64,000 bases of DNA from Candidatus Magasanikiibacteriota bacterium (GTDB lineage: Bacteria; Patescibacteriota; Patescibacteriia; Magasanikbacterales; 2-02-FULL-50-9b), in contig CALRDW010000003.1 of the NCBI GenBank assembly GCA_943355025.1, forward strand, positions 7,680-71,679, in the 5' to 3' direction. Both the position numbers and the translations under genes were made by a program. How positions within the stretch are numbered: the first letter of the stretch is position 1; each line of letters starts with the position of its first letter. Shown here piece by piece: positions 1 to 64,000 of this stretch. The notes beneath the pieces are model-generated. The model saw only the letters and a program-made list of their open reading frames with translations, did no database searches and was not told the DNA's origin.

Positions 1-506
1 TGATCGATGCGCGATTGGAATTCATTCGCGCCAGGATTCGACGTTCTACAAACGACGAACACTCCTTTGTCGGGCCGGCTGATAAACGGCAGCATTGCTT
101 CGCGGCCCGGCCAGCCATGAATGGTAATCGCGTCAGCACCGAGGTAATTGAATGCGAAATCAGCAGTTTGCTGGTTTGTTGATCCAATGTCACCCCATTT
201 GCCGTCGACAATTACCGCAACCGCTTTTTCACTCACCGCTCGAATGTACGCGATGAGTTCACGGAGCATATTCGGGCAGGTTTGATAGAACGCGATATTT
301 GGTTTGAATGTCCCAACTCGCGTGTGCGTCGCGTCAACAATGTTTGTCAGAAACGCCTGTATCGGCGCACTTGCTCCAAACTGTTCCGAATACATTTTGA
401 ATTGATGCGGCAATAGATCGGGGTTTGGGTCGAGGCCGACGCACGAGACAAAACCTGTGGTTTCACGAGCGCGGTATCGCTCCATGAACGTGGACTTCGT
501 AGTCAT
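1..506 (-). CDS. pyrF: orotidine 5'-phosphate decarboxylase, type 2 (N-terminal part; 3' end runs off window)
   Basis: reverse-complement translation MTTKSTFMERYRARETTGFVSCVGLDPNPDLL...DGKWGDIGST matches type-2 OMP decarboxylase motifs; AGGAGA SD 5 nt upstream of ATG at 506. Confidence 0.7.
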   Translation of the reverse strand, partial: MTTKSTFMERYRARETTGFVSCVGLDPNPDLLPHQFKMYSEQFGASAPIQAFLTNIVDATHTRVGTFKPNIAFYQTCPNMLRELIAYIRAVSEKAVAVIVDGKWGDIGSTNQQTADFAFNYLGADAITIHGWPGREAMLPFISRPDKGVFVVCRTSNPGANEFQSRID

Positions 507-580
507 GAGGTTCTCCTGCGTTGACAAAATTGGGTGTCAACGTGCGTGAAGCGTAGCAATCTCGGGTTCCAGAGTCAAGA

Positions 581-1078
581 TTATCGAATTATAGAAAATT
601 CGCGTAGGGCAGCACCGTTTTCGAGTGGTTGTTCGGACTCAAGCCGGAGTTTTGTTTCGGGGCTCAGCGCGCGGATGCCAGCGTCAATTGAAATCGGGAG
701 CCGTACTTGTAAAAGTTTATCAACAAGACCCGCTGCGACGAACGCTTCATTGAGTGATCCGCCACTCGAAAGCAACATATTTTTTCCGTATTCGAGCGCT
801 TCCTGCGGCGACGAAATTTTTGTGTAACCAGCCTTTGGTTTAAAATCTGCTTGCGTTGATACGACTAGTTTTGTTATTGGTGTTTTTTCAAATGCCTCGA
901 GCGCTGCCGCGTCATATTTTTGCACGGCCTCGTAGGTTTTTCGTCCGTAAATAACTGCGTCGTAATCTGGTAACAGTTTTAAAAACCGATCCCACTGTTC
1001 GTCGGGAATAAAATCCTCGCTTCCGTTTGGAGCTGCAATAAATCCGTCGGACGAAACTACATTGTAGAGCGTAATCAT
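581..1078 (-). CDS. dihydrofolate reductase family protein (RibD C-terminal domain-like)
   Basis: 165 aa; N-terminus MITLYNVVSSDGFIAAPNG and overall pattern typical of the DHFR-like/RibD_C family. Confidence 0.6.
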   Translation of the reverse strand: MITLYNVVSSDGFIAAPNGSEDFIPDEQWDRFLKLLPDYDAVIYGRKTYEAVQKYDAAALEAFEKTPITKLVVSTQADFKPKAGYTKISSPQEALEYGKNMLLSSGGSLNEAFVAAGLVDKLLQVRLPISIDAGIRALSPETKLRLESEQPLENGAALREFSIIR

Positions 1079-1185
1079 ACGTCAGGTATAGTAGCACAGC
1101 CAGGCGCGTTGTAAAAATATAAAAAAATGCCGCCGACAATTCTCGTCTGAGGAGGATCGTGGACGGCAGCTATCTGCTTAGAGAA

Positions 1186-1911
1186 CTAGGGGCGTTTGCT
1201 GTAGAGCTCGGCCAGATTCATGCCCGGCGCGACTTTTTGCAAGTGCGCGAGCAGAATCGCATCGCGTACCTCGTCTTGCCACTGCAGTCCTGGTGCGGTC
1301 ATCAGTGCGGTTTCGAGTTCGCGCTCTTGAACCTGCGAGAGCAGGTACGGGCTGAATATTTCTGGGAACTCGCGCGCAAGATGCGCGGCGAAGAGTACGG
1401 TGCGATGCGATGGAAACGGCGGCGCGATTCCGGTGAATTCACCACCGTGGCCGCCTTGGCTAATCGAGAACTGTGCTCCCGCAACGCCAGGCGTTGGGCT
1501 ATTCGGGCAGCAATTCATCTTCTCACACCACGAGAGGATCAATTTATTTTTGCCGTTGATCTGTTTCAAGTCAAAGCTAAGCGGCAGATTAAACAAGTGG
1601 GCATCATGCATTCTGTTGAGGGTTTCAATTCCAGTCTTTGAAACGTTGATAACGAAATCGTCATGTGCGGTTTTTTTATCTGGAAGATTGAGCACCCGAG
1701 CTTTTACGAAGAGTTCTTGTAGAAGCTGACGTATATCTCCGATTATTTTCTCGCTCATCGGCATCAACGCAAAATTACGCAGCAGAGCTTCCGCCATCTG
1801 GAGCGAGAAGAGGGGATGCGAAATTGGGTTACCAAAGAGGAAGAAGCGCAGGCGTGGCGCCGGCGTAAGCAGGTCCGCGGGGAAACTTTTAATTTCTAAG
1901 TTCGAACTCAT
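1186..1911 (-). CDS. hypothetical protein with CxxxCC motif
   Basis: 241 aa ORF, AAGGA SD upstream of ATG at 1911; no family recognised. Confidence 0.45.
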   Translation of the reverse strand: MSSNLEIKSFPADLLTPAPRLRFFLFGNPISHPLFSLQMAEALLRNFALMPMSEKIIGDIRQLLQELFVKARVLNLPDKKTAHDDFVINVSKTGIETLNRMHDAHLFNLPLSFDLKQINGKNKLILSWCEKMNCCPNSPTPGVAGAQFSISQGGHGGEFTGIAPPFPSHRTVLFAAHLAREFPEIFSPYLLSQVQERELETALMTAPGLQWQDEVRDAILLAHLQKVAPGMNLAELYSKRP

Positions 1912-2072
1912 GGCACCGTCCTTTTGTATTGAGCGAAAGAAACAGTCTAGTATCTGCCACGAGACTAGCAGTATTGAGTCATTTTGTCAACGTGTCGCGC
2001 GCACTGCCTGAGCGGCAATAGCGCGGGCCGATTTTTGAATGTGTGATATACTTTGCGTAATAAATAAAATGT

Positions 2073-3290
2073 ATGTTTGATTCTTTAAAAGCTTTTTTTA
2101 ATAAAAAACCGGTAGTTGAAAATAAGGTGATAAAAAACGAACCTGAAAACAAGGAAGCGCGTGTGTCAGCTCATTCATCTTCCGATGATGTGCGGGCCGC
2201 ACTTGGAGAAAGCGCGCCTGCAAGAAGAAATGAGTTTGCAGGAGGTGGTGAAACGGATTTACAAGCCAGAATTCGTCGAGCGAGACAAGCGTTAGAAGGT
2301 GACAAGGCAGCATCATCTTTTGCGTCTCAGGGGCAGAACAGTGTGGGACATTACGAAACGCAAAATTCGAATGGATCTTTGGAGGCGGCGAATGTTCGTA
2401 GTACCGAGCAATATCTTGGCAACTTGCTTCAAGAACAGGCGGAAAAAGATCGCGATGCTGTAGACCAGAGTTATAGAATTCGCAAGCAGGTTGATGATGA
2501 AATGGCTATTGATGCAGCCATGAGAGATGCACATCCAGGTTCAACTGCGCAGGAGCGGCATGATATAAGATTAGAACAAACCAAAGCTGTTGAAGCGCGC
2601 CGGTTTAATCAGATTTTTCCGGAAGATGGTGAACGTGCACGAAAAGAAGCGTATGCGCTCGAGGAGGGAAACAGAAGGATGCCGGAAAGTCTGCGTAAAG
2701 CGCTAAAGGATTACGGCGCAAAAAATTCTATTGAGGAATATGTGCGACTTAGAGCAATTGCACACAAAGAACTAGAACGAGATGGCAAGGTTATTTCAGA
2801 TGATCTGGTAACCTTGGGGGCTGGCGAGTTGGCTTTGGAGGCTGGTATTTTAGGAACGCAGGGCAGTATCGGTGGAGGTGTAGCAAAGTGGGATGCCGCG
2901 ATTGATGAGGTGAGAGCACGACTTGAAGGAGGTGTGTTTAATGGGAAGGCTGTAGAAAGTGCTATAAAACCGGAAGCTGAGCGAATACATAACGCAATAT
3001 CAGAACGGCTTCTGTGGGGCATTGAAGGTGGTAAAGTAAATTTTCTTAAATCTTTCGAAGAAATTGCAAAACAAATTGCGGAAAAAAATCCGGACGCACA
3101 ATTTTCATTGCCATCCCTCCGAAACGAATTAAATCGCGCTATTCCTGCGTTAGCCCGCGATGCGGTGATTGATTTTCCGCGAGATTCGCAACATCGCGAC
3201 ACCTTCGAATTGGCGTGTGATAAGTTCGGGAGCGCTGTGTTTGATTTGGCGACACGGAGCGGCGTGAATCTTCATGAGTTTGTGATTTAA
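2073..3290 (+). CDS. hypothetical protein (charged, Ala/Glu/Arg-rich)
   Basis: 405 aa ORF preceded by TGTGATATACT extended -10-like motif about 2045-2056; no recognisable domain. Confidence 0.5.
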   Translation: MFDSLKAFFNKKPVVENKVIKNEPENKEARVSAHSSSDDVRAALGESAPARRNEFAGGGETDLQARIRRARQALEGDKAASSFASQGQNSVGHYETQNSNGSLEAANVRSTEQYLGNLLQEQAEKDRDAVDQSYRIRKQVDDEMAIDAAMRDAHPGSTAQERHDIRLEQTKAVEARRFNQIFPEDGERARKEAYALEEGNRRMPESLRKALKDYGAKNSIEEYVRLRAIAHKELERDGKVISDDLVTLGAGELALEAGILGTQGSIGGGVAKWDAAIDEVRARLEGGVFNGKAVESAIKPEAERIHNAISERLLWGIEGGKVNFLKSFEEIAKQIAEKNPDAQFSLPSLRNELNRAIPALARDAVIDFPRDSQHRDTFELACDKFGSAVFDLATRSGVNLHEFVI

Positions 3291-3314
3291 TTCGAATCGG
3301 CTACGTGGGTGCTT

Positions 3315-4049
3315 TTATTCTTCTACATCAATATCTGTAGATTCGGTTCGCACGGACTGTTCGTCTAAATTTTTTTTGAGCTCAGCCAATTCTTTGGGCG
3401 GAATGTTTTTCCATTGACCAGGTGCTAAGTCGCCAATACGCACGTTCATGATTCGTACGCGATGTAAACGCTTGACTTTGAATCCGCACGCATCCGTCAT
3501 GCGACGAATCTGGCGATTTTTACCCTCGGTCAGAATAATTGAAAAATTTTTTTCATCAAGCCGCGTGAGCGCGCAGGGTTTTGTAATGTAATCGCCGATA
3601 TTTACACCAACGGCCATTTTTCTTAAAAATCGATCTGGATATTCTTCATTTACTTCGACCTCGTATTCTTTTTCGTGGCCGTATTGCGCGCGCAAAATTT
3701 TGTTCACGATGTCGCCATCATTGGTGAGGAAAATAAGTCCCGTCGACGCTTTGTCGAGTCGTCCGATAGGGAATACACGAACAGGATGTTTAACTGCAGC
3801 AACGATATTTCCTGCGATGTTTTGGTCTGCTGTGCACGTTATTCCGTACGGTTTGTTATACATTATATAAACGGGTGATTGTTTGGTCATGACTTTTTTG
3901 CCATCGAGCGTCACGATATCGTCGTCCGTCACCTGGTCGCCGAGCACCGCCTTTACGCCATTAATTCTAATGCGGCCGGCTTCGATAAGTCGGTCTGCTT
4001 CACGCCTCGAACAAAGGCCGCGATCAGTGAAATATTTATTGATGCGCAT
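3315..4049 (-). CDS. rRNA pseudouridine synthase, RsuA/RluB family (S4 domain + catalytic GRLD motif)
   Basis: MRINKYFTDRGLCSRREADRLIEAGRIRING (S4) and FPIGRLDKASTGLIFLTNDGD motifs. Confidence 0.8.
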   Translation of the reverse strand: MRINKYFTDRGLCSRREADRLIEAGRIRINGVKAVLGDQVTDDDIVTLDGKKVMTKQSPVYIMYNKPYGITCTADQNIAGNIVAAVKHPVRVFPIGRLDKASTGLIFLTNDGDIVNKILRAQYGHEKEYEVEVNEEYPDRFLRKMAVGVNIGDYITKPCALTRLDEKNFSIILTEGKNRQIRRMTDACGFKVKRLHRVRIMNVRIGDLAPGQWKNIPPKELAELKKNLDEQSVRTESTDIDVEE

Positions 4050-4124
4050 AATTGGGAGTAGTGTGCCTGATTTTTTTCAAATTGTCCACACATTGACAAA
4101 CGCTAAAATTTATAGAACCCAGTT

Positions 4125-4601
4125 GTGTATATGAAAGAAAAATTTTTTGATCTATGGAATGAATTAAAAAAACGATTGCATGAACAGCCAAATGTTGCAT
4201 CGCGTCCGGGTGGTGAACGATATTTTCAGGTGCGCGACGTATGGTTTTGTTCAATTGGCGCGAATGTTGGGTATGAGCAAGATGGAAAACATGAAAATTT
4301 TGAACGGCCGGTGCTCATTGTTCAAAAGTTTAATCATGATGTGTTTTGGGGTGTGCCATTGACGAGTAATCTAAAAGAAGGATTTTATTATGCGCCGATA
4401 TTTATCGGAGCACATAAAAATAATTCGATTCTTTCACAAATGAGTTTATGGGATGCTCGGAGATTACTCCGAAAGATTGGTAAAATATCCGAGCAAGATT
4501 ATCAAAGGGTGATCGAGCAGCTGATATGTATTTTAAAACTAAACGGCTCCCCGCAGGAGCGAGGAGCCTCGGAGCCCGAAGGCGTTGTGAAACTACTATA
4601 G
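4125..4601 (+). CDS. PemK/MazF-family toxin-like endoribonuclease
   Basis: FERPVLIVQ...GVPLTSNLK matches the MazF/PemK core; about 30 aa N-terminal extension; no adjacent antitoxin-like ORF. Confidence 0.55.
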   Translation: MYMKEKFFDLWNELKKRLHEQPNVASRPGGERYFQVRDVWFCSIGANVGYEQDGKHENFERPVLIVQKFNHDVFWGVPLTSNLKEGFYYAPIFIGAHKNNSILSQMSLWDARRLLRKIGKISEQDYQRVIEQLICILKLNGSPQERGASEPEGVVKLL

Positions 4602-4644
4602 CGGGTTGTTTTATTAGTGTCAAATTTTAACAAAAAACGGTTTT

Positions 4645-5622
4645 TTGAGAATCGTTTTATATATGGGCGTGAACGGCGCGGAAAAGATTGAAGTCAGGAT
4701 GGACAAGGAAACGGTGTGGCTCACGCAGGCGCAGATCAGCCAGTTATTTGGGATTGAACGTTCTGTGATTACGAAGCATCTCAAAAATATCTTTTCGACC
4801 GCTGAATTAAGCCAAAATTCAGTATGTGCAAAAATTGCACATACTGCGGCAGATGGAAAAACTTACCAAGTGGAGGTTTATAATTTGGACGTAATTATCT
4901 CTGTCGGTTACCGCGTGAATTCAAAACATGCCACTCAATTTCGTATTTGGGCCACCAGCGTTTTGCAGAACCACATCATGAAAGGGTTCACTATCAATGA
5001 GGCGCGGTTGAAGGAAACCACGTCGCGTGCGCACGAGCTTGGGCGTGCGGTGCGACTGATACGGGCGGCCGCAGATGTACGCATGTTGCGTAGCAGCGAG
5101 GCACGTGGGCTGCTTACGGTCATCACGGAATATGCGCATTCGTGGTCACTCTTGCAGCAATACGACGAAGAAAAGATACTAGTGCAACGCACGCGCACCA
5201 CGAAATTTACGACCATTGCGTATGATGAGGCATGCACAGCAATTGCGGATTTGAAACGCCATGTGTTGCATAAAAAAGAAGCGGGTTCGTTGTTTGGTTT
5301 GGAACGTGAACAGGGATTGAACCGCGTACTCGATGCCATCGCGCAAACATTTGGCGGAAAAATTTTATATCCGTCACTGGAAGAACGCGCCGCGCATTTG
5401 TTGTACTTCATCATCAAGGATCATCCGTTTTCCGACGGCAATAAACGTATCGGTGCATTTATGTTTGTACGGTTTTTGGAAATTAATGCGTTTGGACGTA
5501 ACAAAAGAGGTGAGCGCAAAATCAATCCAAACACCTTGGTGGCGTTGGCATTGTTAATTGCACAAAGTGCGCCGCGTGATAAAGAAATTATGATTGCGTT
5601 GGTGACTAATTTATTGCAGTAA
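4645..5622 (+). CDS. RhuM-family protein with C-terminal Fic/Doc domain (start likely at internal Met near 4663)
   Basis: N-terminal ETVWLTQAQISQLFGIERSVITKHLKNIF (RhuM-like) and C-terminal HPFSDGNKRIG (Fic/Doc motif HxFx(D/E)GNKR). Confidence 0.65.
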   Translation: MRIVLYMGVNGAEKIEVRMDKETVWLTQAQISQLFGIERSVITKHLKNIFSTAELSQNSVCAKIAHTAADGKTYQVEVYNLDVIISVGYRVNSKHATQFRIWATSVLQNHIMKGFTINEARLKETTSRAHELGRAVRLIRAAADVRMLRSSEARGLLTVITEYAHSWSLLQQYDEEKILVQRTRTTKFTTIAYDEACTAIADLKRHVLHKKEAGSLFGLEREQGLNRVLDAIAQTFGGKILYPSLEERAAHLLYFIIKDHPFSDGNKRIGAFMFVRFLEINAFGRNKRGERKINPNTLVALALLIAQSAPRDKEIMIALVTNLLQ

Positions 5623-5655
5623 ATAAATACACCACCAAAAGGTGGCGTATTTGAG

Positions 5656-5727
5656 TGACCCCGGAAGGAATCGAACCTTCATGGGTAGCTTAGAAGGCTA
5701 CTGTACTATCCGTTGTACTACAGGGTC
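5656..5727 (-). tRNA. tRNA-Arg (anticodon TCT)
   Basis: manual fold: acceptor GACCCTG/CGGGGTC, D stem GTAC/GTAC, anticodon stem GTAGC/GCTAC with loop CTTCTAA, T arm GAAGG-TTCGATT-CCTTC. Confidence 0.8.
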
Positions 5728-5823
5728 AGGATGTATCGATGCACTTACAAATAGATTGCCGAAAGAATACAGGATTTTTTGCGTTTTGTCAACGTGTGCG
5801 CTACCATGTTCAGCATTAGAGTT

Positions 5824-6234
5824 ATGAAAAAATCAATTTGTGCGGGCGGTGTTGTTGTTGGACCACATGGAAAAATAGTTGTTGTTAATCAAAACAATAA
5901 TTCGTGGTCACTTCCGAAAGGTCATGTTGACCGCGGCGAAGATCCAATCACTGCAGCACGTCGTGAAATTTATGAAGAATCGGGTGTCATGGATTTAACA
6001 TTTGTCCGCGAGCTCGGTGTCTATGAACGGTATCGTCGCAGCTTGTCTGGCGGCGATGATTTATCTGAACACAAAACGATTCACATGTTTTTGTTTCGTA
6101 CGCATCAAGAAAAATTACAGCCAATGGATCCAGATAATCCAGTTGCGCTGTGGGTTGATAAACAAAGTGTTTCGGAACTTTTGAGTGCAACAAAAGATAA
6201 AGAATTTTTCGAACAAATTATTCCACTCTTATAA
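5824..6234 (+). CDS. NUDIX hydrolase
   Basis: Nudix box GHVDRGEDPITAARREIYEESGV; ATG at 5824 chosen over the longer 5779 ORF. Confidence 0.75.
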   Translation: MKKSICAGGVVVGPHGKIVVVNQNNNSWSLPKGHVDRGEDPITAARREIYEESGVMDLTFVRELGVYERYRRSLSGGDDLSEHKTIHMFLFRTHQEKLQPMDPDNPVALWVDKQSVSELLSATKDKEFFEQIIPLL

Positions 6235-6235
6235 T

Positions 6236-8929
6236 TTATGTGTGTCGACGGAAATATTTTTTTATTTCTTCGAGCACAACAACGCACGACGCTATACTGA
6301 ACGCCTCTGCCCAAATTTTAGCAGGAACGATTGCGGTTCCAAGCACATGTTGAACTGTTGGAATATAAACTGCGACGAGTTGAAGTGCGAGTACAATTAT
6401 TGTTGCGCCGATCAAATACTTATTTTTAAATGGGGACACGGAAAAAGCAGAGCGGAGCTCGGTTCGTGTCATCCATGCATGTACCCACTGAAACATCGCA
6501 AGCAAAATAAGTGCCGCTGTACGACGTTCGGGAAGTGAAAGCTCGGTGTGGTACATAAAAAAACCAAGCGTGCCGACGGTCATAATAAATCCTGTTTGTA
6601 AAATTGCTCTGAGGTCTCTTCCGTGAAGAAGGTATTTACTGCGGCGTGATTTTGGTGCACGCGCACCATCTTCTTTTGGCTCAAGAGCAAGGGCAACGTC
6701 GAGGAAACCGTCCGTAACAAGATTGAGCCAAATAATTTGTACGGCAGTAATCGGTGAGGGGATGCCTAAGATAAGTGCTGTTCCAATTACACAAATCTCA
6801 CCGAAATTTGTTGAGAATAAATAGAGAAGAACTTTACGCATGGTTTGGTACATCGTACGCCCTTCATCAATTGCGACTGCGATTGATTCGAGTTCGTCGT
6901 CGAGGAGTAAGATGTCCGCGGCTTGTCGTGCAACGTCCGTGCCTGAGCGTGCGAGTGCGATACCAATATTTGCCGCGACTAAGGATGGTGCATCATTAAC
7001 ACCGTCGCCCGTCATTGCGATTGTGTGTCCCATTTTCTGGTAGAGTTCAATAATACGAAGCTTGTCTTCCGGTGTCACTCGTGCGAATACTGAAACTGAT
7101 GGAAGCAGACCACGCAATTCCGCTTCATTCATTGAATGAAGTTCGTGGCCGGTAAGTATTCGGTCACCATGCTGGAAAATACCGACTTCGCGTGCGACCG
7201 TGCGCGCAGCAGCAGGTAGATCTCCGGTAATCATTACAACGCGCAGGCCTGCGCCTTTCACGCGCGCGATCGTTGCCGCAGCTGTTGGTCGAATTGCATC
7301 TGCTATTCCAAAAAATGCCTCGAATGTTAAGTCCGATGGCGTATGTGGATCCCACTCAGCGTCCGTGTTGTCGCCACTCGCAAGCGCAATAACGCGTAGT
7401 CCATTTTCAGCCATGGCTTGAAGTTCTGCTGCAAGCGCATCATGCTCGTGCGTCGACAAAGAAATTATTTTGTTGTTGCTTCGGACGCTTGTGCATGCAG
7501 CGAGCACGTGTTCAGGAGCACCAAGCATCACGAGGCGTGGCTCAGACACATCACTCCGCGCTGCTGCGAGCGCATATTTTTTATCGTAATCAAATGGAAA
7601 ATAATTTTCGCGCTGGTACCGTGTTTCTGCATGAAGTTTTTGCGTGACAACAAGAAGCGCTGCTTCGGTTGCGTCTCCCGAAATAACAAAACCGCCATGC
7701 GCATTTTTTAAAATGGTTGCAGAAACAACTGGTGCAATCATGCCCGCGACTTCTTGGAACTCACTGAGCTCGTGCAACGCGAGCAATGTACCACGGCGAA
7801 AAAAACTTCCGGTCGGTTCATATCCATTTCCCGTAATTTTAATTGCGCCATCAGGTGTGCGAATTTCTACGACCATCATTTCGCCGAGCGTTATCGTTCC
7901 TGTTTTGTCGAGCGCTAAAACTTCAACTTGTCCAAGCGCTTCGACAGCAAACATTTTTTTGACGAGAGCTCCACGACGCGCAAGACGCGCAACTCCAATT
8001 GAAAGAACTATCGTAAGCACGATTGGGAGTCCTTCGGGAATCGCTGCAACTGCGAGTGAAATTGAAATAAATAATAATTCGATTGGCGCGAGTGCAGTCC
8101 GCAAACCAACAAGAAAAATTAGAACAACGAGTGTTGCTATAACGCAGAGCACGATGCGTGACAGCATCGCAAGATCGCGTTCGAGTGGAACGGGAGTGTG
8201 TGATTCTTGAATGCGTGCGCTGATAGAACCGAGTCGTGTTCGCGCACCGGTTTCAACTACAATCGCGCGCCCACCGCCATGGGTGACAGTTGTACCCGCG
8301 CGCACCATCGTTGGCGCGTCGAGCGGATCGCGCGAACTGTGCGTTGATTCTGCGTCCTTTGCAACTGGCAATGATTCGCCAGTGAGCAGCGATTCATTAA
8401 CACGTAGATAATTTGTTTCAACTAGTCGCGCATCTGCAACAATTCGATCACCCTCAGAAATAATTAATACATCTCCCGGAACAACTGCATACGCAGGAAT
8501 TGTTTGCGCGCGTGCATCACGCAGCACAACTGCACGTTCCGGCGTGAGTCGTCGCAGCGCACGAACGCGCCGCGTTGTTCGGTACTCATGAAACGTTCCT
8601 ATCCAGCTGTTAATTAAGAGAACAGATAAAATTACGATCGCGTCTGAATAGTGGTCAACTAGAAAAAGCGAAGCGCTTGCAAATAAAAGAACGCCGATAA
8701 GCGGACTAATAAATTGTCGCAGCCACAAAAAAAATATCGATGTCTCGCGGGGTTCTGGAATGCGGTTCCAGCCATACTCCGCGACGCGCGCGCCGATTTC
8801 TTGTTTAGAAAGACCTCTGCTCGGTTCAACGCCGAGCAGCTTAGTAATTTTTAAAACTGAAAGAGCGCGCCACTTCGGGCTCTGCTGAGACTGTGACATA
8901 CATACATTGTAGCAGAGATTAGGTTGCAT
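6236..8929 (-). CDS. cation-transporting P-type ATPase (type II, Ca2+-ATPase-like); start may be the internal Met at 8899
   Basis: DKTGTIT phosphorylation motif, IPEGLP, MTGD, GDGVNDAP. Confidence 0.85.
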   Translation of the reverse strand: MQPNLCYNVCMSQSQQSPKWRALSVLKITKLLGVEPSRGLSKQEIGARVAEYGWNRIPEPRETSIFFLWLRQFISPLIGVLLFASASLFLVDHYSDAIVILSVLLINSWIGTFHEYRTTRRVRALRRLTPERAVVLRDARAQTIPAYAVVPGDVLIISEGDRIVADARLVETNYLRVNESLLTGESLPVAKDAESTHSSRDPLDAPTMVRAGTTVTHGGGRAIVVETGARTRLGSISARIQESHTPVPLERDLAMLSRIVLCVIATLVVLIFLVGLRTALAPIELLFISISLAVAAIPEGLPIVLTIVLSIGVARLARRGALVKKMFAVEALGQVEVLALDKTGTITLGEMMVVEIRTPDGAIKITGNGYEPTGSFFRRGTLLALHELSEFQEVAGMIAPVVSATILKNAHGGFVISGDATEAALLVVTQKLHAETRYQRENYFPFDYDKKYALAAARSDVSEPRLVMLGAPEHVLAACTSVRSNNKIISLSTHEHDALAAELQAMAENGLRVIALASGDNTDAEWDPHTPSDLTFEAFFGIADAIRPTAAATIARVKGAGLRVVMITGDLPAAARTVAREVGIFQHGDRILTGHELHSMNEAELRGLLPSVSVFARVTPEDKLRIIELYQKMGHTIAMTGDGVNDAPSLVAANIGIALARSGTDVARQAADILLLDDELESIAVAIDEGRTMYQTMRKVLLYLFSTNFGEICVIGTALILGIPSPITAVQIIWLNLVTDGFLDVALALEPKEDGARAPKSRRSKYLLHGRDLRAILQTGFIMTVGTLGFFMYHTELSLPERRTAALILLAMFQWVHAWMTRTELRSAFSVSPFKNKYLIGATIIVLALQLVAVYIPTVQHVLGTAIVPAKIWAEAFSIASCVVVLEEIKKYFRRHT

Positions 8930-8962
8930 TCGAAATCATAAGAGGAGTATAGTCAAAGTACT

Positions 8963-9289
8963 ATGAAAGTTGTTGAAATAAAAGATAAAGGAACGTATAT
9001 AGAAGTAAAAATTTTGCTTCCATTTATTAGCCGTGAAGGCATCACTGCAGAAATAAATAATAATGTTTTGCAACTGCGCGCGCGGCTCGACCATCATGAG
9101 ACGATGTTTGAAAAAAATCAAAAAATTGTTTACGACGGAAGCGGCCTGATTACAGTTAGTGTGCCATTTGGTGTGGCTGTTGACCCTGATGTAAAGTCTG
9201 CGAAATTTGTAGACAATGAGCTTATCATGAAGGTGGATAAATTAGCGGGTGAGCCAAAAGGCCGTCATTCTGTGCGGATAACTCGTTAA
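8963..9289 (+). CDS. Hsp20/alpha-crystallin-family small heat shock protein (tentative)
   Basis: 108 aa; beta-rich profile with alpha-crystallin-domain-like segments (AEINNNVLQLRA, IMKVDK). Confidence 0.45.
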   Translation: MKVVEIKDKGTYIEVKILLPFISREGITAEINNNVLQLRARLDHHETMFEKNQKIVYDGSGLITVSVPFGVAVDPDVKSAKFVDNELIMKVDKLAGEPKGRHSVRITR

Positions 9290-9355
9290 ACAGGACTATT
9301 GCTAGACAGGCGTGTACTTTAATGCTACAATACGAATTGCTGCTCAGGCACCCCT

Positions 9356-9445
9356 GGAGAGGTGGCCGAGTGGTTGAAGGCGCCGCTCTCGAAAAGCGGT
9401 ATACCCGTAAGGGTATCGAGAGTTCGAATCTCTCCCTCTCCGCCA
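9356..9445 (+). tRNA. tRNA-Ser (anticodon CGA), long variable arm, CCA encoded
   Basis: GGAGAGG...anticodon stem CCGCT/AGCGG loop CTCGAAA...T arm GAGAG-TTCGAAT-CTCTC...CCTCTCC-G-CCA. Confidence 0.85.
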
Positions 9446-9573
9446 GCAAAAGATACGCATATGTTTTCACTACAGAGCAACCATTTATTTTTACGCTTTA
9501 GTGGTGGGTCGAAACATTGTGTTAAATAACCAACAATGTGCAGAAGGTTCGTTAAGACCCACGCACGGAAAGT

Positions 9574-9930
9574 ATGACATCAAAGAAATTGTACGTAGGC
9601 AATTTGCCTTACACGACAACTGATGCAGATCTCAAGGATCTCTTCGGTCAGGCAGGCGCAGTAGAAACAGCAAGCATCATTTCAGACAAATTCTCAGGCC
9701 GTTCAAAGGGCTTTGGTTTTGTTGAAATGAGCACACTCGAGGAAGCTGAAAAAGCTATCTCGATGCTCAACGGCTACCAGATGGGTGGCCGCGCTCTCAC
9801 AGTTACAGAAGCTCGCCCTAAGCCAGAAGGTGGCGCAGGTCGCAGTTTTGGTGGCGGTGGTGCAGGCGGCGGATCACGCGGTGGTTACGGAGGCGGTGGT
9901 GGTTCACGCGGTGGTTACAACGATCGCTAA
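9574..9930 (+). CDS. RRM-type RNA-binding protein with Gly/Arg-rich tail
   Basis: RNP motifs LYVGNLPY and KGFGFVEM; C-terminal GGGAGGGSRGGYGGGGGSRGGY. Confidence 0.85.
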   Translation: MTSKKLYVGNLPYTTTDADLKDLFGQAGAVETASIISDKFSGRSKGFGFVEMSTLEEAEKAISMLNGYQMGGRALTVTEARPKPEGGAGRSFGGGGAGGGSRGGYGGGGGSRGGYNDR

Positions 9931-9961
9931 ACCATTTCTTGCTTTACTACTTGAACAGAGA

Positions 9962-9989
9962 GGCGTCCCTTTCGGGGGGCGCTTTTTTG
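9962..9989 (+). terminator. rho-independent terminator of the RRM gene
   Basis: GGCGTCCC-TTTC-GGGGGGCGC hairpin followed by TTTTTTG. Confidence 0.6.
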
Positions 9990-9998
9990 TTTCAACCC

Positions 9999-10079
9999 AT
10001 ACCCAAAGAAAATAATTCTACTTCTCAGGGAGAGATAAACAGGAACTCCCGTCGAAGTAGAATTATTTTCTTTGGGTAT
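9999..10079 (+). repeat. structured module copy A: 26-bp perfect inverted-repeat arms (9999-10024 and 10054-10079) around core TCAGGGAGAGATAAACAGGAACTCCCGTC
   Basis: left arm ATACCCAAAGAAAATAATTCTACTTC is the exact reverse complement of the right arm; homologous elements at 18037-18209, 62757-62836 and 27879-27959. Confidence 0.8.
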
Positions 10080-10107
10080 ACGTCAACACAAGTGGTATAC
10101 TGCTCAC

Positions 10108-11208
10108 ATGCTTCCGAATCCATTTGAAAAACCGCTGCCGAAATTAGAAGAAACAGATCCTCTTAAGAATGAGGAAATTGTTCGGAGCCTGCTCGGTGAG
10201 AAGGGTGTTGAACGATATCGAAAAATTTTAAATCGCACGAAAGTTTCTTCGGGGCCCGACGCGGTGTCTGTCGAAGAGCTCAAAGCGCTCGCAGCAGAAT
10301 TGAATGCGCAGCGATTGGCGAGTAAAAAAGAAACTACAGAGTGGCAGGTTGAACAAATTATTTCAAAGGATTATGAACGACAAATGGTATCTCTTCGCGC
10401 AATCAAATTTCTTAAAAGAAAAGACGGAATTTTAGGTTTAAAAGCTGTTGACGGAGAATTTTATCCAGCTCCATCAGAAAAAGAGATCGTACGATATTTT
10501 ATTTCAATTCCGAATATTAAAGAAAAGATATATCAAGGATTTACGCGACTACTCATTGTTCCGTTCGGGCGCTCGCTTGCTTTTTTGAACAAAAAAACAT
10601 CGGATTTGATTTTAGAGCACGGGGAGGGTGGCAGGCTTTTGAGTGAATCAGGCGAAAAGCTCTCCTTTGATTTGTCAGGACCGGTATACAATCAGTTCAA
10701 CAATGCTTTGTCCCGATATTATTCAGGGTCATTCGCTGTTCCGGGTACGGGAGGCAAACTTAAAACCGATTTTTTATCGGGACCACAAGATGGCATGCCA
10801 TTTCCAGGCTACAACATTATTTTATTGCAAGAAGATTTACATATTCCGAAGGAAGGCGAAGGCGTGACACGAAATGGAAGAAAACAAATTGAAGCGGGGA
10901 AATCAGCAATTGAGTATTTGGAATTATTACAAACAGATCCGCAGTATGCGGGTGAGCGTGGCCTCGCGCCCGAAGATTGGCTCACGTTATTTGCAACGCA
11001 ACTGTATCAGACAAACACTGTTATACATGAAACATCTGCGGCAATGCCGCCCACAGGAACGGCTGCACTTTTGATTGGCAGCGATTATTCACATAATGGA
11101 GATGTTTCGTTTGCACACTGGACTGACCGATTAGGCATGGCAGCAATTATGTTGATGAAGTCGCATCATTCAGGCGAAGGGGTAGGCCTTATAACCGCTG
11201 TCGGATAA
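10108..11208 (+). CDS. paralog A of an unknown-function protein family (conserved N-terminus MLPNPFEKPLPKLEETDPLKN)
   Basis: ATG lies 6 nt after a TATACT -10 (10096-10101), so leaderless; shares GFTRLLIVPFG, PFPGY..LLQED..IPKEGEG..GRKQ.EAG, EDWLTLFAT and a C-terminal TAVG with the 18235 and 37341 genes. Confidence 0.75.
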   Translation: MLPNPFEKPLPKLEETDPLKNEEIVRSLLGEKGVERYRKILNRTKVSSGPDAVSVEELKALAAELNAQRLASKKETTEWQVEQIISKDYERQMVSLRAIKFLKRKDGILGLKAVDGEFYPAPSEKEIVRYFISIPNIKEKIYQGFTRLLIVPFGRSLAFLNKKTSDLILEHGEGGRLLSESGEKLSFDLSGPVYNQFNNALSRYYSGSFAVPGTGGKLKTDFLSGPQDGMPFPGYNIILLQEDLHIPKEGEGVTRNGRKQIEAGKSAIEYLELLQTDPQYAGERGLAPEDWLTLFATQLYQTNTVIHETSAAMPPTGTAALLIGSDYSHNGDVSFAHWTDRLGMAAIMLMKSHHSGEGVGLITAVG

Positions 11209-11214
11209 TTTTCA

Positions 11215-11270
11215 ATAAAAAAATCCCGACAGAACCCAGAGCAGTGATTAGTCTGATGGTTTCTGTCGGG
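11215..11270 (-). terminator. terminator for the convergent minus-strand MBL gene
   Basis: CCCGACAGAA...TTCTGTCGGG hairpin with U-tract on the minus-strand RNA. Confidence 0.5.
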
Positions 11271-11310
11271 GAATGAGCGAGCTGTCTTGTTGCTGAGCAG
11301 CAGCGGAATA

Positions 11311-12282
11311 TTACAGTGTAACTTCCATGCTTTGGAACGCATAGTCCGTGCGAATTCCCGTCGTCTCATTGATCGTGCGGACGATCTCTGTGACTTCAGG
11401 AAGCCCGAATTTCGGTTCATGATGCGTTGTGATCACGTGCGTGGTTCTCGCTTCCTCGAATTGTCGCGCCGCAGCCTCGGCCCACATGTGGCCCCAACCT
11501 TTGCGGAATGAAATTCCGTTCGGCATGTGGCCATCGTAAAACCGCTTCGTATACTGCACTTCGCCAATCGTCAGCGTTGCGCGATCACAGAGCCGCAGGA
11601 TTTTTTGATCGAATTCCGGTTTCTCCGGCTCGTGCTCATGGTCGAGAACGAGCGCAAGCACTTTGTCATTGCCAAAGTGAAACCGATATCCATACGCACG
11701 GCCTGGGTGGTTCATGATATCGCAATCCACGACAATGTCGCCGTAGCTCGATGGAATCGTGAACCGTTCGCCGGGACGCACCAGCTGGAACGTGCGTTTG
11801 CACGGCAGCTCGCGGTAATTGATCGGGAATGTTGGCTCAACAAGAATCTGTCGCTGCAGCGTCTCATGAACTGTTTCTTCCCATGTCTCAATCGTGCCGT
11901 CGTGGCTCTCCCGCTTGAAGGTGTGTGTTCCGCCGATGAAGTGCATGTGCGTCTTTGGCGAGAACAACGGGTCAAACGATGGAAGACCGAATGTGTGGTC
12001 GCCGTGCATGTGTGTATACAGCACATTGACGCGCACCTCCCGCCCCCGCATCGTGTATTCCTGCATGATCTCGGCGCCAAAGTTTCGTACACCAGAACCA
12101 GTGTCGCAGATCGTGATTGAGTCGCCATATTCGATTACGATGCACGAGGTGTGGTGGCCGATGCGCTGATCATCACCTTGGAATGAGCCGCGAACACCGA
12201 AGAATCGGATGCGGACAGGTTTCGGGTCAATCTCCGAGCTGATGCGGAGCGAAGTTTCAATTGTTGGACGAATGCGTACCAT
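11311..12282 (-). CDS. MBL-fold metallo-hydrolase
   Basis: THMHGDHTFG (HxHxDH) motif; visibly GC-rich gene. Confidence 0.7.
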   Translation of the reverse strand: MVRIRPTIETSLRISSEIDPKPVRIRFFGVRGSFQGDDQRIGHHTSCIVIEYGDSITICDTGSGVRNFGAEIMQEYTMRGREVRVNVLYTHMHGDHTFGLPSFDPLFSPKTHMHFIGGTHTFKRESHDGTIETWEETVHETLQRQILVEPTFPINYRELPCKRTFQLVRPGERFTIPSSYGDIVVDCDIMNHPGRAYGYRFHFGNDKVLALVLDHEHEPEKPEFDQKILRLCDRATLTIGEVQYTKRFYDGHMPNGISFRKGWGHMWAEAAARQFEEARTTHVITTHHEPKFGLPEVTEIVRTINETTGIRTDYAFQSMEVTL

Positions 12283-12410
12283 GGGAGCCTCCCTGCAGTG
12301 CCTTGAGCACTGCTTTGCTTAATTGTTAATGAACAACTGACCACAGCATATCGGTTTGTGCTTTTTGGTACAATGTGTTCTAATAAGCATTAGACAACAC
12401 CATAAAAAAT

Positions 12411-13193
12411 ATGCTTAATTTAGATAAAAAACCACGACAAGTCCTTTTAGATTTAGGTTTATCAGAATCAGAGGTTCAATTGTATGTTTCATTAGTTGAG
12501 CGTGGTGCACTTACGGCACGAGAACTCACGATGCTTACAAAAGCTAAACGCCCAACCGTATATTATGCACTTCGGCAGCTGCAAGATCGAGGATTGGTTA
12601 CAAAAAAAGGATCTCAAAGCACGGAGCGCTTTCAAGCAGAGCCGCCAGAAGCATTGTCAGCCGTGGTTAAAATTCGCCAACAGCGCCTGGCGGCGCTCGC
12701 GAGCGATGTTGAGTCTCTGATTCCAGAGCTCAAAAAAAATGTTGTTGTGCATGAAGGTGCGCCGGGAGTTACATATTATCAGGGGGTTGAAGCAATGAAA
12801 CGGGCCATAATGGATACACTTTATTGTAAAAGTGGAAAGATTGATTCGTTGGCTCCAAGCGATAATTTTTTCTGGCAAGTAGGTCAAGAGTTTTCTGCCG
12901 CGTATATTCATGAGCGTGTTGCGCGGGGCATTTACACACGAAATTTGTGGGAACAGAAGCTCGAACCGAAGATTTTACTCCAATCATATAAGGGCAAGGC
13001 GCAGGTGCGGATTTTGCCCGAACCCATGATTGGAAATTTTCGGACCACAATTTTTCTATATGATCAGGAGGTGATGTATATTTCGAGTTTAGAGAGCGGG
13101 CATGTTCTTGTGGTCAAATCCCGCGAACATCACGAGCTCATGCGGGCGATGTATAACTCGCTCTGGGCGGTATCTCAGATGGTTGAGATATAA
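12411..13193 (+). CDS. TrmB-family transcriptional regulator
   Basis: N-terminal wHTH LLDLGLSESEVQLYVSLVERGALTARELT...PTVYYALRQLQDRGLV. Confidence 0.6.
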   Translation: MLNLDKKPRQVLLDLGLSESEVQLYVSLVERGALTARELTMLTKAKRPTVYYALRQLQDRGLVTKKGSQSTERFQAEPPEALSAVVKIRQQRLAALASDVESLIPELKKNVVVHEGAPGVTYYQGVEAMKRAIMDTLYCKSGKIDSLAPSDNFFWQVGQEFSAAYIHERVARGIYTRNLWEQKLEPKILLQSYKGKAQVRILPEPMIGNFRTTIFLYDQEVMYISSLESGHVLVVKSREHHELMRAMYNSLWAVSQMVEI

Positions 13194-13327
13194 GGTCAAG
13201 TCCACGCTTGACAAATTTAGGTTTTTTACGTATATTACTTAAGCTGTTTAATGCAGGTAGCATTAGGCAATTCTCAACTTGATAGTCCTACACTATCAAA
13301 TTACCGCATGTTCGAGGAGATTTCATA

Positions 13328-13819
13328 ATGGAAAAACCCAATCGGCGTCCTAGTAGCCCATCACGAATTTTCGTGGTGCCTCCAATCATCACGCTGGCTG
13401 CACCACCCCCGCCGCCTGCACCCGATCCGCTTGAACGGATAACTGCTCCACGCGGTTGTCGTCCGCATATCCCGGCGCTGCGCGCCTTGATGGCGTACCA
13501 CAACAGCGGTGAAAAGTATGTCACTGCGGAGGATGTGCAGGATTGGCTTGCGCATCAAGATGACAAAATCATCACGTCTGTTGAGGCGCAAACACGGAGC
13601 CTGCTCGGTCTCCGCGCGGCAGGGTTCGTGACTGTGCCGTCAAAAGCAGAGCTTTCGCACGCTCGCATCGCGGCGTCAGATCGGATGTACTTCCGCGCGA
13701 CTCAGACCTTGTTGACGCTTCTCGAACGTACACGCTATGCTCCTGCCCTGACGCATTCGCGCGGCGGCATGTCGTCCACGCGTGCGTTTGCAGTGAATAC
13801 ATCGGCGGCGGCTCGGTAA
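13328..13819 (+). CDS. hypothetical protein (GC-rich, Pro-rich N-terminus)
   Basis: 163 aa ORF in a markedly GC-rich segment; no known domain. Confidence 0.35.
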   Translation: MEKPNRRPSSPSRIFVVPPIITLAAPPPPPAPDPLERITAPRGCRPHIPALRALMAYHNSGEKYVTAEDVQDWLAHQDDKIITSVEAQTRSLLGLRAAGFVTVPSKAELSHARIAASDRMYFRATQTLLTLLERTRYAPALTHSRGGMSSTRAFAVNTSAAAR

Positions 13820-13867
13820 CCCCGTGTTGGCAGCTTCAGGCCAAGAACAAGCCCGTCGATCCGTAGT

Positions 13868-15319
13868 ATGTGTAAAAACTACTATGGGTCGACGGGCTTC
13901 ATTTTTTTCCCTATACTTGCACCTATGTCCACCACTCGACTCGTTGCTAAAAATACACTGTTCCAAATTCTTGGGAAAGGTGTCTCAACTGTGCTCGGCA
14001 TTGCTGCCGTTGCTTTAGTAACCCGCGCACTTGGCGCAGCGGGATACGGTTATTACACAACCGTAATTACTTTTTTATCATTTTTTGGAATCGTTGCTGA
14101 TTTAGGTTTAACACTTATCACCGCACAGATGATTTCTGAACAGGGTGCGGATGAGCCGCGGATTGTGCGGAGTATCTTTACGTTTCGAGTTGTTACCGCG
14201 CTCGTGCTTTTTAGTGTTGCGCCTCTTGTTGCTCATTTTACAAATTATCCCGATGTGGTTAAGTGGGGGATCGCGCTTACAGCCGCGTCTTTTTTCTTTG
14301 TAAGTTTGCAACAAACATTGGTGGGAATTTTTCAGAAACATTTGGTCATGCATTTTCCAATGATGTCGGAGGTTGTTGGTCGCGCCGCACTTCTCGGTGT
14401 TACGATTTATGCAGTTGCGTTTGGGAAAAATTTGCTGTGGTTTTTAGGCGCGGTTGTTATTGGAAACATCTGTAATTTTTTGCTCGTTATTTTTTTTTCA
14501 CGACGGTTTGTTCATCTTGGATTTGAATGGGACACAAAAATTATTCGTGAGATGCTGCATAGATCTTTACCGATCGCGATTTCAATCGTATTCAATCTCG
14601 TGTATCTCAAGGCCGACACATTAATTTTATCAGCCGTGCGATCGCCCGCTGAAGTCGGATTATATGGCGCAGCATATCGCGTCATAGATATTTTAATAAT
14701 GATTCCCGTCATGATGATGGGTGTTATTTTGCCGATAGCAGCGGCTGCGTGGAGCAGTCGTGATTCGGCACGCATGTCGCGGATCATTCAAAAAACTTTT
14801 GATGTGTTTGTGATTTACGCGCTGCCGTTTTTAGTTGGCGGTTGGTTGCTCGCGCCGCGCATTATGTCGTTGATCGCAGGCGATGATTTTGCTGGTGCAG
14901 GCGCACCACTGCGAATTTTACTTTTAGCATTTGTTGCTGCAACGTCGAGCACTTTATTCGGTCACACAATTGTTGCGCTGCAAAAACAACGGAGTGTTAT
15001 TTGGGTGTATGGTGTTGATGCCGTGCTATCACTCGCCGCATATCTCTTTTTTATTCCGCGTTTCGGCATGACTGGCGCTGCGTGGGCAACGTTCGGCTCG
15101 GAATTGTTTGCTGCGATTATTTTGGCAACAGTTGTTATTCGTACAACGCGTGTTACCATTGCGCTTGATGTGCTGATTCGTGTAGCCCTTGCTTCGGCTG
15201 TAATGGCACTCGCGCTTGAATTGGCAGGCGATCTGTCAGCGATCGTTTCGATTTTAATTGGTGGTGGCATGTACTGTGCAACACTTATGCTTCTTGGTAT
15301 ACACAAAAAAATTCTATGA
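13868..15319 (+). CDS. polysaccharide/oligosaccharide flippase (MOP/Wzx-MurJ superfamily); start possibly at 13925
   Basis: about 12 predicted TM helices; N-terminal LVAKNTLFQILGKGVSTVLGIAAVALVTRALGAAGYGYYTTV typical of Wzx/MurJ-like flippases. Confidence 0.65.
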   Translation: MCKNYYGSTGFIFFPILAPMSTTRLVAKNTLFQILGKGVSTVLGIAAVALVTRALGAAGYGYYTTVITFLSFFGIVADLGLTLITAQMISEQGADEPRIVRSIFTFRVVTALVLFSVAPLVAHFTNYPDVVKWGIALTAASFFFVSLQQTLVGIFQKHLVMHFPMMSEVVGRAALLGVTIYAVAFGKNLLWFLGAVVIGNICNFLLVIFFSRRFVHLGFEWDTKIIREMLHRSLPIAISIVFNLVYLKADTLILSAVRSPAEVGLYGAAYRVIDILIMIPVMMMGVILPIAAAAWSSRDSARMSRIIQKTFDVFVIYALPFLVGGWLLAPRIMSLIAGDDFAGAGAPLRILLLAFVAATSSTLFGHTIVALQKQRSVIWVYGVDAVLSLAAYLFFIPRFGMTGAAWATFGSELFAAIILATVVIRTTRVTIALDVLIRVALASAVMALALELAGDLSAIVSILIGGGMYCATLMLLGIHKKIL

Positions 15320-16548
15320 ATATTATGTGGCGCGCGATTCTCGCTGCAATTGTTTTAACACCGACATATCTAATTCGTTTTCGTATTTTTGGTTTTCCAA
15401 CCACGGTTTTTGAAATTATAATTCTTGCGCTTGCTGCTGCAACGTGTGTTCATGCGAGTTACTATCCGTCTGTGCGACGTGCGTACAAAGAGAAGTTTTT
15501 ATCTTTGTCGCCCGTGTTTGTTGGCGCATGTGGAGCATTCATTATCGCAGGGTGTATTTCAGTTTTTGTTGCGCCGGACATTCGTGCCGCACTCGGCATT
15601 TGGCGCGCATATATTATTGAAGCGATTTTGTTTGGCATTATTGTGTGGCTTAATTTAGAACGCGAAGAGCAGTTGCGAGAAATTGCAATTGCTCTTTCCA
15701 TCACGACATTTATTGTTGCTGCATATGCAGTTGTTCAAAAGTTTACGGGTTGGGGAATTCCGAATCCATTTTGGCGCGCAGCTGCTACGCGTAGAGTCAC
15801 GTCTTTTTTTGGATATCCAAACGCGGTTGGTTTGTATGTTGAACTTACAATTCCGTTTTTAATTGCACTCGCGGTGATAACAAAAAAACGTGCGCTGCGT
15901 TTGTGGTGTTTGTGTGTTGCGCTGCTTGCTGCAGCGGCATTTATTTTTGCTGAATCATCCGGAGCGCTTGCGGCGCTGTGCGTTGCAGCGGGAGTCCTTG
16001 GTATTCTTGCGCGTCGAACACGGTGGTGGACAATTGCGTTCGCAATTATTTTTGCGGCTGTAATTGTAGTGTCACCATATCGTCAAAAGTTCGCGGACGA
16101 ATTTTTGCTTCAAGGATTTTCTGGACGACTCCGCACACAGATGTGGAAGGAAACTGTCGTCATGCTTAAGGAGCGGCCGCTCCAGGGCGCAGGGTTTGCG
16201 GGGTATCAAGCGCGCGTTAAACCGTATCATGTTTTTAAGTGGGCGGAAATTTATTTGTATCCGCACAATCTCGCACTCACACTCTGGAGCGAACTCGGAG
16301 TGCTCGGTGTAATTTCATTTACAATGATTTTTATTTTACTTGTGCGTTGGTTAACGGAAGCCTATTGTTCCAAGCGTTCAGCCACGTATCACATCTGGGC
16401 ATCTGCGCTCATTGCAGAGCTCATAATTATTAGTGTGCACGGTCTTGTTGATATTCCATATTTTAAAAATGACCTGAGTGCTTTGTTTTGGCTTTTGGTT
16501 GCAATAGTGCTGTGGCTTCGGTATAGTAGAAGTTCTCTTGAGAACTAA
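15316..16548 (+). CDS. O-antigen ligase-like membrane protein
   Basis: polytopic membrane protein immediately downstream of the flippase (4-nt overlap), Wzy_C-like topology. Confidence 0.5.
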   Translation: MNIMWRAILAAIVLTPTYLIRFRIFGFPTTVFEIIILALAAATCVHASYYPSVRRAYKEKFLSLSPVFVGACGAFIIAGCISVFVAPDIRAALGIWRAYIIEAILFGIIVWLNLEREEQLREIAIALSITTFIVAAYAVVQKFTGWGIPNPFWRAAATRRVTSFFGYPNAVGLYVELTIPFLIALAVITKKRALRLWCLCVALLAAAAFIFAESSGALAALCVAAGVLGILARRTRWWTIAFAIIFAAVIVVSPYRQKFADEFLLQGFSGRLRTQMWKETVVMLKERPLQGAGFAGYQARVKPYHVFKWAEIYLYPHNLALTLWSELGVLGVISFTMIFILLVRWLTEAYCSKRSATYHIWASALIAELIIISVHGLVDIPYFKNDLSALFWLLVAIVLWLRYSRSSLEN

Positions 16549-18013
16549 AAACATGCTGATTCGTAAAATTTTTGTTTCACTGGCCATGATCGGATTGCTT
16601 TTTGGCAACCCTCTTTTTTCATTTGCAGCAACAACTAAAAAAACGACGCAGACAGCAGTAAAGAAATCTGCGATAAAAAAAACCACAACAAAAAAACCAC
16701 AGCAAAAAATAGTTCCGAAGCAAAAAGAAAAAATAAATCCACGCCGTGCAAATCTTCTTATTTTGAGTGAACATGATGTGCATATTTCTCCGGGCGAAGG
16801 TGTTTCTGTGCGTGTTGGTTTTAAAAATAGTGGTTCGACAGCATGGGGTGTGCGGGAACTTCGCGCCGCTACGGGCAGCGATACAACAATTTTTTCTGAT
16901 GTGAGTTGGCCATCGACAACAACACTTGCGCGTGACGATGGGAGCCCACTTGCAGCAGGACGTCTCGAATTTTACGATTTTATCGTTCGCGCTCCAGACC
17001 AACCTGGAGCATACTTACTTCGCGCTTCGCTATATGCAGATGGGCTTGTTGTGAATGGTGGAGATATTTCTTTACCAATTACGGTTGAAATTCAGGAAAG
17101 CGTAGTACCAACAAGCACGGCGGAGATTGTGCAGCTTCCTCATGAACCAAACATTCGTGTTGCGCTCGGAAAAATCGAGGGTGGAATTTTAGTGCGCACC
17201 GTTGGAGAATATGATTTAAAAACGCTTGATGGAACTGAAATTTTATCTGTGCCTGATGGCGCGAAATTATTGTGGGAGTTTGACCGCGTTTCAAAAGGAT
17301 TCATGGTTACGTATCAAGGAACCCCGTATACGACCGCGACGGCATTCAGATTACAACCGCGGACGCTCGACGGGCGCGTTATTATTCACGATCGCGAAGA
17401 CAGACCGTCGTGGAATGGTTCAATAAATTATAATGATTATCGTGGAGCACTCGAGGTGCAGTGGAGCGATAAAATTCCAGGACTATGGCTCATTAATGAA
17501 TTACCCATGGAGTCGTATGTGCGCGGCTTGATTGAGACAGGAAATTCGGATCCGATTGAATTACAGAAAGCGATTTATACAGCCGCGCGCTCTTACGCAT
17601 ATGTGCAGCTGCCCGATGGCGTGCATTATATTTCGCGTATGTGGGACGTTCATGCGGTGTGGGATCAATATTACAAAGGATACGCTGCGGAAAAAAGTAA
17701 TCCGCACGGCATGCAAGCGATTGAAGAAACGCGCGGGCAGGTTGTTGAGTATCAGGGGAAGCCGGTTGTCACGCCATATTTTACTCAATCAAATGGTACA
17801 ACGAAAACATGGAAAGAGGCGTGGGGTGGAACTAATAAGCCATGGCTTATTCCTGTTGACGCGAAATATGATCATGGTCGGAAGATGTGGGGGCATGGTG
17901 TTGGTATGAGTAATCATGACGCAAAGCAGCGTGCGAAACTCGATGGGTGGAGCTTTGAGCAAATTTTGAAACATTATTATACGGGAGTTGAGCTTGCGCG
18001 TGTTTACGAATAG
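16538..18013 (+). CDS. SpoIID/LytB domain protein
   Basis: C-terminal GHGVGMSNHDAKQRAKLDGWSFEQILKHYYTGVEL matches the SpoIID/LytB signature; N-terminal signal/TM and Lys/Thr-rich low-complexity region. Confidence 0.7.
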   Translation: MRTKNMLIRKIFVSLAMIGLLFGNPLFSFAATTKKTTQTAVKKSAIKKTTTKKPQQKIVPKQKEKINPRRANLLILSEHDVHISPGEGVSVRVGFKNSGSTAWGVRELRAATGSDTTIFSDVSWPSTTTLARDDGSPLAAGRLEFYDFIVRAPDQPGAYLLRASLYADGLVVNGGDISLPITVEIQESVVPTSTAEIVQLPHEPNIRVALGKIEGGILVRTVGEYDLKTLDGTEILSVPDGAKLLWEFDRVSKGFMVTYQGTPYTTATAFRLQPRTLDGRVIIHDREDRPSWNGSINYNDYRGALEVQWSDKIPGLWLINELPMESYVRGLIETGNSDPIELQKAIYTAARSYAYVQLPDGVHYISRMWDVHAVWDQYYKGYAAEKSNPHGMQAIEETRGQVVEYQGKPVVTPYFTQSNGTTKTWKEAWGGTNKPWLIPVDAKYDHGRKMWGHGVGMSNHDAKQRAKLDGWSFEQILKHYYTGVELARVYE

Positions 18014-18036
18014 CACAAAACAGTTGATTCAACTTA

Positions 18037-18209
18037 CGCTCAAAAAGAATAAATGATACTTCTCAGGGAGAGATAAACAATACATCTTTCTCCGTCACAT
18101 CAGCATTTCAAAAATCTTCCGCTCAGGCTAAAATAAAAAATAGATGTCTCTCCGGGGGAGATAAACAGGAACTCCCGTCGAAGTAATAGTTTTTACTTTT
18201 GGGTATACG
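18037..18209 (+). repeat. structured module copy B (degenerate outer arms; core partially duplicated)
   Basis: TCAGGGAGAGATAAACA occurs at 18063 and again as GGGGGAGATAAACAGGAACTCCCGTC at 18153-18179; right arm GAAGTAATAGTTTTTACTTTTGGGTATACG. Confidence 0.7.
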
Positions 18210-18234
18210 TTCATTCAGGTGTTATACTACTCCC

Positions 18235-19437
18235 ATGCTTCCTAATCCTTTTCAAAAACAACTACCAGAGTTTAAAGACACAGACCCTCTTAAGAACAGA
18301 GAGATTGTTAGAGAACTCCTCGGACCAGAGGGAGTACATAAATATAGAAAGATTCTCGGAGATAATTCGGATTCTAATTTAAAGCGTCAGAAAGAAGTTT
18401 CTAAAGAAGATCTCCTTGCCATGGCAGCAGAAGCTCGCTCTAAAATAGATACTCTGTCCAGAGACTCAGTAAAGCCACTCATCGAGAGACTCGTGGAGCG
18501 CCAATACAACTCTCAGATCCAATCTCTGCAAGAGATTGGATTCCTAGAACCTCTCGTACCACAAAAAAAGAAAAGCTTTACCTTTTTCAAATCAAAAGAA
18601 CCAGAAGAAACTACACCAGAGAAACTAGGAGCTACAGACATCCTCGGTACCTTCCGAGAAGTCCCCTCAGAGGAAGCCATCAAAAATCACTTCCTCTCCA
18701 TTCCTAACATCAAACAAAAGATAGATCAAGGATTCACACGGCTTCTCATTGTTCCCTTTGGAACATCCCTCGACACCCTCCGTTCTAAAACAGGAGAACT
18801 TATCAAGAAGCATAAGAAAGCAAACAAACTTCTTGCAGAGGATGGAAGCAGTTTAGAACTCGACACTGCAACACCACTCTGGGCATGGGACGGCTATAAC
18901 AACGCAGACAAGTCAGGAGCGCTCGTTTATTATCCAGAGCACTTTGATAAAGAAAATCACAATGGTACAACCAAAACAGAACTTCTCTCAGGAGCTCAAC
19001 CAAGTCAAGCAAACTCTTCCACACCAAACACCAATCCATTCCCCGGCTACCGTATTCTTCTTATTCAGGAAGACACACAGATTCCACGAGAAGGAAAGGG
19101 AACAGCAAAAGCAGGGAGAGACAGTTTAGAAGCAGGTAAGTCTCCAAACGACTACTTAGAACTTCTTAAAACAGATCAGAGCTATTCTAAAGAACTCGGC
19201 CTCACTCCAGAAGACTGGCTTACTCTCTTTGCAACGAATCTCACAGAGAAGAACAAGGTTATCAATGACTGGCAGTCTAATAAAGACAGTATTAATTATC
19301 TAGTTGGTAGTTATTTCCCTGGTTCTGACCGCGTCCCGCGCGCGTACTGGGGCCGTGGCGGTCGGCGGGCGCGCTTGGACAGGGGCGGGCCGGCGGGTGT
19401 GAGCGGGGATTTTGGCGTTGCTGGCGCGGTGGGGTAG
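18235..19437 (+). CDS. paralog B of the same family (MLPNPFQKQLPEFKDTDPLKN...; Gly/Arg-rich GC-rich C-terminus ending AVG)
   Basis: ATG 6 nt after TATACT (18223-18228); shared motifs as paralog A. Confidence 0.75.
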   Translation: MLPNPFQKQLPEFKDTDPLKNREIVRELLGPEGVHKYRKILGDNSDSNLKRQKEVSKEDLLAMAAEARSKIDTLSRDSVKPLIERLVERQYNSQIQSLQEIGFLEPLVPQKKKSFTFFKSKEPEETTPEKLGATDILGTFREVPSEEAIKNHFLSIPNIKQKIDQGFTRLLIVPFGTSLDTLRSKTGELIKKHKKANKLLAEDGSSLELDTATPLWAWDGYNNADKSGALVYYPEHFDKENHNGTTKTELLSGAQPSQANSSTPNTNPFPGYRILLIQEDTQIPREGKGTAKAGRDSLEAGKSPNDYLELLKTDQSYSKELGLTPEDWLTLFATNLTEKNKVINDWQSNKDSINYLVGSYFPGSDRVPRAYWGRGGRRARLDRGGPAGVSGDFGVAGAVG

Positions 19438-19662
19438 AACCCCTTGGCCCCTTACTCCTTTTTTGTCTCCTTACTAAACCGGTGAAAAGTAACGTACCTC
19501 GGAGTACGTGCTCCGGAGAAATCGAGCAACTCACAACGATGCTCCTTGGTGCTTCACACAGTGAAATACCAGCATTGAGTAGTGAGAATAAAAGCAATTA
19601 TAATCCCCCACCGGTCCGTTACGGGCTCTTTTTGCGGTTCGATGATTTTAAAACGTGTTGGC

Positions 19663-20232
19663 CTAAACCGAGTTGTGTCGCTCCAGGTCTGTTCCGCCAG
19701 CAGCGTGGTATTTGCGATCTTCTTCGGAGAGCTCCATGAGCTCGCGACGCAATTCGTGCGGCATTGGGATTGCGTCGAATTTAAAATGTGCCTGTTCAGC
19801 AGCTGTTTCGAGCTGAAGTCTTCCGTAGTTGAATATTGTTGCAACAATTCCATTTACCTCGCTCGTGGCGTCCTGTATTTTATAGAGATCGAGTTCGGAA
19901 ACTTCGCGCGAGAATAGATTTTTTTGGGAAACTTCAACCAGGCGATCATTAGTAATGATGATCATGTCGAGATAATAGATGAGAAAGCTCGCATAAAAAA
20001 AGAGCGCAATCGACAACTCGTATATGCTGATGGCAACAATGACAAGTGTCCACGCAGCAGGCTGCACAGCGATTGTGTCTGTCGTGGCGGGAGAAATTAT
20101 ATAATACGCAAAGGGAATCGCAGCGAGAACGAGATGTGTGAGAATCGTTGGAATATAGGTAACCCAATGGCGGCGAACCACATGGAGAATTTTTTCGTAA
20201 TCTTTGCGGTTGATGAGTTCATCAAGTTTCAT
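19663..20232 (-). CDS. hypothetical membrane protein (possible bacterial PH-domain type)
   Basis: ORF with two central TM helices; start set at the internal Met (MKLDELINRK). Confidence 0.4.
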   Translation of the reverse strand: MKLDELINRKDYEKILHVVRRHWVTYIPTILTHLVLAAIPFAYYIISPATTDTIAVQPAAWTLVIVAISIYELSIALFFYASFLIYYLDMIIITNDRLVEVSQKNLFSREVSELDLYKIQDATSEVNGIVATIFNYGRLQLETAAEQAHFKFDAIPMPHELRRELMELSEEDRKYHAAGGTDLERHNSV

Positions 20233-20494
20233 AGGTTGGTGCTTCAATGGAAACCACGCCGGCTGGGCCGAAGAATACAAAACGTGCTCCAAGATCAACG
20301 CGTGCGAGTTGAATAACGGACAATCCGATTATCACGAAGCACCACACGCACATAATACTGGTTACGAGGAGCGCGGGGCGGGTAAATGTGCCGGTTGAGT
20401 ATAAATGGTAGGCGTTCGCGTACGACACAAGCAAAAAGAAAATCAAAAAAAGTGCGTAGACCGCGAGAATGACCATGTAGGGTAATGCAAACAT
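20222..20494 (-). CDS. small hypothetical membrane protein
   Basis: 90 aa, three hydrophobic helices; 11-nt overlap with the downstream gene. Confidence 0.35.
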   Translation of the reverse strand: MFALPYMVILAVYALFLIFFLLVSYANAYHLYSTGTFTRPALLVTSIMCVWCFVIIGLSVIQLARVDLGARFVFFGPAGVVSIEAPTYET

Positions 20495-20512
20495 GTATTT
20501 ATTTTACACGAG

Positions 20513-21592
20513 TTAGGCGGCTTCTACAATTGCAGGCGGCGTGAGGCCTAAATGTTCAAATGCGCGACGTGTTACAACACGACCTCTCGGTGTGCGCTCG
20601 AGAAATCCAATTTGAAGAAGATATGGCTCATTTACAGTTTCGAGCGTTTCCATTTCTTCAGCCGCGGCAGCAGCAAGTGTTGAAAGCCCAACAGGCCCGC
20701 CGCGAAAGGTATCGATAATGATTTGTAGAATTTTTCGGTCGCCATGGTCAAGTCCGAGATGATCGACGCGAAGCATGTCGAGTGTACGCATAATTACATC
20801 AGCGGTAACAAGTTCTGCGCGCTCGACTTGTGCAACATCGCGCACGCGGCGAAGCAAACGATTCGCAACGCGCGGCGTTCGTCGCGTCGCAGCCCCCAGT
20901 TTTTCAATCGCAGCATCATTTACCGCAACAGCTAAAATTTGTGCGGATCGTTTGATAATTTTTTTCATGTCTTCATCGGTATAAAAATCAAGATGGAATG
21001 TTGCGCCAAAACGATCGCGTAGTGGCGACGAGAGAAGAGATGGGCGCGTTGTTGCACCGATGAGCGTAAATTTATTAATCTGCATGCGCAGTGTTCGCGC
21101 GCCTGGGCCCTTGCCGATCATGAGGTCAAGTGCGAAATCCTCCATCGCTGGGTATAGAACTTCTTCAATCGATCTATTGAGGCGATGAATTTCGTCGATA
21201 AATAAAACGTCGCCGGTTTCAAGCGAGGTTAAAAGTGCAGCGAGGTCTCCAACTTTTTCAAGCGCTGGGCCCGACGTTACTTTACACACCCGCCCCATCT
21301 CGGCTGCGATTATATTTGCAAGTGTTGTCTTGCCAAGGCCGGGATTGCCATAAAGCAGAACATGGTCGATTGGTTCGCCGCGCATTGTTGCAGCCTGTAG
21401 AAAAACGTTGAGCGTTTCTTTTAAATGGTCCTGGCCGATAAACTCGCTGAGACTGCGTGGGCGCAATTCATTTTCAAGCACACGCTCATCGGGCGGCGCT
21501 GTTGCTGCTATTTCGCGCTCAGAAAATTGTTCATTATTCAGAAACGGCATAGGCTTGTGTGAGGCTTGAGTATAACATGTGTGAGGGCGCAC
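20513..21592 (-). CDS. ruvB: Holliday junction branch migration DNA helicase RuvB
   Basis: Walker A GNPGLGKTTLANIIAAEMG, DEIHRL, full-length RuvB-like sequence. Confidence 0.95.
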   Translation of the reverse strand: MRPHTCYTQASHKPMPFLNNEQFSEREIAATAPPDERVLENELRPRSLSEFIGQDHLKETLNVFLQAATMRGEPIDHVLLYGNPGLGKTTLANIIAAEMGRVCKVTSGPALEKVGDLAALLTSLETGDVLFIDEIHRLNRSIEEVLYPAMEDFALDLMIGKGPGARTLRMQINKFTLIGATTRPSLLSSPLRDRFGATFHLDFYTDEDMKKIIKRSAQILAVAVNDAAIEKLGAATRRTPRVANRLLRRVRDVAQVERAELVTADVIMRTLDMLRVDHLGLDHGDRKILQIIIDTFRGGPVGLSTLAAAAAEEMETLETVNEPYLLQIGFLERTPRGRVVTRRAFEHLGLTPPAIVEAA

Positions 21593-21699
21593 GACTGCTC
21601 ACGTGTGGATAATCTGGGGGTAGGTTTTTTTATGCTCTCAGATTACAGTAATTTGATACACAGTTGTCCACTTGCTATACTACTCGAGCATTTATAAAT

Positions 21700-21715
21700 T
21701 CACTATATATTGTGG
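21700..21715 (+). promoter_or_regulatory. candidate NrdR box
   Basis: TCACTATATATTGTGG resembles the NrdR operator consensus acaCwAtATaTwGtgt; lies between a TGCTATACT -10-like motif (21673-21681) and the nrdJ ATG. Confidence 0.4.
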
Positions 21716-21782
21716 TTGTCAAGGGGGGAGACCACAAGATGTAGTGGTAGTGATATCTATAAGATCCTTTTAACTCTCCCGT

Positions 21783-24700
21783 ATGTCCCCCGAAATGCAA
21801 GCTCAATACACTGCTGCCGTGACGGGCAGCGCAGGCACTCCAAAAGGTTTAGTTATTCCTCGCCGGTATACTCACGAGGGACAAGATCCGTTCGCGACTG
21901 TCGAATACGAATTTCGAACTTCGATCATTCGCAATGCGGAAGGGAAGACAGTGTTTAATATGGACACCGTTGAGGTGCCAAAAAGCTGGTCACAGGTAGC
22001 AACGGATATTTTAGCGCAGAAATATTTTAGAAAAGCAGGTGTGCCGCTCAAAAATGCAGATGGCACGCCAAAATTAAATGTAGATGGGACACCGATGCTC
22101 GGGAGTGAGACGTCGGCAAAGCAGGTAATGCATCGCCTCGCGGGATGTTGGCGCTGGTGGGGAGAAAAGTACGGATATTTTGCAACCCCAAAGGATGCTG
22201 AGGCTTTTTACGACGAGACCGTGTACATGCTCATCCACCAGATGGCAGCGCCAAACTCGCCACAGTGGTTTAACACCGGGTTATATTGGGCGTATGGCAT
22301 CAACGGGCCGGCGCAAGGGCATTATTATGTAGATCCAGATTCGCATGAGCTTACAAAATCAAAGGATTCCTACTCACATCCACAGCCACACGCGTGTTTT
22401 ATTCAGTCGGTAACCGATGATCTCGTAAACGAGGGCGGTATTATGGACCTTTGGGTTCGTGAGGCGCGCTTATTTAAGTATGGATCGGGCACGGGCACGA
22501 ATTTTTCGAATCTTCGTGGTCGTGGTGAGCAGTTGTCGGGTGGTGGATCGTCATCAGGCCTCATGAGCTGGCTTAAGATTGGCGATCGCGCAGCCGGAGC
22601 GATTAAATCAGGTGGCACAACGCGTCGCGCAGCAAAGATGGTTATTATTGATGCTGACCACCCTGACGTTGAAGAGTTTGTCATGTGGAAAGCAGAAGAA
22701 GAAAAGAAAGTTGCTGCACTTGTTGCGGCTGGGTATCCTTCGGACTACGAAGGCGAGGCATATAACACAGTTTCTGGTCAGAATTCAAACAATTCGATTC
22801 GTGTTACTAATACATTTATTGAGGCAGTTCTTGAAGATCGCGAATGGAATCTTAAGTGGCGGACGGATGGACGCGTGTGCAAGACGATTAAAGCGCGCGA
22901 TTTGTGGGACAAGGTTGCGCTCGCTGCATGGAAATGTGCAGATCCTGGTGTGCAACTCGACACAACCATCAACGATTGGCACACTTCGCCAAAATCAGGT
23001 CGCGTTAACGCATCAAATCCGTGTTCCGAGTACATGTTTCTCGACAACACCGCGTGCAACTTGGCTTCGCTCAATCTTCAACACTTTTTTGACCCACGCA
23101 CCATGGTGTTTGATGTTGATTCGTTTCGTCATGCGTCGCGTCTTTGGACAGTCACACTCGAAATTTCAGTTTTGATGGCGCAATTTCCAAGCAAGGAAAT
23201 TGCTCAGATGAGCTATGAATTTCGCACGCTTGGTTTGGGCTACGCGAATCTCGGCGCTGGTGTGCTTATGGCGGCTGGCATTCCGTATGACAGTAAGGAG
23301 GCGCGTGCGATTGCCGGCGCTGTTACTGCAATTATGACGGGTGAGTCGTATGCAACGAGTGCAGAAATGGCGAAGTATTTGGGCGCGTTCTCAAAGTTCG
23401 AACTCAATCGCAGCGACATGCTTCGTGTTATTCGTAACCATCGCCGCGCTGCATACAATGCGCCGAACGAGGAATACGAGAAAATTTCTGTTAAACCTGT
23501 TGGTATCGACCCGCAAGCATGCCCTGTGTACTTGCTCAAAGCAGCTCGTGCCGCGTGGGACCGCGCGCTTGAGCTCGGTGAAATTTACGGCTATAGGAAT
23601 GCACAGACAACGTTACTTGCGCCAACCGGCACGATCGGATTATTGATGGATTGTGCAACGACCGGTGTTGAACCAGATTTTGCACTTGTTAAATTCAAAA
23701 AACTTTCAGGTGGCGGTTACTTCAAGATTGTGAACGATGGAATTCCGACATCACTCCGCACGCTTGGCTATACAGATGCGCAAATTGAAGAAGTTGTGCG
23801 ATATATGCGTGGTGTTGCAACACTTGCGGGTGCGCCACACGTCAATCACACGGTATTAAAAGCAAAAGGGTTTGCGGATAGCGACATTGAAAAAATTGAA
23901 AAGCAATTGGTCGGTGTGTTTGAGCTTCAGTTTGCGTTTAATGTGTATGCGCTTGGCGAAGATTTGCTTCAGCGACTTGGCTTCAGACCAGAACAATATA
24001 ATGATCTTAACTTTAACATGCTTCGCGCGCTTGGATTTACGGATCAGGAGCTTGCAGAAGCAAATGATTATGTGTGTGGCACAATGACGATTGAAGGAGC
24101 ACCACATCTTAAGAAAGAACATTATGCGGTATTTGATTGTGCAAACCGATGCGGAAAGAAAGGCGAACGATATATTCACCACATGGGCCATGTGCGCATG
24201 ATGGCAGCGGTACAGCCGTTTTTGTCGGGCGCAATTTCTAAGACGATTAACATGCCAAACGAGGTCACGACTGATGATATTAAGGAGGCATATATTGAAT
24301 CGTGGCGTCTTGGTATTAAAGCAATGGCTTTGTATCGCGACGGATGTAAATTATCGCAGCCGCTTTCGGGTAAGAGTGATAAAAAAGATGAAAAGAAGGA
24401 AGAGACTGCGTCTGCAGCGCCTGTTTTTGCGGAAGTGCCCGTTGCGCCACAGCAGGCTCCAGTCGCTGTAGCAGATCTTCCGGAGGCAGTAGTGCCGACG
24501 CCACCAATCAATTCATCCGTTGAATCCGTTGCGTTGCGCGCTCCGTCAGAGGCTGTCAAACAGATGGTTGAATATGTGGGGAGCGGTTTGCAGTTTGGTG
24601 AACGACGACCGTTGCCAAGCAAACGCACTGGCATCACGGTTGAAGCAAAAATTGGCAGTCAACAAATTTATTTGCGCACGGGTGAATATGCGGATGGCAA

Positions 24701-25280
24701 ACTCGGTGAAATTTTCATCGATATGTATCGCGAGGGTGCAGCGTTCCGTAGCGTGCTCAACTGTTTTGCGATTTCGATTTCGATTGGCCTGCAGCATGGC
24801 GTTCCACTCGAGAAGTTCGTTGAGAAATTTACGTTCACACGATTTGAACCATCTGGTTTTACAACGCATCCGAATGTAAAGATGTGTACATCGATTGTGG
24901 ATTACATTTTTCGCGTGCTTGCGGTTGAATATCTTGGGCGCATGGATTTGGCGCAAGTTCCACCAACGGGTATTGAGATGAATCGCGTTGATAAATTGCG
25001 CGAGGTTGCTGAAGCGGCGAATGAGCATGCGCAGGAGAGCGTGGGCGAATTGTCAGCTGTTGTTGCAGAGACGGCAATCGGCGAGCAGACCGCGTTTATT
25101 CCAAACGCAGTCGGCTCCATGAGCTCGGCGGGCGCAATTTTAGGACATAAAAAGTCAGCGCAAGGCCTCGACAATTTGATGGGCGATGCGCCGCCGTGCG
25201 ACACGTGCGGGCACACAACAGTTCGCAACGGATCATGTTACCGCTGCCTTAATTGCGGCGCGAGCATGGGGTGTAGCTAA
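21783..25280 (+). CDS. nrdJ: adenosylcobalamin-dependent ribonucleotide reductase (class II)
   Basis: 1165 aa; class II RNR-like throughout, C-terminal Cys cluster CDTCGHTTVRNGSCYRCLNCG; internal low-complexity linker. Confidence 0.85.
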   Translation: MSPEMQAQYTAAVTGSAGTPKGLVIPRRYTHEGQDPFATVEYEFRTSIIRNAEGKTVFNMDTVEVPKSWSQVATDILAQKYFRKAGVPLKNADGTPKLNVDGTPMLGSETSAKQVMHRLAGCWRWWGEKYGYFATPKDAEAFYDETVYMLIHQMAAPNSPQWFNTGLYWAYGINGPAQGHYYVDPDSHELTKSKDSYSHPQPHACFIQSVTDDLVNEGGIMDLWVREARLFKYGSGTGTNFSNLRGRGEQLSGGGSSSGLMSWLKIGDRAAGAIKSGGTTRRAAKMVIIDADHPDVEEFVMWKAEEEKKVAALVAAGYPSDYEGEAYNTVSGQNSNNSIRVTNTFIEAVLEDREWNLKWRTDGRVCKTIKARDLWDKVALAAWKCADPGVQLDTTINDWHTSPKSGRVNASNPCSEYMFLDNTACNLASLNLQHFFDPRTMVFDVDSFRHASRLWTVTLEISVLMAQFPSKEIAQMSYEFRTLGLGYANLGAGVLMAAGIPYDSKEARAIAGAVTAIMTGESYATSAEMAKYLGAFSKFELNRSDMLRVIRNHRRAAYNAPNEEYEKISVKPVGIDPQACPVYLLKAARAAWDRALELGEIYGYRNAQTTLLAPTGTIGLLMDCATTGVEPDFALVKFKKLSGGGYFKIVNDGIPTSLRTLGYTDAQIEEVVRYMRGVATLAGAPHVNHTVLKAKGFADSDIEKIEKQLVGVFELQFAFNVYALGEDLLQRLGFRPEQYNDLNFNMLRALGFTDQELAEANDYVCGTMTIEGAPHLKKEHYAVFDCANRCGKKGERYIHHMGHVRMMAAVQPFLSGAISKTINMPNEVTTDDIKEAYIESWRLGIKAMALYRDGCKLSQPLSGKSDKKDEKKEETASAAPVFAEVPVAPQQAPVAVADLPEAVVPTPPINSSVESVALRAPSEAVKQMVEYVGSGLQFGERRPLPSKRTGITVEAKIGSQQIYLRTGEYADGKLGEIFIDMYREGAAFRSVLNCFAISISIGLQHGVPLEKFVEKFTFTRFEPSGFTTHPNVKMCTSIVDYIFRVLAVEYLGRMDLAQVPPTGIEMNRVDKLREVAEAANEHAQESVGELSAVVAETAIGEQTAFIPNAVGSMSSAGAILGHKKSAQGLDNLMGDAPPCDTCGHTTVRNGSCYRCLNCGASMGCS

Positions 25281-25308
25281 TTGAAACATGGTCGTGCAAT
25301 CGATTTTT

Positions 25309-25337
25309 GGAACAGGCCGCGCAAGCGGTCTGTTTTG
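25309..25337 (+). terminator. rho-independent terminator after nrdJ
   Basis: AACAGGCCGCGC-AAGC-GGTCTGTT hairpin + TTTT. Confidence 0.55.
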
Positions 25338-25376
25338 AATTAAAAAAGATTACGTCGAAGCCCTGAGTTTTCCACA

Positions 25377-25405
25377 TTGACTAAAATGGTATTGCGTGAT
25401 ATAAC
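25377..25405 (+). promoter_or_regulatory. sigma70-like promoter (TTGACT-17-TATAAC)
   Basis: -35 TTGACT at 25377-25382, 17-nt spacer, -10 TATAAC at 25400-25405, about 40 nt upstream of the 25446 ORF. Confidence 0.45.
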
Positions 25406-25445
25406 CGACTAAGAGAGTGCTCACAACATCACTTCGAGGTGCACC

Positions 25446-25973
25446 ATGCCGCTCAACTGGTTCCGTGGTAAAAAGAATTCTATTGCAGAGCGCGATCCAC
25501 ATCGCGGAAACGCGCGTATCATTCAAGAACATGATGGGAGATTTCGGTTATTGCGTCCGGGGCATGCAGCGCCCGAGGGCTCTGCGTTTATTCGGGTAAT
25601 CAGGGCCGTGCATCTGGGGACTGATATCGAAATTGCTGATGGTCGTACGTTCACGGCCAAGATGACAGTTGGTATCGCACATCCGCATAGCAATGACGAG
25701 CTCACGCACGAAGCCCTGATGCGGTATTTGCAGACTCTTGCAGAGGGCGATTTGAAAGCGCTTGCTGCACGAATTGTACACGAACAAGCAGCGCACATTT
25801 CGGGCGAAGTGTGCTTGCTCGAAAATCATGAGAATGAATGTGCGGCGCACCCGGAATGGGAGCGCGCACATTTGCAGCAACTTGTTGCTCATGAACTTGA
25901 GCAACACGGTTGCTCGCTCAGCTCGTGGCTTCTCGCCGAAAAGGATCCGTCGGTTGTGCCGAAGAGGATCTAA
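25446..25973 (+). CDS. hypothetical protein (GC-rich)
   Basis: 175 aa ORF; no domain recognised. Confidence 0.4.
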   Translation: MPLNWFRGKKNSIAERDPHRGNARIIQEHDGRFRLLRPGHAAPEGSAFIRVIRAVHLGTDIEIADGRTFTAKMTVGIAHPHSNDELTHEALMRYLQTLAEGDLKALAARIVHEQAAHISGEVCLLENHENECAAHPEWERAHLQQLVAHELEQHGCSLSSWLLAEKDPSVVPKRI

Positions 25974-26072
25974 AGAGGACTACAGGTTTTGTCTCTCGAA
26001 TGCCCCGCGTTCGAGAGTTTTTTTATACCTACGTCTTGACACAGACCTAATTTTACGCTACCTTTTAGAGGT

Positions 26073-26660
26073 ATGAAGATCTACACCCGCGGTGGCGACA
26101 CCGGCACAACTTCACTTGTTGATGGCACACGAGTCTCAAAAGACGACGCGCGCATTGATGCATATGGAACGCTCGATGAGCTTAATTCTATTATTGGGCT
26201 TGCGCGTGCTGAACTTGCAGAGTGTTCTGGTGGTGGATGCGCATGTTCGGGCGCGGCGCCGGACATGGATGCGCTCGATCCAATTTTATATAAAATTCAG
26301 AACGAATTATTCGTCATCGGCTCTCGTTTAGCAACTCCACCGGGACCCATGGAAACGAAAATCGCGAGCGTGTCGCAAGAGGCGATTGATTTTCTTGAAA
26401 AAGGAATGGATATTTTATCAACGGATCTTCCACCACTTACACGCTTTATTTTGCCCGGCGGCTCGACGCTTGCTGCGGAATTGCATCTTGGCCGAACAGT
26501 GTGTCGTCGTGCTGAGCGATTAATCATCACACTGAGTTCGCAGGGAGAAATTGATCCGCTCATTATTAAATATGTAAATCGTTTGAGTGATTTTTTATTT
26601 GTCGCTGCACGGTGGGCATGTTTACAGCAAGGCGAGCCAGAAGTTTTTTGGGAAAAATAA
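26073..26660 (+). CDS. ATP:cob(I)alamin adenosyltransferase, PduO type
   Basis: N-terminal signature MKIYTRGGDTGTTSL and overall PduO/MMAB-like sequence; Cys/Gly-rich insertion. Confidence 0.8.
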   Translation: MKIYTRGGDTGTTSLVDGTRVSKDDARIDAYGTLDELNSIIGLARAELAECSGGGCACSGAAPDMDALDPILYKIQNELFVIGSRLATPPGPMETKIASVSQEAIDFLEKGMDILSTDLPPLTRFILPGGSTLAAELHLGRTVCRRAERLIITLSSQGEIDPLIIKYVNRLSDFLFVAARWACLQQGEPEVFWEK

Positions 26661-26676
26661 AAAAATTTTAGAATTT

Positions 26677-27648
26677 TTAATTGAGTGTACGTGTAACAAT
26701 TTTTGCGGGGCTGAAAATAAAATTGTCAGGAATTTTTTTAGAAATTTTTACAGCGACAAAGCAACTGATCGCGCCGATCGTTGCTCCCGCAAGAATATCT
26801 ACGCCATAATGTTGAAGCCCGTAGAGCGTTGCAACAACCGTAAGCAAAAAAAATGGTACGAGAATAATTGCAGAGTATTTCCAAATTCGATATCCAAAAA
26901 ATAAAATGAGAGTTGCCCAGGCGATGTGCATGCTGGGAAAATTTGTTACATCGAGAAATGGTGTTGCATCATGCGTTTGGAGAGTTTTGATCGTGCTGAT
27001 AAATTGTGTAACAGCGGGGGAGATATACATGCTCGCTGACTCGGCCGCGAGGGCCGGAGAGAGTGGTGTGTTAGTAATGTTATAAAGAAATCGAGCGGCG
27101 GGTGTGAGACCGGGGAATGAGAGCCAGAGCGGGGTGCTGAGAATTTCTGAAAAAACAAATGCAAGAAGAACGGCGAGTGAAAATTTTTGTCCGCGCACGA
27201 ATGCTGCAATGAAAAGAAGGCCAAGTGCAAGCGCGAGGAAGCTGTAGCAGACGAGCGAAGTGGGACCGATTATCTCGAGAATGTTGTGAAACGGATTTGC
27301 GCTTGTATGAATCCAGAGCGGAAGATTAACGCCGAATATTTTTTTATCCCAACCTAATAATTTTTCAGCGAGCATTGTTGCGCGCGCGGGCGTTGTGCTG
27401 TGTGCAACAGAAGTTAAAATGATTCCTGAGAGCAGCGCAAGACCGATGAAAATTCCAGTGAGTGCAAGTGAGGATCGAATATAAATAAGAATCGCGGCGC
27501 GGGCGTGTTTATTTTTGTGCACGAGATATTGTACGCTCCACACATAAATATTAATCGCGTAAAATAAAATGAGGAAAATAAAAAATAGTAAGAGAAAATA
27601 CGAACCGCCGAAATGGATATAGTAGCTGAGGGATTTTAAAATTTGCAT
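26677..27648 (-). CDS. PAP2-family membrane phosphatase-like protein
   Basis: polytopic membrane protein with PSMH and LQHYGVDILAG motifs (PAP2 motifs 2/3-like). Confidence 0.5.
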   Translation of the reverse strand: MQILKSLSYYIHFGGSYFLLLFFIFLILFYAINIYVWSVQYLVHKNKHARAAILIYIRSSLALTGIFIGLALLSGIILTSVAHSTTPARATMLAEKLLGWDKKIFGVNLPLWIHTSANPFHNILEIIGPTSLVCYSFLALALGLLFIAAFVRGQKFSLAVLLAFVFSEILSTPLWLSFPGLTPAARFLYNITNTPLSPALAAESASMYISPAVTQFISTIKTLQTHDATPFLDVTNFPSMHIAWATLILFFGYRIWKYSAIILVPFFLLTVVATLYGLQHYGVDILAGATIGAISCFVAVKISKKIPDNFIFSPAKIVTRTLN

Positions 27649-27745
27649 ACTGTGGTTTATGCAACAGGGGTGATTGAGTGTTTTGCGGGCGGACTTTTCA
27701 GACTGGTCTTATAGTACTCAAGGCGACCACGCTCACGACTCCAGC

Positions 27746-27850
27746 TCACATCTGAGACATCATCAAAAAGCCACGGGTAATACGTGCCAATAAGAATGGC
27801 TCTGTGTCTTTAAACTCTGGGAGTTGTTTTTCAAAAGGGTTAGGAAGCAT
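27746..27850 (-). pseudogene. N-terminal fragment (34 codons) of the MLPNPF paralog family, copy D
   Basis: MLPNPFEKQLPEFKDTEP then divergent FLLARITRGFLMMSQM*; preceded by TATACT 6 nt upstream and module copy D. Confidence 0.6.
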
Positions 27851-27878
27851 GGAAGCAGTATAGCACTTGAATGAACGC

Positions 27879-27959
27879 ATACTCAAAGAAAATGCAGATG
27901 CCTCGACGGGGGCTCGTGTATATCTCCCCCTGAGAGGCATCTGCATTTTCTTTGAGTAT
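27879..27959 (-). repeat. structured module copy D: 26-bp perfect IR arms (27879-27904 / 27934-27959) around core (minus-strand reading TCAGGGGGAGATATACACGAGCCCCCGTC)
   Basis: arm ATACTCAAAGAAAATGCAGATGCCTC and its exact reverse complement; conserved upstream box (minus-strand) CAGTGATTCAACATATACTCAAAG. Confidence 0.8.
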
Positions 27960-28051
27960 ATGTTGAATCACTGTATTGAACTACTTATAAGCTTTTGAGC
28001 TCTGTTGAAAATAAATTAAAAACACCCACATTTTGATGGGTATTTTTAATT

Positions 28052-28132
28052 TGCCGCGGGCGGGAGTCGAACCCACAAGCCTTACGGCGGGGGATTTTAA
28101 GTCCCCTGTGTATACCATTCCACCACCGCGGC
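28052..28132 (-). tRNA. tRNA-Leu (anticodon TAA)
   Basis: GCCGCGG acceptor, anticodon stem GGGGA/TCCCC loop CTTAAAA, long variable arm GCCGTAAGGCTT, T arm GTGGG-TTCGACT-CCCGC; TTGACC-17-TACACT promoter on the minus strand just upstream. Confidence 0.8.
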
Positions 28133-28252
28133 ACAAGCCTATCGCAGTGTATAAAAAAACTCGGTTGCGGTCAATGTTATAAAAAATCCGCCGAGCACAC
28201 AAAGTGTTGGGCGGATGGATCGACTCTCGTTGAATAAGGCAGATCTGAGTCT

Positions 28253-29167
28253 CTAACAGCTACGATTCCACTCCTCGATGAGTGCAGGCAACTGCGTAAA
28301 GTCTTCGACGAAATGCGTCGCATGTTTGCTGTGCGTGTCGCATTTACGTCGGTTGACGAAAATCCGCATCGGAACCCCGAACGTTTTTGCGTGCAACATA
28401 TCTGTGTGCGTGTCGCCAATTTTCACTGCATGCGCGACAGAGACTCCGGTTCGGCGCTCGAATTCATCCCACGTTTCTTTGCCGCCTTTGCCGTGCGGGT
28501 CAGTGACGATAATGTTCGGCACAAGACTGAGAACGCGCTGTTTTTCAAACCGCTCGAGTTTTTTGCGGATTGAATACTCAGGATCGTAGAGCGGGCGATC
28601 ATTATCACGACGTTGGAGTCGCATGTCCGTTGTTGTTACGCCAACGATCTGCAGACCAAGTCCGTGCTCGAGCTGTTCGAGAATCGCTGCGCTGTCTTCG
28701 TACGGGCGACTGATCTTAGAAACAACATCCCAGAACAAATCATCGTGGTGTACGAGACTGTTGAGATGTCTCAGATCAAACGGATCCGAAATAAGTGAAT
28801 GCATCATGTATGCCGCGCGTCCAGTCCAGCTCCAATGGAGATCAGCTGGAAGCACGCCATTCTTTGATTCAACGTAGAGCGGAAAAGATCGCCGTAGCTC
28901 AGCTGACAAACGGCGATACTCGTTGATTCCTCGATTCGCAATCAGAATTTGGATCTGCTCGCGGAACGTGCCATGAACATGGTCCGTATCGATGTCCGGA
29001 TAGTCATTGAGAAGTGATTCTGCCGCCGCATACTCAGCATATTTTGCAACAAAGTCTGTTGCGCAATAATCCATGTCGCATGCAACTGCTCGAATAATTT
29101 GTTTACGTGGATTCACGGGTAACTCCTTGCTGAAAATATCCAGCGAAACGAGTGTACTGCAGTCCAA
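28253..29167 (-). CDS. hypothetical protein with HAD-like C-terminal segment
   Basis: 304 aa; C-terminal VAHAVKIGDTHTDMLHAKTFGVPMRIFVN is reminiscent of HAD motif III/IV; followed by a hairpin terminator at 28180-28216. Confidence 0.4.
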   Translation of the reverse strand: MDCSTLVSLDIFSKELPVNPRKQIIRAVACDMDYCATDFVAKYAEYAAAESLLNDYPDIDTDHVHGTFREQIQILIANRGINEYRRLSAELRRSFPLYVESKNGVLPADLHWSWTGRAAYMMHSLISDPFDLRHLNSLVHHDDLFWDVVSKISRPYEDSAAILEQLEHGLGLQIVGVTTTDMRLQRRDNDRPLYDPEYSIRKKLERFEKQRVLSLVPNIIVTDPHGKGGKETWDEFERRTGVSVAHAVKIGDTHTDMLHAKTFGVPMRIFVNRRKCDTHSKHATHFVEDFTQLPALIEEWNRSC

Positions 29168-29175
29168 AAATTAAA

Positions 29176-29574
29176 TCAAGGCGTAGTGCAGCCGGAGAGG
29201 GAATATAATTGGTCAATCGAAAGAACACCTTCGTGAGTTTGGTTGTCTGGCGTTATCCATGTTGGGTAGCTTTTAATTCCTGCTGCGTCACATGCGGCTG
29301 TTTGCTGATTATCGGGCCCTGCACATTCGACGTATGGAAGATTTGCTGCAGCGGAACCAAATAATGACTTTTGCTCAGCGCAATGCGGGCACCAAGACGC
29401 GCCATAAAATTTGAGGCCTTTTTTGGAAATGCACGCGGCAAGTGAGGGTGCGCGTGGGTCTGTTTGGTTTGAACGCGAGTGAATAATCGCGAGTCCGACG
29501 ATTACTGCAGCAATAAGACCAATTACAGTGTATAAAAAAAGGTTGTTGGATTGTTCTGAAGTGCTGGTTTTCAT
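29176..29574 (-). CDS. membrane-anchored thioredoxin-like protein (WCPHC)
   Basis: N-terminal TM helix then ASWCPHCAEQK thioredoxin active site; start taken at MKTSTSEQ. Confidence 0.65.
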   Translation of the reverse strand: MKTSTSEQSNNLFLYTVIGLIAAVIVGLAIIHSRSNQTDPRAPSLAACISKKGLKFYGASWCPHCAEQKSLFGSAAANLPYVECAGPDNQQTAACDAAGIKSYPTWITPDNQTHEGVLSIDQLYSLSGCTTP

Positions 29575-29661
29575 GTTGACGGAGATTATCTGTTCTGTTA
29601 TAGTTGCTCCGCTCATTCTAGCATGGGAGAGAGTAGTAAGCTAGGGTGTAATTCTATGATC

Positions 29662-29733
29662 GCCGCGGTAGCTCATCGGTAGAGCGCTGCCCTGAAGAGG
29701 CAGGCGTGGCCAGTTCGACTCTGGCTCGCGGCA
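29662..29733 (+). tRNA. tRNA-Phe (anticodon GAA)
   Basis: GCCGCGG-TA-GCTC...anticodon stem CTGCC/GGCAG loop CTGAAGA; T arm GCCAG-TTCGACT-CTGGC. Confidence 0.85.
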
Positions 29734-29735
29734 TA

Positions 29736-29767
29736 TAAAAAACAGATGCTTCGGTATCTGTTTTTTA
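29736..29767 (+). terminator. rho-independent terminator after tRNA-Phe
   Basis: ACAGATGCTTCGGTATCTGT hairpin + TTTTTT. Confidence 0.6.
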
Positions 29768-29836
29768 ATTTCTCAATAAGCACATGGCTTTTTAATTGAC
29801 ACGTCTTGCTCAGCCGCGATATCATTATGCGCGCGC

Positions 29837-29907
29837 GGGCCTGTAGTAAAGTGGTATTACGCGGCATTCGCATTGCTGAGGCGGGAGTCCGATTCTCCCC
29901 AGGTCCA
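29837..29907 (+). tRNA. tRNA-Ala (anticodon CGC) with non-canonical T-loop TCCGATT
   Basis: GGGCCTG acceptor with G3:U70 Ala identity pair; anticodon stem CGGCA/TGCTG loop TTCGCAT; T arm GGGAG-TCCGATT-CTCCC; followed by terminator. Confidence 0.6.
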
Positions 29908-29910
29908 CAT

Positions 29911-29943
29911 AAAAATTCCCACCAGTTCGGTGGGAATTTTTAT
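29911..29943 (+). terminator. bidirectional hairpin terminator
   Basis: ATTCCCACC-AGTTC-GGTGGGAAT flanked by A- and T-tracts. Confidence 0.6.
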
Positions 29944-29974
29944 TTGCCTCTGTAGGCCGTACGAGGCGGTTTCT

Positions 29975-30226
29975 TTACATTTTCTTGTCGCCCTTGCCCA
30001 TTCCGCATGCGCCGCCTTGGCAGCATCCTGAACATTTGCACATGAGAAGCATGAATAGAGCGGAGACACCTACGATAATGTAGATGACGCGTTCAACAGA
30101 CGAGCCTGCGCCAAAAAGTGAGGCAACGAGGTTGTACTTAAAAACACCGACAAGACCCCAGTTTATAGCGCCAACCCAAACGAGGGCTGCAGCGACTTTG
30201 TGACCGACGCACATGCCTGAATGCAT
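29975..30226 (-). CDS. DUF378-family small membrane protein
   Basis: AALVWVGAINWGLVG motif characteristic of DUF378; Cys-rich C-terminus. Confidence 0.65.
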   Translation of the reverse strand: MHSGMCVGHKVAAALVWVGAINWGLVGVFKYNLVASLFGAGSSVERVIYIIVGVSALFMLLMCKCSGCCQGGACGMGKGDKKM

Positions 30227-30300
30227 ACGAACATTTTTTAAATGAATAACTGAGTTAAGTATAACACATTATTTAAGAGGTCTGTTATACTATACTCACT

Positions 30301-30852
30301 ATGTTTCTTGATATTGGTCTCGGAATTCTTATCGCAATTTGGGTCAGCCATTTTTTTGGTGTTCCTTTAACAACTGGTTTATTAGGGTTTGGAGTGTTTT
30401 TTTCTTTAATACCTGACATTGATTTTTTGGTTGAACTTTTTAAACACGGGAGTGTTGGCGGCAAGTTTGTGCGGGAACATAGGGAGCTGTTACACTTTCC
30501 TATTCTGTATGCTCCGCTTATTTTGTGCGTGTATTTAATTTTTGGGAGCATGTGGGCATTAATGCTCGGTTTTGGATTGCTTGGACATTTTTTGCATGAC
30601 AGTGTTGGTATTGGTTGGGGCGTCAAATGGTTATGGCCAATTTCAAAGAGGTCCTTTAAGTTTTTTTCTGAACGAAATGGCGCGTTCTCGAGGCGTTTAT
30701 TGGTTTCATGGAGTCCGCAGGAACTTCCAGGCGTTGTTGCAGAACACGGTGATCCTCATTGGATGAGAAATATCTATTTGCGTTTGCACCCAATCGGAGT
30801 AATCGAATTTTTATTTTTTGTCGGGGCCTTAATCATGTTGTATTTCTATTAG
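30301..30852 (+). CDS. membrane-bound metal-dependent hydrolase, YdjM/DUF457-like
   Basis: LIPDIDF, HRELLHFP, HFLHDSVGIGWGVKWLWP resemble YdjM-family conserved His/Asp segments. Confidence 0.55.
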   Translation: MFLDIGLGILIAIWVSHFFGVPLTTGLLGFGVFFSLIPDIDFLVELFKHGSVGGKFVREHRELLHFPILYAPLILCVYLIFGSMWALMLGFGLLGHFLHDSVGIGWGVKWLWPISKRSFKFFSERNGAFSRRLLVSWSPQELPGVVAEHGDPHWMRNIYLRLHPIGVIEFLFFVGALIMLYFY

Positions 30853-30944
30853 AAATGTATTGCAGGCTTTTTCTTTCAACTGTTGACAGCGCGTTTACAT
30901 TTCGGTACAATAACCCCGCTTTATTGCTATCTTTGAAAGTACCT

Positions 30945-31020
30945 GGGCCCTTAGCTTAGTTGGTAGAGCGCCGCATTTGCAATGCGGAGGTCGAGAGTTC
31001 GAATCTCTCAGGGTCCACCA
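30945..31020 (+). tRNA. tRNA-Ala (anticodon TGC), CCA encoded
   Basis: GGGCCCT acceptor with G3:U70, anticodon stem CCGCA/TGCGG loop TTTGCAA, canonical T arm GAGAG-TTCGAAT-CTCTC. Confidence 0.9.
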
Positions 31021-31026
31021 GAACTT

Positions 31027-31100
31027 CGGGGCGTAGCTCAGTTGGCTAGAGCACCTGCTTTGGGAGCAGGGGGTCGCACGTTCAAGTCGTGTCGCCCCGA
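31027..31100 (+). tRNA. tRNA-Pro (anticodon TGG)
   Basis: CGGGGCG acceptor, anticodon stem CCTGC/GCAGG loop TTTGGGA, T loop TTCAAGT. Confidence 0.85.
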
Positions 31101-31104
31101 TAAA

Positions 31105-31137
31105 AAAATACCACCAATTTCGGTGGTATTTTTTTAT
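31105..31137 (+). terminator. rho-independent terminator after tRNA-Ala/Pro
   Basis: ATACCACC-AATTTC-GGTGGTAT + TTTTTTT. Confidence 0.65.
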
Positions 31138-31195
31138 CTCGACTGAGGTCTCAGACTTGCCAAACGCGGCGCCCAGGCGTACACTAGTCACCGAT

Positions 31196-31270
31196 GCGGG
31201 CATCGTATAGTGGCTATTATGGCTGCCTTCCAAGCAGCAGAGACGGGTCCGATTCCCGTTGCCCGCTCCA
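31196..31270 (+). tRNA. tRNA-Gly (anticodon TCC), CCA encoded, T-loop TCCGATT
   Basis: GCGGGCA acceptor, anticodon stem GCTGC/GCAGC loop CTTCCAA, T arm ACGGG-TCCGATT-CCCGT. Confidence 0.8.
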
Positions 31271-31278
31271 AAGAAAAA

Positions 31279-31305
31279 TGCTCACCCTTGTGGTGGGCTT
31301 TTTTC
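31279..31305 (+). terminator. bidirectional terminator (tRNA-Gly / LTD gene)
   Basis: GCTCAC...GTGGGC hairpin + TTTTTT. Confidence 0.5.
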
Positions 31306-33356
31306 TAATGTGTGATTGGTCGTTTGAATATTTTCTCAAATAATTTTGTAACAAACGCACGGATACGAAGAATAAATGCTTGAGCTTGTCGTGGACTGCG
31401 AAGTCGACGGCTGCTCCAGGTAATCAGAATATGTAGAAGTAGGAATGTTACTACTGTTGCGCCGAGCAAAAACAAACTTGATAGCGAATTTTGTTTTGTT
31501 GGAATAGCAATCCCTCCTGTATTTGCCGATGTTAATATAATACTGCTCTGCGTCTGGGGAACAAAGGTTGTTTGCGCCGCCTCATCGGTTAAAAACACAC
31601 CTTGAATTGCAATTGTATCGCCAAGTTTTACTCGTGTGCCATCTGAATAATGTCCGCGAGCTGGAACAAAGACATCCTCAGATTCTGTGTGAATGAGGAA
31701 ACTGGACGTTCCAGTATCCGTTACCTTTCCCATGATACGTGTTGATGAGACAGTTGAAGTGCCGAGAATTTTTATAGGCCCTTGTGCCGATATTTGTAGC
31801 AGCATTCGATCTGTTCTAAATTTTTTTGCTGCACGAAATTCGATTCGAGTTCCAGCTTTTAAATCTAATAATTCTGGTCTATTGCCGAGTGCTTCGACCA
31901 TATGTGAATCAACAATAAAACGATGTGCGCTGATTATTCCGGGTGGCACGGTTACAACACCTATATATTCATATGCGTGGGGCTGTGAAATAACTGCAGC
32001 ATGGAGTGGTGCAGCAGCTACTACCGCGTTTGTGGGCACTAACAGTTGCTTTGTCTCAGTAATTATTGATTTTTCTGATATCTGAGCGATTGGTTTATTT
32101 ATTTGTGTGGCGACTGGAGTAGTCGTTGTTGCCGCGGCCGCGTTTACACGCAGGTCATGATGGAGTTCTGCGACGCTGCCAACAGAATCACGTGCGCGCA
32201 CGAGAATTGTATACAGACCCGGCGCATCGTATTTGTGCGTTGTTGTTGTCCCAGAAATTTCAAAACCGTCTCCGAAATTCCAGATAATCTCCGCGAGGTC
32301 ATTATTGGGGTCCGTAGTATCTTCGGCAGAAACAGCGCACGGATTATTTACCACAAGCGGCTCTCCGCAAAGTGTGGCGCGAATAGTTGGAGGCGCGGGG
32401 AGTGATATGTACTCATTAGGTGCGTTTGGGGTTGGCTGGACGGTCCATTGCCACGCGCGAGCAATTTTTGCATACGCAGCGTTGATAGAAGCTGACTCAC
32501 TATAAATAACCTGGTCGATTATTTTTCCATCAGTATCTAATAGTTGCACCATTTCGCCACCAGAATCGTTGAGTGCAATCATTGTTTGTTTTCGCAGCCA
32601 CATGCGGCGGCTGCCAGGACCGAGCATCGTGTTTTCACCATGACTTCCGAGTGCATACGCAGCCCCCGATGCATCACGCAGCCATAGTCCTGCAACATCG
32701 ACGCCTTCCATCGAAGTGTTTTCTATCTCGATAAATTCATCGCCCGAAGTTGGATGCGGAAATAACTCGCTGAGCACAATTGGCCACTGAATGGCATGCG
32801 TAATGCGCGCCGCTATTGCGTCAGGCCCCGAAGTTAGTATGGTCGTAGTTTGTGTCGGCCCGTTTTGCGGCGTGGGAGTGCTCGTAGCTGAGCTTGGTGC
32901 ACTGCTCGTGCTCGTGGCGGTGGTTGATGCGCTATGAAATAGACTGACGACAGAGGAATCCTCGAATGTTGATACATAGGAATTAGTATTTACGAGTGCG
33001 ACGGTTGTTCCGCGATCTACAAGTGAGAGCGATGTGTAGGTCATCTGTGCCTGAAGCGCGAATCGTCCATTTTTATTAGCAACTGTATAGGTACTGCCAG
33101 CGTCAATTTGTGCCCCAGTTGTAAAATTTTTCTTCTGGATTGTCGTACTTCCATCACTACGCACTTGAATCGACCACCGCGATATATCGACGGGCCCCTG
33201 ACCTGTGTTGCGCAGTAGAATAAATTCGTCGTCTGCGCCCGGCGATCCTGTTTCAGCGGAATCGATTATTACGGCTGCGTATGCGGTATGAGCAAAGCCG
33301 AACGCAAGCGCAATCGTTGCTGCCCAAATTCCAAAAATAAATGGATATAATCGCAT
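31305..33356 (-). CDS. secreted/membrane-anchored protein with two lamin-tail domains and a PKD domain
   Basis: signal peptide; LTD-like SPGADDEFILLRNTG and PTSGDEFIEIENTS; PKD-like NFGDGFEISGTTTTHKYDAPGLYTILVRARDSVG; C-terminal TM helix. Confidence 0.7.
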   Translation of the reverse strand: MRLYPFIFGIWAATIALAFGFAHTAYAAVIIDSAETGSPGADDEFILLRNTGQGPVDISRWSIQVRSDGSTTIQKKNFTTGAQIDAGSTYTVANKNGRFALQAQMTYTSLSLVDRGTTVALVNTNSYVSTFEDSSVVSLFHSASTTATSTSSAPSSATSTPTPQNGPTQTTTILTSGPDAIAARITHAIQWPIVLSELFPHPTSGDEFIEIENTSMEGVDVAGLWLRDASGAAYALGSHGENTMLGPGSRRMWLRKQTMIALNDSGGEMVQLLDTDGKIIDQVIYSESASINAAYAKIARAWQWTVQPTPNAPNEYISLPAPPTIRATLCGEPLVVNNPCAVSAEDTTDPNNDLAEIIWNFGDGFEISGTTTTHKYDAPGLYTILVRARDSVGSVAELHHDLRVNAAAATTTTPVATQINKPIAQISEKSIITETKQLLVPTNAVVAAAPLHAAVISQPHAYEYIGVVTVPPGIISAHRFIVDSHMVEALGNRPELLDLKAGTRIEFRAAKKFRTDRMLLQISAQGPIKILGTSTVSSTRIMGKVTDTGTSSFLIHTESEDVFVPARGHYSDGTRVKLGDTIAIQGVFLTDEAAQTTFVPQTQSSIILTSANTGGIAIPTKQNSLSSLFLLGATVVTFLLLHILITWSSRRLRSPRQAQAFILRIRAFVTKLFEKIFKRPITH

Positions 33357-33453
33357 AAATCGTACAGAATTAATTATTCTTTCTGTTTCTACTGGGTTCC
33401 ACTAATCATGATTTTTGTCAAGTGTTGATAAACGGTGGAAAGTTGGCTATCAT

Positions 33454-33540
33454 GCCTTAACAGGGGCAGGTGGCGGAATTGGTATACGCGCTGGCTTTAG
33501 GAGCCAGTCCTGGAAACGGGTTGAGGGTTCAAGTCCCTCC
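33454..33540 (+). tRNA. tRNA-Leu (anticodon TAG), CCA encoded
   Basis: GGGCAGG acceptor, anticodon stem CTGGC/GCCAG loop TTTAGGA, long variable arm, T loop TTCAAGT. Confidence 0.85.
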
Positions 33541-33595
33541 CTGCCCACCAGTTTTGAGTTTCAAACGAGGGGCAAGTCCCGAAATTAATAATTCT

Positions 33596-34594
33596 ATGGA
33601 TCAGCCCGCAATCACGGTTTCCAATCTTACAAAAAAGTTTTCTTTTACTGCGAAAGAGGAGTCTTCGGGCTGGATAAAAAATTTATTCTCACCTGTTACA
33701 AAGGAAATCGTGGCGGTTGATGGTGTATCATTTTCTGTTGAGCACGGAGAACGCATTGCATTTATTGGTCCAAACGGCGCGGGAAAATCGACAACGATTA
33801 AAATGTTAACGGGAATTTTATTTCCAACGTCCGGCACGGTTTCGATTCTAGGGCTCGATCCAACAAAAGATCGAAAAAAACTCGCGTACCAAATCGGTAC
33901 AGTTTTTGGCCAACGCTCTCAACTTCTGCCAAATCTTCCACTGACGGATTCGCTCGAATTTTTCGGCGTGATGTATGACCTGCCGGAAAAAATAATTCAG
34001 AAACGAATCGTCGAACTTGTCGATTTATTTGATCTCGGTTCATTCATTTCGCAACCTGTCCGCAAACTTTCCCTCGGCCAGCGCATGCGCGCGGAGGTTG
34101 CAGCGTCACTCATTCACAAACCAAAAATTATTTTGCTCGACGAACCGACGATCGGCCTTGATGTTGTTGCAAAAAAAGCGCTACGCGATCTACTCATCAG
34201 AATAAATAAGGAAGAAAATACAACAATTTTTTTAACCTCGCATGACGTAGGCGATATCGAATCGCTCTGTGACAGAACTATCGTTATTAATCATGGATCG
34301 GTGATTAAAGATTTGCCGACGCAGGACTTGGCACGTTCGTTCGTGTACGAAAAATTTATTGATCTTGTCGCAGAGCACAAATTCAGCACGTTCCCAAAAT
34401 TGCCCGCGGGCATTCGGTACGCAACAACAAACGCAAACAAAATAACAGTTGTTGTTGATATTAATAAAATTTCTGTTCAGGCTGCGCTCATAAAATTACT
34501 TACCTTGTTCGAAGTCGAAGATATCGATGTATACAACGCTGATTTAGAAACGGTTATTCGACATATTTATGAGCGGAATTCGGATCGCGCGTAA
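33596..34594 (+). CDS. ABC transporter ATP-binding protein (ABC-2 type)
   Basis: Walker A GPNGAGKST, signature LSLGQRMR, Walker B ILLDEPTIGLD; the longer 33470 ORF overlaps the tRNA so ATG 33596 is used. Confidence 0.85.
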   Translation: MDQPAITVSNLTKKFSFTAKEESSGWIKNLFSPVTKEIVAVDGVSFSVEHGERIAFIGPNGAGKSTTIKMLTGILFPTSGTVSILGLDPTKDRKKLAYQIGTVFGQRSQLLPNLPLTDSLEFFGVMYDLPEKIIQKRIVELVDLFDLGSFISQPVRKLSLGQRMRAEVAASLIHKPKIILLDEPTIGLDVVAKKALRDLLIRINKEENTTIFLTSHDVGDIESLCDRTIVINHGSVIKDLPTQDLARSFVYEKFIDLVAEHKFSTFPKLPAGIRYATTNANKITVVVDINKISVQAALIKLLTLFEVEDIDVYNADLETVIRHIYERNSDRA

Positions 34595-35369
34595 AATTAT
34601 TTCGACGCTCGTTAAAGATCGGATTCACTATCCAGCGCGGCTTATTATTGATACGTTTGCTGTTATTGCGCGTTGCGGGCTGCTTCTAATTTTATATGCA
34701 CATGTATTTCGAATAAATGGCGGCGTTATAAACGGAACGACATTTATTTTTGCCGCGTGGAGCATCTTTTTTTATTTTTCTTTTTCTATTTTGCGCCTCC
34801 GTGATATTTCGCGCGCGATAATGCAGGATGTACAAAGCGGAACGATTGAGATGCTTTTGAGTAAACCGTTTTCGTATTTGTGGTATCGCGCATGTTGGCA
34901 AATCGGTTCGGGAATTTATTCATTCATAACAATTTTTGTCGTTGCGACTATCATTCTTGGTTTTTGGATTGGATTTCCGTCAACTATGCTCGTCGGAGTT
35001 TTTATTCCAACATTTACACTAACATTTTTGTGTGGCTCAGTGCTTTCGCTTTTGGTATATTCGGCAGTGGGCCTTTTGGCATTTTGGATGGAGGACGTCA
35101 ACCCTGTGTTTTGGGTTGTTGATAAAGCGGTTATGATTCTCGGCGGCTCGTATCTTCCGGTTGCTCTATTTCCACCACTCATGTTTAAACTCGCTCTCTA
35201 CAGTCCCTTTGGCGCAACACTATTTGTTTCACACACGGTATCTCCGTCGTGGCAAACAACGTGGACCACACTTGTTGGTGCTCAATTATTTTGGATAGCT
35301 ATTTTTGGTCTGGTTGTGTATTGTATGTTTGAAAGAGCGCGGCGGAAAGTGTCGATAAACGGCGGCTAA
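34569..35369 (+). CDS. ABC-2 family transporter permease
   Basis: 6 TM helices, overlaps ATPase gene end; ABC-2 permease-like. Confidence 0.65.
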   Translation: MSGIRIARKIISTLVKDRIHYPARLIIDTFAVIARCGLLLILYAHVFRINGGVINGTTFIFAAWSIFFYFSFSILRLRDISRAIMQDVQSGTIEMLLSKPFSYLWYRACWQIGSGIYSFITIFVVATIILGFWIGFPSTMLVGVFIPTFTLTFLCGSVLSLLVYSAVGLLAFWMEDVNPVFWVVDKAVMILGGSYLPVALFPPLMFKLALYSPFGATLFVSHTVSPSWQTTWTTLVGAQLFWIAIFGLVVYCMFERARRKVSINGG

Positions 35370-35371
35370 TT

Positions 35372-36166
35372 ATGGCGAATGAATTACAGTTTGCGTTGTA
35401 CGCGATAAAAAAGAATATTCAAAGCAGTGCGGAACTTCGCACCAGTTTTTTAATGAATGTCATCGGCATGTTCGTTAACAATACCGCATTCATTCTCCTG
35501 TGGGTGTTTTTTGTAAAATCAGTTGGGGTTATTGGCGGTTGGACAGCGGCAGATATTATCGGCTTGCAGGGGTATACGTCTCTATGTTACGGCGTAGTTT
35601 TTTCAACATGCTTCGGGATTAGAAAAATTCCTGATTATATATCCTCGGGTGTGTTTGACCGCTTTATGCTCTCACCGAAAAATTTATTAATGCGCACCGC
35701 CACGTCAGCGTTCAGTGTTTCTTCGTTGGGCGACATAATTTTTGGCGTCGTCTGCCTCTGCATCTACGCGGTTTTAATTCATGCAGGACTGATCCAAGTT
35801 GCGCTCATGCTCGCGATAGCATGTATTGCGTCGATAATTTTTTTATCTGCAATACTTATTATAAATTCGCTCAGTTTTTTCTTTTCAGATTCGAGCGCTG
35901 TAACGGGGAGTCTGTTTGAGCTCTTTCTAACGCCATCGCTCTTTCATGGTGGTGCATTCCAAGGTGCGATGCGATTTATTTTTACGTTTATTATTCCATC
36001 ATTGCTCGTTGGAGCGATTCCAGTTGAAATTGTGCGCGACGCATCATTTGAAAAATTTTTACTTGTGGGCGTTCTTGCTGTAATCTGGTTTTTGTTTTCA
36101 ATTTATATTTTTAATCGGTCGGTCAGGCACTACGAGAGTTCGAACTTTATGACATTTGGAAGTTAA
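35372..36166 (+). CDS. ABC-2 family transporter permease (second subunit)
   Basis: polytopic membrane protein directly following the first permease. Confidence 0.6.
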   Translation: MANELQFALYAIKKNIQSSAELRTSFLMNVIGMFVNNTAFILLWVFFVKSVGVIGGWTAADIIGLQGYTSLCYGVVFSTCFGIRKIPDYISSGVFDRFMLSPKNLLMRTATSAFSVSSLGDIIFGVVCLCIYAVLIHAGLIQVALMLAIACIASIIFLSAILIINSLSFFFSDSSAVTGSLFELFLTPSLFHGGAFQGAMRFIFTFIIPSLLVGAIPVEIVRDASFEKFLLVGVLAVIWFLFSIYIFNRSVRHYESSNFMTFGS

Positions 36167-36179
36167 CGCGTGAATTACT

Positions 36180-37298
36180 ATGAAAATGATTGATACTTCG
36201 CAGGCCGCAAAATCAATACTCAGGGTCACAGAAGATTTGATCCGCATTCACTCGACTGCGGACCGAACCGATGAACTATACCACGCGATTCAATATGTCG
36301 CGGATTATTTTTCTGATTTGCCAGAGCTTGTCATACATCGATATGAAAGTAATAACAAACCATCGATTGTAATTAGTTTTGAGGAAACGCTTGAACCACA
36401 GGTCATGCTGGTTGGTCACGTCGACGCTGTTCCTGCACCTGATGAGTTGTTCGAACCACGCTATGAATCGGGCCGGTTATATGCACGCGGCGCATGTGAC
36501 ATGAAAAGCGAAGTTGCTGTAATGATGACGCTCATGCGGGATTTTTATTCGGCGAGTCCACGACCGTCGCTTGCGCTCATGCTCACGAGTGACGAAGAAA
36601 TTAACGGCAACAATGGTGCTCGATATCTTCTACACGATATTGGGTATCGCGCGAAAGTTGCGCTTGTGCCCGATGGCGGCGCTGAGCCAAGCCGAATAAT
36701 TCTCAAAAGTAAGGGAGTGCTCCACCTACACATTGGTGTTCGCGGACGTGCGGCTCACGGCTCGCGTCCGTGGCTCGGAAAAAATGCGATTGAAGATTTA
36801 TACGCGCTTTACGAACAGATTAAAACATTATTTCCACCGACAGATGATCCGGAACATTGGCACAGCACCTGTATCGTTGGAACAATTTCTGGGGGTGTTG
36901 CAACAAATCAGATTCCAGATTTTGCCGAGTGCGGAATTGATATTCGGTTTACAGAAGAACACGCGCTTGTGGATATTCTCTCGAAAATTCGCGCGTTTGC
37001 GCCGGACGCGGACATCGAAATTTTGTCGAAAGGCCATCCGATGTTTACGTCGCGTTCGAACCAGTTTGTCATGCTGTATGAGGAAGCTGTTCGGACGCTG
37101 TTCAATGTCCCGGAGCTTCAAGAAGAAATTACGCATGGCGCAACCGACGGTCGATTTTTTGCCGAATTCGGAATTCCTGTTATTGTGTCGCGCCCAGTTT
37201 CTGATGACCAACACAGCCCTAATGAATGGCTTGACCTTGCAAGTCTCGAAGATTTTAAGCGACTGTATGAACGTGCGATCACATTATTTCTTCGGTAA
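36180..37298 (+). CDS. M20-family metallopeptidase (ArgE/DapE-like)
   Basis: GHVDAVPA...GRLYARGACDMK metal-binding motifs. Confidence 0.75.
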   Translation: MKMIDTSQAAKSILRVTEDLIRIHSTADRTDELYHAIQYVADYFSDLPELVIHRYESNNKPSIVISFEETLEPQVMLVGHVDAVPAPDELFEPRYESGRLYARGACDMKSEVAVMMTLMRDFYSASPRPSLALMLTSDEEINGNNGARYLLHDIGYRAKVALVPDGGAEPSRIILKSKGVLHLHIGVRGRAAHGSRPWLGKNAIEDLYALYEQIKTLFPPTDDPEHWHSTCIVGTISGGVATNQIPDFAECGIDIRFTEEHALVDILSKIRAFAPDADIEILSKGHPMFTSRSNQFVMLYEEAVRTLFNVPELQEEITHGATDGRFFAEFGIPVIVSRPVSDDQHSPNEWLDLASLEDFKRLYERAITLFLR

Positions 37299-37340
37299 AT
37301 GTGATATACTAGTCTAAACTAGACTTTTATAGAGAAACAT

Positions 37341-38369
37341 ATGCCTGTTGATCCTTTTGAAATGTACCCACTTGAGCCACAGCCCGAAGAGCACAAAAAA
37401 GAATCTTTAAAATTTCAACCAAAGGATGAATTTTATTTTGATCATGCAGCCGCACTTAAGCATTCCGCAGAATGGAGTTTGAATGAATTACCGAAACAAT
37501 ATAAAAAGAATACTGAAATTTTGGATGAGCTTGGATTACTCGAGAATTCTAAGGGAGAGCGAGCAATTAAAAGCGTTGATGGTAAGACGTATTCATATCC
37601 TACCGTAGAAAACATACAGAAGTATTTTGAGAGCATGCCAAACATTGAGATGAAGCATGCTCAGGGTTTTAACCGATTGCTGATTGTTCCGTTCGGGTTG
37701 CCAATTGAAAAAATAGGAGAAGCAGTTAGTAAAAATTTAATACATGGAATACGTTCTGGCAGGTACCTTACTGCAAATGGAGAATCTTTCCGTGGTGACG
37801 CAGACGAGGACATGATTATGATTGCCCGCTCCATTTTGGGAGAACGAGGCTGGGGAGATCTTAAATATTATCCAGACTCGTTTGATCAAAAAAAAGATTC
37901 AGGTAAAACAAAATTGGAAATTTTGGGTGGAGGTTCTTCGGTTCAACCATTTCCAGGGTTTCATGTGCTTTTGTTGCCTGAAACAATTGAAATGCCAAAA
38001 GAGGGAGAGGGCAAAACAGTGGCGGGTCGAAAGCAATTTGAATGCGGAATGAGTGCTGAAGATGTTTTAGAATCTTTAAAGACAGACCCTGCATTCAAGC
38101 TTGAATGTGGTTTAACTATTGAAGATTGGCTTTTGTTTTTAGCGGCAGAGACTCGTAGTACAGGACGCTTACCTGGGTGTGCTAATGACACAGATTTTTT
38201 TGATGTAAGCGATCTGCCGCCATCAGCAATATTGTTGGGTAATTTAATTGGAAAAACTGACATAACGGTGTGGGCTGGGTGGTACCCTAGACACCAAACG
38301 TACGGGGTCGGGCATCTTGATGCTGATGATGGTCATGACAAGCTTTGCGCAATGACGGCTGTTAAATAA
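37341..38369 (+). CDS. paralog E of the unknown-function family (divergent N-terminus MPVDPFEMYPLEP)
   Basis: shares GFNRLLIVPFG, QPFPGFHVLLLPETIEMPKEGEGKTVAGRKQFECG, EDWLLFLAAE and C-terminal TAVK with paralogs A and B; no upstream hairpin module, but TGTGATATACT and palindrome AGTCTAAACTAGACT at 37301-37325. Confidence 0.7.
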   Translation: MPVDPFEMYPLEPQPEEHKKESLKFQPKDEFYFDHAAALKHSAEWSLNELPKQYKKNTEILDELGLLENSKGERAIKSVDGKTYSYPTVENIQKYFESMPNIEMKHAQGFNRLLIVPFGLPIEKIGEAVSKNLIHGIRSGRYLTANGESFRGDADEDMIMIARSILGERGWGDLKYYPDSFDQKKDSGKTKLEILGGGSSVQPFPGFHVLLLPETIEMPKEGEGKTVAGRKQFECGMSAEDVLESLKTDPAFKLECGLTIEDWLLFLAAETRSTGRLPGCANDTDFFDVSDLPPSAILLGNLIGKTDITVWAGWYPRHQTYGVGHLDADDGHDKLCAMTAVK

Positions 38370-38380
38370 TCAGCGCATTT

Positions 38381-38836
38381 TTAATAATCGTATTTCCCTT
38401 TTTCGCGCATGATGACGCGGTAGAGTTGTTCGAGGAGGAGTGCACGCGTCATGTGGTGGGTAAAAGTGAGTGGAGAAAGCGAGAGAAGTTCGTTTGCGCG
38501 TTCGAGAATTGATGCGTCGAGCCCGAGTGGGCCGCCAATAATAAAAATAACTTCTTGTTTGCGACGCCAGATTTCGAGCGACTCGGCGAATTTTTTTGTT
38601 GTTGGGGTTTTTGAATCAGGATGGAGCGCGATTACGTATGCCCCCGGCTTCATATATTTAACAACGAGCGCAGCCTCTTGGTGTTTGATGTGGTCCGCCG
38701 TCTCATTTTTCGACAGGGGGACCTCCGCAATTTCAATCACACGCACCGGCAGGTATGGTCCGAGGCGCGTTATATATTGCTCAGCGATTGCACGCCAGGC
38801 ATCTTTAAGCTTGCCGATTGAAATGATGGTAAACAT
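38381..38836 (-). CDS. rlmH: 23S rRNA (pseudouridine1915-N3)-methyltransferase RlmH
   Basis: SPOUT-class RlmH-like sequence (MFTIISIGKLKD...IFIIGGPLGL...LSLSPLTFTH). Confidence 0.8.
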   Translation of the reverse strand: MFTIISIGKLKDAWRAIAEQYITRLGPYLPVRVIEIAEVPLSKNETADHIKHQEAALVVKYMKPGAYVIALHPDSKTPTTKKFAESLEIWRRKQEVIFIIGGPLGLDASILERANELLSLSPLTFTHHMTRALLLEQLYRVIMREKGKYDY

Positions 38837-38956
38837 GTGTCCATCATAACACATGCCTTGACAAATCGGTGTGTTTGCCGTAGTGTAAGGAGCTGTAATC
38901 CCAGGGTGGGATACAGTAGTTTACCAATCGAATCGAGTTAAAAGTTGGAGGATACC

Positions 38957-40378
38957 ATGGGACGATCAAAACGTGGGCGCGCTGAATTGCGCGCCGCACA
39001 GCGGCAAGGCATTGCTGCTCCGAAACGTGGTGGAAACGCTGAGCGCGTGAATAAAGTGAGCCGTGTTGCGCAAGCTGCAAATAAACCGGAAGAGCTCGAG
39101 ATGCACATGGAGCCGCCAGTGCCGCAGAAGCCGACGTTTCATCTTGTCTTGGACAAGGCGGATGATGGCTCGTCGAACATGCTTTTTCGTTGGTGTTTGG
39201 CACCGGACACGCCGAAGCAGCTCCGCGAGAAAGAGGTTCTCGCGCCGTATCTGTTTGTGGCGTACGGTGAGTGGAATGAAAGCCTCGGCTGCTTCCGCCG
39301 CCATTCAGAAGAGCGCAAACTGATTCCTCTGTCCGAAGGTCACGGTCTCATCCAGTTTCATCGGCCCGGCAAACAGACGATCATGGCAACGATCGTCTGG
39401 GCATCGACGCCCGAAGGAACTGAGCGCAAATCGCGCATCAAGTTGCACAATGATCTGCTCAACCGCGCCGCTAAGTACTGGACCTTCTCTAGTTTTAGAG
39501 AAAACAACGAGGGCCAAGGACAGATTGAATTTGCGCTGGAGGGGGCTATTCATTCGTTCGGTCCAGTGGTAATCGAGCACAAACGCGTTGATGAATCGAG
39601 TTTTGCCGCGGAGCCGCCGGCTTGGCTTAAATGGTGGGTCAACCTGTGGCACGAGGACAGGCCGCGCAACGAGTGTAATTTTCGGGGGCGTCTTGGTCTC
39701 TCATTCCTTAAGTGGATTCCTGTCTTGGTGTTTCTCATCTGCCGAACAGTGTTCGGTATTTGCGCGGGGACATTCGCGTTTCTCTGTGGTCGTCGGACCC
39801 ATTTCAGCGTCATCATTCATCCATTTGACTTGGATGTTGGTGATATCGGACCATTCGGTAAATACAACTGGAATGATGTCAATAACAATTGGGTGCGCAT
39901 GACGAAGCGCGACGGTGACGAAGATCGGTATTATCAGACTGTTGCGCCGGGTATGGCTGTCCTGCTCACGCCGTTAACATGGATCTGCATCGCGGCCGTT
40001 GCAGCGGCCTGGTTATTTGCCGGTCCATCAGACAAAGCGGTGCACACAGTCATAACGCTCCTTGCCATCCTCATTGGGTTTGTTGTGTTTATGCTCTGCA
40101 ACGAGCAGAGCATAAAAGACTGGTCCGATGATCGGAATCGGAATGCTGTTTCTCGGAGAAACCGTGGAGCGGCGAATAACGAGGATCCAGAAAAAGATCC
40201 GGCGTTCATGCGCGCGCTCGACGACTATTACGCGCGACGAGTTGCGCCGCTTGCATGCGCGGTTGGCGAGCCTGAAGGCGATGCATCGTTTGCATCCCTG
40301 CCGCCGTCGCATCAAACCCTTTCGGCGCGGTTCCAGGAATTCAAACCGAAAGTCTGCAAACCGTTTCGTCTTGGTTAA
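38957..40378 (+). CDS. hypothetical membrane protein (GC-rich)
   Basis: GGAGGA SD then ATG 38957; basic N-terminus, 3-4 TM helices centrally; no recognised domain. Confidence 0.45.
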   Translation: MGRSKRGRAELRAAQRQGIAAPKRGGNAERVNKVSRVAQAANKPEELEMHMEPPVPQKPTFHLVLDKADDGSSNMLFRWCLAPDTPKQLREKEVLAPYLFVAYGEWNESLGCFRRHSEERKLIPLSEGHGLIQFHRPGKQTIMATIVWASTPEGTERKSRIKLHNDLLNRAAKYWTFSSFRENNEGQGQIEFALEGAIHSFGPVVIEHKRVDESSFAAEPPAWLKWWVNLWHEDRPRNECNFRGRLGLSFLKWIPVLVFLICRTVFGICAGTFAFLCGRRTHFSVIIHPFDLDVGDIGPFGKYNWNDVNNNWVRMTKRDGDEDRYYQTVAPGMAVLLTPLTWICIAAVAAAWLFAGPSDKAVHTVITLLAILIGFVVFMLCNEQSIKDWSDDRNRNAVSRRNRGAANNEDPEKDPAFMRALDDYYARRVAPLACAVGEPEGDASFASLPPSHQTLSARFQEFKPKVCKPFRLG

Positions 40379-40492
40379 TAGTCGAATTGCCACACACGTC
40401 TGGCCCGTTGCTCACACATAGCATGGGACAGACGGTGTGGCTTTTATTTTTTAGTTTGACACCATGTTTAACTTAAGATAAACTTTAAATCT

Positions 40493-40717
40493 ATGAAAGA
40501 TACAATTATAGGGTTTAAAGAATTGCGTGAGAATGCTGATAAATATATTTCTGCCATTGAGAAAGGTAAACGATTTTTAGTCATGCGACGTTCAAAGCCA
40601 GTGTTTACAATAGCATCACCCGATGAAAGTACTGAGCTGTGGGAGACTGTTGCCGATTTTACAAAAATTCGTCGGGGCGGCATCCTCCTCGAGGATCTTT
40701 TGAAAAGACTCGTGTGA
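40493..40717 (+). CDS. Phd/YefM-family antitoxin-like protein
   Basis: 74 aa; short alpha/beta antitoxin-like sequence; stop overlaps the next gene start (GTGTGA). Confidence 0.5.
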   Translation: MKDTIIGFKELRENADKYISAIEKGKRFLVMRRSKPVFTIASPDESTELWETVADFTKIRRGGILLEDLLKRLV

Positions 40718-40962
40718 CAGACCGAATTGAGAAGTTGCTTTTAAAATTGTCTGAAGGCGATCGAGCTAAACTTCGTGCAGTGTTTATACGAATTCGTGCA
40801 CGAAAGTTTGTCGGACTTGATTTACGTAAGCTCAAAGGCCATGAGCAGATCTACCGTGTCCGTGCTGGGGCTATCCGTAGCATCTTTCGCATTGATGAAA
40901 CGGCTGATGCTGTATATATAATTTCAGTGGAACGTCGGAGTGATACCACCCATAATCTTTGA
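40714..40962 (+). CDS. RelE/ParE-family toxin (GTG start inferred)
   Basis: ...KGHEQIYRVRAGAIRSIFRIDETADAVYIISVERRSDTT matches the RelE/ParE C-terminal pattern. Confidence 0.55.
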   Translation: MTDRIEKLLLKLSEGDRAKLRAVFIRIRARKFVGLDLRKLKGHEQIYRVRAGAIRSIFRIDETADAVYIISVERRSDTTHNL

Positions 40963-40965
40963 TGT

Positions 40966-42333
40966 ATGAAAATAAATAATCGATTTTTTGATCAACGTAT
41001 AGCGGTTCTTGGTTTTGGTATTGAAGGGCAAAGTGCTGCGGATTTTTTTATTGAGCAGGGCGCGTATGTTGCGGTGTGGGATGCAAAGAGCGCTGAGTCA
41101 TTTGATACTGATGTGCGTGCGAAGTATGAGGAGGCTGGAATTTTGTTTGACTGCGGCAGCGCACGTTTGGGCGGCGAATTCGATTTCGCGGTTCGCTCGC
41201 CGGGAATTTCGGTGCATGCAGCTGTTCTCGTGGATTTGCGCGCACGCGGCGTTCGCATTACTTCCGCAACGCAGATTTTTTTTGATGAATGTTCGGGCCG
41301 CACGATCGGTATTACGGGCACAAAAGGTAAAGGCACAACATCAACACTTATATACGAGTTGCTTCGCGCGGCCGGCGTTCCAACCGTGCTTGGTGGAAAT
41401 ATAGGGACACCGATGTTGTCGCTTCTACCACAGATTACGGATGACACAATTGCGGTCCTCGAGCTTTCAAGTTTTCAGCTGCAGGATTTAACGCGCAGCC
41501 CGCACATCGCTGTCGTCCTCATGACAACGAGTGATCATTTAGATGTACACGCGGACGAGGCGGAATATGTTGCAGCAAAAGCAGCAATTACGAAGTTTCA
41601 GACTGAACACGATGTGCTTGTCGTAAATTCGGATTATCCAAACTCGCGCGCGATTGCAGAAAGCTCACTTGCGCAGCGAGTATTTGTGAGCGCACACGAG
41701 CGCGTTGACGGGTGCTATGCAGATGATGAGTCGGTCGTGTGGACGGGCGAGGGTGAGAACGAAATTATTGCGGCGACTTCCGACGTCGTGCTTCCAGGCC
41801 GGCACAATTTAGAAAATGTGTGCGCTGCTGTTGCGGTTGCAAAAATGCTGCACATTTCTGACGAGTGTATTGTGGGCGTGCTTCGCGCATTTCACGGACT
41901 CGAACATCGGTTAGAATTAGTTCGCGAAGTTCGCGGCGTTCGTTATTATAATGATTCTTTCGCAACAAACCCCGCAAGTACAATCGCCGCAATTCGCGCA
42001 TTCGACGCACCCAAAATTTTAATTCTTGGCGGCTCCCCAAAGGGGACGGACTTCAGTGAACTTGCGACCGTGATTGTCGAGTCGAATATTCGAGCAATCG
42101 TTGGCATTGGTGAGGAATGGCTGCGCATCAAAGCCGCGCTTGAGGATGCGGGCGCGCGGGGAATTATATACCTCGAAGGCTGTACAACTGCACCTGAAAT
42201 GGTTGCTGCAGCAGCGCGCGTTGCTGAACACGGCGATGTGGTTTTGATGTCTCCTGCCTGCGCGAGTTTTGGGCTTTTTAACAATTATAAAGAGCGGGGA
42301 TATTTGTTTAAGGACGCTGTATTGCACTTATAA
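40966..42333 (+). CDS. murD: UDP-N-acetylmuramoylalanine--D-glutamate ligase
   Basis: IAVLGFGIEGQS...GITGTKGKGTTSTLIYELL Mur ligase motifs, MurD-like order of domains. Confidence 0.85.
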   Translation: MKINNRFFDQRIAVLGFGIEGQSAADFFIEQGAYVAVWDAKSAESFDTDVRAKYEEAGILFDCGSARLGGEFDFAVRSPGISVHAAVLVDLRARGVRITSATQIFFDECSGRTIGITGTKGKGTTSTLIYELLRAAGVPTVLGGNIGTPMLSLLPQITDDTIAVLELSSFQLQDLTRSPHIAVVLMTTSDHLDVHADEAEYVAAKAAITKFQTEHDVLVVNSDYPNSRAIAESSLAQRVFVSAHERVDGCYADDESVVWTGEGENEIIAATSDVVLPGRHNLENVCAAVAVAKMLHISDECIVGVLRAFHGLEHRLELVREVRGVRYYNDSFATNPASTIAAIRAFDAPKILILGGSPKGTDFSELATVIVESNIRAIVGIGEEWLRIKAALEDAGARGIIYLEGCTTAPEMVAAAARVAEHGDVVLMSPACASFGLFNNYKERGYLFKDAVLHL

Positions 42334-42388
42334 TTTGGGCGAATTCGTTGTCAAACTGTCTATATTTTTTATCCACATCTTATACCCC

Positions 42389-42417
42389 TTGACAAACCTT
42401 TTTGCTCCGTATAGAAT
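42389..42417 (+). promoter_or_regulatory. sigma70-like promoter of the 23S-5S operon (TTGACA-17-TAGAAT)
   Basis: -35 TTGACA 42389-42394, 17-nt spacer, -10 TAGAAT 42412-42417, about 275 nt upstream of mature 23S. Confidence 0.55.
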
Positions 42418-43265
42418 GCATTCACTCTCAATTAAAGAATTACCATGTACGCTTAGCCGAAAGGCTCGTACCTCTGGGCCGTTAGTAGCGGCCTTTTTGC
42501 TTCTTAAATGGGGCACGAAGTTTGGCAGAACAATGAGTGGAGAGTATCTGAACTTTAACAACTGAAGATTACGAAGGTAAAGGCAAATAATAGAACCATT
42601 GCAATTAAGCAAATAATAAAAACGTAAGTAAGTAGTGTAAAAACACAATGTACGTGAAGCTTTCCAAGCGCATAAACACCGTCTTGGTGCTTCAATGTAA
42701 GAGCGTACAATAAGGGTGTGTGGTGGATGCCTTGCTAAATATAGCTGAAGAAGGACGCTGTAGCGAGCGAAAACTACGAGAAGGTCGCAAACAACCTCTG
42801 ATCCGTAGGTCTCCGAATGGGGAAACCCACTTCGATGAGAGTCGAAGTATCCTGCAGTGAATACATAGCTGCTGGAAAGTTACCCGGGGAAGTGAAACAT
42901 CTCAGTACCCGGAGGAATATAAATCAAATGAGATTCCCAGAGTAGTGGCGAGCGAAATGGGAACAGACCAAACGTACAATCCACGAACGGAATGAAAGGT
43001 CGTCTTCGGACGTATCATGAATTCCGGGAAAGGTGTAGGCCGATGTGTTGTACGGGTTGTGGGATGATACTTGAGAGGACCTACAAACTCTCGGTCAGAA
43101 CTGTGTTATAGGAAAATAGGCTGGAAAGCCTAACCAAAGAGGGTGATAGTCCCGTATTCGAAATGACATTAGTTCGGCTTGTATCGTTCCCGAGTAGGGC
43201 AGGACACGTGAAATCCTGTCTGAAGCTGGGACGACTATGTTCCAAGTCTAAATACTATATTTAAG

Positions 43266-43302
<37 letters not shown>

Positions 43303-43887
43303 CAGCCCGAAAGGGCGATGAAATAGTTTCTGAAACCACGCACTTACAAGGAGTCGGAGCCCAAGCGCGCGTAAGCGAAATGCCGGGTGACGGCGTGCCT
43401 ATTGAAGAATGAGCCAACGAGTCAGTTGACCGTCGCAGGTTAAGGTCCTATGGACCGGAGCCACAGTGAAAGCAAGGATTAATAGTCCGTTTGTGGCGGC
43501 GACTGTACCCGAAACGGGGTGAGCGACCCATGACCAGGTTGAATGTTTTGGAAACAAAACAGGAGGACCGAACCAACCAGCTGTGCAAAACTGGTGGATG
43601 AGTTGTGGGTAGCGGAGAAATTCCAATCGAACCCCGTGATAGCTGGTTCTCCTCGAAACATCTTTAGGGATGGCCTCGTATGTTCCCACCGGAGGTAGAG
43701 CACTGAATGAAAACAGGGGCGCAAGTCTACTTTTTTCAACCAAACTCCGAATGCCGGTGATTAAAAATACGGGAGTCAGACAGTGGGGGCTAAGCTTCAT
43801 TGTCTAAAGGGAAACAGCCCAGACCATCAACTAAGGTCCCAAAATCAATGCTCAGTGTGAAAAGTGGTGATGTAGCTTTGACAACCA

Positions 43888-43919
<32 letters not shown>

Positions 43920-44708
43920 GAAAGCGTAACAGCTCACTGGTCGAGCCGCATCGCGCTGAAAATATACCGGGGCTTAAGCATTGTACCGAAGTTATGGATT
44001 GTATTCGGATCCGTCTGAATACAGTGGTAGAGGAGCGTTCCGTCCAGCAGTGAAGTCGGACCCGCGAGGGCCGGTGGAGCGGACGGAAGTGAGAATGTTG
44101 GCATAAGTAGCAGAAACGGGTGTGAGAATCACCCGCACCGTAAAACCAAGGTTTCCTGGGCAACGCGAATCGTCCCAGGGTAAGTCGATCCTAAGCTCAG
44201 GCCGAAAGGCGTAGGCGATGGAAGAGCAGGTTAATATTCCTGCACTATGATAGTGGAGTTCTATATGTGCGCATTTTTGAGATGTGAGCGGTATTTGGTT
44301 ATGGCCGTTGCGCAAGCACGAGATGAAGTCTTCGGATGGAATCAAGTTGGGTTGAAGAAGTGCCAAGAAAAGCATATAGCGCGTTGAAGCTGTCGTATCC
44401 GTACCGGAAACCGACACAGGTGGTTGGGCATGAATATGCCAAGGTGTACGAGAGAACCCTCGTTTAGGAACTAGGCAAAAAAGTAGGCGTAACTTCGGGA
44501 TAAGCCTTCCCTCTCGCAAGAGAGGGCGCAGCGAAAGACATCAGGCGACTGTTTATCTAAAACACAGCTCCATGCGAAACCGTAAGGTGATGTATATGGG
44601 GTGATGCCTGGCCAGTGTCCGAATGTTAAGGGGAGAGGTTAGCCGCAAGGCGAAGCTTTGATCCGAAGCACGGATGAACGCCGGCCGTAACTATAACGGT
44701 CCTAAGGT

Positions 44709-45419
44709 GAATAAAAGCTGCCTTAGTAAAATTCGACTAAATGCTGGAACAACTGGAGTATCTTGTGCTCCTAAGGTATAATGTAACCATAGATTATGCC
44801 AAGGAATAATGTACAAGCGTTTCCGAGTAAGGATCGGAAGCCAGTCAATCAGCAGGAAAGACTAGAAATGAGTGGTTGGATAGTAGGATTCACCGATGGT
44901 GAAGGCTGCTTTTCGGTAAGTCTCATAAGAAATACAACAGCCAAAATTGGTTGGCAAGTATTTCCTGAGTTCGTAATCACGCAGGGAGCAAAGAGTCGTG
45001 TAGCACTCGAAGAAATTCAAATTTTTTTCGAATGTGGACGAATCTATGAAAACCGGCGTTACGATAATCACCGAGAGCATCTATTGCGTTATTGTGTGAG
45101 ATCAATTCAAGAGCTTCGAGAACGGATAATTCCTTTTTTTCAGCAACATGAATTGAAAACACACAAAAAGAATGACTTCAAAAAGTTTTGTGAAATAATT
45201 TCTCTTATTGAGAAAAGACATCATTTGACGTATGAAGGAGTTACTAAAATAGCGCAACACATATCAGAAATGAATCGAAAATCAAAACCAAAGTTTCTAG
45301 AATCCTCAGAGACTACACGTCGAACTCTGGACACAGAGATGATATAGTCCGACCTGCATAGCGATATGCAGAAAGTGGTAGAAATACTACTTCGTCCAGA
45401 AATGGATAGTAACATATTG
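44709..45419 (+). mobile_element. group I intron in 23S at the E. coli about 1917 site (between AAGGT and AGCGAAATTCC)
   Basis: exon ends in U, intron ends in G (45419); S-element-like AGATGATATAGTCC near the 3' end; contains the homing endonuclease ORF. Confidence 0.75.
44796..45347 (+). CDS. LAGLIDADG homing endonuclease (intron-encoded)
   Basis: LAGLIDADG motif WIVGFTDGEGCF; 183 aa inside the 23S rRNA. Confidence 0.85.
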   Translation: MPRNNVQAFPSKDRKPVNQQERLEMSGWIVGFTDGEGCFSVSLIRNTTAKIGWQVFPEFVITQGAKSRVALEEIQIFFECGRIYENRRYDNHREHLLRYCVRSIQELRERIIPFFQQHELKTHKKNDFKKFCEIISLIEKRHHLTYEGVTKIAQHISEMNRKSKPKFLESSETTRRTLDTEMI

Positions 45420-45819
45420 AGCGAAATTCCTTGTCAGGTGAGTTCTGACCCGCACGAATGGCATAACGATCTGATGACTGTCTCAACGAGGGACTCGGCG
45501 AAATTGCAAGAGGGGTGAAGATGCCCTTTACCCGTGGTTAGACGAAAAGACCCCATGAAGCTTTACTATAACTTGTCATTGGACATACGTTTCGTATGTT
45601 CAGCGTAGGCGGGAGCCGCAAGGCACCAATGAGACACCGCCCTTACGCTATGTGTGTTCTTGATCCCTGTCCGTGAATCCGGATGGAGAGACAGTGACTG
45701 GTGGGTAGTTTGCCTGGGGCGGGAGCCTCCCAAAAAGTAACGGAGGCGTCTACAAAGGTCAGCTTAGCGCGGATGGAAATCGCGCTGGACGTGTAAACGC
45801 ACAAGCTGGCTTTACTGCA

Positions 45820-45850
<31 letters not shown>

Positions 45851-45968
45851 AGGTTAGTGATCCGACGATCCAACATAGGATGGTCGAAGCTCAACGGATA
45901 AAAGCTACTCTGGGGATAACAGGCTGATCGGGTCCAAGAGTCCATATCGACGACCCGGTTTGGCACCT

Positions 45969-46309
45969 TAACATATCGGGGTGCAAATAGAGTGATTTAT
46001 TTCCAAGTCTTTTCGTCAAAACTAAAATGTTAGATAGTGAGAAACAATAAATTCGGCTTATAACGGAGAACCCGTCAGTGATACGCCCGTATCACCCGGC
46101 AACCCCGTGGGAAGTCGCCTATGAAAGTAGGTTGACCCCGTAACGACTGACCCGAAAGGGGAGAATCTGCGCGCTGTGCGCGGATTAACACGCCGACTCT
46201 TAATACGTCAAACTGAGATTATGCACGTAAACACAGTTAGTGTTTGCAGCTACGATCCAGATTAAGATGAAGATATAGTCTACCCCACAAGAAACTGTGG
46301 AATTATGTA
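45969..46309 (+). mobile_element. second, ORF-less insertion in 23S (probable group I intron at the E. coli about 2500 site, GGCACCU|CGAUGUCGGCUC); boundaries +/- a few nt
   Basis: flanking exon sequence is contiguous in E. coli; contains S-element-like AAGATGAAGATATAGTC (46265-46280); removing both insertions gives about 2.96 kb mature 23S. Confidence 0.55.
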
Positions 46310-46325
46310 CGATGTCGGCTCATCG

Positions 46326-46356
<31 letters not shown>

Positions 46357-46369
46357 TGGCTGTTCGCCA

Positions 46370-46421
<52 letters not shown>

Positions 46422-46814
46422 CTATCTACCACGGGCGTTGAATATTGAGAGGGCTGGTCTTTAGTACGAGAGGACCGAGATCAACGAACCTCTAGTGTAC
46501 CGGTTGTCCCACCAGGGGCAAACGCCGGGTAGCTACGTTCGGCACGGATAAACGCTGAAAGCATCTAAGCGTGAAGCCGTCCTCAAGATTAATATTCGTT
46601 ATAGCTCCCTGGGAGACTACCAGGTTGATAGGCCGGAAGTAGAAGCGTAGTGATACGTGTAGCTGACCGGTACTAATAGAGCGAGTACGACCTTACATTG
46701 AAGCACTCAAACGTTATTGATGTGCTTAAAAATTCGGTAATGGCGACATATTCGTCCATTACCTTCGTAATCAAATCAGTTGAAACGGTTGGAGCAGGGC
46801 TCCCCCGCAGTAAA

Positions 46815-46931
46815 TTGGTGGCTTCAAGTGCAGTGGAAACACCCGTTCCCATTCCGAACACGGTAGTTAAGCACTGCTACGCCGATGATAGTTGGACCTA
46901 ACCCGGTCCCGCGAAAGTAGGCCGCCGCCAG
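46815..46931 (+). rRNA. rrf: 5S ribosomal RNA
   Basis: CCCGTTCCCATTCCGAACACGG...TACGCCGATG...AGTAGG..CGCCGCCAG conserved 5S blocks; T-tract immediately after. Confidence 0.85.
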
Positions 46932-47096
46932 TTTTTTGCGGGGGAGTTTTGTATTTAAAAAAAGGAGTCTCTCGGGCTCCTTTTTTAGTATACCGCTATT
47001 TTTTACCGCTCTCTTCCTTCAAGATGATCACCTGTGCACAAAAAGCCTTGCCGCCCTGGTCTTGTTGGCGTACACTACTCTTTCTATTGAACTTGT

Positions 47097-48716
47097 ATGT
47101 TTTTAAAACGAATAAAAGAAAATTGGAAGTCTGGTATCACAGTTGCGTTGGTCTCAATTCCGCTCTCTATTTCGCTCGCAGTTGCGTCGCAAGCGTCTCC
47201 GATCGATGGGATCATTACCGCAATTTGGGCGGGCCTCATCGCATCGCTTTTTGGTGGAAGTAACTATAATATCGTTGGACCGACTGGCGCGCTTTCTGGA
47301 ATTTTAGCGACATACGCGATTATACACGGCGCGGACAAGCTCTCGGTTTTAGCGATTCTTGCGGGTGTTATTATTTTGTGTGCATTTTTGATGAAGCTTG
47401 AGCGCTATTTAGTATTCGTACCTGCAAGTGCGCTGTACGGATTTACGTTGGGTGTTGCCTGTATCATCGCATTCAATCAATTTAATTTTGCAACAGGTTT
47501 AACCAATTTGCCCAAGCATGAAAAGTTTATTGACAACCTGATTGAATCTTTTAAACATGTAGGGTCTGCTTCACCTGCGGCACTTATTGTGTTTGCGCTC
47601 TTTTTGTTCGGGCTTTTTGCCCTGTTGAAATGGGTGCCAAAAATACCGGCAGTTATAGCGCTGACTCCAGTCGGCGTTTTGTTTGGATATTTTACATCGG
47701 TCGGAAAGATACACATTCCGCTTCAAACGCTCCAAACTAAGTTCGGGGATATTGCGCCGACTTTGTTCCAGCATCATTCCTTTGTGTTTGATGCAACCAT
47801 TATTGCGCCTGCATGTACGATTGCGCTTATTGCGATTTTGGAAACCATGTTATCAGCTAAAATTGCTGATGGAATGACGCATACGAAACATGATAAGCGA
47901 AAGGAAATGTTTGCGCTGGGTATAGGGAATATCGCGTCTGGTTTTATGGGCGGCATTCCGGCAACCGCAGCTCTTGCACGCACCTCGCTTAATATTAAAA
48001 CAGGCGCAATAAACAAAATGTCAGGTACGATTAGCAGTGTCGCCATTGCTAGTATCTCAGTAATTTTAATTTCGACCTTTAAGTATATTCCGCTTGCCGT
48101 AATTGCGGCGATTCTTGTGTTTACGGCATATCGAATGATTGAGCTTCATCACTTCACGAGATTGTATCGACTCGACCGTAAGGAATTTTATCTAGCCTTG
48201 GTTGTGGCCTTCATTACAGTATACGAGGACCCAATCGTGGGTATTTTGTTTGGTGTTGCTGCAGCTTTAATTATTTTCATGGACAAGTTGTCTCATGGCC
48301 AATATGAGTTGACCATGAACGATATAAAAAAAGGAGAGGTGTCTCATACTGCCGGCATAGAAAAAATTCATGTACTTGAAGGTGCACACACACTCGTGTA
48401 TTCCATAAAAGGGCAACTCGCTTATATTAATGCACTCGCACATGTGGGGCGATTCGAGAATGATTTATCCGGATATACGAATGTCGTCTTGCGGTTTCGC
48501 GAGTTATATTTTATTGACCTTGATGGTGTTGGAGCGATTGATGAGATTATTGAGCTGGTACAAGATCAGCACAAAAATGTTTATATTACCGGCGTTAATC
48601 CGCTCATTGAAAAATTACTTGAGGAATCAAAACACTTTGCGAAACTTAAAGATCAGGGGTACGTGTTTCATAAGACGAGTGAAGTGCTGGTGAAGCTTGG
48701 TTTTCCGTTGAAGTAA
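47097..48716 (+). CDS. SulP-family inorganic anion transporter with C-terminal STAS domain
   Basis: ALVSIPLSISLAVASQASPIDGIITAIWAGLIASLFGGSNYNIVGPTGALS typical SulP N-terminus; multiple TM helices; STAS-like tail. Confidence 0.8.
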   Translation: MFLKRIKENWKSGITVALVSIPLSISLAVASQASPIDGIITAIWAGLIASLFGGSNYNIVGPTGALSGILATYAIIHGADKLSVLAILAGVIILCAFLMKLERYLVFVPASALYGFTLGVACIIAFNQFNFATGLTNLPKHEKFIDNLIESFKHVGSASPAALIVFALFLFGLFALLKWVPKIPAVIALTPVGVLFGYFTSVGKIHIPLQTLQTKFGDIAPTLFQHHSFVFDATIIAPACTIALIAILETMLSAKIADGMTHTKHDKRKEMFALGIGNIASGFMGGIPATAALARTSLNIKTGAINKMSGTISSVAIASISVILISTFKYIPLAVIAAILVFTAYRMIELHHFTRLYRLDRKEFYLALVVAFITVYEDPIVGILFGVAAALIIFMDKLSHGQYELTMNDIKKGEVSHTAGIEKIHVLEGAHTLVYSIKGQLAYINALAHVGRFENDLSGYTNVVLRFRELYFIDLDGVGAIDEIIELVQDQHKNVYITGVNPLIEKLLEESKHFAKLKDQGYVFHKTSEVLVKLGFPLK

Positions 48717-48722
48717 AAGCAC

Positions 48723-49148
48723 ATGAATTATTGGCTCATGAAAACTGAACCGGGCACTTTTTCGTGGGATGATCTCGAGAAAGATTTTATGACGCGCGGC
48801 TGGTCTGAGTGGGATGGTGTTAGAAATTATGAGGCGCGAAATAACATGTGCGCCATGAAACAGGGAGATGAAGTATTTATTTATCATAGCTCAATAAAAC
48901 CCGCGATTGTTGGTATCGGTCGCATCGTGCACGAAGCACACGCAGATTCGAGCGACACAAGTGGACTTTGGCAGTGCGTTGATGTAGCCCCTGTCAAAAA
49001 ATTTGCGTGCCCTATAAGTTTAGCAGTAGTTAAGGCATTGCCACAGCTCAAATCTATGACCCTCGTTAAGCGAGGGAGACTTTCCGTTCAATCGGTAACG
49101 CACGAAGAGTGGAAATTTATTTTAAAATTAGCAGCAGTAACCTCTTGA
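48723..49148 (+). CDS. EVE (PUA-like) domain protein
   Basis: MNYWLMKTEPGTFSWDDL...GVRNYEARNNM...GDEVFIYHS matches EVE domain pattern. Confidence 0.75.
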   Translation: MNYWLMKTEPGTFSWDDLEKDFMTRGWSEWDGVRNYEARNNMCAMKQGDEVFIYHSSIKPAIVGIGRIVHEAHADSSDTSGLWQCVDVAPVKKFACPISLAVVKALPQLKSMTLVKRGRLSVQSVTHEEWKFILKLAAVTS

Positions 49149-49201
49149 CTTTTTGTATCGTTCGGGCTAGTATATCGCCTGGCACAATCAGGAGGGTTTT
49201 G

Positions 49202-50008
49202 ATGAGTACTTTACAGCATTTTCTTGATCTTGGAGTGACTGTGGGCCTGCTTGGTTTGCAGCACGCGCGAACTTTTGAAGGGGATCCTCAGGGTGGGGAT
49301 TTTGAGCGGGGCTTGTTTGTCATTCGTTCGTTTACAAATCATGACAGCGTGGCTCTTCTTAACCCGGATAATAGTGGACGCGTCGTTATTGCTCGTTTCA
49401 ACCAGCTTCATTACCTGAGGCGTCACGACTATTATTTTCCTGAACCCGCAAGCTGTGTGCTCATCGAAACAGATTCACTTGATGCAGGGGTTCGTACGTT
49501 GTGCATGCCGACGTGCGACCATCCGTTTATGAGCGTTCAATTCGAGCGTGAAAATAAATTATTCGCACTCGGCGCTGCGCGGTTGTGGCCGGGAAATTTG
49601 TGTGGAGCGGGCAGCATCGTTGAGCAGCTCTTTGAATATGCAGAAAAAAACCATGTCGACCACGTACGCTTCATTCTGAGCGCTGGGGCAGGTCCGTGCT
49701 GCATAAAACCGGACCCCGCCTACATTACGCGTGTCATTGACGCGTTTGGCAAAGATTGGCCGGCTCAGCATTTTTTGCGGGCTCGACCAGGGTCAATTTC
49801 GCTCGGCATGGATTTACTCCTGGTCATTACAGCGGAAATTGAGCGGTGCAAAAAACGCTCGAAATTGTTGGTAAACATTAATCCGGGAGATATAAGCTGC
49901 TCTGCATGCGCAAACCACGGAAAGGGGCATCTCTACAACTCAAATGGTGACGGCACAAACCTTGCGTTTTTTAACTCAACAGCCGAGATTCCACCGCAGA
50001 TGTGTTGA
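49202..50008 (+). CDS. hypothetical Cys-rich protein (GC-rich)
   Basis: AGGAGG SD 7 nt before ATG 49202; 268 aa; conserved-looking Cys clusters (CMPTCDHP, CSACANHGKGH) but no family recognised. Confidence 0.5.
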   Translation: MSTLQHFLDLGVTVGLLGLQHARTFEGDPQGGDFERGLFVIRSFTNHDSVALLNPDNSGRVVIARFNQLHYLRRHDYYFPEPASCVLIETDSLDAGVRTLCMPTCDHPFMSVQFERENKLFALGAARLWPGNLCGAGSIVEQLFEYAEKNHVDHVRFILSAGAGPCCIKPDPAYITRVIDAFGKDWPAQHFLRARPGSISLGMDLLLVITAEIERCKKRSKLLVNINPGDISCSACANHGKGHLYNSNGDGTNLAFFNSTAEIPPQMC

Positions 50009-50081
50009 GTTTTGCTAAAATATCTCCAACCAAGAACCCCCGAGACGCGTGTCATGCACTCCGCATGCTAGCCTCTCGGTT

Positions 50082-53000
50082 TTATTTTTTTGCGAGCTTT
50101 TCAGCTTTTTTAGCACGTTTACGTTTTATAGTTTTGAGTTCATCGAGTTTTCCAGGAAGACCCATCTTGGAATCACGATATAAAAGTGCAACCTCCTGAA
50201 ACTCCTTGAGTTTTTGAATCAGAAGTCCCATGTCCGTGATTTCAACTTCGCCTTTTGAATCAAGTTTGTATTGTATACCAAGTGCTGCCAAAACTTTTTT
50301 ATATTTTGGTGCATCTTTACCAATTTTTTCCCACGAAATGTAATTGTTGAGGATTTTATTGATCATGAGCTCGATTCGCTTTTTTAATTCAGCGCGATAC
50401 GGGATGCTAGCAAAATTTACGGGCTTATCGAGGCGCACAGAACCTTCCCTGCGAAGCTCATCAAACGCACTAAAACGAATTTTATCCCATTGTTCGAGAG
50501 GTGAGTGGCCGTGACGCAGCGCCTCGATTGAACGGCGTGCTGAGGTAAATAAGAGCGAGCGATTTGTGTAGGCAATGGTTTTGTTTGTGCCGCGCGCGTT
50601 GGAAATTGCAGTCCCAAATGCTATGTCTTCCCCAAGTTCGGAATCATCGTGGTAGCCACCGACTGCAGCATAAATACTTGAACGGAACGCAAAATTTCCA
50701 CCGCTCGAAATCGTTTTGCCATGCAGTTTGCGATTGATAGCGTTGAGATATTGGAATAAGCGCGTTCCAATATAGAGTTCTGGATATTTGACGAGTGCTG
50801 CTGGATCCCAATCGAGGTTTCCAAGGTATCCATCCTTTTCCGGATGTTTATCGAGCATGTCAACAAAATTTTGAATGTAATGCTGCGACACGCCTTTATT
50901 ATCCGCGTCATTGCTGACGATGATGAGTTCTGGCGCCGAGGCGCCGCGCTGTGCTTGACGTAGGATCACAGCGTCGTTGAGCAGTTTACGAACCAGGCCG
51001 ATTTTTGCTTGCTCAATTGGCAGCGGACTATACATGACGCGAACCGCCAACTTCGGATGATTCTTTTTGAAACGGGTGATTTCGCGGATTGTTGCGTCAG
51101 GAGTAACAGGCTTTCCTTTTTCATCCGTCATCGGGTGGTTTACAAAGAGCACGATCTCAAACGTCGAAGGATCCGCTGTTTGCGTGGTGAAATTCTCAAG
51201 AGTTTCGTAAATATTTTTTCCCTCTTGATGCCCAGCAACGGGAATTGCGACAACTGTGCGAACACCGGCAGCCATCGGTTCTTTTATTTGTCCGGCGAGC
51301 GCTTCGATTCGTTTGGTGTGTTCTGGTGTTTGGTGTGCGAGGTAGGAAGTGATTTCTTTGTGTTCATCGAGGCGTACATTCGGATCGTGCTTCAATGTCT
51401 CCGACACACTCGAGTCAACATTTTTTTCGTTGCCTTGCTCAGCGTGGTTTCTGCGCGTGCCTTCGTAGCCATAACCGTACATGAGCGGTTGCATGACTGC
51501 TGCTTGTTCAAGTTCTTGGCGCGCGCCCCAATACACAGGAATAAATGGAACAACGTCAGGTCCGTTGTCGCCAAGCACCGTTATTGTTGTATCAATATTT
51601 GGTACAGATTTTGTTGTTATGTCAGTCACACGTACGTCGCCAAGATGGTGGCCACCAAAATTTTGTGAGGCATACGTGTGGAAACCTTTGACGATGCCAT
51701 TTTTGTCATGGACTTCTTCGATAATTTCGGAAAGAAATGCTTTTTCAACAATGTGGCCGTTAGTGTTTTGCCCAAAAATCATGCGAAGCGCGGGATTATC
51801 GTGTGGAACCTCAGCTGTAACAGTTCCATCACCATTGTGGTGGAATGGTACACGAAATGTCGGACCACCTTTTTCAGGTGTGAGCTCCCAAAATAATCGA
51901 TTTTCAGTAAGCGCTTTGCCTGGGCGACCAATAAGAGCATGATGCAGTGATCCTGCCGTTTGGTGACCGCTTGAATTCGCGGCATATTCTTTCATGTCGA
52001 TACGAAGTTGCGCATCGCCATTTTGGGTAAAGCCGCTGTGGTGCTCGCCTTGGTACCATGCGCGTAGTTCATTGAATTCTGCCTTGCTTGCGGTATTATT
52101 ACCATACCAATCCTGCATGCCATGTGGACGTGTATACCAATTCGGACCCGTTGCATGACGTTGGATATACTCGTGACCGGTTTCAGTATGTGTTTCTGTG
52201 GTCGTGGTAGTTCCAACGCTCGAAAGACCGTTGATATCGTGGAGACCTGCGTGGCTGAGAAACGCGAGTGACGCCGAATCAAAATTTCCCGTTGTTGGAT
52301 CAATCATGAGTGCGAGATGGCGGCCATCGGGGAGCGCAAGCTCCGCTGCGCCGTTGCCGCGATCGAGCAAAGAGTAGTCGGTAGGAAGATTTACGTGTAT
52401 TGATCCGCCACCAGGAATTGCAACGAGATCAACGTGTGTCGGCTGTAGCATACCGAGCGCGTGTGAGGGAATTCCGAAGCCTGTTTTTTCGTGAGCCCAT
52501 GCTGCAAAAGCGTGGAGTGATGTTTGCGCGCCTTGGCCATGAGCCGAGGAGTAAACAAAATGCTCAGCAAGGCCTTCGACATTGTCGTTGAAAAATGCGG
52601 TAACCTCTTGAATACCGAGACCAAGTCCGAGACCAATCGCTCCGCCTTTGAGGCCGGCGCGAATTGAACGGCGGATGCGAAAACTCCGCTCAAGTGCGTC
52701 CTTTTCATTTTTTTCCGTAGCCATTGTTGTGAGGAATTGTTCCGCTTCGCGGTCAAGTCGTTCACGGAGTTGGGCCGATGTAATGTTGAGACTACGGCTG
52801 AGCTGCGTTTTCATGGTTGCGCGCAGCAGCATGAGTTCCGTGTGGAGTGTTTCTGATTCACCATCTAAATAGCTGATAGTATCAACGCTATGCAAGTCGC
52901 GGAAAGAAATTCGCGCTTCGATTTCTGCGAGTGAACGAATCGCACCAGAGGTTTCCGCTTCGGATAAATGCCTGAGGTTTGTGTCGGCGCCGCAAAAATT

Positions 53001-54077
53001 TCTGCGGAATTCGCCGATCAAATCTCCAGCAGAGCGCATGCCGAGAACAAATTGAGCGAGCTCAGCGCGTCGTTCAGCATCAGTTGCAAAGGTTTCTCCA
53101 CGCGCCATACTGCGTGTGACGGTTCCGCGCTCTGCTTTGAGGCGCTGGTTTTCCGTGAATCCACGCATACTACCAGTTACCGCTGCACCCGCGAGTCCAA
53201 AGGTTGCCGCATTGACCCCTTTCATTGCAAATCCTCGGCCGGTGTTTAAAATCCCGAAGGCTGTTGCAACACCAGCACTAAGTATTTCTGGGGAAATCCA
53301 GCTCGTTATTTGCGAATGTTGGAGTGCATCGATGCCTCGATCAACAATATTAAAATCCGCGCGCGTTTTATATTTTGTTCGGGCCTTGCCAATAGTTAAG
53401 GCCGTATTTTTTTCAACTTCACGCAACGAATCAATATGGATCATGCCGCTCCGCGCTGCTTCAGCCATCTCGAGCGCATTATCAGCGTAAACAGAGACTG
53501 CAACTGTGCGCGCAGAGTTTGTGCCGTGGAAAAAATTGTCGTAAAGTTCCTTTTTTTGAGTGGTAAATTCTTCGATAGTCATTGTCCGATTTGCTGCGTA
53601 GGCGCCAATCAAATCAAATAGGTGTGATTTAAATTGAGCCGTCTCAGTATTTAATGCTTCGCCTGCTCGCATGTGGTGGAGGTGCTCATCTTTTTGCAAA
53701 ATATCTTCTGGTGCGTGTGCAGCGTCAAAGCGATCAAGAATTGCATGCAGCGCTTGCCCATTATCCGCAGCATCAGCGGACAGGCTCCCACGACCAGCAT
53801 AAATATTTCCAGTCGCGCCGATATGTGCGCGAACTTCGCGCAGCTCCTTGTTGCGGCGATAATATTTTGTTAAACCAAGTGCGATGTTGTGGCCAATATT
53901 TTTTACACCCTCAGTAAAACGTTCAAGTCGCGTAACACCTAAATTTCGGCGGGGTGCTTCGTGTAGCGTTTTTTCGGCGCGATCCTCGGCTTCTTGCTCT
54001 GCAATGTCGCTGATATCAACGATCTTGAGTCCGCTCTCTGGTCTTCTGTGTGGCGTGCCTGTTTGTTCTTGGATCAT
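50082..54077 (-). CDS. very large protein with C-terminal family-2 glycosyltransferase (GT-A) domain; the alternative longer start at 54191 overlaps the upstream ORF
   Basis: C-terminal TVVAIPVAGHQEG...LIIVSNDADN...GGNFAFRSSIYAAVGGYHDDSELGEDIAFG GT2-like motifs; about 900 aa N-terminal region without recognisable domains. Confidence 0.6.
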   Translation of the reverse strand: MIQEQTGTPHRRPESGLKIVDISDIAEQEAEDRAEKTLHEAPRRNLGVTRLERFTEGVKNIGHNIALGLTKYYRRNKELREVRAHIGATGNIYAGRGSLSADAADNGQALHAILDRFDAAHAPEDILQKDEHLHHMRAGEALNTETAQFKSHLFDLIGAYAANRTMTIEEFTTQKKELYDNFFHGTNSARTVAVSVYADNALEMAEAARSGMIHIDSLREVEKNTALTIGKARTKYKTRADFNIVDRGIDALQHSQITSWISPEILSAGVATAFGILNTGRGFAMKGVNAATFGLAGAAVTGSMRGFTENQRLKAERGTVTRSMARGETFATDAERRAELAQFVLGMRSAGDLIGEFRRNFCGADTNLRHLSEAETSGAIRSLAEIEARISFRDLHSVDTISYLDGESETLHTELMLLRATMKTQLSRSLNITSAQLRERLDREAEQFLTTMATEKNEKDALERSFRIRRSIRAGLKGGAIGLGLGLGIQEVTAFFNDNVEGLAEHFVYSSAHGQGAQTSLHAFAAWAHEKTGFGIPSHALGMLQPTHVDLVAIPGGGSIHVNLPTDYSLLDRGNGAAELALPDGRHLALMIDPTTGNFDSASLAFLSHAGLHDINGLSSVGTTTTTETHTETGHEYIQRHATGPNWYTRPHGMQDWYGNNTASKAEFNELRAWYQGEHHSGFTQNGDAQLRIDMKEYAANSSGHQTAGSLHHALIGRPGKALTENRLFWELTPEKGGPTFRVPFHHNGDGTVTAEVPHDNPALRMIFGQNTNGHIVEKAFLSEIIEEVHDKNGIVKGFHTYASQNFGGHHLGDVRVTDITTKSVPNIDTTITVLGDNGPDVVPFIPVYWGARQELEQAAVMQPLMYGYGYEGTRRNHAEQGNEKNVDSSVSETLKHDPNVRLDEHKEITSYLAHQTPEHTKRIEALAGQIKEPMAAGVRTVVAIPVAGHQEGKNIYETLENFTTQTADPSTFEIVLFVNHPMTDEKGKPVTPDATIREITRFKKNHPKLAVRVMYSPLPIEQAKIGLVRKLLNDAVILRQAQRGASAPELIIVSNDADNKGVSQHYIQNFVDMLDKHPEKDGYLGNLDWDPAALVKYPELYIGTRLFQYLNAINRKLHGKTISSGGNFAFRSSIYAAVGGYHDDSELGEDIAFGTAISNARGTNKTIAYTNRSLLFTSARRSIEALRHGHSPLEQWDKIRFSAFDELRREGSVRLDKPVNFASIPYRAELKKRIELMINKILNNYISWEKIGKDAPKYKKVLAALGIQYKLDSKGEVEITDMGLLIQKLKEFQEVALLYRDSKMGLPGKLDELKTIKRKRAKKAEKLAKK

Positions 54078-54081
54078 ACAA

Positions 54082-54393
54082 TTATCCAGCAAGGTATTCG
54101 TTTCGAACCGCGAGAATCGCGTTTGAAATAAGCGATGGAAGGTCGCTGACATGTTTGTCGAGGAATGCACGAATCGCACTTGCCTCAGCATGTGAACTGT
54201 TGAGATGTTCGAGCGCGATTGCTTGTTCCTCGGAAAGAAGCGCGATGATCATCGCGTTGATGCGGTCATTAATTTGCGCTGTAATGTCTGAAATAAATTC
54301 GATACGCACCTGCGCATCAGCAATGTGAAGACCTTTTTCATTAAAAATTTGTTCCGCCGCTTCTTCAACGGTAAACTGTTGCGGTGAATGCAT
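54082..54393 (-). CDS. small hypothetical helical protein (operon partner of the large GT2 protein)
   Basis: 103 aa ORF ending 4 nt before the inferred start of the large gene. Confidence 0.4.
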   Translation of the reverse strand: MHSPQQFTVEEAAEQIFNEKGLHIADAQVRIEFISDITAQINDRINAMIIALLSEEQAIALEHLNSSHAEASAIRAFLDKHVSDLPSLISNAILAVRNEYLAG

Positions 54394-54510
54394 ATGGAGA
54401 GAGCAAAAAGACCGGTGAGGGTTGAATAATAGTACGAATAGTATAGCATATGAATGCTTCGTCGCACATATATTTGAAGTGGTGACAGGGCTGTGGTAGG
54501 GTGGTCAAAT

Positions 54511-55551
54511 ATGGGCTGTGAAATTCTTGAACACCGCGTTGGATCATTCAGGGCGATAACTCTTACAGATGGAGAATTTTCGATGACGCTTTTACCGGAA
54601 AAAGGCAGTGATATTATTTCGTTGCGTCACGAAAAAACTGACACTGAATTTTTGTGGACATCGCCGAATGGACTCCGAGCAGACGCGCCGACGAAAAGTT
54701 TTATTGATAATTACGAGGGCGGTTGGCAGGAATGTTTTCCAACGGGAGGCCCCGCGATTAACTACCACGGCGCTGCTATTCCGCAACATGGTGAGGTGCA
54801 TGCACTTTGTTGGGCGGTAACTGACATGATGAAAGATTTTAACGAGGTTTCAATTACACTTGAAGTTGATACGATTCGTACGCCATTTCATTTGCGAAAA
54901 AAAATTACTCTTCGTTACCAAACAGGCATATTTGAAATTGAAGAATGGGCAACGAATTTGAGTGAACAAAGTTTGCCGATTTTGTGGGGGCAGCATCCAG
55001 CGCTTGGCGGAAATTTTTTGGACGAACATTGTAAGATTGATGCGCTTGCAAAAAAAGTGTGGTCATACTCGCTCCCCGAAAATTCTGAAACAGGACAATT
55101 CGATCAGTCTGTAAGCGGAGAGTGGCCGATGCTTAAAAATAAGCGGGGAGAGCTCGTTGATGTGTCGGAGATTCCGTCGTCAGAGGGCGCGAGAACCGCA
55201 GACATGTTATTCATCGGGGAATTTTCAGATGGGTGGATTTCCGTTACAAATAAAGAACGGAAAGTTGGGATTGCTTATTTATTTGATCCAGAACATTACA
55301 AAACCGTGTGGTTTTGGCAGATGTATGGCGGCGGACTCGGGTATCCGTGGTATGGACGCGCGTACACCATGGCGCTGGAACTATTTACGGGCGTGCCAGA
55401 TCCGCGTGCTGCAACTATTGAAGATGTCGCAGGGACTGTTCAGATCGGTGGCCATCAGACCCTTTCGTCACGATTTCGGGTTCTTTTGTACAAGGGGATT
55501 CGTGGCGTTGGTCGCATAACACCAGATGGAACCATAGTGCCGCGTATTTGA
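54511..55551 (+). CDS. aldose-epimerase-like (galactose mutarotase-like) protein, tentative
   Basis: beta-rich about 345 aa protein; weak resemblance to mutarotase-like family; start at ATG 54511 rather than GTG 54493. Confidence 0.3.
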   Translation: MGCEILEHRVGSFRAITLTDGEFSMTLLPEKGSDIISLRHEKTDTEFLWTSPNGLRADAPTKSFIDNYEGGWQECFPTGGPAINYHGAAIPQHGEVHALCWAVTDMMKDFNEVSITLEVDTIRTPFHLRKKITLRYQTGIFEIEEWATNLSEQSLPILWGQHPALGGNFLDEHCKIDALAKKVWSYSLPENSETGQFDQSVSGEWPMLKNKRGELVDVSEIPSSEGARTADMLFIGEFSDGWISVTNKERKVGIAYLFDPEHYKTVWFWQMYGGGLGYPWYGRAYTMALELFTGVPDPRAATIEDVAGTVQIGGHQTLSSRFRVLLYKGIRGVGRITPDGTIVPRI

Positions 55552-55588
55552 CCGCACAGCGCTTCATTAGATACACTGGGCAGGCTGT

Positions 55589-56326
55589 ATGATTACACCG
55601 GTGCTTAAAAAATTAGGGTTGTCCGACAAAGCGGGCATGGTTTATACCACGCTGCTCTCGCTTGGTTCAGCGTCCGTACGCCAAATTGCAGATGGAGCAG
55701 GCGTAAATCGGGGCACTACCTACGATATTTTGAAGTCCTTGCTTTCCGACGGGCTTGTGAGCTACGTAAACAAGGATGCAAAAAATTATTTTATCGCCGA
55801 GGATCCAACACACTTGCGCGTGCTCATCAAAAAACAGCAAGGATATCTGCGCGAAGTTGAGGCAGAACTTGAGAGCCAAGTGCCGGAGCTTCAGTCGCTC
55901 TTTAGTCGTCACGGGGAAAAACCAGTCGTCCGATATTTTGAGGGTGATCGGGGTATTCGGACGCTTTTGACAGACGTACTTTCAACGATGGAGAAACAGA
56001 AAGATAAGTTGTACCACGTATATTCTTCGTCAACAATCAGCGAACATTATAACCGGGCGTTTCCAAAGTATACTGAGGCGCGAATCGCGCGAGGCGTACA
56101 TGTTCAAGTTATGGCAACGGGGCCGGGTGGTTCGCCTCGTGGGCTTGATGAGCGCAAATGGCTCACCAAAGAAGAGGGCTCTCCGGCGTATACGTTTATT
56201 TATGCAGGGCACTTGGCGCATATTGCGCTCGACGCTGGTGGGCAAATGGTTGGTGTTATTATAGAAAACAAGGCGATGTATGAGGCTCAGCGACTTCTGT
56301 TTCAGGCGCTGTGGAAGCGATTATAA
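55589..56326 (+). CDS. TrmB-family transcriptional regulator
   Basis: wHTH MVYTTLLSLGSASVRQIADGAGVNRGTTYDILKSLLSDGLV; paralogous to the 12411 gene. Confidence 0.6.
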   Translation: MITPVLKKLGLSDKAGMVYTTLLSLGSASVRQIADGAGVNRGTTYDILKSLLSDGLVSYVNKDAKNYFIAEDPTHLRVLIKKQQGYLREVEAELESQVPELQSLFSRHGEKPVVRYFEGDRGIRTLLTDVLSTMEKQKDKLYHVYSSSTISEHYNRAFPKYTEARIARGVHVQVMATGPGGSPRGLDERKWLTKEEGSPAYTFIYAGHLAHIALDAGGQMVGVIIENKAMYEAQRLLFQALWKRL

Positions 56327-56329
56327 CGA

Positions 56330-57148
56330 ATGGTTGATTATTTTAAGACTGATATGACAACAACCGAATTTAAGGACATTTATGATCCGGGTACTGCAAA
56401 AGTCGGGATTATTATTTTGGGCGCGGGCAAAGGCAAGCGGATGGAAAGCGATTTACCGAAAGTGCTTGTGCCACTGTATGGTCAACCGCTAATTTCACAT
56501 GTGCTCCACAGCATCGAGTCCGTAACTGCGGACGCGCGGCCAATTTTAGTTGTTGGGTATAAAGCAGAGCTCGTTAAAGAAACCCTCGGACCAAATTACC
56601 GGTATGCGATTCAGACAGAGCAGCTGGGGACGGGGCACGCCGTTATGGCTGCGCGCGAGGTTGCGGCGGAATACGACCATATTGTTGTTTTGTATGGTGA
56701 TCAGCCACACATTCCCGCGCAAGTTATCAACGAGCTTATTGCCACGCACTTACAAGAACGGGCGACCATGACACTGATGACGGTTACAGTTCCGGATTTT
56801 GATAAGTGGCGCGCGGCGCTTGCAACCTATGGGAGAATTGTTCGGAATGATGCAGGGGATATTTTGGGGATTGTTGAAAAAAAGGATGCAACGCCGGAGC
56901 AACTCTTGATTCGTGAGGTAAATCCCTCGTTTTTTTGTTTTCGCGCATCGTGGCTCTGGGAGCAATTACCATTACTCAAAAATAAAAATGCGCAGGGCGA
57001 GTATTATTTAACAGATTTAGTTAGTGCAGCTGTTTCAAATGGCGATAAAATCGCCTCATTTTCTGGAGATGCACTTGCGGCGCTTGGTGCGAATACCAAG
57101 GAAGAGCTTCGGCTTCTCGAACAGATTCTCGAGGGTGTTACGGGCTAA
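56330..57148 (+). CDS. sugar-phosphate nucleotidyltransferase (GlmU N-terminal pyrophosphorylase domain-like)
   Basis: GIIILGAGKGKRM...LPKVL...GTGHAV...YGDQP motifs of NTP-transferase fold. Confidence 0.7.
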   Translation: MVDYFKTDMTTTEFKDIYDPGTAKVGIIILGAGKGKRMESDLPKVLVPLYGQPLISHVLHSIESVTADARPILVVGYKAELVKETLGPNYRYAIQTEQLGTGHAVMAAREVAAEYDHIVVLYGDQPHIPAQVINELIATHLQERATMTLMTVTVPDFDKWRAALATYGRIVRNDAGDILGIVEKKDATPEQLLIREVNPSFFCFRASWLWEQLPLLKNKNAQGEYYLTDLVSAAVSNGDKIASFSGDALAALGANTKEELRLLEQILEGVTG

Positions 57149-57334
57149 TTTTGGTAGCTGTTTAAGCAGTTTTTTTGAGTTATATTGTATATTGATACAT
57201 TAACTGTCTTTATTTTTTTATCAATAGTTTCTGTGGATAAGAAAATAGCGCAGGTTAAAACCTGCAAAGTTCTATCATTATTTTGGCTAAAATTAAACAA
57301 AATAGCTTATATTAAAAAAATCTGTCGAAAAAAA

Positions 57335-57363
57335 TTGACAAAAATGCGAGTAACCTGTAGTAT
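57335..57363 (+). promoter_or_regulatory. sigma70-like promoter (TTGACA-17-TAGTAT) for the GT2 gene
   Basis: -35 TTGACA 57335-57340, 17-nt spacer, -10 TAGTAT 57358-57363 in an AT-rich intergenic region. Confidence 0.5.
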
Positions 57364-57400
57364 GTCCAGTATACGCTAGACAAAAAGTAGGGGGTGACGC

Positions 57401-58264
57401 GTGGTTGAGCAAAAAATGTCGGAATTTGACGTCTCGATCGCGGTGATTCATCGCAATCTTGGTCGGTACCTTGGAAACGCATTGTGGTCTGTCCTGGCCC
57501 AAGAGCTCGGAGACCTTCGTGCAGAAATTCTCATTCTGGACGATGCATCGGATGATGCGTTGTCGCGTGCAGTGTTTGCGGGCCTTAAAGCGGGGTTCAT
57601 TCAGCGCTCAGACATTGTTTTCGTAGACTCGTCTACTCGTTGCGGCGTTGCGTGTACGCGCAATAAAGCTTTGAGTGTGGCGCGCGGAAATGTTCTGATG
57701 TTCGTTGACGCAGACGACTGTATTGGACCGAACTTTGTTCGGCTCATGTACGATCGGATTGCAGCATTTCCACAGGCTGTGTGGGCAGCGCCGCAGGTCT
57801 ATGTGAGAACGTTTGATCGGCTGACGTCTGGGGAACATGCCCACAAGGCTGATGAAATCATCAAGCTCAAAATGGAGCAGGCTATGGAGCTCGGTTCGAT
57901 GAGCGCCTATCGCGTCGAAATGATTCGGCAAATTGGTGGCTGGTCGGGCGGGATCGACATGGTTGGGTTCGATGAGGCGGGCGAGCTTGGCGCGCGACTG
58001 TGGGCTTCCGGAATGAAGCCTGTCGTTGTCAAAATGGATGTTACGGACTCGTATCATTATTTGCAACGAGCACGAAGCGATGGTGAGAATCGCCGAAGTG
58101 TTCGCCGCTTGTCGCTACTTTGGATGCTCAGAAATGTGGGGAACAATGAGTTTTTTCCGCTTGAGCGCTTGAAGCTTGATCTGGAAGTGCCTCCGTTGGA
58201 GCCGTTTCTCGATCTTGCGAAATCGGTTTTGCAAGAACCGCAGCAGGAACATGTGTTTGCGTAA
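57401..58264 (+). CDS. family-2 glycosyltransferase (GC-rich); alternative ATG start at 57416
   Basis: ILILDDASDD...VFVDSS...MFVDADD GT2 DxD-type motifs. Confidence 0.65.
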   Translation: MVEQKMSEFDVSIAVIHRNLGRYLGNALWSVLAQELGDLRAEILILDDASDDALSRAVFAGLKAGFIQRSDIVFVDSSTRCGVACTRNKALSVARGNVLMFVDADDCIGPNFVRLMYDRIAAFPQAVWAAPQVYVRTFDRLTSGEHAHKADEIIKLKMEQAMELGSMSAYRVEMIRQIGGWSGGIDMVGFDEAGELGARLWASGMKPVVVKMDVTDSYHYLQRARSDGENRRSVRRLSLLWMLRNVGNNEFFPLERLKLDLEVPPLEPFLDLAKSVLQEPQQEHVFA

Positions 58265-58283
58265 GTTTTCGCATGTACAGAGA

Positions 58284-58331
58284 GGTTGGCGGTGCTCTGA
58301 AATAATCTCAGCACCGCCAACCAACTTTTTT
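58284..58331 (+). terminator. strong rho-independent terminator
   Basis: GGTTGGCGGTGCTCTGA-AATAATC-TCAGCACCGCCAACC + TTTTTT. Confidence 0.7.
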
Positions 58332-58435
58332 AAAGAGTATCATCGCGCACGACCGAAGGTTCGCCGGAAGTCGTGCGCGAGGGTACTCTTTTATGTTAGG
58401 ATGATCGGAGGATTTGAAATAAATTTGAGGAACGT

Positions 58436-59701
58436 ATGCAACGAACAAACTTGATTGCCGATTTCCACATTCATTCGAAATATTCGCGTGCATGTTCAAA
58501 AAATTTAACGCTTCCAAATATTGCCGCTGCGTGCGAACGAAAGGGAATTGATTTGATTACGACTTCTGATTTCACGCACCCTGCATGGATGAAACATATT
58601 GATGAGGAACTTGAAGAAGTTGCAGATGGAATTTATCAACTGACTGGTGCGCGATCAAAAACAAAATTTATTTTGACAACAGAGTTGTCGAGTATTTATT
58701 CACAAGGCGGGAAGGTTCGTCGTATTCATGTATTAATTTTTTCACCGTCGATCGCGGTTGCAAAAAAATTTACAGAAGAACTCGAAGCACGTGGATGCAA
58801 TGTAAAATCTGATGGCCGTCCAATTTTAGGTTTGTCCGCTGTAGAGATTTTAAAAATAATGCTCGCAATTTCTCCCGATATGATGATGGTACCCGCGCAT
58901 GCATGGACACCGTGGTTTTCAGTCTTTGGTTCAAAGTCTGGGTTTGATTCGCTTGAGGAATGTTTTGGTGATTTAGCGTTGCATATTCGTGCAATCGAAA
59001 CAGGTCTTTCATCAGACCCAACTATGAATTGGATGGTCGACGCGCTCGATGACATAACATTGATTTCAAATTCCGATGCGCACAGTTTAGAAAAACTTGG
59101 ACGTGAGGCAACGGTATTTGCAATTGATCCAGAAAAAAAATTTTCGTATCTTGAAATTATTCATGCAATTCAAAATAAATCGAGTGGTGTTATAAAAGAG
59201 ACAATCGAATTTTTTCCGGAAGAAGGAAAATATCATATCGATGGGCACGCTGCATGCAATTTTTTTTGTTTGCCGACACAGACGAAAAAATTAGATGGGA
59301 TTTGTCCCGTGTGCAAAAAGAAATTAACTATCGGTGTGCTCTATCGAGTCGAAGAATTGTCTAACATAAAAAAAGTTATCCACACATCGAACAAAATACA
59401 CATACCATTTCGTCACATCATTCCACTGGCCGAACTCATTGCGTTTACTCTTGGAGTGGGTACCGGGAGTGTGCGTGTAGGGAGAATATACGACAAAATT
59501 ATTGCTCATCTCGGGAATGAATTTAATGTGCTGCTCGAGGTACCGATTGCGGATATTTCTGCGAATTCAAGCGAAGAAATTGGTAATGCTGTTGCCGCAA
59601 TGCGTGCGGGAACTGTAGAACTTACACCAGGATATGACGGAGTTTTTGGAAAAATTTCTGTTGTGAAAAAAAATAATTTTACTCAAAAAAATTTATTGTA
59701 A
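58436..59701 (+). CDS. endonuclease Q-like protein (PHP-domain nuclease with C-terminal Cys4 zinc finger; TIGR00375-like), tentative
   Basis: N-terminal ADFHIHSKYSRA PHP-like metal motif; CNFFCLPTQTKKLDGICPVCKKKL Cys cluster; GAGGAA SD. Confidence 0.45.
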   Translation: MQRTNLIADFHIHSKYSRACSKNLTLPNIAAACERKGIDLITTSDFTHPAWMKHIDEELEEVADGIYQLTGARSKTKFILTTELSSIYSQGGKVRRIHVLIFSPSIAVAKKFTEELEARGCNVKSDGRPILGLSAVEILKIMLAISPDMMMVPAHAWTPWFSVFGSKSGFDSLEECFGDLALHIRAIETGLSSDPTMNWMVDALDDITLISNSDAHSLEKLGREATVFAIDPEKKFSYLEIIHAIQNKSSGVIKETIEFFPEEGKYHIDGHAACNFFCLPTQTKKLDGICPVCKKKLTIGVLYRVEELSNIKKVIHTSNKIHIPFRHIIPLAELIAFTLGVGTGSVRVGRIYDKIIAHLGNEFNVLLEVPIADISANSSEEIGNAVAAMRAGTVELTPGYDGVFGKISVVKKNNFTQKNLL

Positions 59702-59893
59702 AATTATTTTTTTGATATTTTTTTAAAAAAATAATATCTTGCGTGACACTTGACAAACATTTTTCATATTTGAAAATCTTGTTATACTAATAACAGTTAG
59801 GTCGATAAAGGAACACAATCTCTTCCATGTTTGGAGGTTGTGCATCCAGACAAAAACTTTAAAAATATTCTCCTCGCAAGAGGAAAAAATTCT

Positions 59894-59959
59894 ATGGCAG
59901 CAAAAAAGAAGACCGCAAAGAAGAAAGTGGCTAAGAAGCCAGCAAAGCGAAAGAAATAA
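59894..59959 (+). CDS. 21-aa lysine-rich peptide MAAKKKTAKKKVAKKPAKRKK
   Basis: AGAGGA SD 8 nt upstream; upstream TGTTATACT -10-like motif (59790-59798); weak hairpin + T-tract downstream. Confidence 0.3.
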   Translation: MAAKKKTAKKKVAKKPAKRKK

Positions 59960-60048
59960 TTTTCTTTCCTTCCGTTCTTTCGAAAAATCCTCGGGCAACT
60001 GAGGGTTTTTCATTTTTATAAGTGGTATACTACGGGAAAGAATATTTT

Positions 60049-60504
60049 ATGCGCATGAATAATTTATATGTAACTATTGTTGGTGCATGTATGGGGCTGG
60101 TGTTGCTTGGGATTGGGTGTGGCGCAAAAAAAAATGTGATGCAGGCGTATCCTGCAATTCAGATTGAATCCGGAGCGCACATATTCGCACAAATGCCGAC
60201 TGATTGGGGGGCCGCAAAGTTCAATGCGCTGTATCGGGATCCACAGAGCCCGTCCGGGTTTGGTTATTTACAGGGCGCTGTTAATGTTGGTATAGGACCC
60301 AAAAATGATAAGGGAGAAATTGTGGTAAAGGGGCATGTGATTTTGGTACCGCGTGCCGAGGCAAAACTTTTTGAGGTAAGTAAATACCCAGCGAATGCAG
60401 AGAGAAAATTTGAGGCAGGTCCTTTTATTGGTTTTGTTTCAGTTACTTTACCAAACGATATTGAGACAGAACATGTGCTTGCAAGTGTTGAGGTGCGCGA
60501 ATAA
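60049..60504 (+). CDS. putative lipoprotein
   Basis: signal peptide with lipobox-like LLGIGC; GTGGTATACT -10 motif at 60022-60031 precedes the ATG at 60049. Confidence 0.55.
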   Translation: MRMNNLYVTIVGACMGLVLLGIGCGAKKNVMQAYPAIQIESGAHIFAQMPTDWGAAKFNALYRDPQSPSGFGYLQGAVNVGIGPKNDKGEIVVKGHVILVPRAEAKLFEVSKYPANAERKFEAGPFIGFVSVTLPNDIETEHVLASVEVRE

Positions 60505-60507
60505 ATA

Positions 60508-60540
60508 AAAATCCTCACCAACTAGGGTGAGGATTTTTAT
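60508..60540 (+). terminator. bidirectional terminator (lipoprotein gene / tRNA-Lys)
   Basis: ATCCTCACC-AACTAG-GGTGAGGAT + TTTTT. Confidence 0.65.
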
Positions 60541-60541
60541 A

Positions 60542-60614
60542 TGGGCCGGCCGGGATTCGAACCCGGGACCGTACGCTTAAGAGGCGTCTGCTCTACCAGC
60601 TGAGCTACCAGCCC
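60542..60614 (-). tRNA. tRNA-Lys (anticodon CTT)
   Basis: GGGCTGG acceptor, anticodon loop CTCTTAA, T arm CCGGG-TTCGAAT-CCCGG. Confidence 0.8.
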
Positions 60615-60780
60615 GAGTGAAGAACAAACTGAGCGCTTGCGCTCGAGTTTGGTTCCGAGCGAGGGCTGGTAGCCACGAGCAACCCAAGGTTGCGAAGTAT
60701 CTACAGCCCGAACACAGAATACTAGCAATTTCTAGCCAATTCTACTTAAATTCTATACCTTTGTCAACTAAAATAAAAAC

Positions 60781-61068
60781 CTACTTCAAAATAACATACG
60801 TAACCGCTGCAAGCTCATGAATGCGATCGGAATCATGCTGTGCTGCGACATTCGTGTGAGTTTGCAATAGTTTTTGAATCGCTACCCGAAGCGCACCCAT
60901 GCCCGATCCGTGAATGATTTTAACGGCAGCGTGTTTGCCAATTAGTTGGCGGTCTAAAAATTTGTCGACTTCTTCGATGGCTTCGCTAACTCGAAGGCCA
61001 TGCACATCCAAGGAAGGAGTGTGGGGGTTGAGTTCAGCTGACCAAAATTCAAATTCATGTTGAGTCAT
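60781..61068 (-). CDS. Smr-domain protein
   Basis: LDVHGLRVSEAIEEV...KIIHGSGMGALRVAIQKLL Smr signature. Confidence 0.75.
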   Translation of the reverse strand: MTQHEFEFWSAELNPHTPSLDVHGLRVSEAIEEVDKFLDRQLIGKHAAVKIIHGSGMGALRVAIQKLLQTHTNVAAQHDSDRIHELAAVTYVILK

Positions 61069-61083
61069 AGGCCATTAAAACAA

Positions 61084-61110
61084 AATTTCTCCCTATTAGG
61101 GAGAAATTTT
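61084..61110 (-). terminator. hairpin terminator after tRNA-Arg (minus strand)
   Basis: AAATTTCTCCC-TATTA-GGGAGAAATTT with flanking T/A tracts. Confidence 0.55.
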
Positions 61111-61114
61111 CATA

Positions 61115-61186
61115 TGCCCTCGGAGGGAATCGAACCCCCATATACAGCTTCGAAGGCTGTCGTTCTATCCGTTTAACTACGAGGGC
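61115..61186 (-). tRNA. tRNA-Arg (anticodon TCG)
   Basis: GCCCTCG acceptor, anticodon stem ACAGC/GCTGT loop CTTCGAA, T arm GGGGG-TTCGATT-CCCTC. Confidence 0.8.
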
Positions 61187-61911
61187 AGAATGATAATTTC
61201 TGATTCACGTTTGTCCCAGCCTTTTGCAATCAGTGCGGCGCGCGCCGCCTCTTCCTGGGCTTCTTGCTTGCTGGTGCCTTCACCGCTCGCAATCATTTCC
61301 GCGCCCAAAAACAAACCGATGACGAACTTTTTATTGTGGTCAGGACCACTTTCCTCAAGAACTTTGTAGTTTGGCGTAATGCCGACAACGTCTTGTGCCG
61401 CCTCCTGAAAGCGACTCTTTGGATCTACAAATAATCGATTTTCAACGATGTGTCGTAGACGAGTTATAACAAAACGATGAATAAACGCTTCGGCTGCTGC
61501 AAATCCAGCGTCCAGATATATGGCGCCGATGATTGCCTCGATCGCGTTCGCCAGAATATACATGCGAGCCTTGCTGCCCGCGTCCTTTTGTTCGCCTTTA
61601 CTCAGAAACAAGAACGGCTCGAAAGCGATTTCATTTGAAATCTCAGCGAGAATTTTTGCGTTTACCAGGGCGGCACGCAAATTCGTGAGTTTGCCCTCGT
61701 CAATATCAAAACTTTTGTATAAAAATTCTGTGACTGAGAGCTCTAAAACTGCATCGCCCAAAAATTCGAGTCGCTCATTGTGACCGACTTCAAAATCAGG
61801 GTGTTCGTTGAGATATGAACGGTGGACAACGGATTGCAGAAGCAAATCACGGTTTTTGAAAACATGTCCCAGGCGTTCTTCAAGTTGCGGCAGCGCTTTT
61901 ATATCGTTCAT
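61177..61911 (-). CDS. rnc: ribonuclease III
   Basis: RNase III signature ERLEFLGDAVLEL; C-terminal dsRBD. Confidence 0.9.
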   Translation of the reverse strand: MNDIKALPQLEERLGHVFKNRDLLLQSVVHRSYLNEHPDFEVGHNERLEFLGDAVLELSVTEFLYKSFDIDEGKLTNLRAALVNAKILAEISNEIAFEPFLFLSKGEQKDAGSKARMYILANAIEAIIGAIYLDAGFAAAEAFIHRFVITRLRHIVENRLFVDPKSRFQEAAQDVVGITPNYKVLEESGPDHNKKFVIGLFLGAEMIASGEGTSKQEAQEEAARAALIAKGWDKRESEIIILPS

Positions 61912-62366
61912 GCAGTTACTGGTTGTCGATCTATCGGTTTGAGGCTACCCGTTGCAACCATATCTTTATACATTGCACCAAGCACTCCATTGACGAAACG
62001 GCCGGAGGATTGGCCGCCAAAGGTTTTTGCGAGCTCAATCGCCTCATTTATGGCAACTTTTGCAGGGATTGTCTCTGCGTATTGTAACTCAAATGTGCCG
62101 AGACGCAAAACATTGCGATCAACATTTGTTATTTGGTCGAGTGGCCACTGTGGCGCGTATTTCTGAATCAGCGTATCGATCTCGTGCTGGTGTTTGAGAA
62201 CACCATCCACGAGTTCATGCGCAAACTCAGCATCTTTCATGCCAGGAGCAAATTCAGCGACGTTTTGGTCGATGATTGCTGGCATAATGGCGCTTGGACC
62301 ACCCATGAAGTCCCACTGAAAGAGGGACTGCATTGCTACGGAACGCAATAAATGACGATTTGACAT
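61908..62366 (-). CDS. nusB: transcription antitermination factor NusB
   Basis: NusB-like helical protein (LRSVAMQSLFQWDF...AINEAIELAKTFGG); 4-nt overlap with rnc. Confidence 0.8.
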   Translation of the reverse strand: MSNRHLLRSVAMQSLFQWDFMGGPSAIMPAIIDQNVAEFAPGMKDAEFAHELVDGVLKHQHEIDTLIQKYAPQWPLDQITNVDRNVLRLGTFELQYAETIPAKVAINEAIELAKTFGGQSSGRFVNGVLGAMYKDMVATGSLKPIDRQPVTA

Positions 62367-62393
62367 AGGAAAAAGAACAGTTTAGTTGGACTG

Positions 62394-62570
62394 TTATTTA
62401 ACAGCAACAACTTTTCGGCCGCGGTATGTACCGCAAAACGCACATGCGTGATGAGGAACTACCGGTTTTTTGCATTGAGGGCATGCTGCAAGAACCGCTG
62501 TTTTGAGCGCAAAATGCGCGCTACGGCGGCGTTTGTGTGATGATGTTCGTCGATGTCCAGGAAGACCCAT
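62394..62570 (-). CDS. rpmF: 50S ribosomal protein L32 (bL32)
   Basis: 58 aa MGLPGHRRTSSHKRRRSAHFALK...CPQCKKPVVPHHACAFCGTYRGRKV zinc-ribbon; below the ORF-track size cut-off. Confidence 0.8.
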   Translation of the reverse strand: MGLPGHRRTSSHKRRRSAHFALKTAVLAACPQCKKPVVPHHACAFCGTYRGRKVVAVK

Positions 62571-62756
62571 AGTAAATTCGTGACTATACAGGGATTATAA
62601 CAGTGTTTTTGAGGGCTGGCAAGGGGAGTCGGCCGCTCATAGTTTTAGTGTTATATCAGAAGTCGGAGGCGTTGGCAAGAGGTGTGTACTATTCATTTTT
62701 TGGTTTCAACAGGGCTCGGAAGTTTATAAGTAATACAATACGGTGATTCAACATGC

Positions 62757-62836
62757 ACTCAAAAGTAAAAACTATTACTTCTCAGGGGGAGATGAACGAG
62801 GGGCCCCCGTCGAAGTAATAGTTTTTACTTTTGAGT
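62757..62836 (+). repeat. structured module copy C: 25-bp perfect IR arms (62757-62781 / 62812-62836) around core TCAGGGGGAGATGAACGAGGGGCCCCCGTC
   Basis: left arm ACTCAAAAGTAAAAACTATTACTTC equals the reverse complement of the right arm; upstream box CGGTGATTCAACATGCACTCAAAAG. Confidence 0.8.
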
Positions 62837-62866
62837 ATAGGTTCACTCAGGTGTTATACTGCTTCC

Positions 62867-62938
62867 ATGCTTCCTAATCCTTTTCAAAAAACTCTTATAA
62901 GGGAGCTTGTTCATGTCTCAAACACGACTTGGAACTGA
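62867..62938 (+). pseudogene. N-terminal fragment (23 codons) of the MLPNPF paralog family, copy C
   Basis: MLPNPFQKTLIRELVHVSNTTWN*; ATG 6 nt after TATACT (62855-62860); contains AAGGGAG SD for the next ORF. Confidence 0.55.
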
Positions 62939-63107
62939 CAAAGAACACTCGAAATCTTTACGCATTGAGATTATGGCAAAGCGCGGCATGATTAAAGAAA
63001 TGTCACCGCGAGACAAAGTCGGCCGCCGCGCATTGGAAGATAACATCGAAGAACTTGAACGTGAATTGGCAGAACTGTGTCCAGATCCCGCTCCACTATC
63101 AGACTGA
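62913..63107 (+). CDS. small hypothetical protein (64 aa, helical, charged)
   Basis: ATG 62913 preceded by AAGGGAG 7 nt upstream; lies downstream of module copy C. Confidence 0.45.
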   Translation: MSQTRLGTDKEHSKSLRIEIMAKRGMIKEMSPRDKVGRRALEDNIEELERELAELCPDPAPLSD

Positions 63108-63132
63108 TACGGTTTGGTCGCGGGGTATTTTT

Positions 63133-63792
63133 TTACTGAATGTTTTTATCTGCGTCAATGGTCGGCGAGGTGCCACGCTCGGTTTCAGACGAGTAGTCCG
63201 CCGCTGAAGAGATTTGTGTCCCAATGGCGTAATTCGTAAAGTAGTAATCTTGAAGTGTATCGACGAGGCTGTGCCAATTTTTCCCGAATAATTTTTCTGC
63301 GTTGCCATCATTGATTGCACGAAGAACACAGTTGTGCGCGACAGCAAAGATGTGTGGGTCACTTGCGATGCGGATGAGGCGCGTACCTGGGCGATAACAT
63401 ACGTTGCCGCCAAGCGGATAGGATTCGAGTTCGGTTTCGGTTAATGAAACAATTTTTGTTCCGCTTGGAAACCATGTATCGAAGGTTTTTGTTTCATCAG
63501 GAAATACATAGCGCTTGCCGTTGCGCGACAAATAAAATTTAGTCGCAACTTTTGGTCCTACAATAACACTACCAGCGAGTTTTGGTACTTCAGCGCGCAG
63601 AACAGGGCTAACGTCTGGGCCCGTGCTCGAAACAACGTCTGTATTATTTTGCGCTGCTGGCTGCGCTACTCCTGCAGTCGTTGACGGATTTGATGATGCA
63701 CGGTTAAAAATTCGGTACCACAAGTTTGATGAGAGTATGATTACCACAACCAAGGCTAAACCAATCACAATCGTCTTGTTTTTCTGTTCCAT
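63133..63792 (-). CDS. hypothetical membrane-anchored/secreted protein
   Basis: N-terminal TM helix (IVIGLALVVVIILSS); no domain recognised. Confidence 0.45.
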   Translation of the reverse strand: MEQKNKTIVIGLALVVVIILSSNLWYRIFNRASSNPSTTAGVAQPAAQNNTDVVSSTGPDVSPVLRAEVPKLAGSVIVGPKVATKFYLSRNGKRYVFPDETKTFDTWFPSGTKIVSLTETELESYPLGGNVCYRPGTRLIRIASDPHIFAVAHNCVLRAINDGNAEKLFGKNWHSLVDTLQDYYFTNYAIGTQISSAADYSSETERGTSPTIDADKNIQ

Positions 63793-63835
63793 ATACGTTT
63801 ATTCTTAGAGTTTTATTATACTCAACATAACACAT

Positions 63836-64000
63836 TTAGAGTCTGGATAGCAACGCGTCAATTTCTTCGGTCCGCTTAGATTTTGGACGGTGCATAAGTA
63901 TCATCGCTCGATCGTACTTTGCTCGGTATGCGTGGATTAGCTCGTCGAGCTCAACATTTTCCGTTGAAAATTGTGTTTGCTCATTGAGCAAGAAGGCTCG
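63836..64000 (-). CDS. hypothetical protein, C-terminal fragment (gene continues beyond the window)
   Basis: open frame to the window edge ending ...EEIDALLSRL*. Confidence 0.3.
   Translation of the reverse strand, partial: RAFLLNEQTQFSTENVELDELIHAYRAKYDRAMILMHRPKSKRTEEIDALLSRL

What the first reader, a model, noticed from the sequence alone, without database searches (positions are those of the whole stretch)
62700..63107. Module copy C is fused to a 23-codon family fragment that feeds an unrelated small gene
After the C hairpin and TATACT (62855-62860) the ATG at 62867 encodes MLPNPFQKTLIRELVHVSNTTWN*. Only the first about 11 residues match the family. Inside this mini-ORF lies AAGGGAG, 7 nt upstream of ATG 62913, which opens a 64-aa charged helical protein unrelated to the family. 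So the hairpin, promoter and leader peptide appear to act as a portable expression cassette placed in front of a different gene, divergent from rpmF-nusB-rnc.
Basis: partly seen in the sequence, partly recalled or inferred. Interest (0 to 1): 0.65.

Follow-up and report, generated by a model that had tools for sequence, protein, structure and literature searches.

The report
Gene-family promoter stump feeding an orphan gene
A leftover front end of a repeated gene family (a perfect DNA hairpin, a promoter and about 11 codons) sits in a 442-base insertion found only in this bacterium. It is the only recognisable promoter for a 64-codon gene with no relatives anywhere, so it may show a recycled promoter giving a brand-new gene its expression, though no transcription has been measured.

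Summary
Positions 62697-62896 are a fourth copy of the 5' control module of a Patescibacteria-only gene family. The module has a perfect 25-bp palindrome, TTGAGT-18-TGtTATACT, and an ATG 6 nt after the -10 (a leaderless layout). It is followed by 11-12 family codons, a stop at codon 24, AAGGGAG, and a 64-codon ORF.

New findings:
- Three relatives (NusB 79-82% identical) have the flanking 219-aa gene directly next to rpmF. The whole stretch of about 62691-63132, module plus ORF, is therefore a lineage-specific insertion. No pre-existing gene was captured.
- The 64-aa ORF has no homolog in 1.84 billion representative proteins or in six-frame scans. Even so, it has native codon usage and a confident helical-hairpin model.
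- This species carries about 10 module copies, three of them stumps. Stump D retains a frame-shifted family C-terminus, so stumps can arise by internal deletion.
- Strains differ in what lies upstream of the module.
- The stems come in five fully compensated, purely Watson-Crick variants.

Best reading: a decayed family paralog left a live leaderless promoter and mini-ORF that now drives an orphan gene. The "portable cassette" interpretation is only partly supported. Expression is untested.

The parts
62691..63132 (.). Lineage-specific insertion of about 442 nt between the stop of the 219-aa gene (63133) and the rpmF promoter region.
   Evidence: Relatives L010, L011 and L031 have orthologs of the 219-aa gene (52-63% identical). 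Those genes end about 84, about 50 and 132 nt before rpmF. They have no module hit and no tblastn hit to the 64-aa protein.
62697..62756 (+). Conserved upstream segment of the module (TTTCAACAGnnCTCnnAAGTTTATAAGTAnTnCAATACnGTGATTCAAC).
   Evidence: Shared with D, P0008, P0016, L009:3934 and L004:16508. Absent in A.
62757..62781 (+). Left arm of the palindrome (stem type 1).
   Evidence: 25/25 Watson-Crick pairs with 62812-62836.
62782..62811 (+). 30-nt loop with an inner 5-bp GGGGG/CCCCC helix. This is the 'stump' loop variant.
62812..62836 (+). Right arm of the palindrome. Its last six bases, TTGAGT (62831-36), are the -35-like hexamer.
62852..62860 (+). Extended -10, TGtTATACT.
   Evidence: Found by the promoter scan. 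Invariant in all nine aligned copies.
62867..62938 (+). 23-codon mini-ORF that starts 6 nt after the -10 (leaderless layout). Codons 1-8 are identical to the family, and DNA homology runs to codon 11-12.
   Evidence: hmmsearch against the family profile matches positions 1-10 only.
62899..62905 (+). Shine-Dalgarno-like AAGGGAG at the homology junction, 7 nt before ATG 62913. It is predicted to pair with the mRNA 5' end, GCUUCCU.
   Evidence: The chance rate of such a strong 5-mer before a random ATG is about 2%.
62913..63107 (+). 64-codon orphan ORF, predicted to form a two-helix hairpin.
   Evidence: Codon-usage score is 0.28 per codon, the 56th percentile of real genes. No off-frame window reaches it. 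AlphaFold2 pLDDT is 84.7. No homolog was found.
63090..63134 (+). Weak terminator-like interrupted stem, rich in G-U pairs, followed by T7.
   Evidence: Fold. The simple terminator scan did not detect it.
27816..28015 (-). Module copy D (stem type 3, 26/26 Watson-Crick).
27657..27850 (-). Internally deleted family pseudogene behind D. It has 18-20 N-terminal codons, then a frame-shifted 46-codon C-terminal remnant. The PAP2 gene starts at 27648.
   Evidence: hmmsearch matches profile positions 1-29 in one frame and 323-359 in another. In the Smith-Waterman comparison, 0 of 300 shuffles reached the observed score.
9974..11208 (+). Module copy A (stem type 4) with an intact 366-aa family gene (10108-11208).
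17999..19437 (+). Module copy B with an intact 400-aa family gene (18235-19437). B is chimeric: a type-2 left arm, a 68-nt insert in the loop, and a type-1 right arm.
37341..38369 (+). Diverged family paralog with no module.
62394..62622 (-). rpmF gene and its TTGCCA-17-TATAAT promoter, divergent from module C.

Best explanation
Copy C is the surviving 5' stump of a paralog of a Patescibacteria-specific multi-copy gene family. It lies inside a 442-nt insertion that close relatives lack.

The stump keeps the family's full control module. That module has a roughly 60-nt upstream segment and a perfect 25-bp palindrome with a 30-nt loop. It also has an extended -10 promoter whose -35 lies in the right arm, and an ATG 6 nt after the -10, so the mRNA would start at or next to the AUG (leaderless). 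Eleven to twelve family codons follow. The reading frame then runs into unrelated sequence and stops at codon 24.

The unrelated 242 nt carry AAGGGAG, a 64-codon ORF with native codon usage, and a weak hairpin plus T7.

Inferred mechanism: the module promoter makes a short bicistronic, leaderless transcript. Ribosomes load on the 5'-terminal AUG and translate the mini-ORF. This opens a predicted pairing between the 5' GCUUCCU and the Shine-Dalgarno-like AGGGAGC. The 64-aa protein is then made by coupled or independent initiation.

What is shown: the anatomy, the copy family, the absence from relatives, the orphan status, the coding statistics, and the origin of sister stump D by internal deletion.

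What is inferred: that C also arose by loss of the gene body, that the promoter fires, and that the two ORFs are coupled.
For: - Module identity and copies: (E = 1.6e-60).
- The promoter and the 6-nt spacing to the ATG or GTG are invariant in nine copies.
- The stems are perfect.
- The insertion is absent in L010, L011 and L031.
- Sister stump D retains the family C-terminus in a shifted frame.
- A third stump lies in front of an epimerase operon.
- No other promoter-like site lies between 62861 and 62912.
- The ORF looks coding. Its codon usage is at the 56th percentile of real genes and no off-frame window reaches that score. An ORF this long arises by chance at 1.6-3.3%. The AlphaFold2 model has pLDDT 84.7.
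- The 5' end pairs with the Shine-Dalgarno-like motif, and the 3' end has a hairpin plus T7.
Against: - Unlike D, C has no family remnant downstream. The deletion origin of C rests on analogy.
- The origin of the 242-nt segment is unknown.
- There is no transcript or protein evidence.
- Shine-Dalgarno motifs are hardly enriched in this genome (6 of 45 ORF starts against a 9.5% background).
- The fold of the mRNA 5' region is not significant overall (z = -1.5). The terminator-like stem is weak and the scan missed it.
- An orphan with a single sequence cannot be tested for purifying selection.
Confidence: 0.55

Rival explanations
1. The stump is itself a mobile or copyable unit: palindrome, promoter and about 12-20 codons. 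It spreads on its own and lands in front of genes, as the first reader proposed (a true portable cassette).
For: - Three stumps keep similarly short coding tails (11-12, 12 and 18-20 codons). All three point at co-directional genes.
- They share a derived loop (GGGGG..ACGAG..CCCCC) and TATACTGCT. All six intact-gene copies instead share one identical loop.
- Module left edges repeatedly abut T-runs or terminators.
- The pair meets the formal mobile-promoter criteria.
Against: - D carries the family 3' end, so it arose by internal deletion in place.
- The three stumps have three different stem types (1, 3 and 5) and different right junctions.
- I saw no target-site duplication or terminal repeats.
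- At C the downstream ORF is as new to the locus as the module is.
- Three of three co-directional has a chance probability of 0.125.
Confidence: 0.2
2. C is a dead pseudogene stump and the 64-codon ORF is a chance or decaying frame with no function. Nothing is 'fed'.
For: - The ORF is an orphan in every search.
- It matches no Pfam, NCBIfam, PHROGs or PADLOC family.
- Shine-Dalgarno motifs are little used in this genome.
- Helical hairpins are easy for AlphaFold2 to predict, and the fold matches are generic.
Against: - The codon-usage score is typical of real genes and no off-frame window matches it.
- The chance probability of an ORF this long is 0.016-0.033.
- The stem (25/25) and the promoter are intact in C.
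- The layout is compact: promoter, ORF, hairpin plus T7.
Confidence: 0.15
3. The palindrome acts as RNA (a small RNA, a processing site or a terminator). The 'promoter' and the leaderless ATG would then be secondary.
For: - Very stable folds (z = -8.9 to -11.6).
- Extensive compensated variation in the stems.
- A larger multi-branch relative in Magasanikiibacteriota.
Against: - There are no G-U pairs in about 125 core stem pairs of C, A, D, P0009 and P0008.
- In copy A the hairpin follows directly after the upstream gene's terminator, leaving no room for a promoter.
- No U-tract follows the stem, and the terminator scan finds none.
- There is no Rfam family. The only hits are miRNA-precursor noise far below threshold.
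- The -10 and the spacing to the ATG are invariant.
Confidence: 0.07

Closest known systems
Putative mobile promoters / promoter reuse (Matus-Garcia, Nijveen and van Passel 2012, PMC3488235; PMC3575422)
   Same: Highly similar upstream DNA (91% over 92 nt against copy B) lies in front of non-homologous coding sequences, with non-homologous upstream neighbours.
   Different: - The shared block includes the start codon and 11-12 codons of the donor gene, plus a 25-bp perfect palindrome.
- At least one sister copy arose by internal deletion of the donor gene, not by movement of a promoter.
- The recipient ORF is itself new to the locus.
Leaderless mRNAs, with the -10 box 6-7 nt before the start codon (common in Actinobacteria, Deinococcus and archaea; from my own knowledge)
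   Same: TATACT, then 6 nt, then ATG or GTG in all nine copies. No Shine-Dalgarno motif precedes the family start.
   Different: - No transcription start site has been mapped.
- Here the leaderless cistron is a 23-codon stump followed by an overlapping second cistron with a Shine-Dalgarno-like motif.
Upstream or leader ORFs with translational coupling (general bacterial mechanism; from my own knowledge)
   Same: The mini-ORF overlaps the start of the 64-codon ORF by 26 nt. The Shine-Dalgarno-like motif lies inside the mini-ORF and is predicted to pair with the 5' end.
   Different: - The leader peptide is a fossil of an unrelated protein's N-terminus, not a dedicated sensor peptide.
- No attenuator terminator lies between the two cistrons.
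Palindromic dispersed repeats that can carry promoters (REP/REPIN elements, Correia and other MITEs; from my own knowledge; REPINs reviewed in PMC8049555, listed but not read)
   Same: A multi-copy palindromic non-coding element with promoter activity towards neighbouring genes. It is also associated with rearrangement breakpoints.
   Different: - It is tied to the 5' end of one protein family.
- The stems differ between copies by fully compensated changes, whereas those repeats are near-identical copies.
- I saw no target duplications.
- I identified no RAYT or transposase.

Membership tests
Putative mobile promoter (PMC3488235) | Upstream regions align over more than 50 nt at 80% identity or higher. 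| tested here: met
   62799-62890 against 18167-18258 is 91% identical over 92 nt. nhmmer E = 1.6e-60.
Putative mobile promoter (PMC3488235) | The downstream coding sequences do not align. | tested here: met
   The 64-aa ORF against the family profile gives hhalign probability 0.15%. tblastx and blastn find nothing. Caveat: the 23-codon mini-ORF does align with the family.
Putative mobile promoter (PMC3488235) | The upstream coding sequences do not align. | tested here: met
   The upstream neighbours are rpmF at C, an RRM protein at A, a SpoIID-like protein at B and tRNA-Leu at D.
Putative mobile promoter (PMC3488235) | The promoter was mobilised separately from its gene. | tested here: inconclusive
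   D arose by internal deletion. C has no 3' remnant. No intermediate genomes were available.
Leaderless transcription unit | A -10 hexamer about 6-8 nt upstream of the start codon, with no Shine-Dalgarno motif. | tested here: met
   TGtTATACT at 62852-60 and ATG at 62867. The same spacing holds in nine copies.
Leaderless transcription unit | A mapped transcription start at or next to the start codon. | not testable with these tools
   No transcript data were available.
Intrinsic terminator (for the palindrome) | A G+C-rich stem followed directly by a U-tract. | tested here: not met
   The scan finds 0 terminators in 62300-63300. The right arm is followed by ATAGGTTCACTCAGG.
MITE / IS-derived repeat | Terminal inverted repeats flanked by a target-site duplication, with near-identical copies. 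| tested here: not met
   I saw no duplication at 62691 or 63132. The copies differ at 6-11 compensated stem positions. The right ends differ between stumps.
Any Rfam RNA family | A score at or above the family gathering threshold. | tested here: not met
   Only rRNA and tRNA pass in the window. In 62550-63200 the best hit is MIR821 at 35 bits against a threshold of 249. Nothing was found on the Magasanikiibacteriota elements.
Known protein family for the 64-aa ORF | A significant profile or sequence match. | tested here: not met
   Pfam, NCBIfam, PHROGs, PADLOC and PDB sequence searches all gave E >= 0.04. The Foldseek search of PDB gave no hit at E <= 0.001, best 1.6.
Known protein family for the MLPNPF family | A significant profile, sequence or fold match. 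| tested here: not met

The most novel reading that the evidence does not exclude
The palindrome and leaderless-promoter module is a previously undescribed, structure-maintained DNA element of Patescibacteria. Its stems are kept perfectly Watson-Crick through compensated change. Its loop is a target for another inserted element. Its edges are strain-level rearrangement breakpoints. It persists and perhaps copies itself without its gene, acting as a recyclable promoter that can switch on newly arisen ORFs such as the 64-aa orphan.
Probability: 0.15. Interest if true: 0.75.

Novelty: new variant of a known kind. Interest (0 to 1): 0.45.

Why it matters
If the stump promoter is active, this locus is a compact natural example of how an orphan ORF can gain expression. 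It would borrow the promoter, the leaderless start and the ribosome-loading mini-ORF of a decayed paralog. That bears on promoter reuse and on gene birth in reduced genomes.

Separately, the module is unusual in several ways:
- It has five fully compensated, G-T-free stem variants.
- Its loop is identical across paralogs whose proteins are only 44% identical.
- It coincides with strain rearrangements and insertions.

The module is an unexplained element in a phylum where regulatory DNA is almost unstudied.

Tried and rejected
- **Homologs of the 64-aa ORF.** None were found. I ran a word-index search and an exhaustive phmmer search against 1.84 billion representative proteins. I also ran a six-frame scan of JGI metagenomes and tblastn against phages and plasmids. 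A tblastn search of all 382 kb of fetched loci, PDB sequences and the profile libraries added nothing.
- **Is 62891-63132 a hidden remnant of the family gene?** No. blastn-short and tblastx, a six-frame hmmsearch and hhalign were all negative. The same test was positive for D.
- **Exact loop-pattern scans.** These found 0 hits in GTDB genomes, JGI metagenomes and IMG/VR. The family is also absent from IMG/VR, so nothing suggests a phage origin.
- **Exact-sequence look-ups.** Copies of the 64-aa gene gave only 100% identical versions of the locus. Look-ups of P0003, P0012 and P0013 found no record. The contig of one relative (P0038), which has a 423-nt gap at the homologous site, has no DNA on file.
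- **A promoter in the 48-nt upstream segment.** I rejected this. The spacing is poor, the -10 candidate ends in G, and the segment is absent from copy A.
- **A long target-site duplication from the two rpmF promoter boxes.** I rejected this because their similarity is weak.

Full report
**What is at the site**

- The palindrome has arms at 62757-81 and 62812-36, around a 30-nt loop. The stem is 25/25 Watson-Crick. It folds at -46.4 kcal/mol with z = -8.9.
- The last six bases of the right arm (TTGAGT) and TGtTATACT at 62852-60 form the only promoter-like site on this strand upstream of the ORFs.
- The ATG at 62867 lies 6 nt after the -10. A transcript would therefore begin at or next to the AUG (a leaderless layout).
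- The ORF reads MLPNPFQKTLIRELVHVSNTTWN*.
- AAGGGAG (62899-905) lies 7 nt before ATG 62913, which opens a 64-codon ORF ending at 63107.
- rpmF, nusB and rnc are divergent on the minus strand.

**The module family**

Repeat finding and a profile search show four copies in the window:
- A at 9974-10140;
- B at 17999-18269;
- D at 28015-27816 on the minus strand;
- C at 62697-62896.

A and B precede intact 366-aa and 400-aa genes. A third, diverged paralog at 37341 has no module.

The protein family has 28 sequence clusters, no names and no Pfam, NCBIfam, PHROGs or PADLOC match. A confident AlphaFold2 model has no PDB neighbour. The family occurs only in Patescibacteria. One Magasanikiibacteriota genome has at least 10 copies.

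Contigs from this MAG, and from a co-occurring strain that is 97.5-100% identical, add intact copies P0008, P0009, P0016 and P0017. They also add a third stump and a half-module. That makes about ten modules in the species.

**Properties of the module**

- The -10, its TG and the 6-nt spacing to ATG or GTG are invariant.
- The core stems are perfect in C, A, D and P0009. They fall into five sequence types that differ at 6-11 positions. Every difference is compensated and none involves G-T.
- All six intact-gene copies share an identical 33-nt loop, although the A and B proteins are only 44% identical. The three stumps share a derived loop.
- No Rfam family matches.
- The stem overlaps the -35. 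In copy A it follows directly on the upstream terminator.
- Together with the absence of wobble pairs, these points argue for a DNA-level hairpin or cruciform, or for arm-to-arm correction, and against an RNA made from this promoter. Its function remains unexplained.

**Is C a cassette placed before an existing gene?**

No. Three relatives with NusB 79-82% identical carry the ortholog of the 219-aa gene (52-63% identical). That gene ends about 84, about 50 and 132 nt before rpmF. The relatives have no module hit and no trace of the 64-aa ORF. The whole of about 62691-63132 is therefore an insertion specific to this lineage.

DNA homology to paralog P0008 continues to codon 11-12, so the junction falls on the Shine-Dalgarno-like motif. 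The remaining 242 nt match nothing in the family, the window, the relatives or any database.

**How stumps arise**

Behind D, codons 1-18/20 are joined, in a shifted frame, to ILIGTYYPW...ITPVA*. This matches the last 46 or so residues of the family (hmmsearch; 0 of 300 shuffles reach the score). D is therefore an internally deleted paralog.

The third stump (L009:3934-4134) keeps 12 codons. A terminator-like hairpin follows, and then an epimerase operon.

The identical P0016 gene has different upstream neighbours in two strains, and homology begins at the left edge of the module. Copy B is a chimera of two stem types with an insert in the loop. The same insert start interrupts another module at the same loop position. 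Modules are thus hot spots for deletion, exchange and insertion.

By analogy C is most simply a decayed paralog. Unlike D, however, it has no 3' remnant to prove this.

**Is the 64-codon ORF real?**

In favour:
- Its codon-usage log-odds score (0.28 per codon) sits at the 56th percentile of 64-codon windows from 45 long ORFs. No off-frame window reaches that score.
- A complete ATG ORF this long arises in 1.6-3.3% of random 242-nt sequences.
- AlphaFold2 predicts a two-helix hairpin at pLDDT 84.7 from the single sequence. The fold matches are generic.
- A G-U-rich interrupted stem plus T7 follows the stop codon. The terminator scan missed it.

Against:
- It has no homolog anywhere.
- Shine-Dalgarno motifs are barely enriched in this genome.

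**Proposed mechanism (inferred)**

The module promoter makes a leaderless bicistronic RNA. In that RNA the 5' GCUUCCU is predicted to pair with AGGGAGC (the overall fold is not significant, z = -1.5). Translation of the 23-codon stump would free the motif, or would allow re-initiation at ATG 62913, which lies 23 nt upstream of the stump's stop codon.

**Comparison with known systems**

The locus formally meets the criteria for putative mobile promoters (PMC3488235). It also has the leaderless layout and a leader-ORF arrangement. It differs in three ways:
- the shared block includes donor codons and a perfect palindrome;
- at least one sister stump arose by deletion, not by mobilisation;
- the recipient ORF is itself new to the locus.

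It fails the tests for an intrinsic terminator, a MITE and any Rfam family.

**Verdict**

This is a new variant of promoter reuse, attached to an unexplained palindromic element. Interest is moderate (0.45).

Noticed in passing
window 42700-46695 (ORF 44796-45347): The 23S rRNA gene is about 1 kb longer than the Rfam model. It contains a LAGLIDADG_1 homing-endonuclease ORF (Pfam E = 8e-24), so it probably carries an intron.
   Followed up: partly
window 62594-62622 and about 62652-62685 (minus strand): There are two tandem promoter-like boxes (TTGCCA-17-TGnTATAA[T/C]) before rpmF. Relatives L010, L011 and L031 have one. The distal box lies at the left edge of the insertion.
   Followed up: partly
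window 18025-18258; L004:16508-16705: Module B is chimeric: a type-2 left arm, a type-1 right arm and a 68-nt insert in the loop after GAGATAAACA. The first 46 nt of that insert also interrupt a half-module after rpsP at the same loop position, and the contig ends there. An unidentified element appears to target the loop.
   Followed up: partly
L029:9838 versus L030:3318: The identical P0016 gene and its downstream DNA have entirely different upstream neighbours in two strains (an HD-domain gene versus xseB). Homology starts at the left edge of the module, so this is a rearrangement breakpoint.
   Followed up: partly
L013:5452-5612, L022:4198-4350, L012:3300-3455 (Magasanikiibacteriota MAG JAPLWO01): A related but larger element lies just before TGTTATAAT and the family ATG. 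It has a 20-bp outer stem similar to stem type 4 and a multi-branch interior (DNA fold z = -9.6). In L012 it is joined to a 5'-truncated family gene. Other paralogs in that genome lack it.
   Followed up: partly
L009:3934-4186: A third stump keeps 12 family codons. It is followed by GCCGCAGAGCATATTGCGGC plus a T-run, and then by an NAD-dependent epimerase and glycosyltransferase operon on the same strand.
   Followed up: partly
all module copies: The 33-nt loop is identical in all six intact-gene copies, although their promoter segments differ at up to 13 of 62 positions and their proteins are as little as 44% identical. The three stumps share a different loop whose inner helix is kept by a compensated A-T to G-C change.
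   Followed up: partly
window 9967-9995, 28020-28045; L004:16490-16512; L009:3910-3940: The left edges of the modules repeatedly sit directly after T-runs or terminator hairpins of the preceding gene or tRNA. This could reflect a target preference or simply the boundaries of transcription units.
   Followed up: no
L003 start (= window 62861); L009 start; L004 end: Several short-read contigs break inside or at the edge of a module. Copy number and context of the module are therefore probably under-assembled in this MAG.
   Followed up: no
L009:1227-2365: A family gene lies in tandem directly after P0017. It has no palindrome or -10 of its own, so not every paralog carries the module.
   Followed up: no

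What the first reader, a model, noticed from the sequence alone, without database searches (positions are those of the whole stretch)
62757..62836. Compensatory base changes show the hairpin is selected as a structure, not a sequence
The outer arms differ almost completely between copies. In each copy the right arm is the exact reverse complement of the left arm.
- A: ATACCCAAAGAAAATAATTCTACTTC
- C: ACTCAAAAGTAAAAACTATTACTTC
- D: ATACTCAAAGAAAATGCAGATGCCTC

The inner stem also covaries: GGGAG/CTCCC in A against GGGGG/CCCCC in C and D. Perfect complementarity kept through extensive divergence implies selection on base pairing, meaning an RNA hairpin or DNA cruciform, rather than a protein-recognised operator.
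Basis: seen in the sequence. Interest (0 to 1): 0.75.

Follow-up and report, generated by a model that had tools for sequence, protein, structure and literature searches.

The report
Paired-arm hairpin before variable-protein genes
The hairpin is real and its pairing, not its sequence, is preserved; it is the stalk of an undescribed structured element that overlaps the promoter of a family of hypervariable (DGR-type) protein genes in a Patescibacteria-like genome, and whether selection or DNA copying between the arms keeps it perfect is still open.

Summary
Copies A (9999-10079), C (62757-62836) and D (27879-27959, minus strand) each have a 25-26 bp perfectly complementary outer stem, a TCA/GTC internal loop, a 5 bp inner stem and a 13-14 nt loop. 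Across nine copies from this and related assemblies, 13 of 25 pairs change on both sides and 98.7% of cells stay paired.

Arms A and D are 69% identical. The differences sit in an 8-11 bp block between a conserved foot and a conserved core.

Perfection is not universal. Relatives carry C·A and U·G pairs.

The hairpin is half of a ~190 bp module. The foot of its 3' arm is the -35 box (TTGAGT) of an extended -10 promoter, and the ATG lies 7 nt after the -10, so the mRNA is probably leaderless. The downstream proteins have a C-type-lectin fold, and the end of gene B looks like a DGR variable region.

In three relatives the same stalk encloses a 111 nt three-helix domain with strong covariation and no Rfam match.

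There are no G·U intermediates, the indels are mirrored and many changes are AU/UA flips. This fits arm-to-arm DNA template switching at least as well as RNA-level selection. The function is inferred, not shown.

The parts
62757..62781 (+). Copy C, 5' arm of the outer stem (arm type T1, ACTCAAAAGTAAAAACTATTACTTC)
   Evidence: Exact reverse complement of 62812-62836. The same arm type occurs in L019-9917, L157, L158 and L162.
62782..62811 (+). Copy C core: TCA / GGGGG / 14 nt loop / CCCCC / GTC
   Evidence: The core is conserved in all small copies (A7). The inner pair at columns 36/53 covaries A-U with G-C.
62812..62836 (+). Copy C, 3' arm. Its last six bases, TTGAGT (62831-62836), are the -35-like hexamer.
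   Evidence: The promoter scan gives TTGAGT-18-TATACT with a TG before the second hexamer.
62704..62756 (+). Conserved upstream part of the module (TTTCAAC...TTTATAAGTA...GATTCAAC). The module's 5' edge is here.
   Evidence: Alignment of five T1 modules: homology starts sharply at TTTTCAAC and the flanks beyond it are unrelated (A6).
62855..62938 (+). -10 TATACT (62855-62860), ATG at 62867, then a remnant 23-codon ORF (MLPNPFQK...). The family gene itself is missing here.
9999..10079 (+). Copy A hairpin (type T3): arms 9999-10024 and 10054-10079, core 10025-10053
10096..11208 (+). Copy A -10 (10096-10101) and family gene (ATG at 10108, 366 aa)
27879..27959 (-). Copy D hairpin (type T4): 5' arm 27959-27934, core 27933-27905, 3' arm 27904-27879
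   Evidence: The orthologous locus L170 is 98.4% identical and carries an intact gene. L170 has a C·A mismatch where D is perfect.
27746..27862 (-). Copy D -10 (27862-27857), ATG at 27850 and a 34-codon remnant ORF. Homology to the intact orthologue ends 58 nt into the gene.
18039..18204 (+). Copy B, a chimeric hairpin. T2-like left arm 18039-18062, half core 18063-18079, foreign filling 18080-18150, second core 18151-18179, T1 right arm 18180-18204.
   Evidence: The left arm matches L019-1044. The filling matches the 'X' sequence of L164 and L019-16592.
18223..19437 (+). Copy B -10 (18223-18228) and family gene (ATG at 18235, 400 aa). The G+C-rich last ~130 nt (19305-19437) look like a DGR variable repeat.

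Best explanation
**What it is (shown)**
The 80 nt hairpin is a reduced form of the stalk of a conserved structured element. That element makes up the upstream half of a ~190 bp 5' module. The module is repeated in front of the members of one paralogous family of C-type-lectin-fold variable-protein genes, which look DGR-diversified, in a Patescibacteria/CPR-like genome.

The stalk has three nested layers:
- a conserved A+T-rich foot, whose 3' side is the -35 hexamer (TTGAGT) of a TGnTATACT promoter with the ATG 7 nt after the -10, so the mRNA is probably leaderless;
- an 8-11 bp block that is free in sequence but always paired;
- a conserved apex.

In three relatives the apex is a 111 nt three-helix domain. 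In this genome it is only 5 bp plus a 13-14 nt loop.

**How it works (inferred)**
- The element is made as a sense-strand RNA from the conserved upstream part of the module. The long perfect stalk acts as a double-stranded processing or insulating stem, of the kind RNase III cuts. It acts in cis on expression of the gene behind it.
- The two arms are kept identical mainly by copying between the arms at the DNA level (template switching). Any change in the free block is therefore mirrored.
For: - Perfect 25-26 bp stems in A, C and D, with z-scores of -7 to -12.
- 13 of 25 pairs change on both sides across nine copies.
- The element keeps one orientation and one distance to the promoter in every copy.
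- The -35 lies in the foot of the 3' arm, and the -10 is extended.
- The same foot and arm layout closes a 111 nt domain in L160, L002 and L001. That domain has 36 pairs, 15 changed on both sides, 97% of cells paired against 39-54% when slid, and 5 G·U against 2 C·A on the sense strand.
- The arms of L001 and L002 repeat the design of a conserved foot (AAATAAAATAAT) followed by a covarying distal block, TCGC/GCGA against ACCAC/GTGG.
- The loop and the asymmetric TCA/GTC internal loop are conserved.
- The module's 5' edge falls at a -35-like TTTTCA, followed 16 nt later by TATAAG.
- An RNase III gene is present in the window. This rests on my reading of the ORF at about 61200-61910, not on a family search.
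Against: - No transcript data exist.
- The consensus scan finds no sense promoter upstream of hairpin C. The upstream candidate lacks the conserved final T of a -10. Copy A lacks that upstream segment altogether.
- A complete absence of G·U in the scored outer-stem pairs is unusual for an RNA helix under selection.
- C·A mismatches recur in relatives.
- The hairpin is truncated, interrupted or absent before several intact paralogues, so any role is not essential.
- The large domain is known from only three sequences. Its alignment was fitted to the model, and 5 G·U against 2 C·A is a weak strand signal.
Confidence: 0.4

Rival explanations
1. DNA cruciform at the promoter. The palindrome works as DNA. 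Extrusion under negative supercoiling, or binding of a structure-specific protein, hides or exposes the -35 hexamer in the 3' foot and so sets expression of the variable-protein gene. It may also stimulate recombination among the paralogous 5' modules. This is the arrangement described for the Borrelia vlsE promoter.
For: - The -35 lies inside the 3' arm.
- Both DNA strands fold equally well, -28.0 and -28.4 kcal/mol.
- Stems are strictly Watson-Crick with no G·U.
- Recombination breakpoints fall inside or at the edge of the hairpin. Examples are chimera B, L157 against L158 with a crossover between left arm and core and different upstream neighbours, and orphan left arms in L164 and L019-16592.
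- The vlsE precedent is a 100 bp inverted repeat overlapping the -35, whose presence but not sequence is conserved and which raises recombination (PMC7584230, PMC11499132).
Against: - With an extended -10 the -35 is often dispensable.
- A 29 nt unpaired centre makes extrusion kinetically slow (established knowledge of cruciform kinetics).
- The conserved, asymmetric loop and the multi-helix 111 nt domain in relatives are not what a simple cruciform needs.
- Several paralogues do without the hairpin.
Confidence: 0.3
2. Functionless palindrome kept perfect by mechanics. The inverted repeat is an inherited relic of the 111 nt element's stalk. It travels with the promoter module when the module is duplicated or converted. 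Replication template switching between the arms turns every imperfect state into a perfect one, which gives apparent compensatory changes without any selection on structure.
For: - No G·U intermediates, AU/UA flips at six pairs, and a mirrored indel.
- A one-base difference between strains that are 98.4% identical: window D is perfect (GAGGC) while L170 and two other loci have GAGAC.
- Loss, truncation and interruption are frequent.
- Published support for preferential perfecting of inverted repeats (PMC5941160, PMC8604942).
Against: - The core loop, the internal loop and the orientation are conserved far better than the free block.
- Remnant copies C and D keep perfect hairpins after losing their gene.
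- The same nested design recurs in Magasanikiibacteriota loci.
- Template switching also predicts spacer inversions, and none is seen in about 16 copies.
Confidence: 0.2
3. Mobile or recombination site. The hairpin would be an integron attC-like site, a REP/MITE-type palindromic element or a transposon end. A recombinase or HUH nuclease would recognise it and move the promoter module or the gene cassette.
For: - The module has a sharp 5' edge.
- Two remnants (C and L156-4019) end at nearly the same point after CCTTTT[CG]AAAAA.
- ATTCAAC just 5' of the stem fits the attC R'' consensus RYYYAAC.
- Chimeric arms exist.
Against: - The 3' flank GTTCAYT does not fit GTTRRRY.
- There is no cassette array.
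- There is no integrase, transposase or reverse-transcriptase hit in the gene tables of the fetched loci, and no RT motif.
- There are only four copies in 64 kb, always tied to one gene family.
- The NPF N-terminus is ancestral to the protein in lineages without the module.
Confidence: 0.05
4. Protein operator. The inverted repeat is the binding site of a dimeric regulator.
For: Palindromic symmetry next to a promoter. TTCAA-like motifs are repeated in the module.
Against: - The half-sites would be 25 bp long with about 55 bp between centres.
- At least five different arm types exist, and one type (T1) serves at least four different paralogues.
- Only the conserved foot or loop could be a common site.
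Confidence: 0.05

Closest known systems
Inverted repeat overlapping the -35 of the Borrelia burgdorferi vlsE promoter
   Same: - A long, near-perfect inverted repeat that overlaps the -35 box of the promoter of a hypervariable protein gene.
- Its presence is conserved among strains while length, place and sequence are not.
- It is suspected to form a cruciform and reported to raise recombination.
- Its function is still unknown (PMC7584230, PMC11499132).
   Different: - No sequence relationship.
- vlsE varies by cassette gene conversion, whereas this family shows DGR-type adenine mutagenesis.
- Here the palindrome has a conserved apex and, in relatives, encloses a 111 nt covarying domain.
- There are many copies per genome rather than one.
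Quasipalindrome correction by replication template switching
   Same: It yields perfect arms, multi-nucleotide mirrored changes and mirrored indels without G·T intermediates (PMC5941160, PMC7202029, PMC8604942). That is the pattern seen.
   Different: - It is a mutational mechanism, not a functional class.
- It does not explain the conserved loop, the fixed orientation or the tie to one gene family.
- No spacer inversion is seen.
RNase III processing stalks (long complementary flanks around rRNA precursors, phage T7 and lambda processing hairpins)
   Same: A duplex of 20 bp or more, interrupted by an internal loop, closing a structured RNA or lying between transcription units (from my own knowledge of these systems).
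   Different: - Transcription and cleavage are untested here.
- Known stalks tolerate G·U and mismatches, whereas these are strictly Watson-Crick.
- The stalk overlaps a promoter.
DGR target-site hairpin/cruciform downstream of the variable repeat
   Same: A structure-forming inverted repeat belonging to a DGR target gene (PMC3240598, seen in the search listing only). The family here is DGR-like.
   Different: - That element lies just 3' of the variable repeat and, from my own knowledge, is short and G+C-rich.
- This hairpin lies 5' of the gene, about 1.2 kb from the variable repeat, and is 25 bp and A+T-rich.
Integron attC sites
   Same: Sites whose folded structure rather than sequence is conserved. 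ATTCAAC at the 5' foot fits RYYYAAC.
   Different: The 3' consensus is not met, there is no integrase and no cassette array, and the conserved part is the apex rather than only the foot.

Membership tests
Any Rfam 15 family | Covariance-model score at or above the family's gathering threshold | tested here: not met
   There are no hits at the hairpins with gathering thresholds. At E up to 10 there are only sub-threshold microRNA-precursor matches, 35 bits against a threshold of 249. Nothing relevant matches the 111 nt domain in L160 or L002.
Intrinsic (Rho-independent) terminator | G+C-rich stem followed by a run of T | tested here: not met
   No terminator-like site in 62560-62960. The stems are A+T-rich and are followed by ATAGGTTC or ATACGTTC. 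Copy A has a separate canonical terminator just upstream, at about 9955-9990.
Integron attC | R'' RYYYAAC at the 5' foot | tested here: met
   ATTCAAC precedes the stem in C and D and in most relatives. A has TTTCAAC, which does not fit.
Integron attC | R' GTTRRRY at the 3' foot, complementary to R'' | tested here: not met
   The 3' flank is GTTCACT, GTTCATT or GTCAACA.
Integron attC | Adjacent intI integrase and an array of cassettes | tested here: not met
   Copies are scattered among housekeeping genes. No integrase family appears in the gene tables of the fetched loci. The window's ORFs were not all scanned.
REP / MITE-type palindromic repeats | Many dispersed copies independent of one gene family, with terminal repeats and target duplications | tested here: not met
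   There are four copies in 64 kb. All sit in the same position and orientation before the MLPNPF gene start.
Retron msr-msd | Reverse transcriptase gene next to the non-coding RNA | tested here: not met
   There is no RT motif in six-frame translations of the window and loci. No RVT family appears in the gene tables. The downstream gene has a C-type-lectin fold.
DGR target-site hairpin | Lies immediately downstream of the variable repeat and its IMH | tested here: not met
   The hairpin is upstream of the start codon, and the VR-like segment is at the 3' end of the gene. A separate conserved small hairpin follows the stop codon of gene B and of L019b.
DGR variable protein (the downstream gene, not the hairpin) | C-type-lectin-type fold with the variable repeat at the C-terminus | tested here: met
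DGR variable protein (the downstream gene, not the hairpin) | A template repeat whose adenines, and little else, differ from the variable repeat | tested here: met
   TR-like segment at L019 11358-11456. Against gene B, 21 of 26 A differ but only 11 of 72 non-A. Against L019b, 20 of 27 A differ. The template repeat comes from a relative's contig. None is present in the window.
DGR variable protein (the downstream gene, not the hairpin) | A DGR reverse transcriptase in the genome | tested here: inconclusive
   None is found in the window or in about 10 kb around the fetched loci (and the gene tables). The rest of the genome was not available.
vlsE-type promoter-overlapping inverted repeat (an analogy, not a homologous family) | Inverted repeat overlaps the -35 of the promoter of a hypervariable protein gene, with presence conserved and sequence not | tested here: met
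   Compared with PMC7584230 and PMC11499132.
RNase III processing stalk | Transcribed duplex of 20 bp or more that is cleaved in vivo | not testable with these tools
   The duplex length is met (25-26 bp). Transcription and cleavage need RNA data.

The most novel reading that the evidence does not exclude
The hairpin and the 111 nt domain it encloses in relatives are one undescribed class of structured RNA. This RNA accompanies DGR-diversified variable-protein genes in Patescibacteria. Its constant-variable-constant stalk works as a copy-specific double-stranded 'barcode'. The barcode could decide which paralogue is expressed, or which is addressed by the retroelement. Alternatively, the perfect arms could be regenerated by snap-back reverse transcription.
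Probability: 0.12. Interest if true: 0.85.

Novelty: new variant of a known kind. Interest (0 to 1): 0.55.

Why it matters
- **An open question in DGR biology.** How organisms with many dispersed target genes control those genes is not known. Here a conserved structure-forming element sits on the promoter of each target-like paralogue in a reduced CPR-type genome. That gives a concrete, testable handle.
- **A clean natural test case.** The nested design (constant foot, free but paired block, constant apex) can help separate selection on pairing from arm-to-arm DNA copying.
- **A new motif.** The 111 nt domain has no Rfam family.
- **A parallel with vlsE.** The inverted repeat at the Borrelia vlsE promoter is also unexplained. 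The two cases suggest a recurring link between promoter palindromes and hypervariable protein genes.

Tried and rejected
- **Metagenome scan for the core.** I scanned metagenome contigs and viral contigs with an 18-letter pattern that has 15 fixed bases, TCTCAGGGRGAGATNNAC. Every hit was chance: none had the second half of the core or paired flanks.
- **Species-representative genomes.** The genome-contig scan with the protein alignment returned only distant homologues, at most 42% identity. Close relatives had to be fetched one at a time. Three of 12 look-ups found nothing.
- **Foldseek against PDB.** No match for the protein model. The afdb50 library was unavailable.
- **Pfam on the downstream proteins.** Nothing.
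- **Trans targets of the variable block.** No other match in the window with up to 2 mismatches, so an antisense-guide role has no support.
- **Inversion switch.** Rejected, because the core has the same orientation in all copies.
- **Terminator.** Rejected.
- **Upstream sense promoter.** The consensus scan found none for C or L160. The hits inside the A+T-rich arms of L001 and L002 may be chance.
- **The 60015 repeat.** The 21 nt match at 60015-60035 to 62723-62743 is just another TGGTATACT promoter, not a copy.
- **Small ORF inside hairpin C.** It is not conserved in the other copies.

Full report
**1. The observation**

The sequence at 62757-62836 is a hairpin with these parts:
- a 25 bp perfectly complementary outer stem, ACTCAAAAGTAAAAACTATTACTTC with its exact reverse complement;
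- a symmetric 3 x 3 internal loop, TCA/GTC;
- a 5 bp inner stem, GGGGG/CCCCC;
- a 14 nt loop.

The other two quoted copies exist. A is at 9999-10079 on the plus strand. D is at 27879-27959 and reads on the minus strand. Both have perfect 26 bp stems.

They are the only long near-perfect inverted repeats in the window. They fold far better than shuffled sequence, as RNA (z -7.1 to -11.7) and as DNA (z -9.2 to -12.1). For copy C, the two DNA strands fold equally well.

- The arms do not 'differ almost completely'. A and D differ at 8 of 26 positions. All copies share the foot (CYCAAAG.AAAAT) and the last bases before the core (CYTC). The differences sit in an 8-11 bp block next to the core.
- There is a fourth copy, B, at 18039-18204. 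Its left arm and right arm are of different types. About 88 nt and a second core lie between them, and it does not fold better than chance.

**2. What surrounds it**

Every copy has the same downstream layout:
- about 18 nt after the stem comes TGnTATACT;
- 6 nt later comes ATGCTTCCNAAYCCNTTY, which encodes MLPNPF(E/Q)K.

The promoter scan reports TTGAGT-18-TATACT with an upstream TG. The TTGAGT is the last six bases of the 3' arm. With the ATG 7 nt after the -10, the mRNA is probably leaderless. This is an inference from spacing.

Upstream, homology among copies starts sharply at TTTTCAAC, about 50 nt before the stem. The hairpin is therefore the middle of a ~190 bp module.

The genes behind the modules differ:
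- A and B are followed by full genes of 366 and 400 aa.
- C and D are followed by remnants of 23 and 34 codons.
- The locus orthologous to D in a relative (L170, 98.4% identical over 610 nt) has the intact gene. Homology stops 58 nt into it.
- A fifth, more distant family member at 37341-38369 has no hairpin.

**3. The gene family**

The family is small: 28 clusters at E <= 0.001, and no Pfam domain. Its first ~45 residues are much more conserved than the rest, and the last ~45 residues are the most variable.

The 3' ends of gene B and of its closest relatives are G+C-rich. They differ from each other mostly at first and second codon positions.

In L019, 240 nt after a family gene, there is a template-repeat-like segment (11358-11456). 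Compared with gene B, 21 of its 26 adenines differ but only 11 of 72 other bases.

So the family behaves like DGR targets. No template repeat and no reverse-transcriptase motif is present in the window or within about 10 kb of the fetched loci.

Distant homologues lie in Patescibacteria MAGs such as Magasanikiibacteriota, Azambacteria, Berkelbacteria and Saccharibacteria. The window's 23S rRNA carries about 1 kb of extra sequence. Insertions of this kind are, from my own knowledge, common in CPR bacteria.

**4.

Contigs of close relatives gave further modules. The arms fall into at least five types:

| Type | Found at |
|---|---|
| T1 | window C, L019-9917, L157, L158, L162-6452; right arm of window B; left arm of L164 |
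| T2 | L019-1044; left arm of window B, with one difference |
| T3 | window A |
| T4 | window D, L170, L156-79; left arm of L019-16592 |
| T5 | L156-4019 |

I scored 25 pairs on nine full copies:
- 98.7% of cells are paired, against 83.9% in shuffles and 46-59% when the partner is slid.
- 13 pairs change on both sides, and 0 of 500 shuffles reach that.
- No pair has a one-sided (G·U) state.
- Three cells are C·A.

The complementarity is therefore kept through change, and the result holds when homologues are added.

The kind of change is unusual for an RNA helix under selection:
- six pairs include A-U/U-A flips;
- one includes C-G/A-U;
- T1 and T2 differ from T3-T5 by a 1 nt indel present in both arms.

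The only classical U-A / U·G / C-G series is at the foot, within the -35 hexamer: TTGAGT, TTGGGT opposite ACTC, and TTGGGT opposite ACCC.

The C·A pair GCCTC/GAGAC recurs at three loci and in two types, while window D has the perfect GAGGC.

**5. The hairpin is the stalk of something larger**

In L160, a close relative, the same foot and arm layout encloses about 108 nt instead of the 29 nt core. The sequence is GATTCAAC, then the arm CTAAAAGGAACCATCTGTACTG, then the filling, then CAGTGAAGATGGTTCCTTTGAG, followed by the same promoter and ATG.

The same filling occurs in two Magasanikiibacteriota loci, L002 and L001. A covariance model built from two of them found the third at E 8e-14.

The three copies share a three-helix fold of 36 pairs:
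- 15 pairs change on both sides;
- 97% of cells are paired, against 39-54% when slid;
- on the gene's sense strand there are 5 G·U cells against 2 C·A cells.

No Rfam family matches.

The first helix of this domain (GGGG/CCCC, or GGAC/GTCC) corresponds to the window's inner stem. So the window's hairpins look like minimised versions. This step is an inference from position and sequence.

The arms of L001 and L002 repeat the design of a conserved foot (AAATAAAATAAT) plus a covarying distal block, TCGC/GCGA against ACCAC/GTGG.

**6. The element turns over and recombines**

- In L167 the hairpin is cut down to the 11 bp foot and an 11 nt loop.
- In L164 and L019-16592 a normal left arm and half core are followed by an unrelated sequence with its own 18 bp hairpin and its own TGATACACT box. 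Window B contains 46 nt of that sequence.
- L157 and L158 carry the same gene with different upstream neighbours. They differ from the module's 5' edge through the left arm and are identical from the core onward.
- Some intact paralogues have no hairpin (L162-3173, window 37341).

The element is therefore not essential to every gene, and crossovers often fall inside it.

**7. How it most likely works**

Shown:
- it is a structure-capable palindrome whose pairing is preserved;
- it has a fixed place and orientation on a promoter;
- it is homologous to the stalk of a covarying multi-helix domain;
- it is tied to a DGR-like variable-protein family.

Inferred (confidence 0.4): the element is made as a sense RNA, and the long stalk acts as a double-stranded processing or insulating stem. 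The arms are kept identical largely by DNA template switching, which explains the missing G·U states and the mirrored indel (PMC5941160, PMC7202029, PMC8604942).

Rivals:
- **A DNA cruciform gating the -35 or promoting recombination among modules (0.3).** This is as proposed for the vlsE promoter repeat (PMC7584230, PMC11499132).
- **A functionless relic kept perfect by template switching alone (0.2).**
- **A mobile or recombination site (0.05).**
- **A protein operator (0.05).**

Sequence alone cannot separate the first three. The decisive data are strand-specific transcript ends, structure probing on supercoiled DNA, and a wide covariance-model survey.

**8. Comparison with known systems, and novelty**

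The element is not a member of any Rfam family. It is also not a terminator, an attC site, a REP or MITE, a retron RNA, or the DGR hairpin that follows a variable repeat. In each case a defining feature was tested and not met.

In layout it most resembles the vlsE promoter-overlapping inverted repeat. In its mutational pattern it resembles quasipalindromes corrected by template switching.

New here are three things: the nested constant-variable-constant stalk, the 111 nt domain it can enclose, and the association with DGR-type target genes in a CPR-like genome.

**9. Verdict**

I rate the finding as a new variant of a known kind, with interest 0.55.

Noticed in passing
window 19305-19437 (3' end of gene B); L019 11358-11456: The last ~130 nt of gene B are G+C-rich and look like a DGR variable repeat. 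A template-repeat-like segment lies 240 nt after the related gene in L019. Against it, 21 of 26 adenines differ in gene B but only 11 of 72 other bases. No template repeat or reverse transcriptase is in the window.
   Followed up: partly
window 19478-19530; L019 11157-11210: A conserved segment about 40-50 nt after the stop codon, CTAAACCGGYGAAAAGTAACGTACCTCGGAGTACGTGCTCCGGAG, contains a short hairpin (ACGTAC/GTACGT) and the palindrome CTCCGGAG. It could be the DGR target-site structure.
   Followed up: no
window 37341-38369: A fifth, more distant member of the same protein family (MPVDPFEMY..., 31-37% identity). It has only a 42 nt upstream gap, a TGATATACT box and no long hairpin.
   Followed up: partly
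L164 9270-9345; L019 16625-16700; window 18080-18125: An alternative upstream sequence ('X') replaces the right half of the hairpin. It has its own 18 bp hairpin (AGCATTCCAAAAATCTTC ... GAAGAATTTTGGAATGCT) and its own TGATACACT box 6 nt before the ATG. So an unrelated hairpin sits in the same position.
   Followed up: partly
L157 9989 versus L158 3469: The same gene (P0015) has different upstream neighbours in two samples: an HD-domain gene in one, the small subunit of exonuclease VII in the other. The breakpoint is at the 5' edge of the module, which suggests rearrangement by recombination between modules.
   Followed up: partly
L156 3990-4200; L167 5090-5180: Further solo modules or 5' remnants sit in front of unrelated genes (an epimerase, ruvC). 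The remnant ORF in L156 is followed by a terminator.
   Followed up: no
window 42700-46695: The 23S rRNA match spans 3996 nt against a 2925 nt model, so it carries about 1 kb of inserted sequence. 5S follows at 46814-46933. No 16S gene is in the window.
   Followed up: no
window 9574-9930: The gene upstream of copy A encodes a small protein that reads like an RRM-type RNA-binding protein with a glycine/arginine-rich tail, judged from its sequence only. It is followed by a canonical terminator at about 9955-9990.
   Followed up: no
L171 240-290: In a more divergent family member (P0021) the 44 nt upstream gap holds a different 10 bp inverted repeat (TAGAATGTAT/ATACATTCTA) around a TATAAC box. 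This is again a palindrome at the promoter, with no sequence relationship to the window's hairpin.
   Followed up: no
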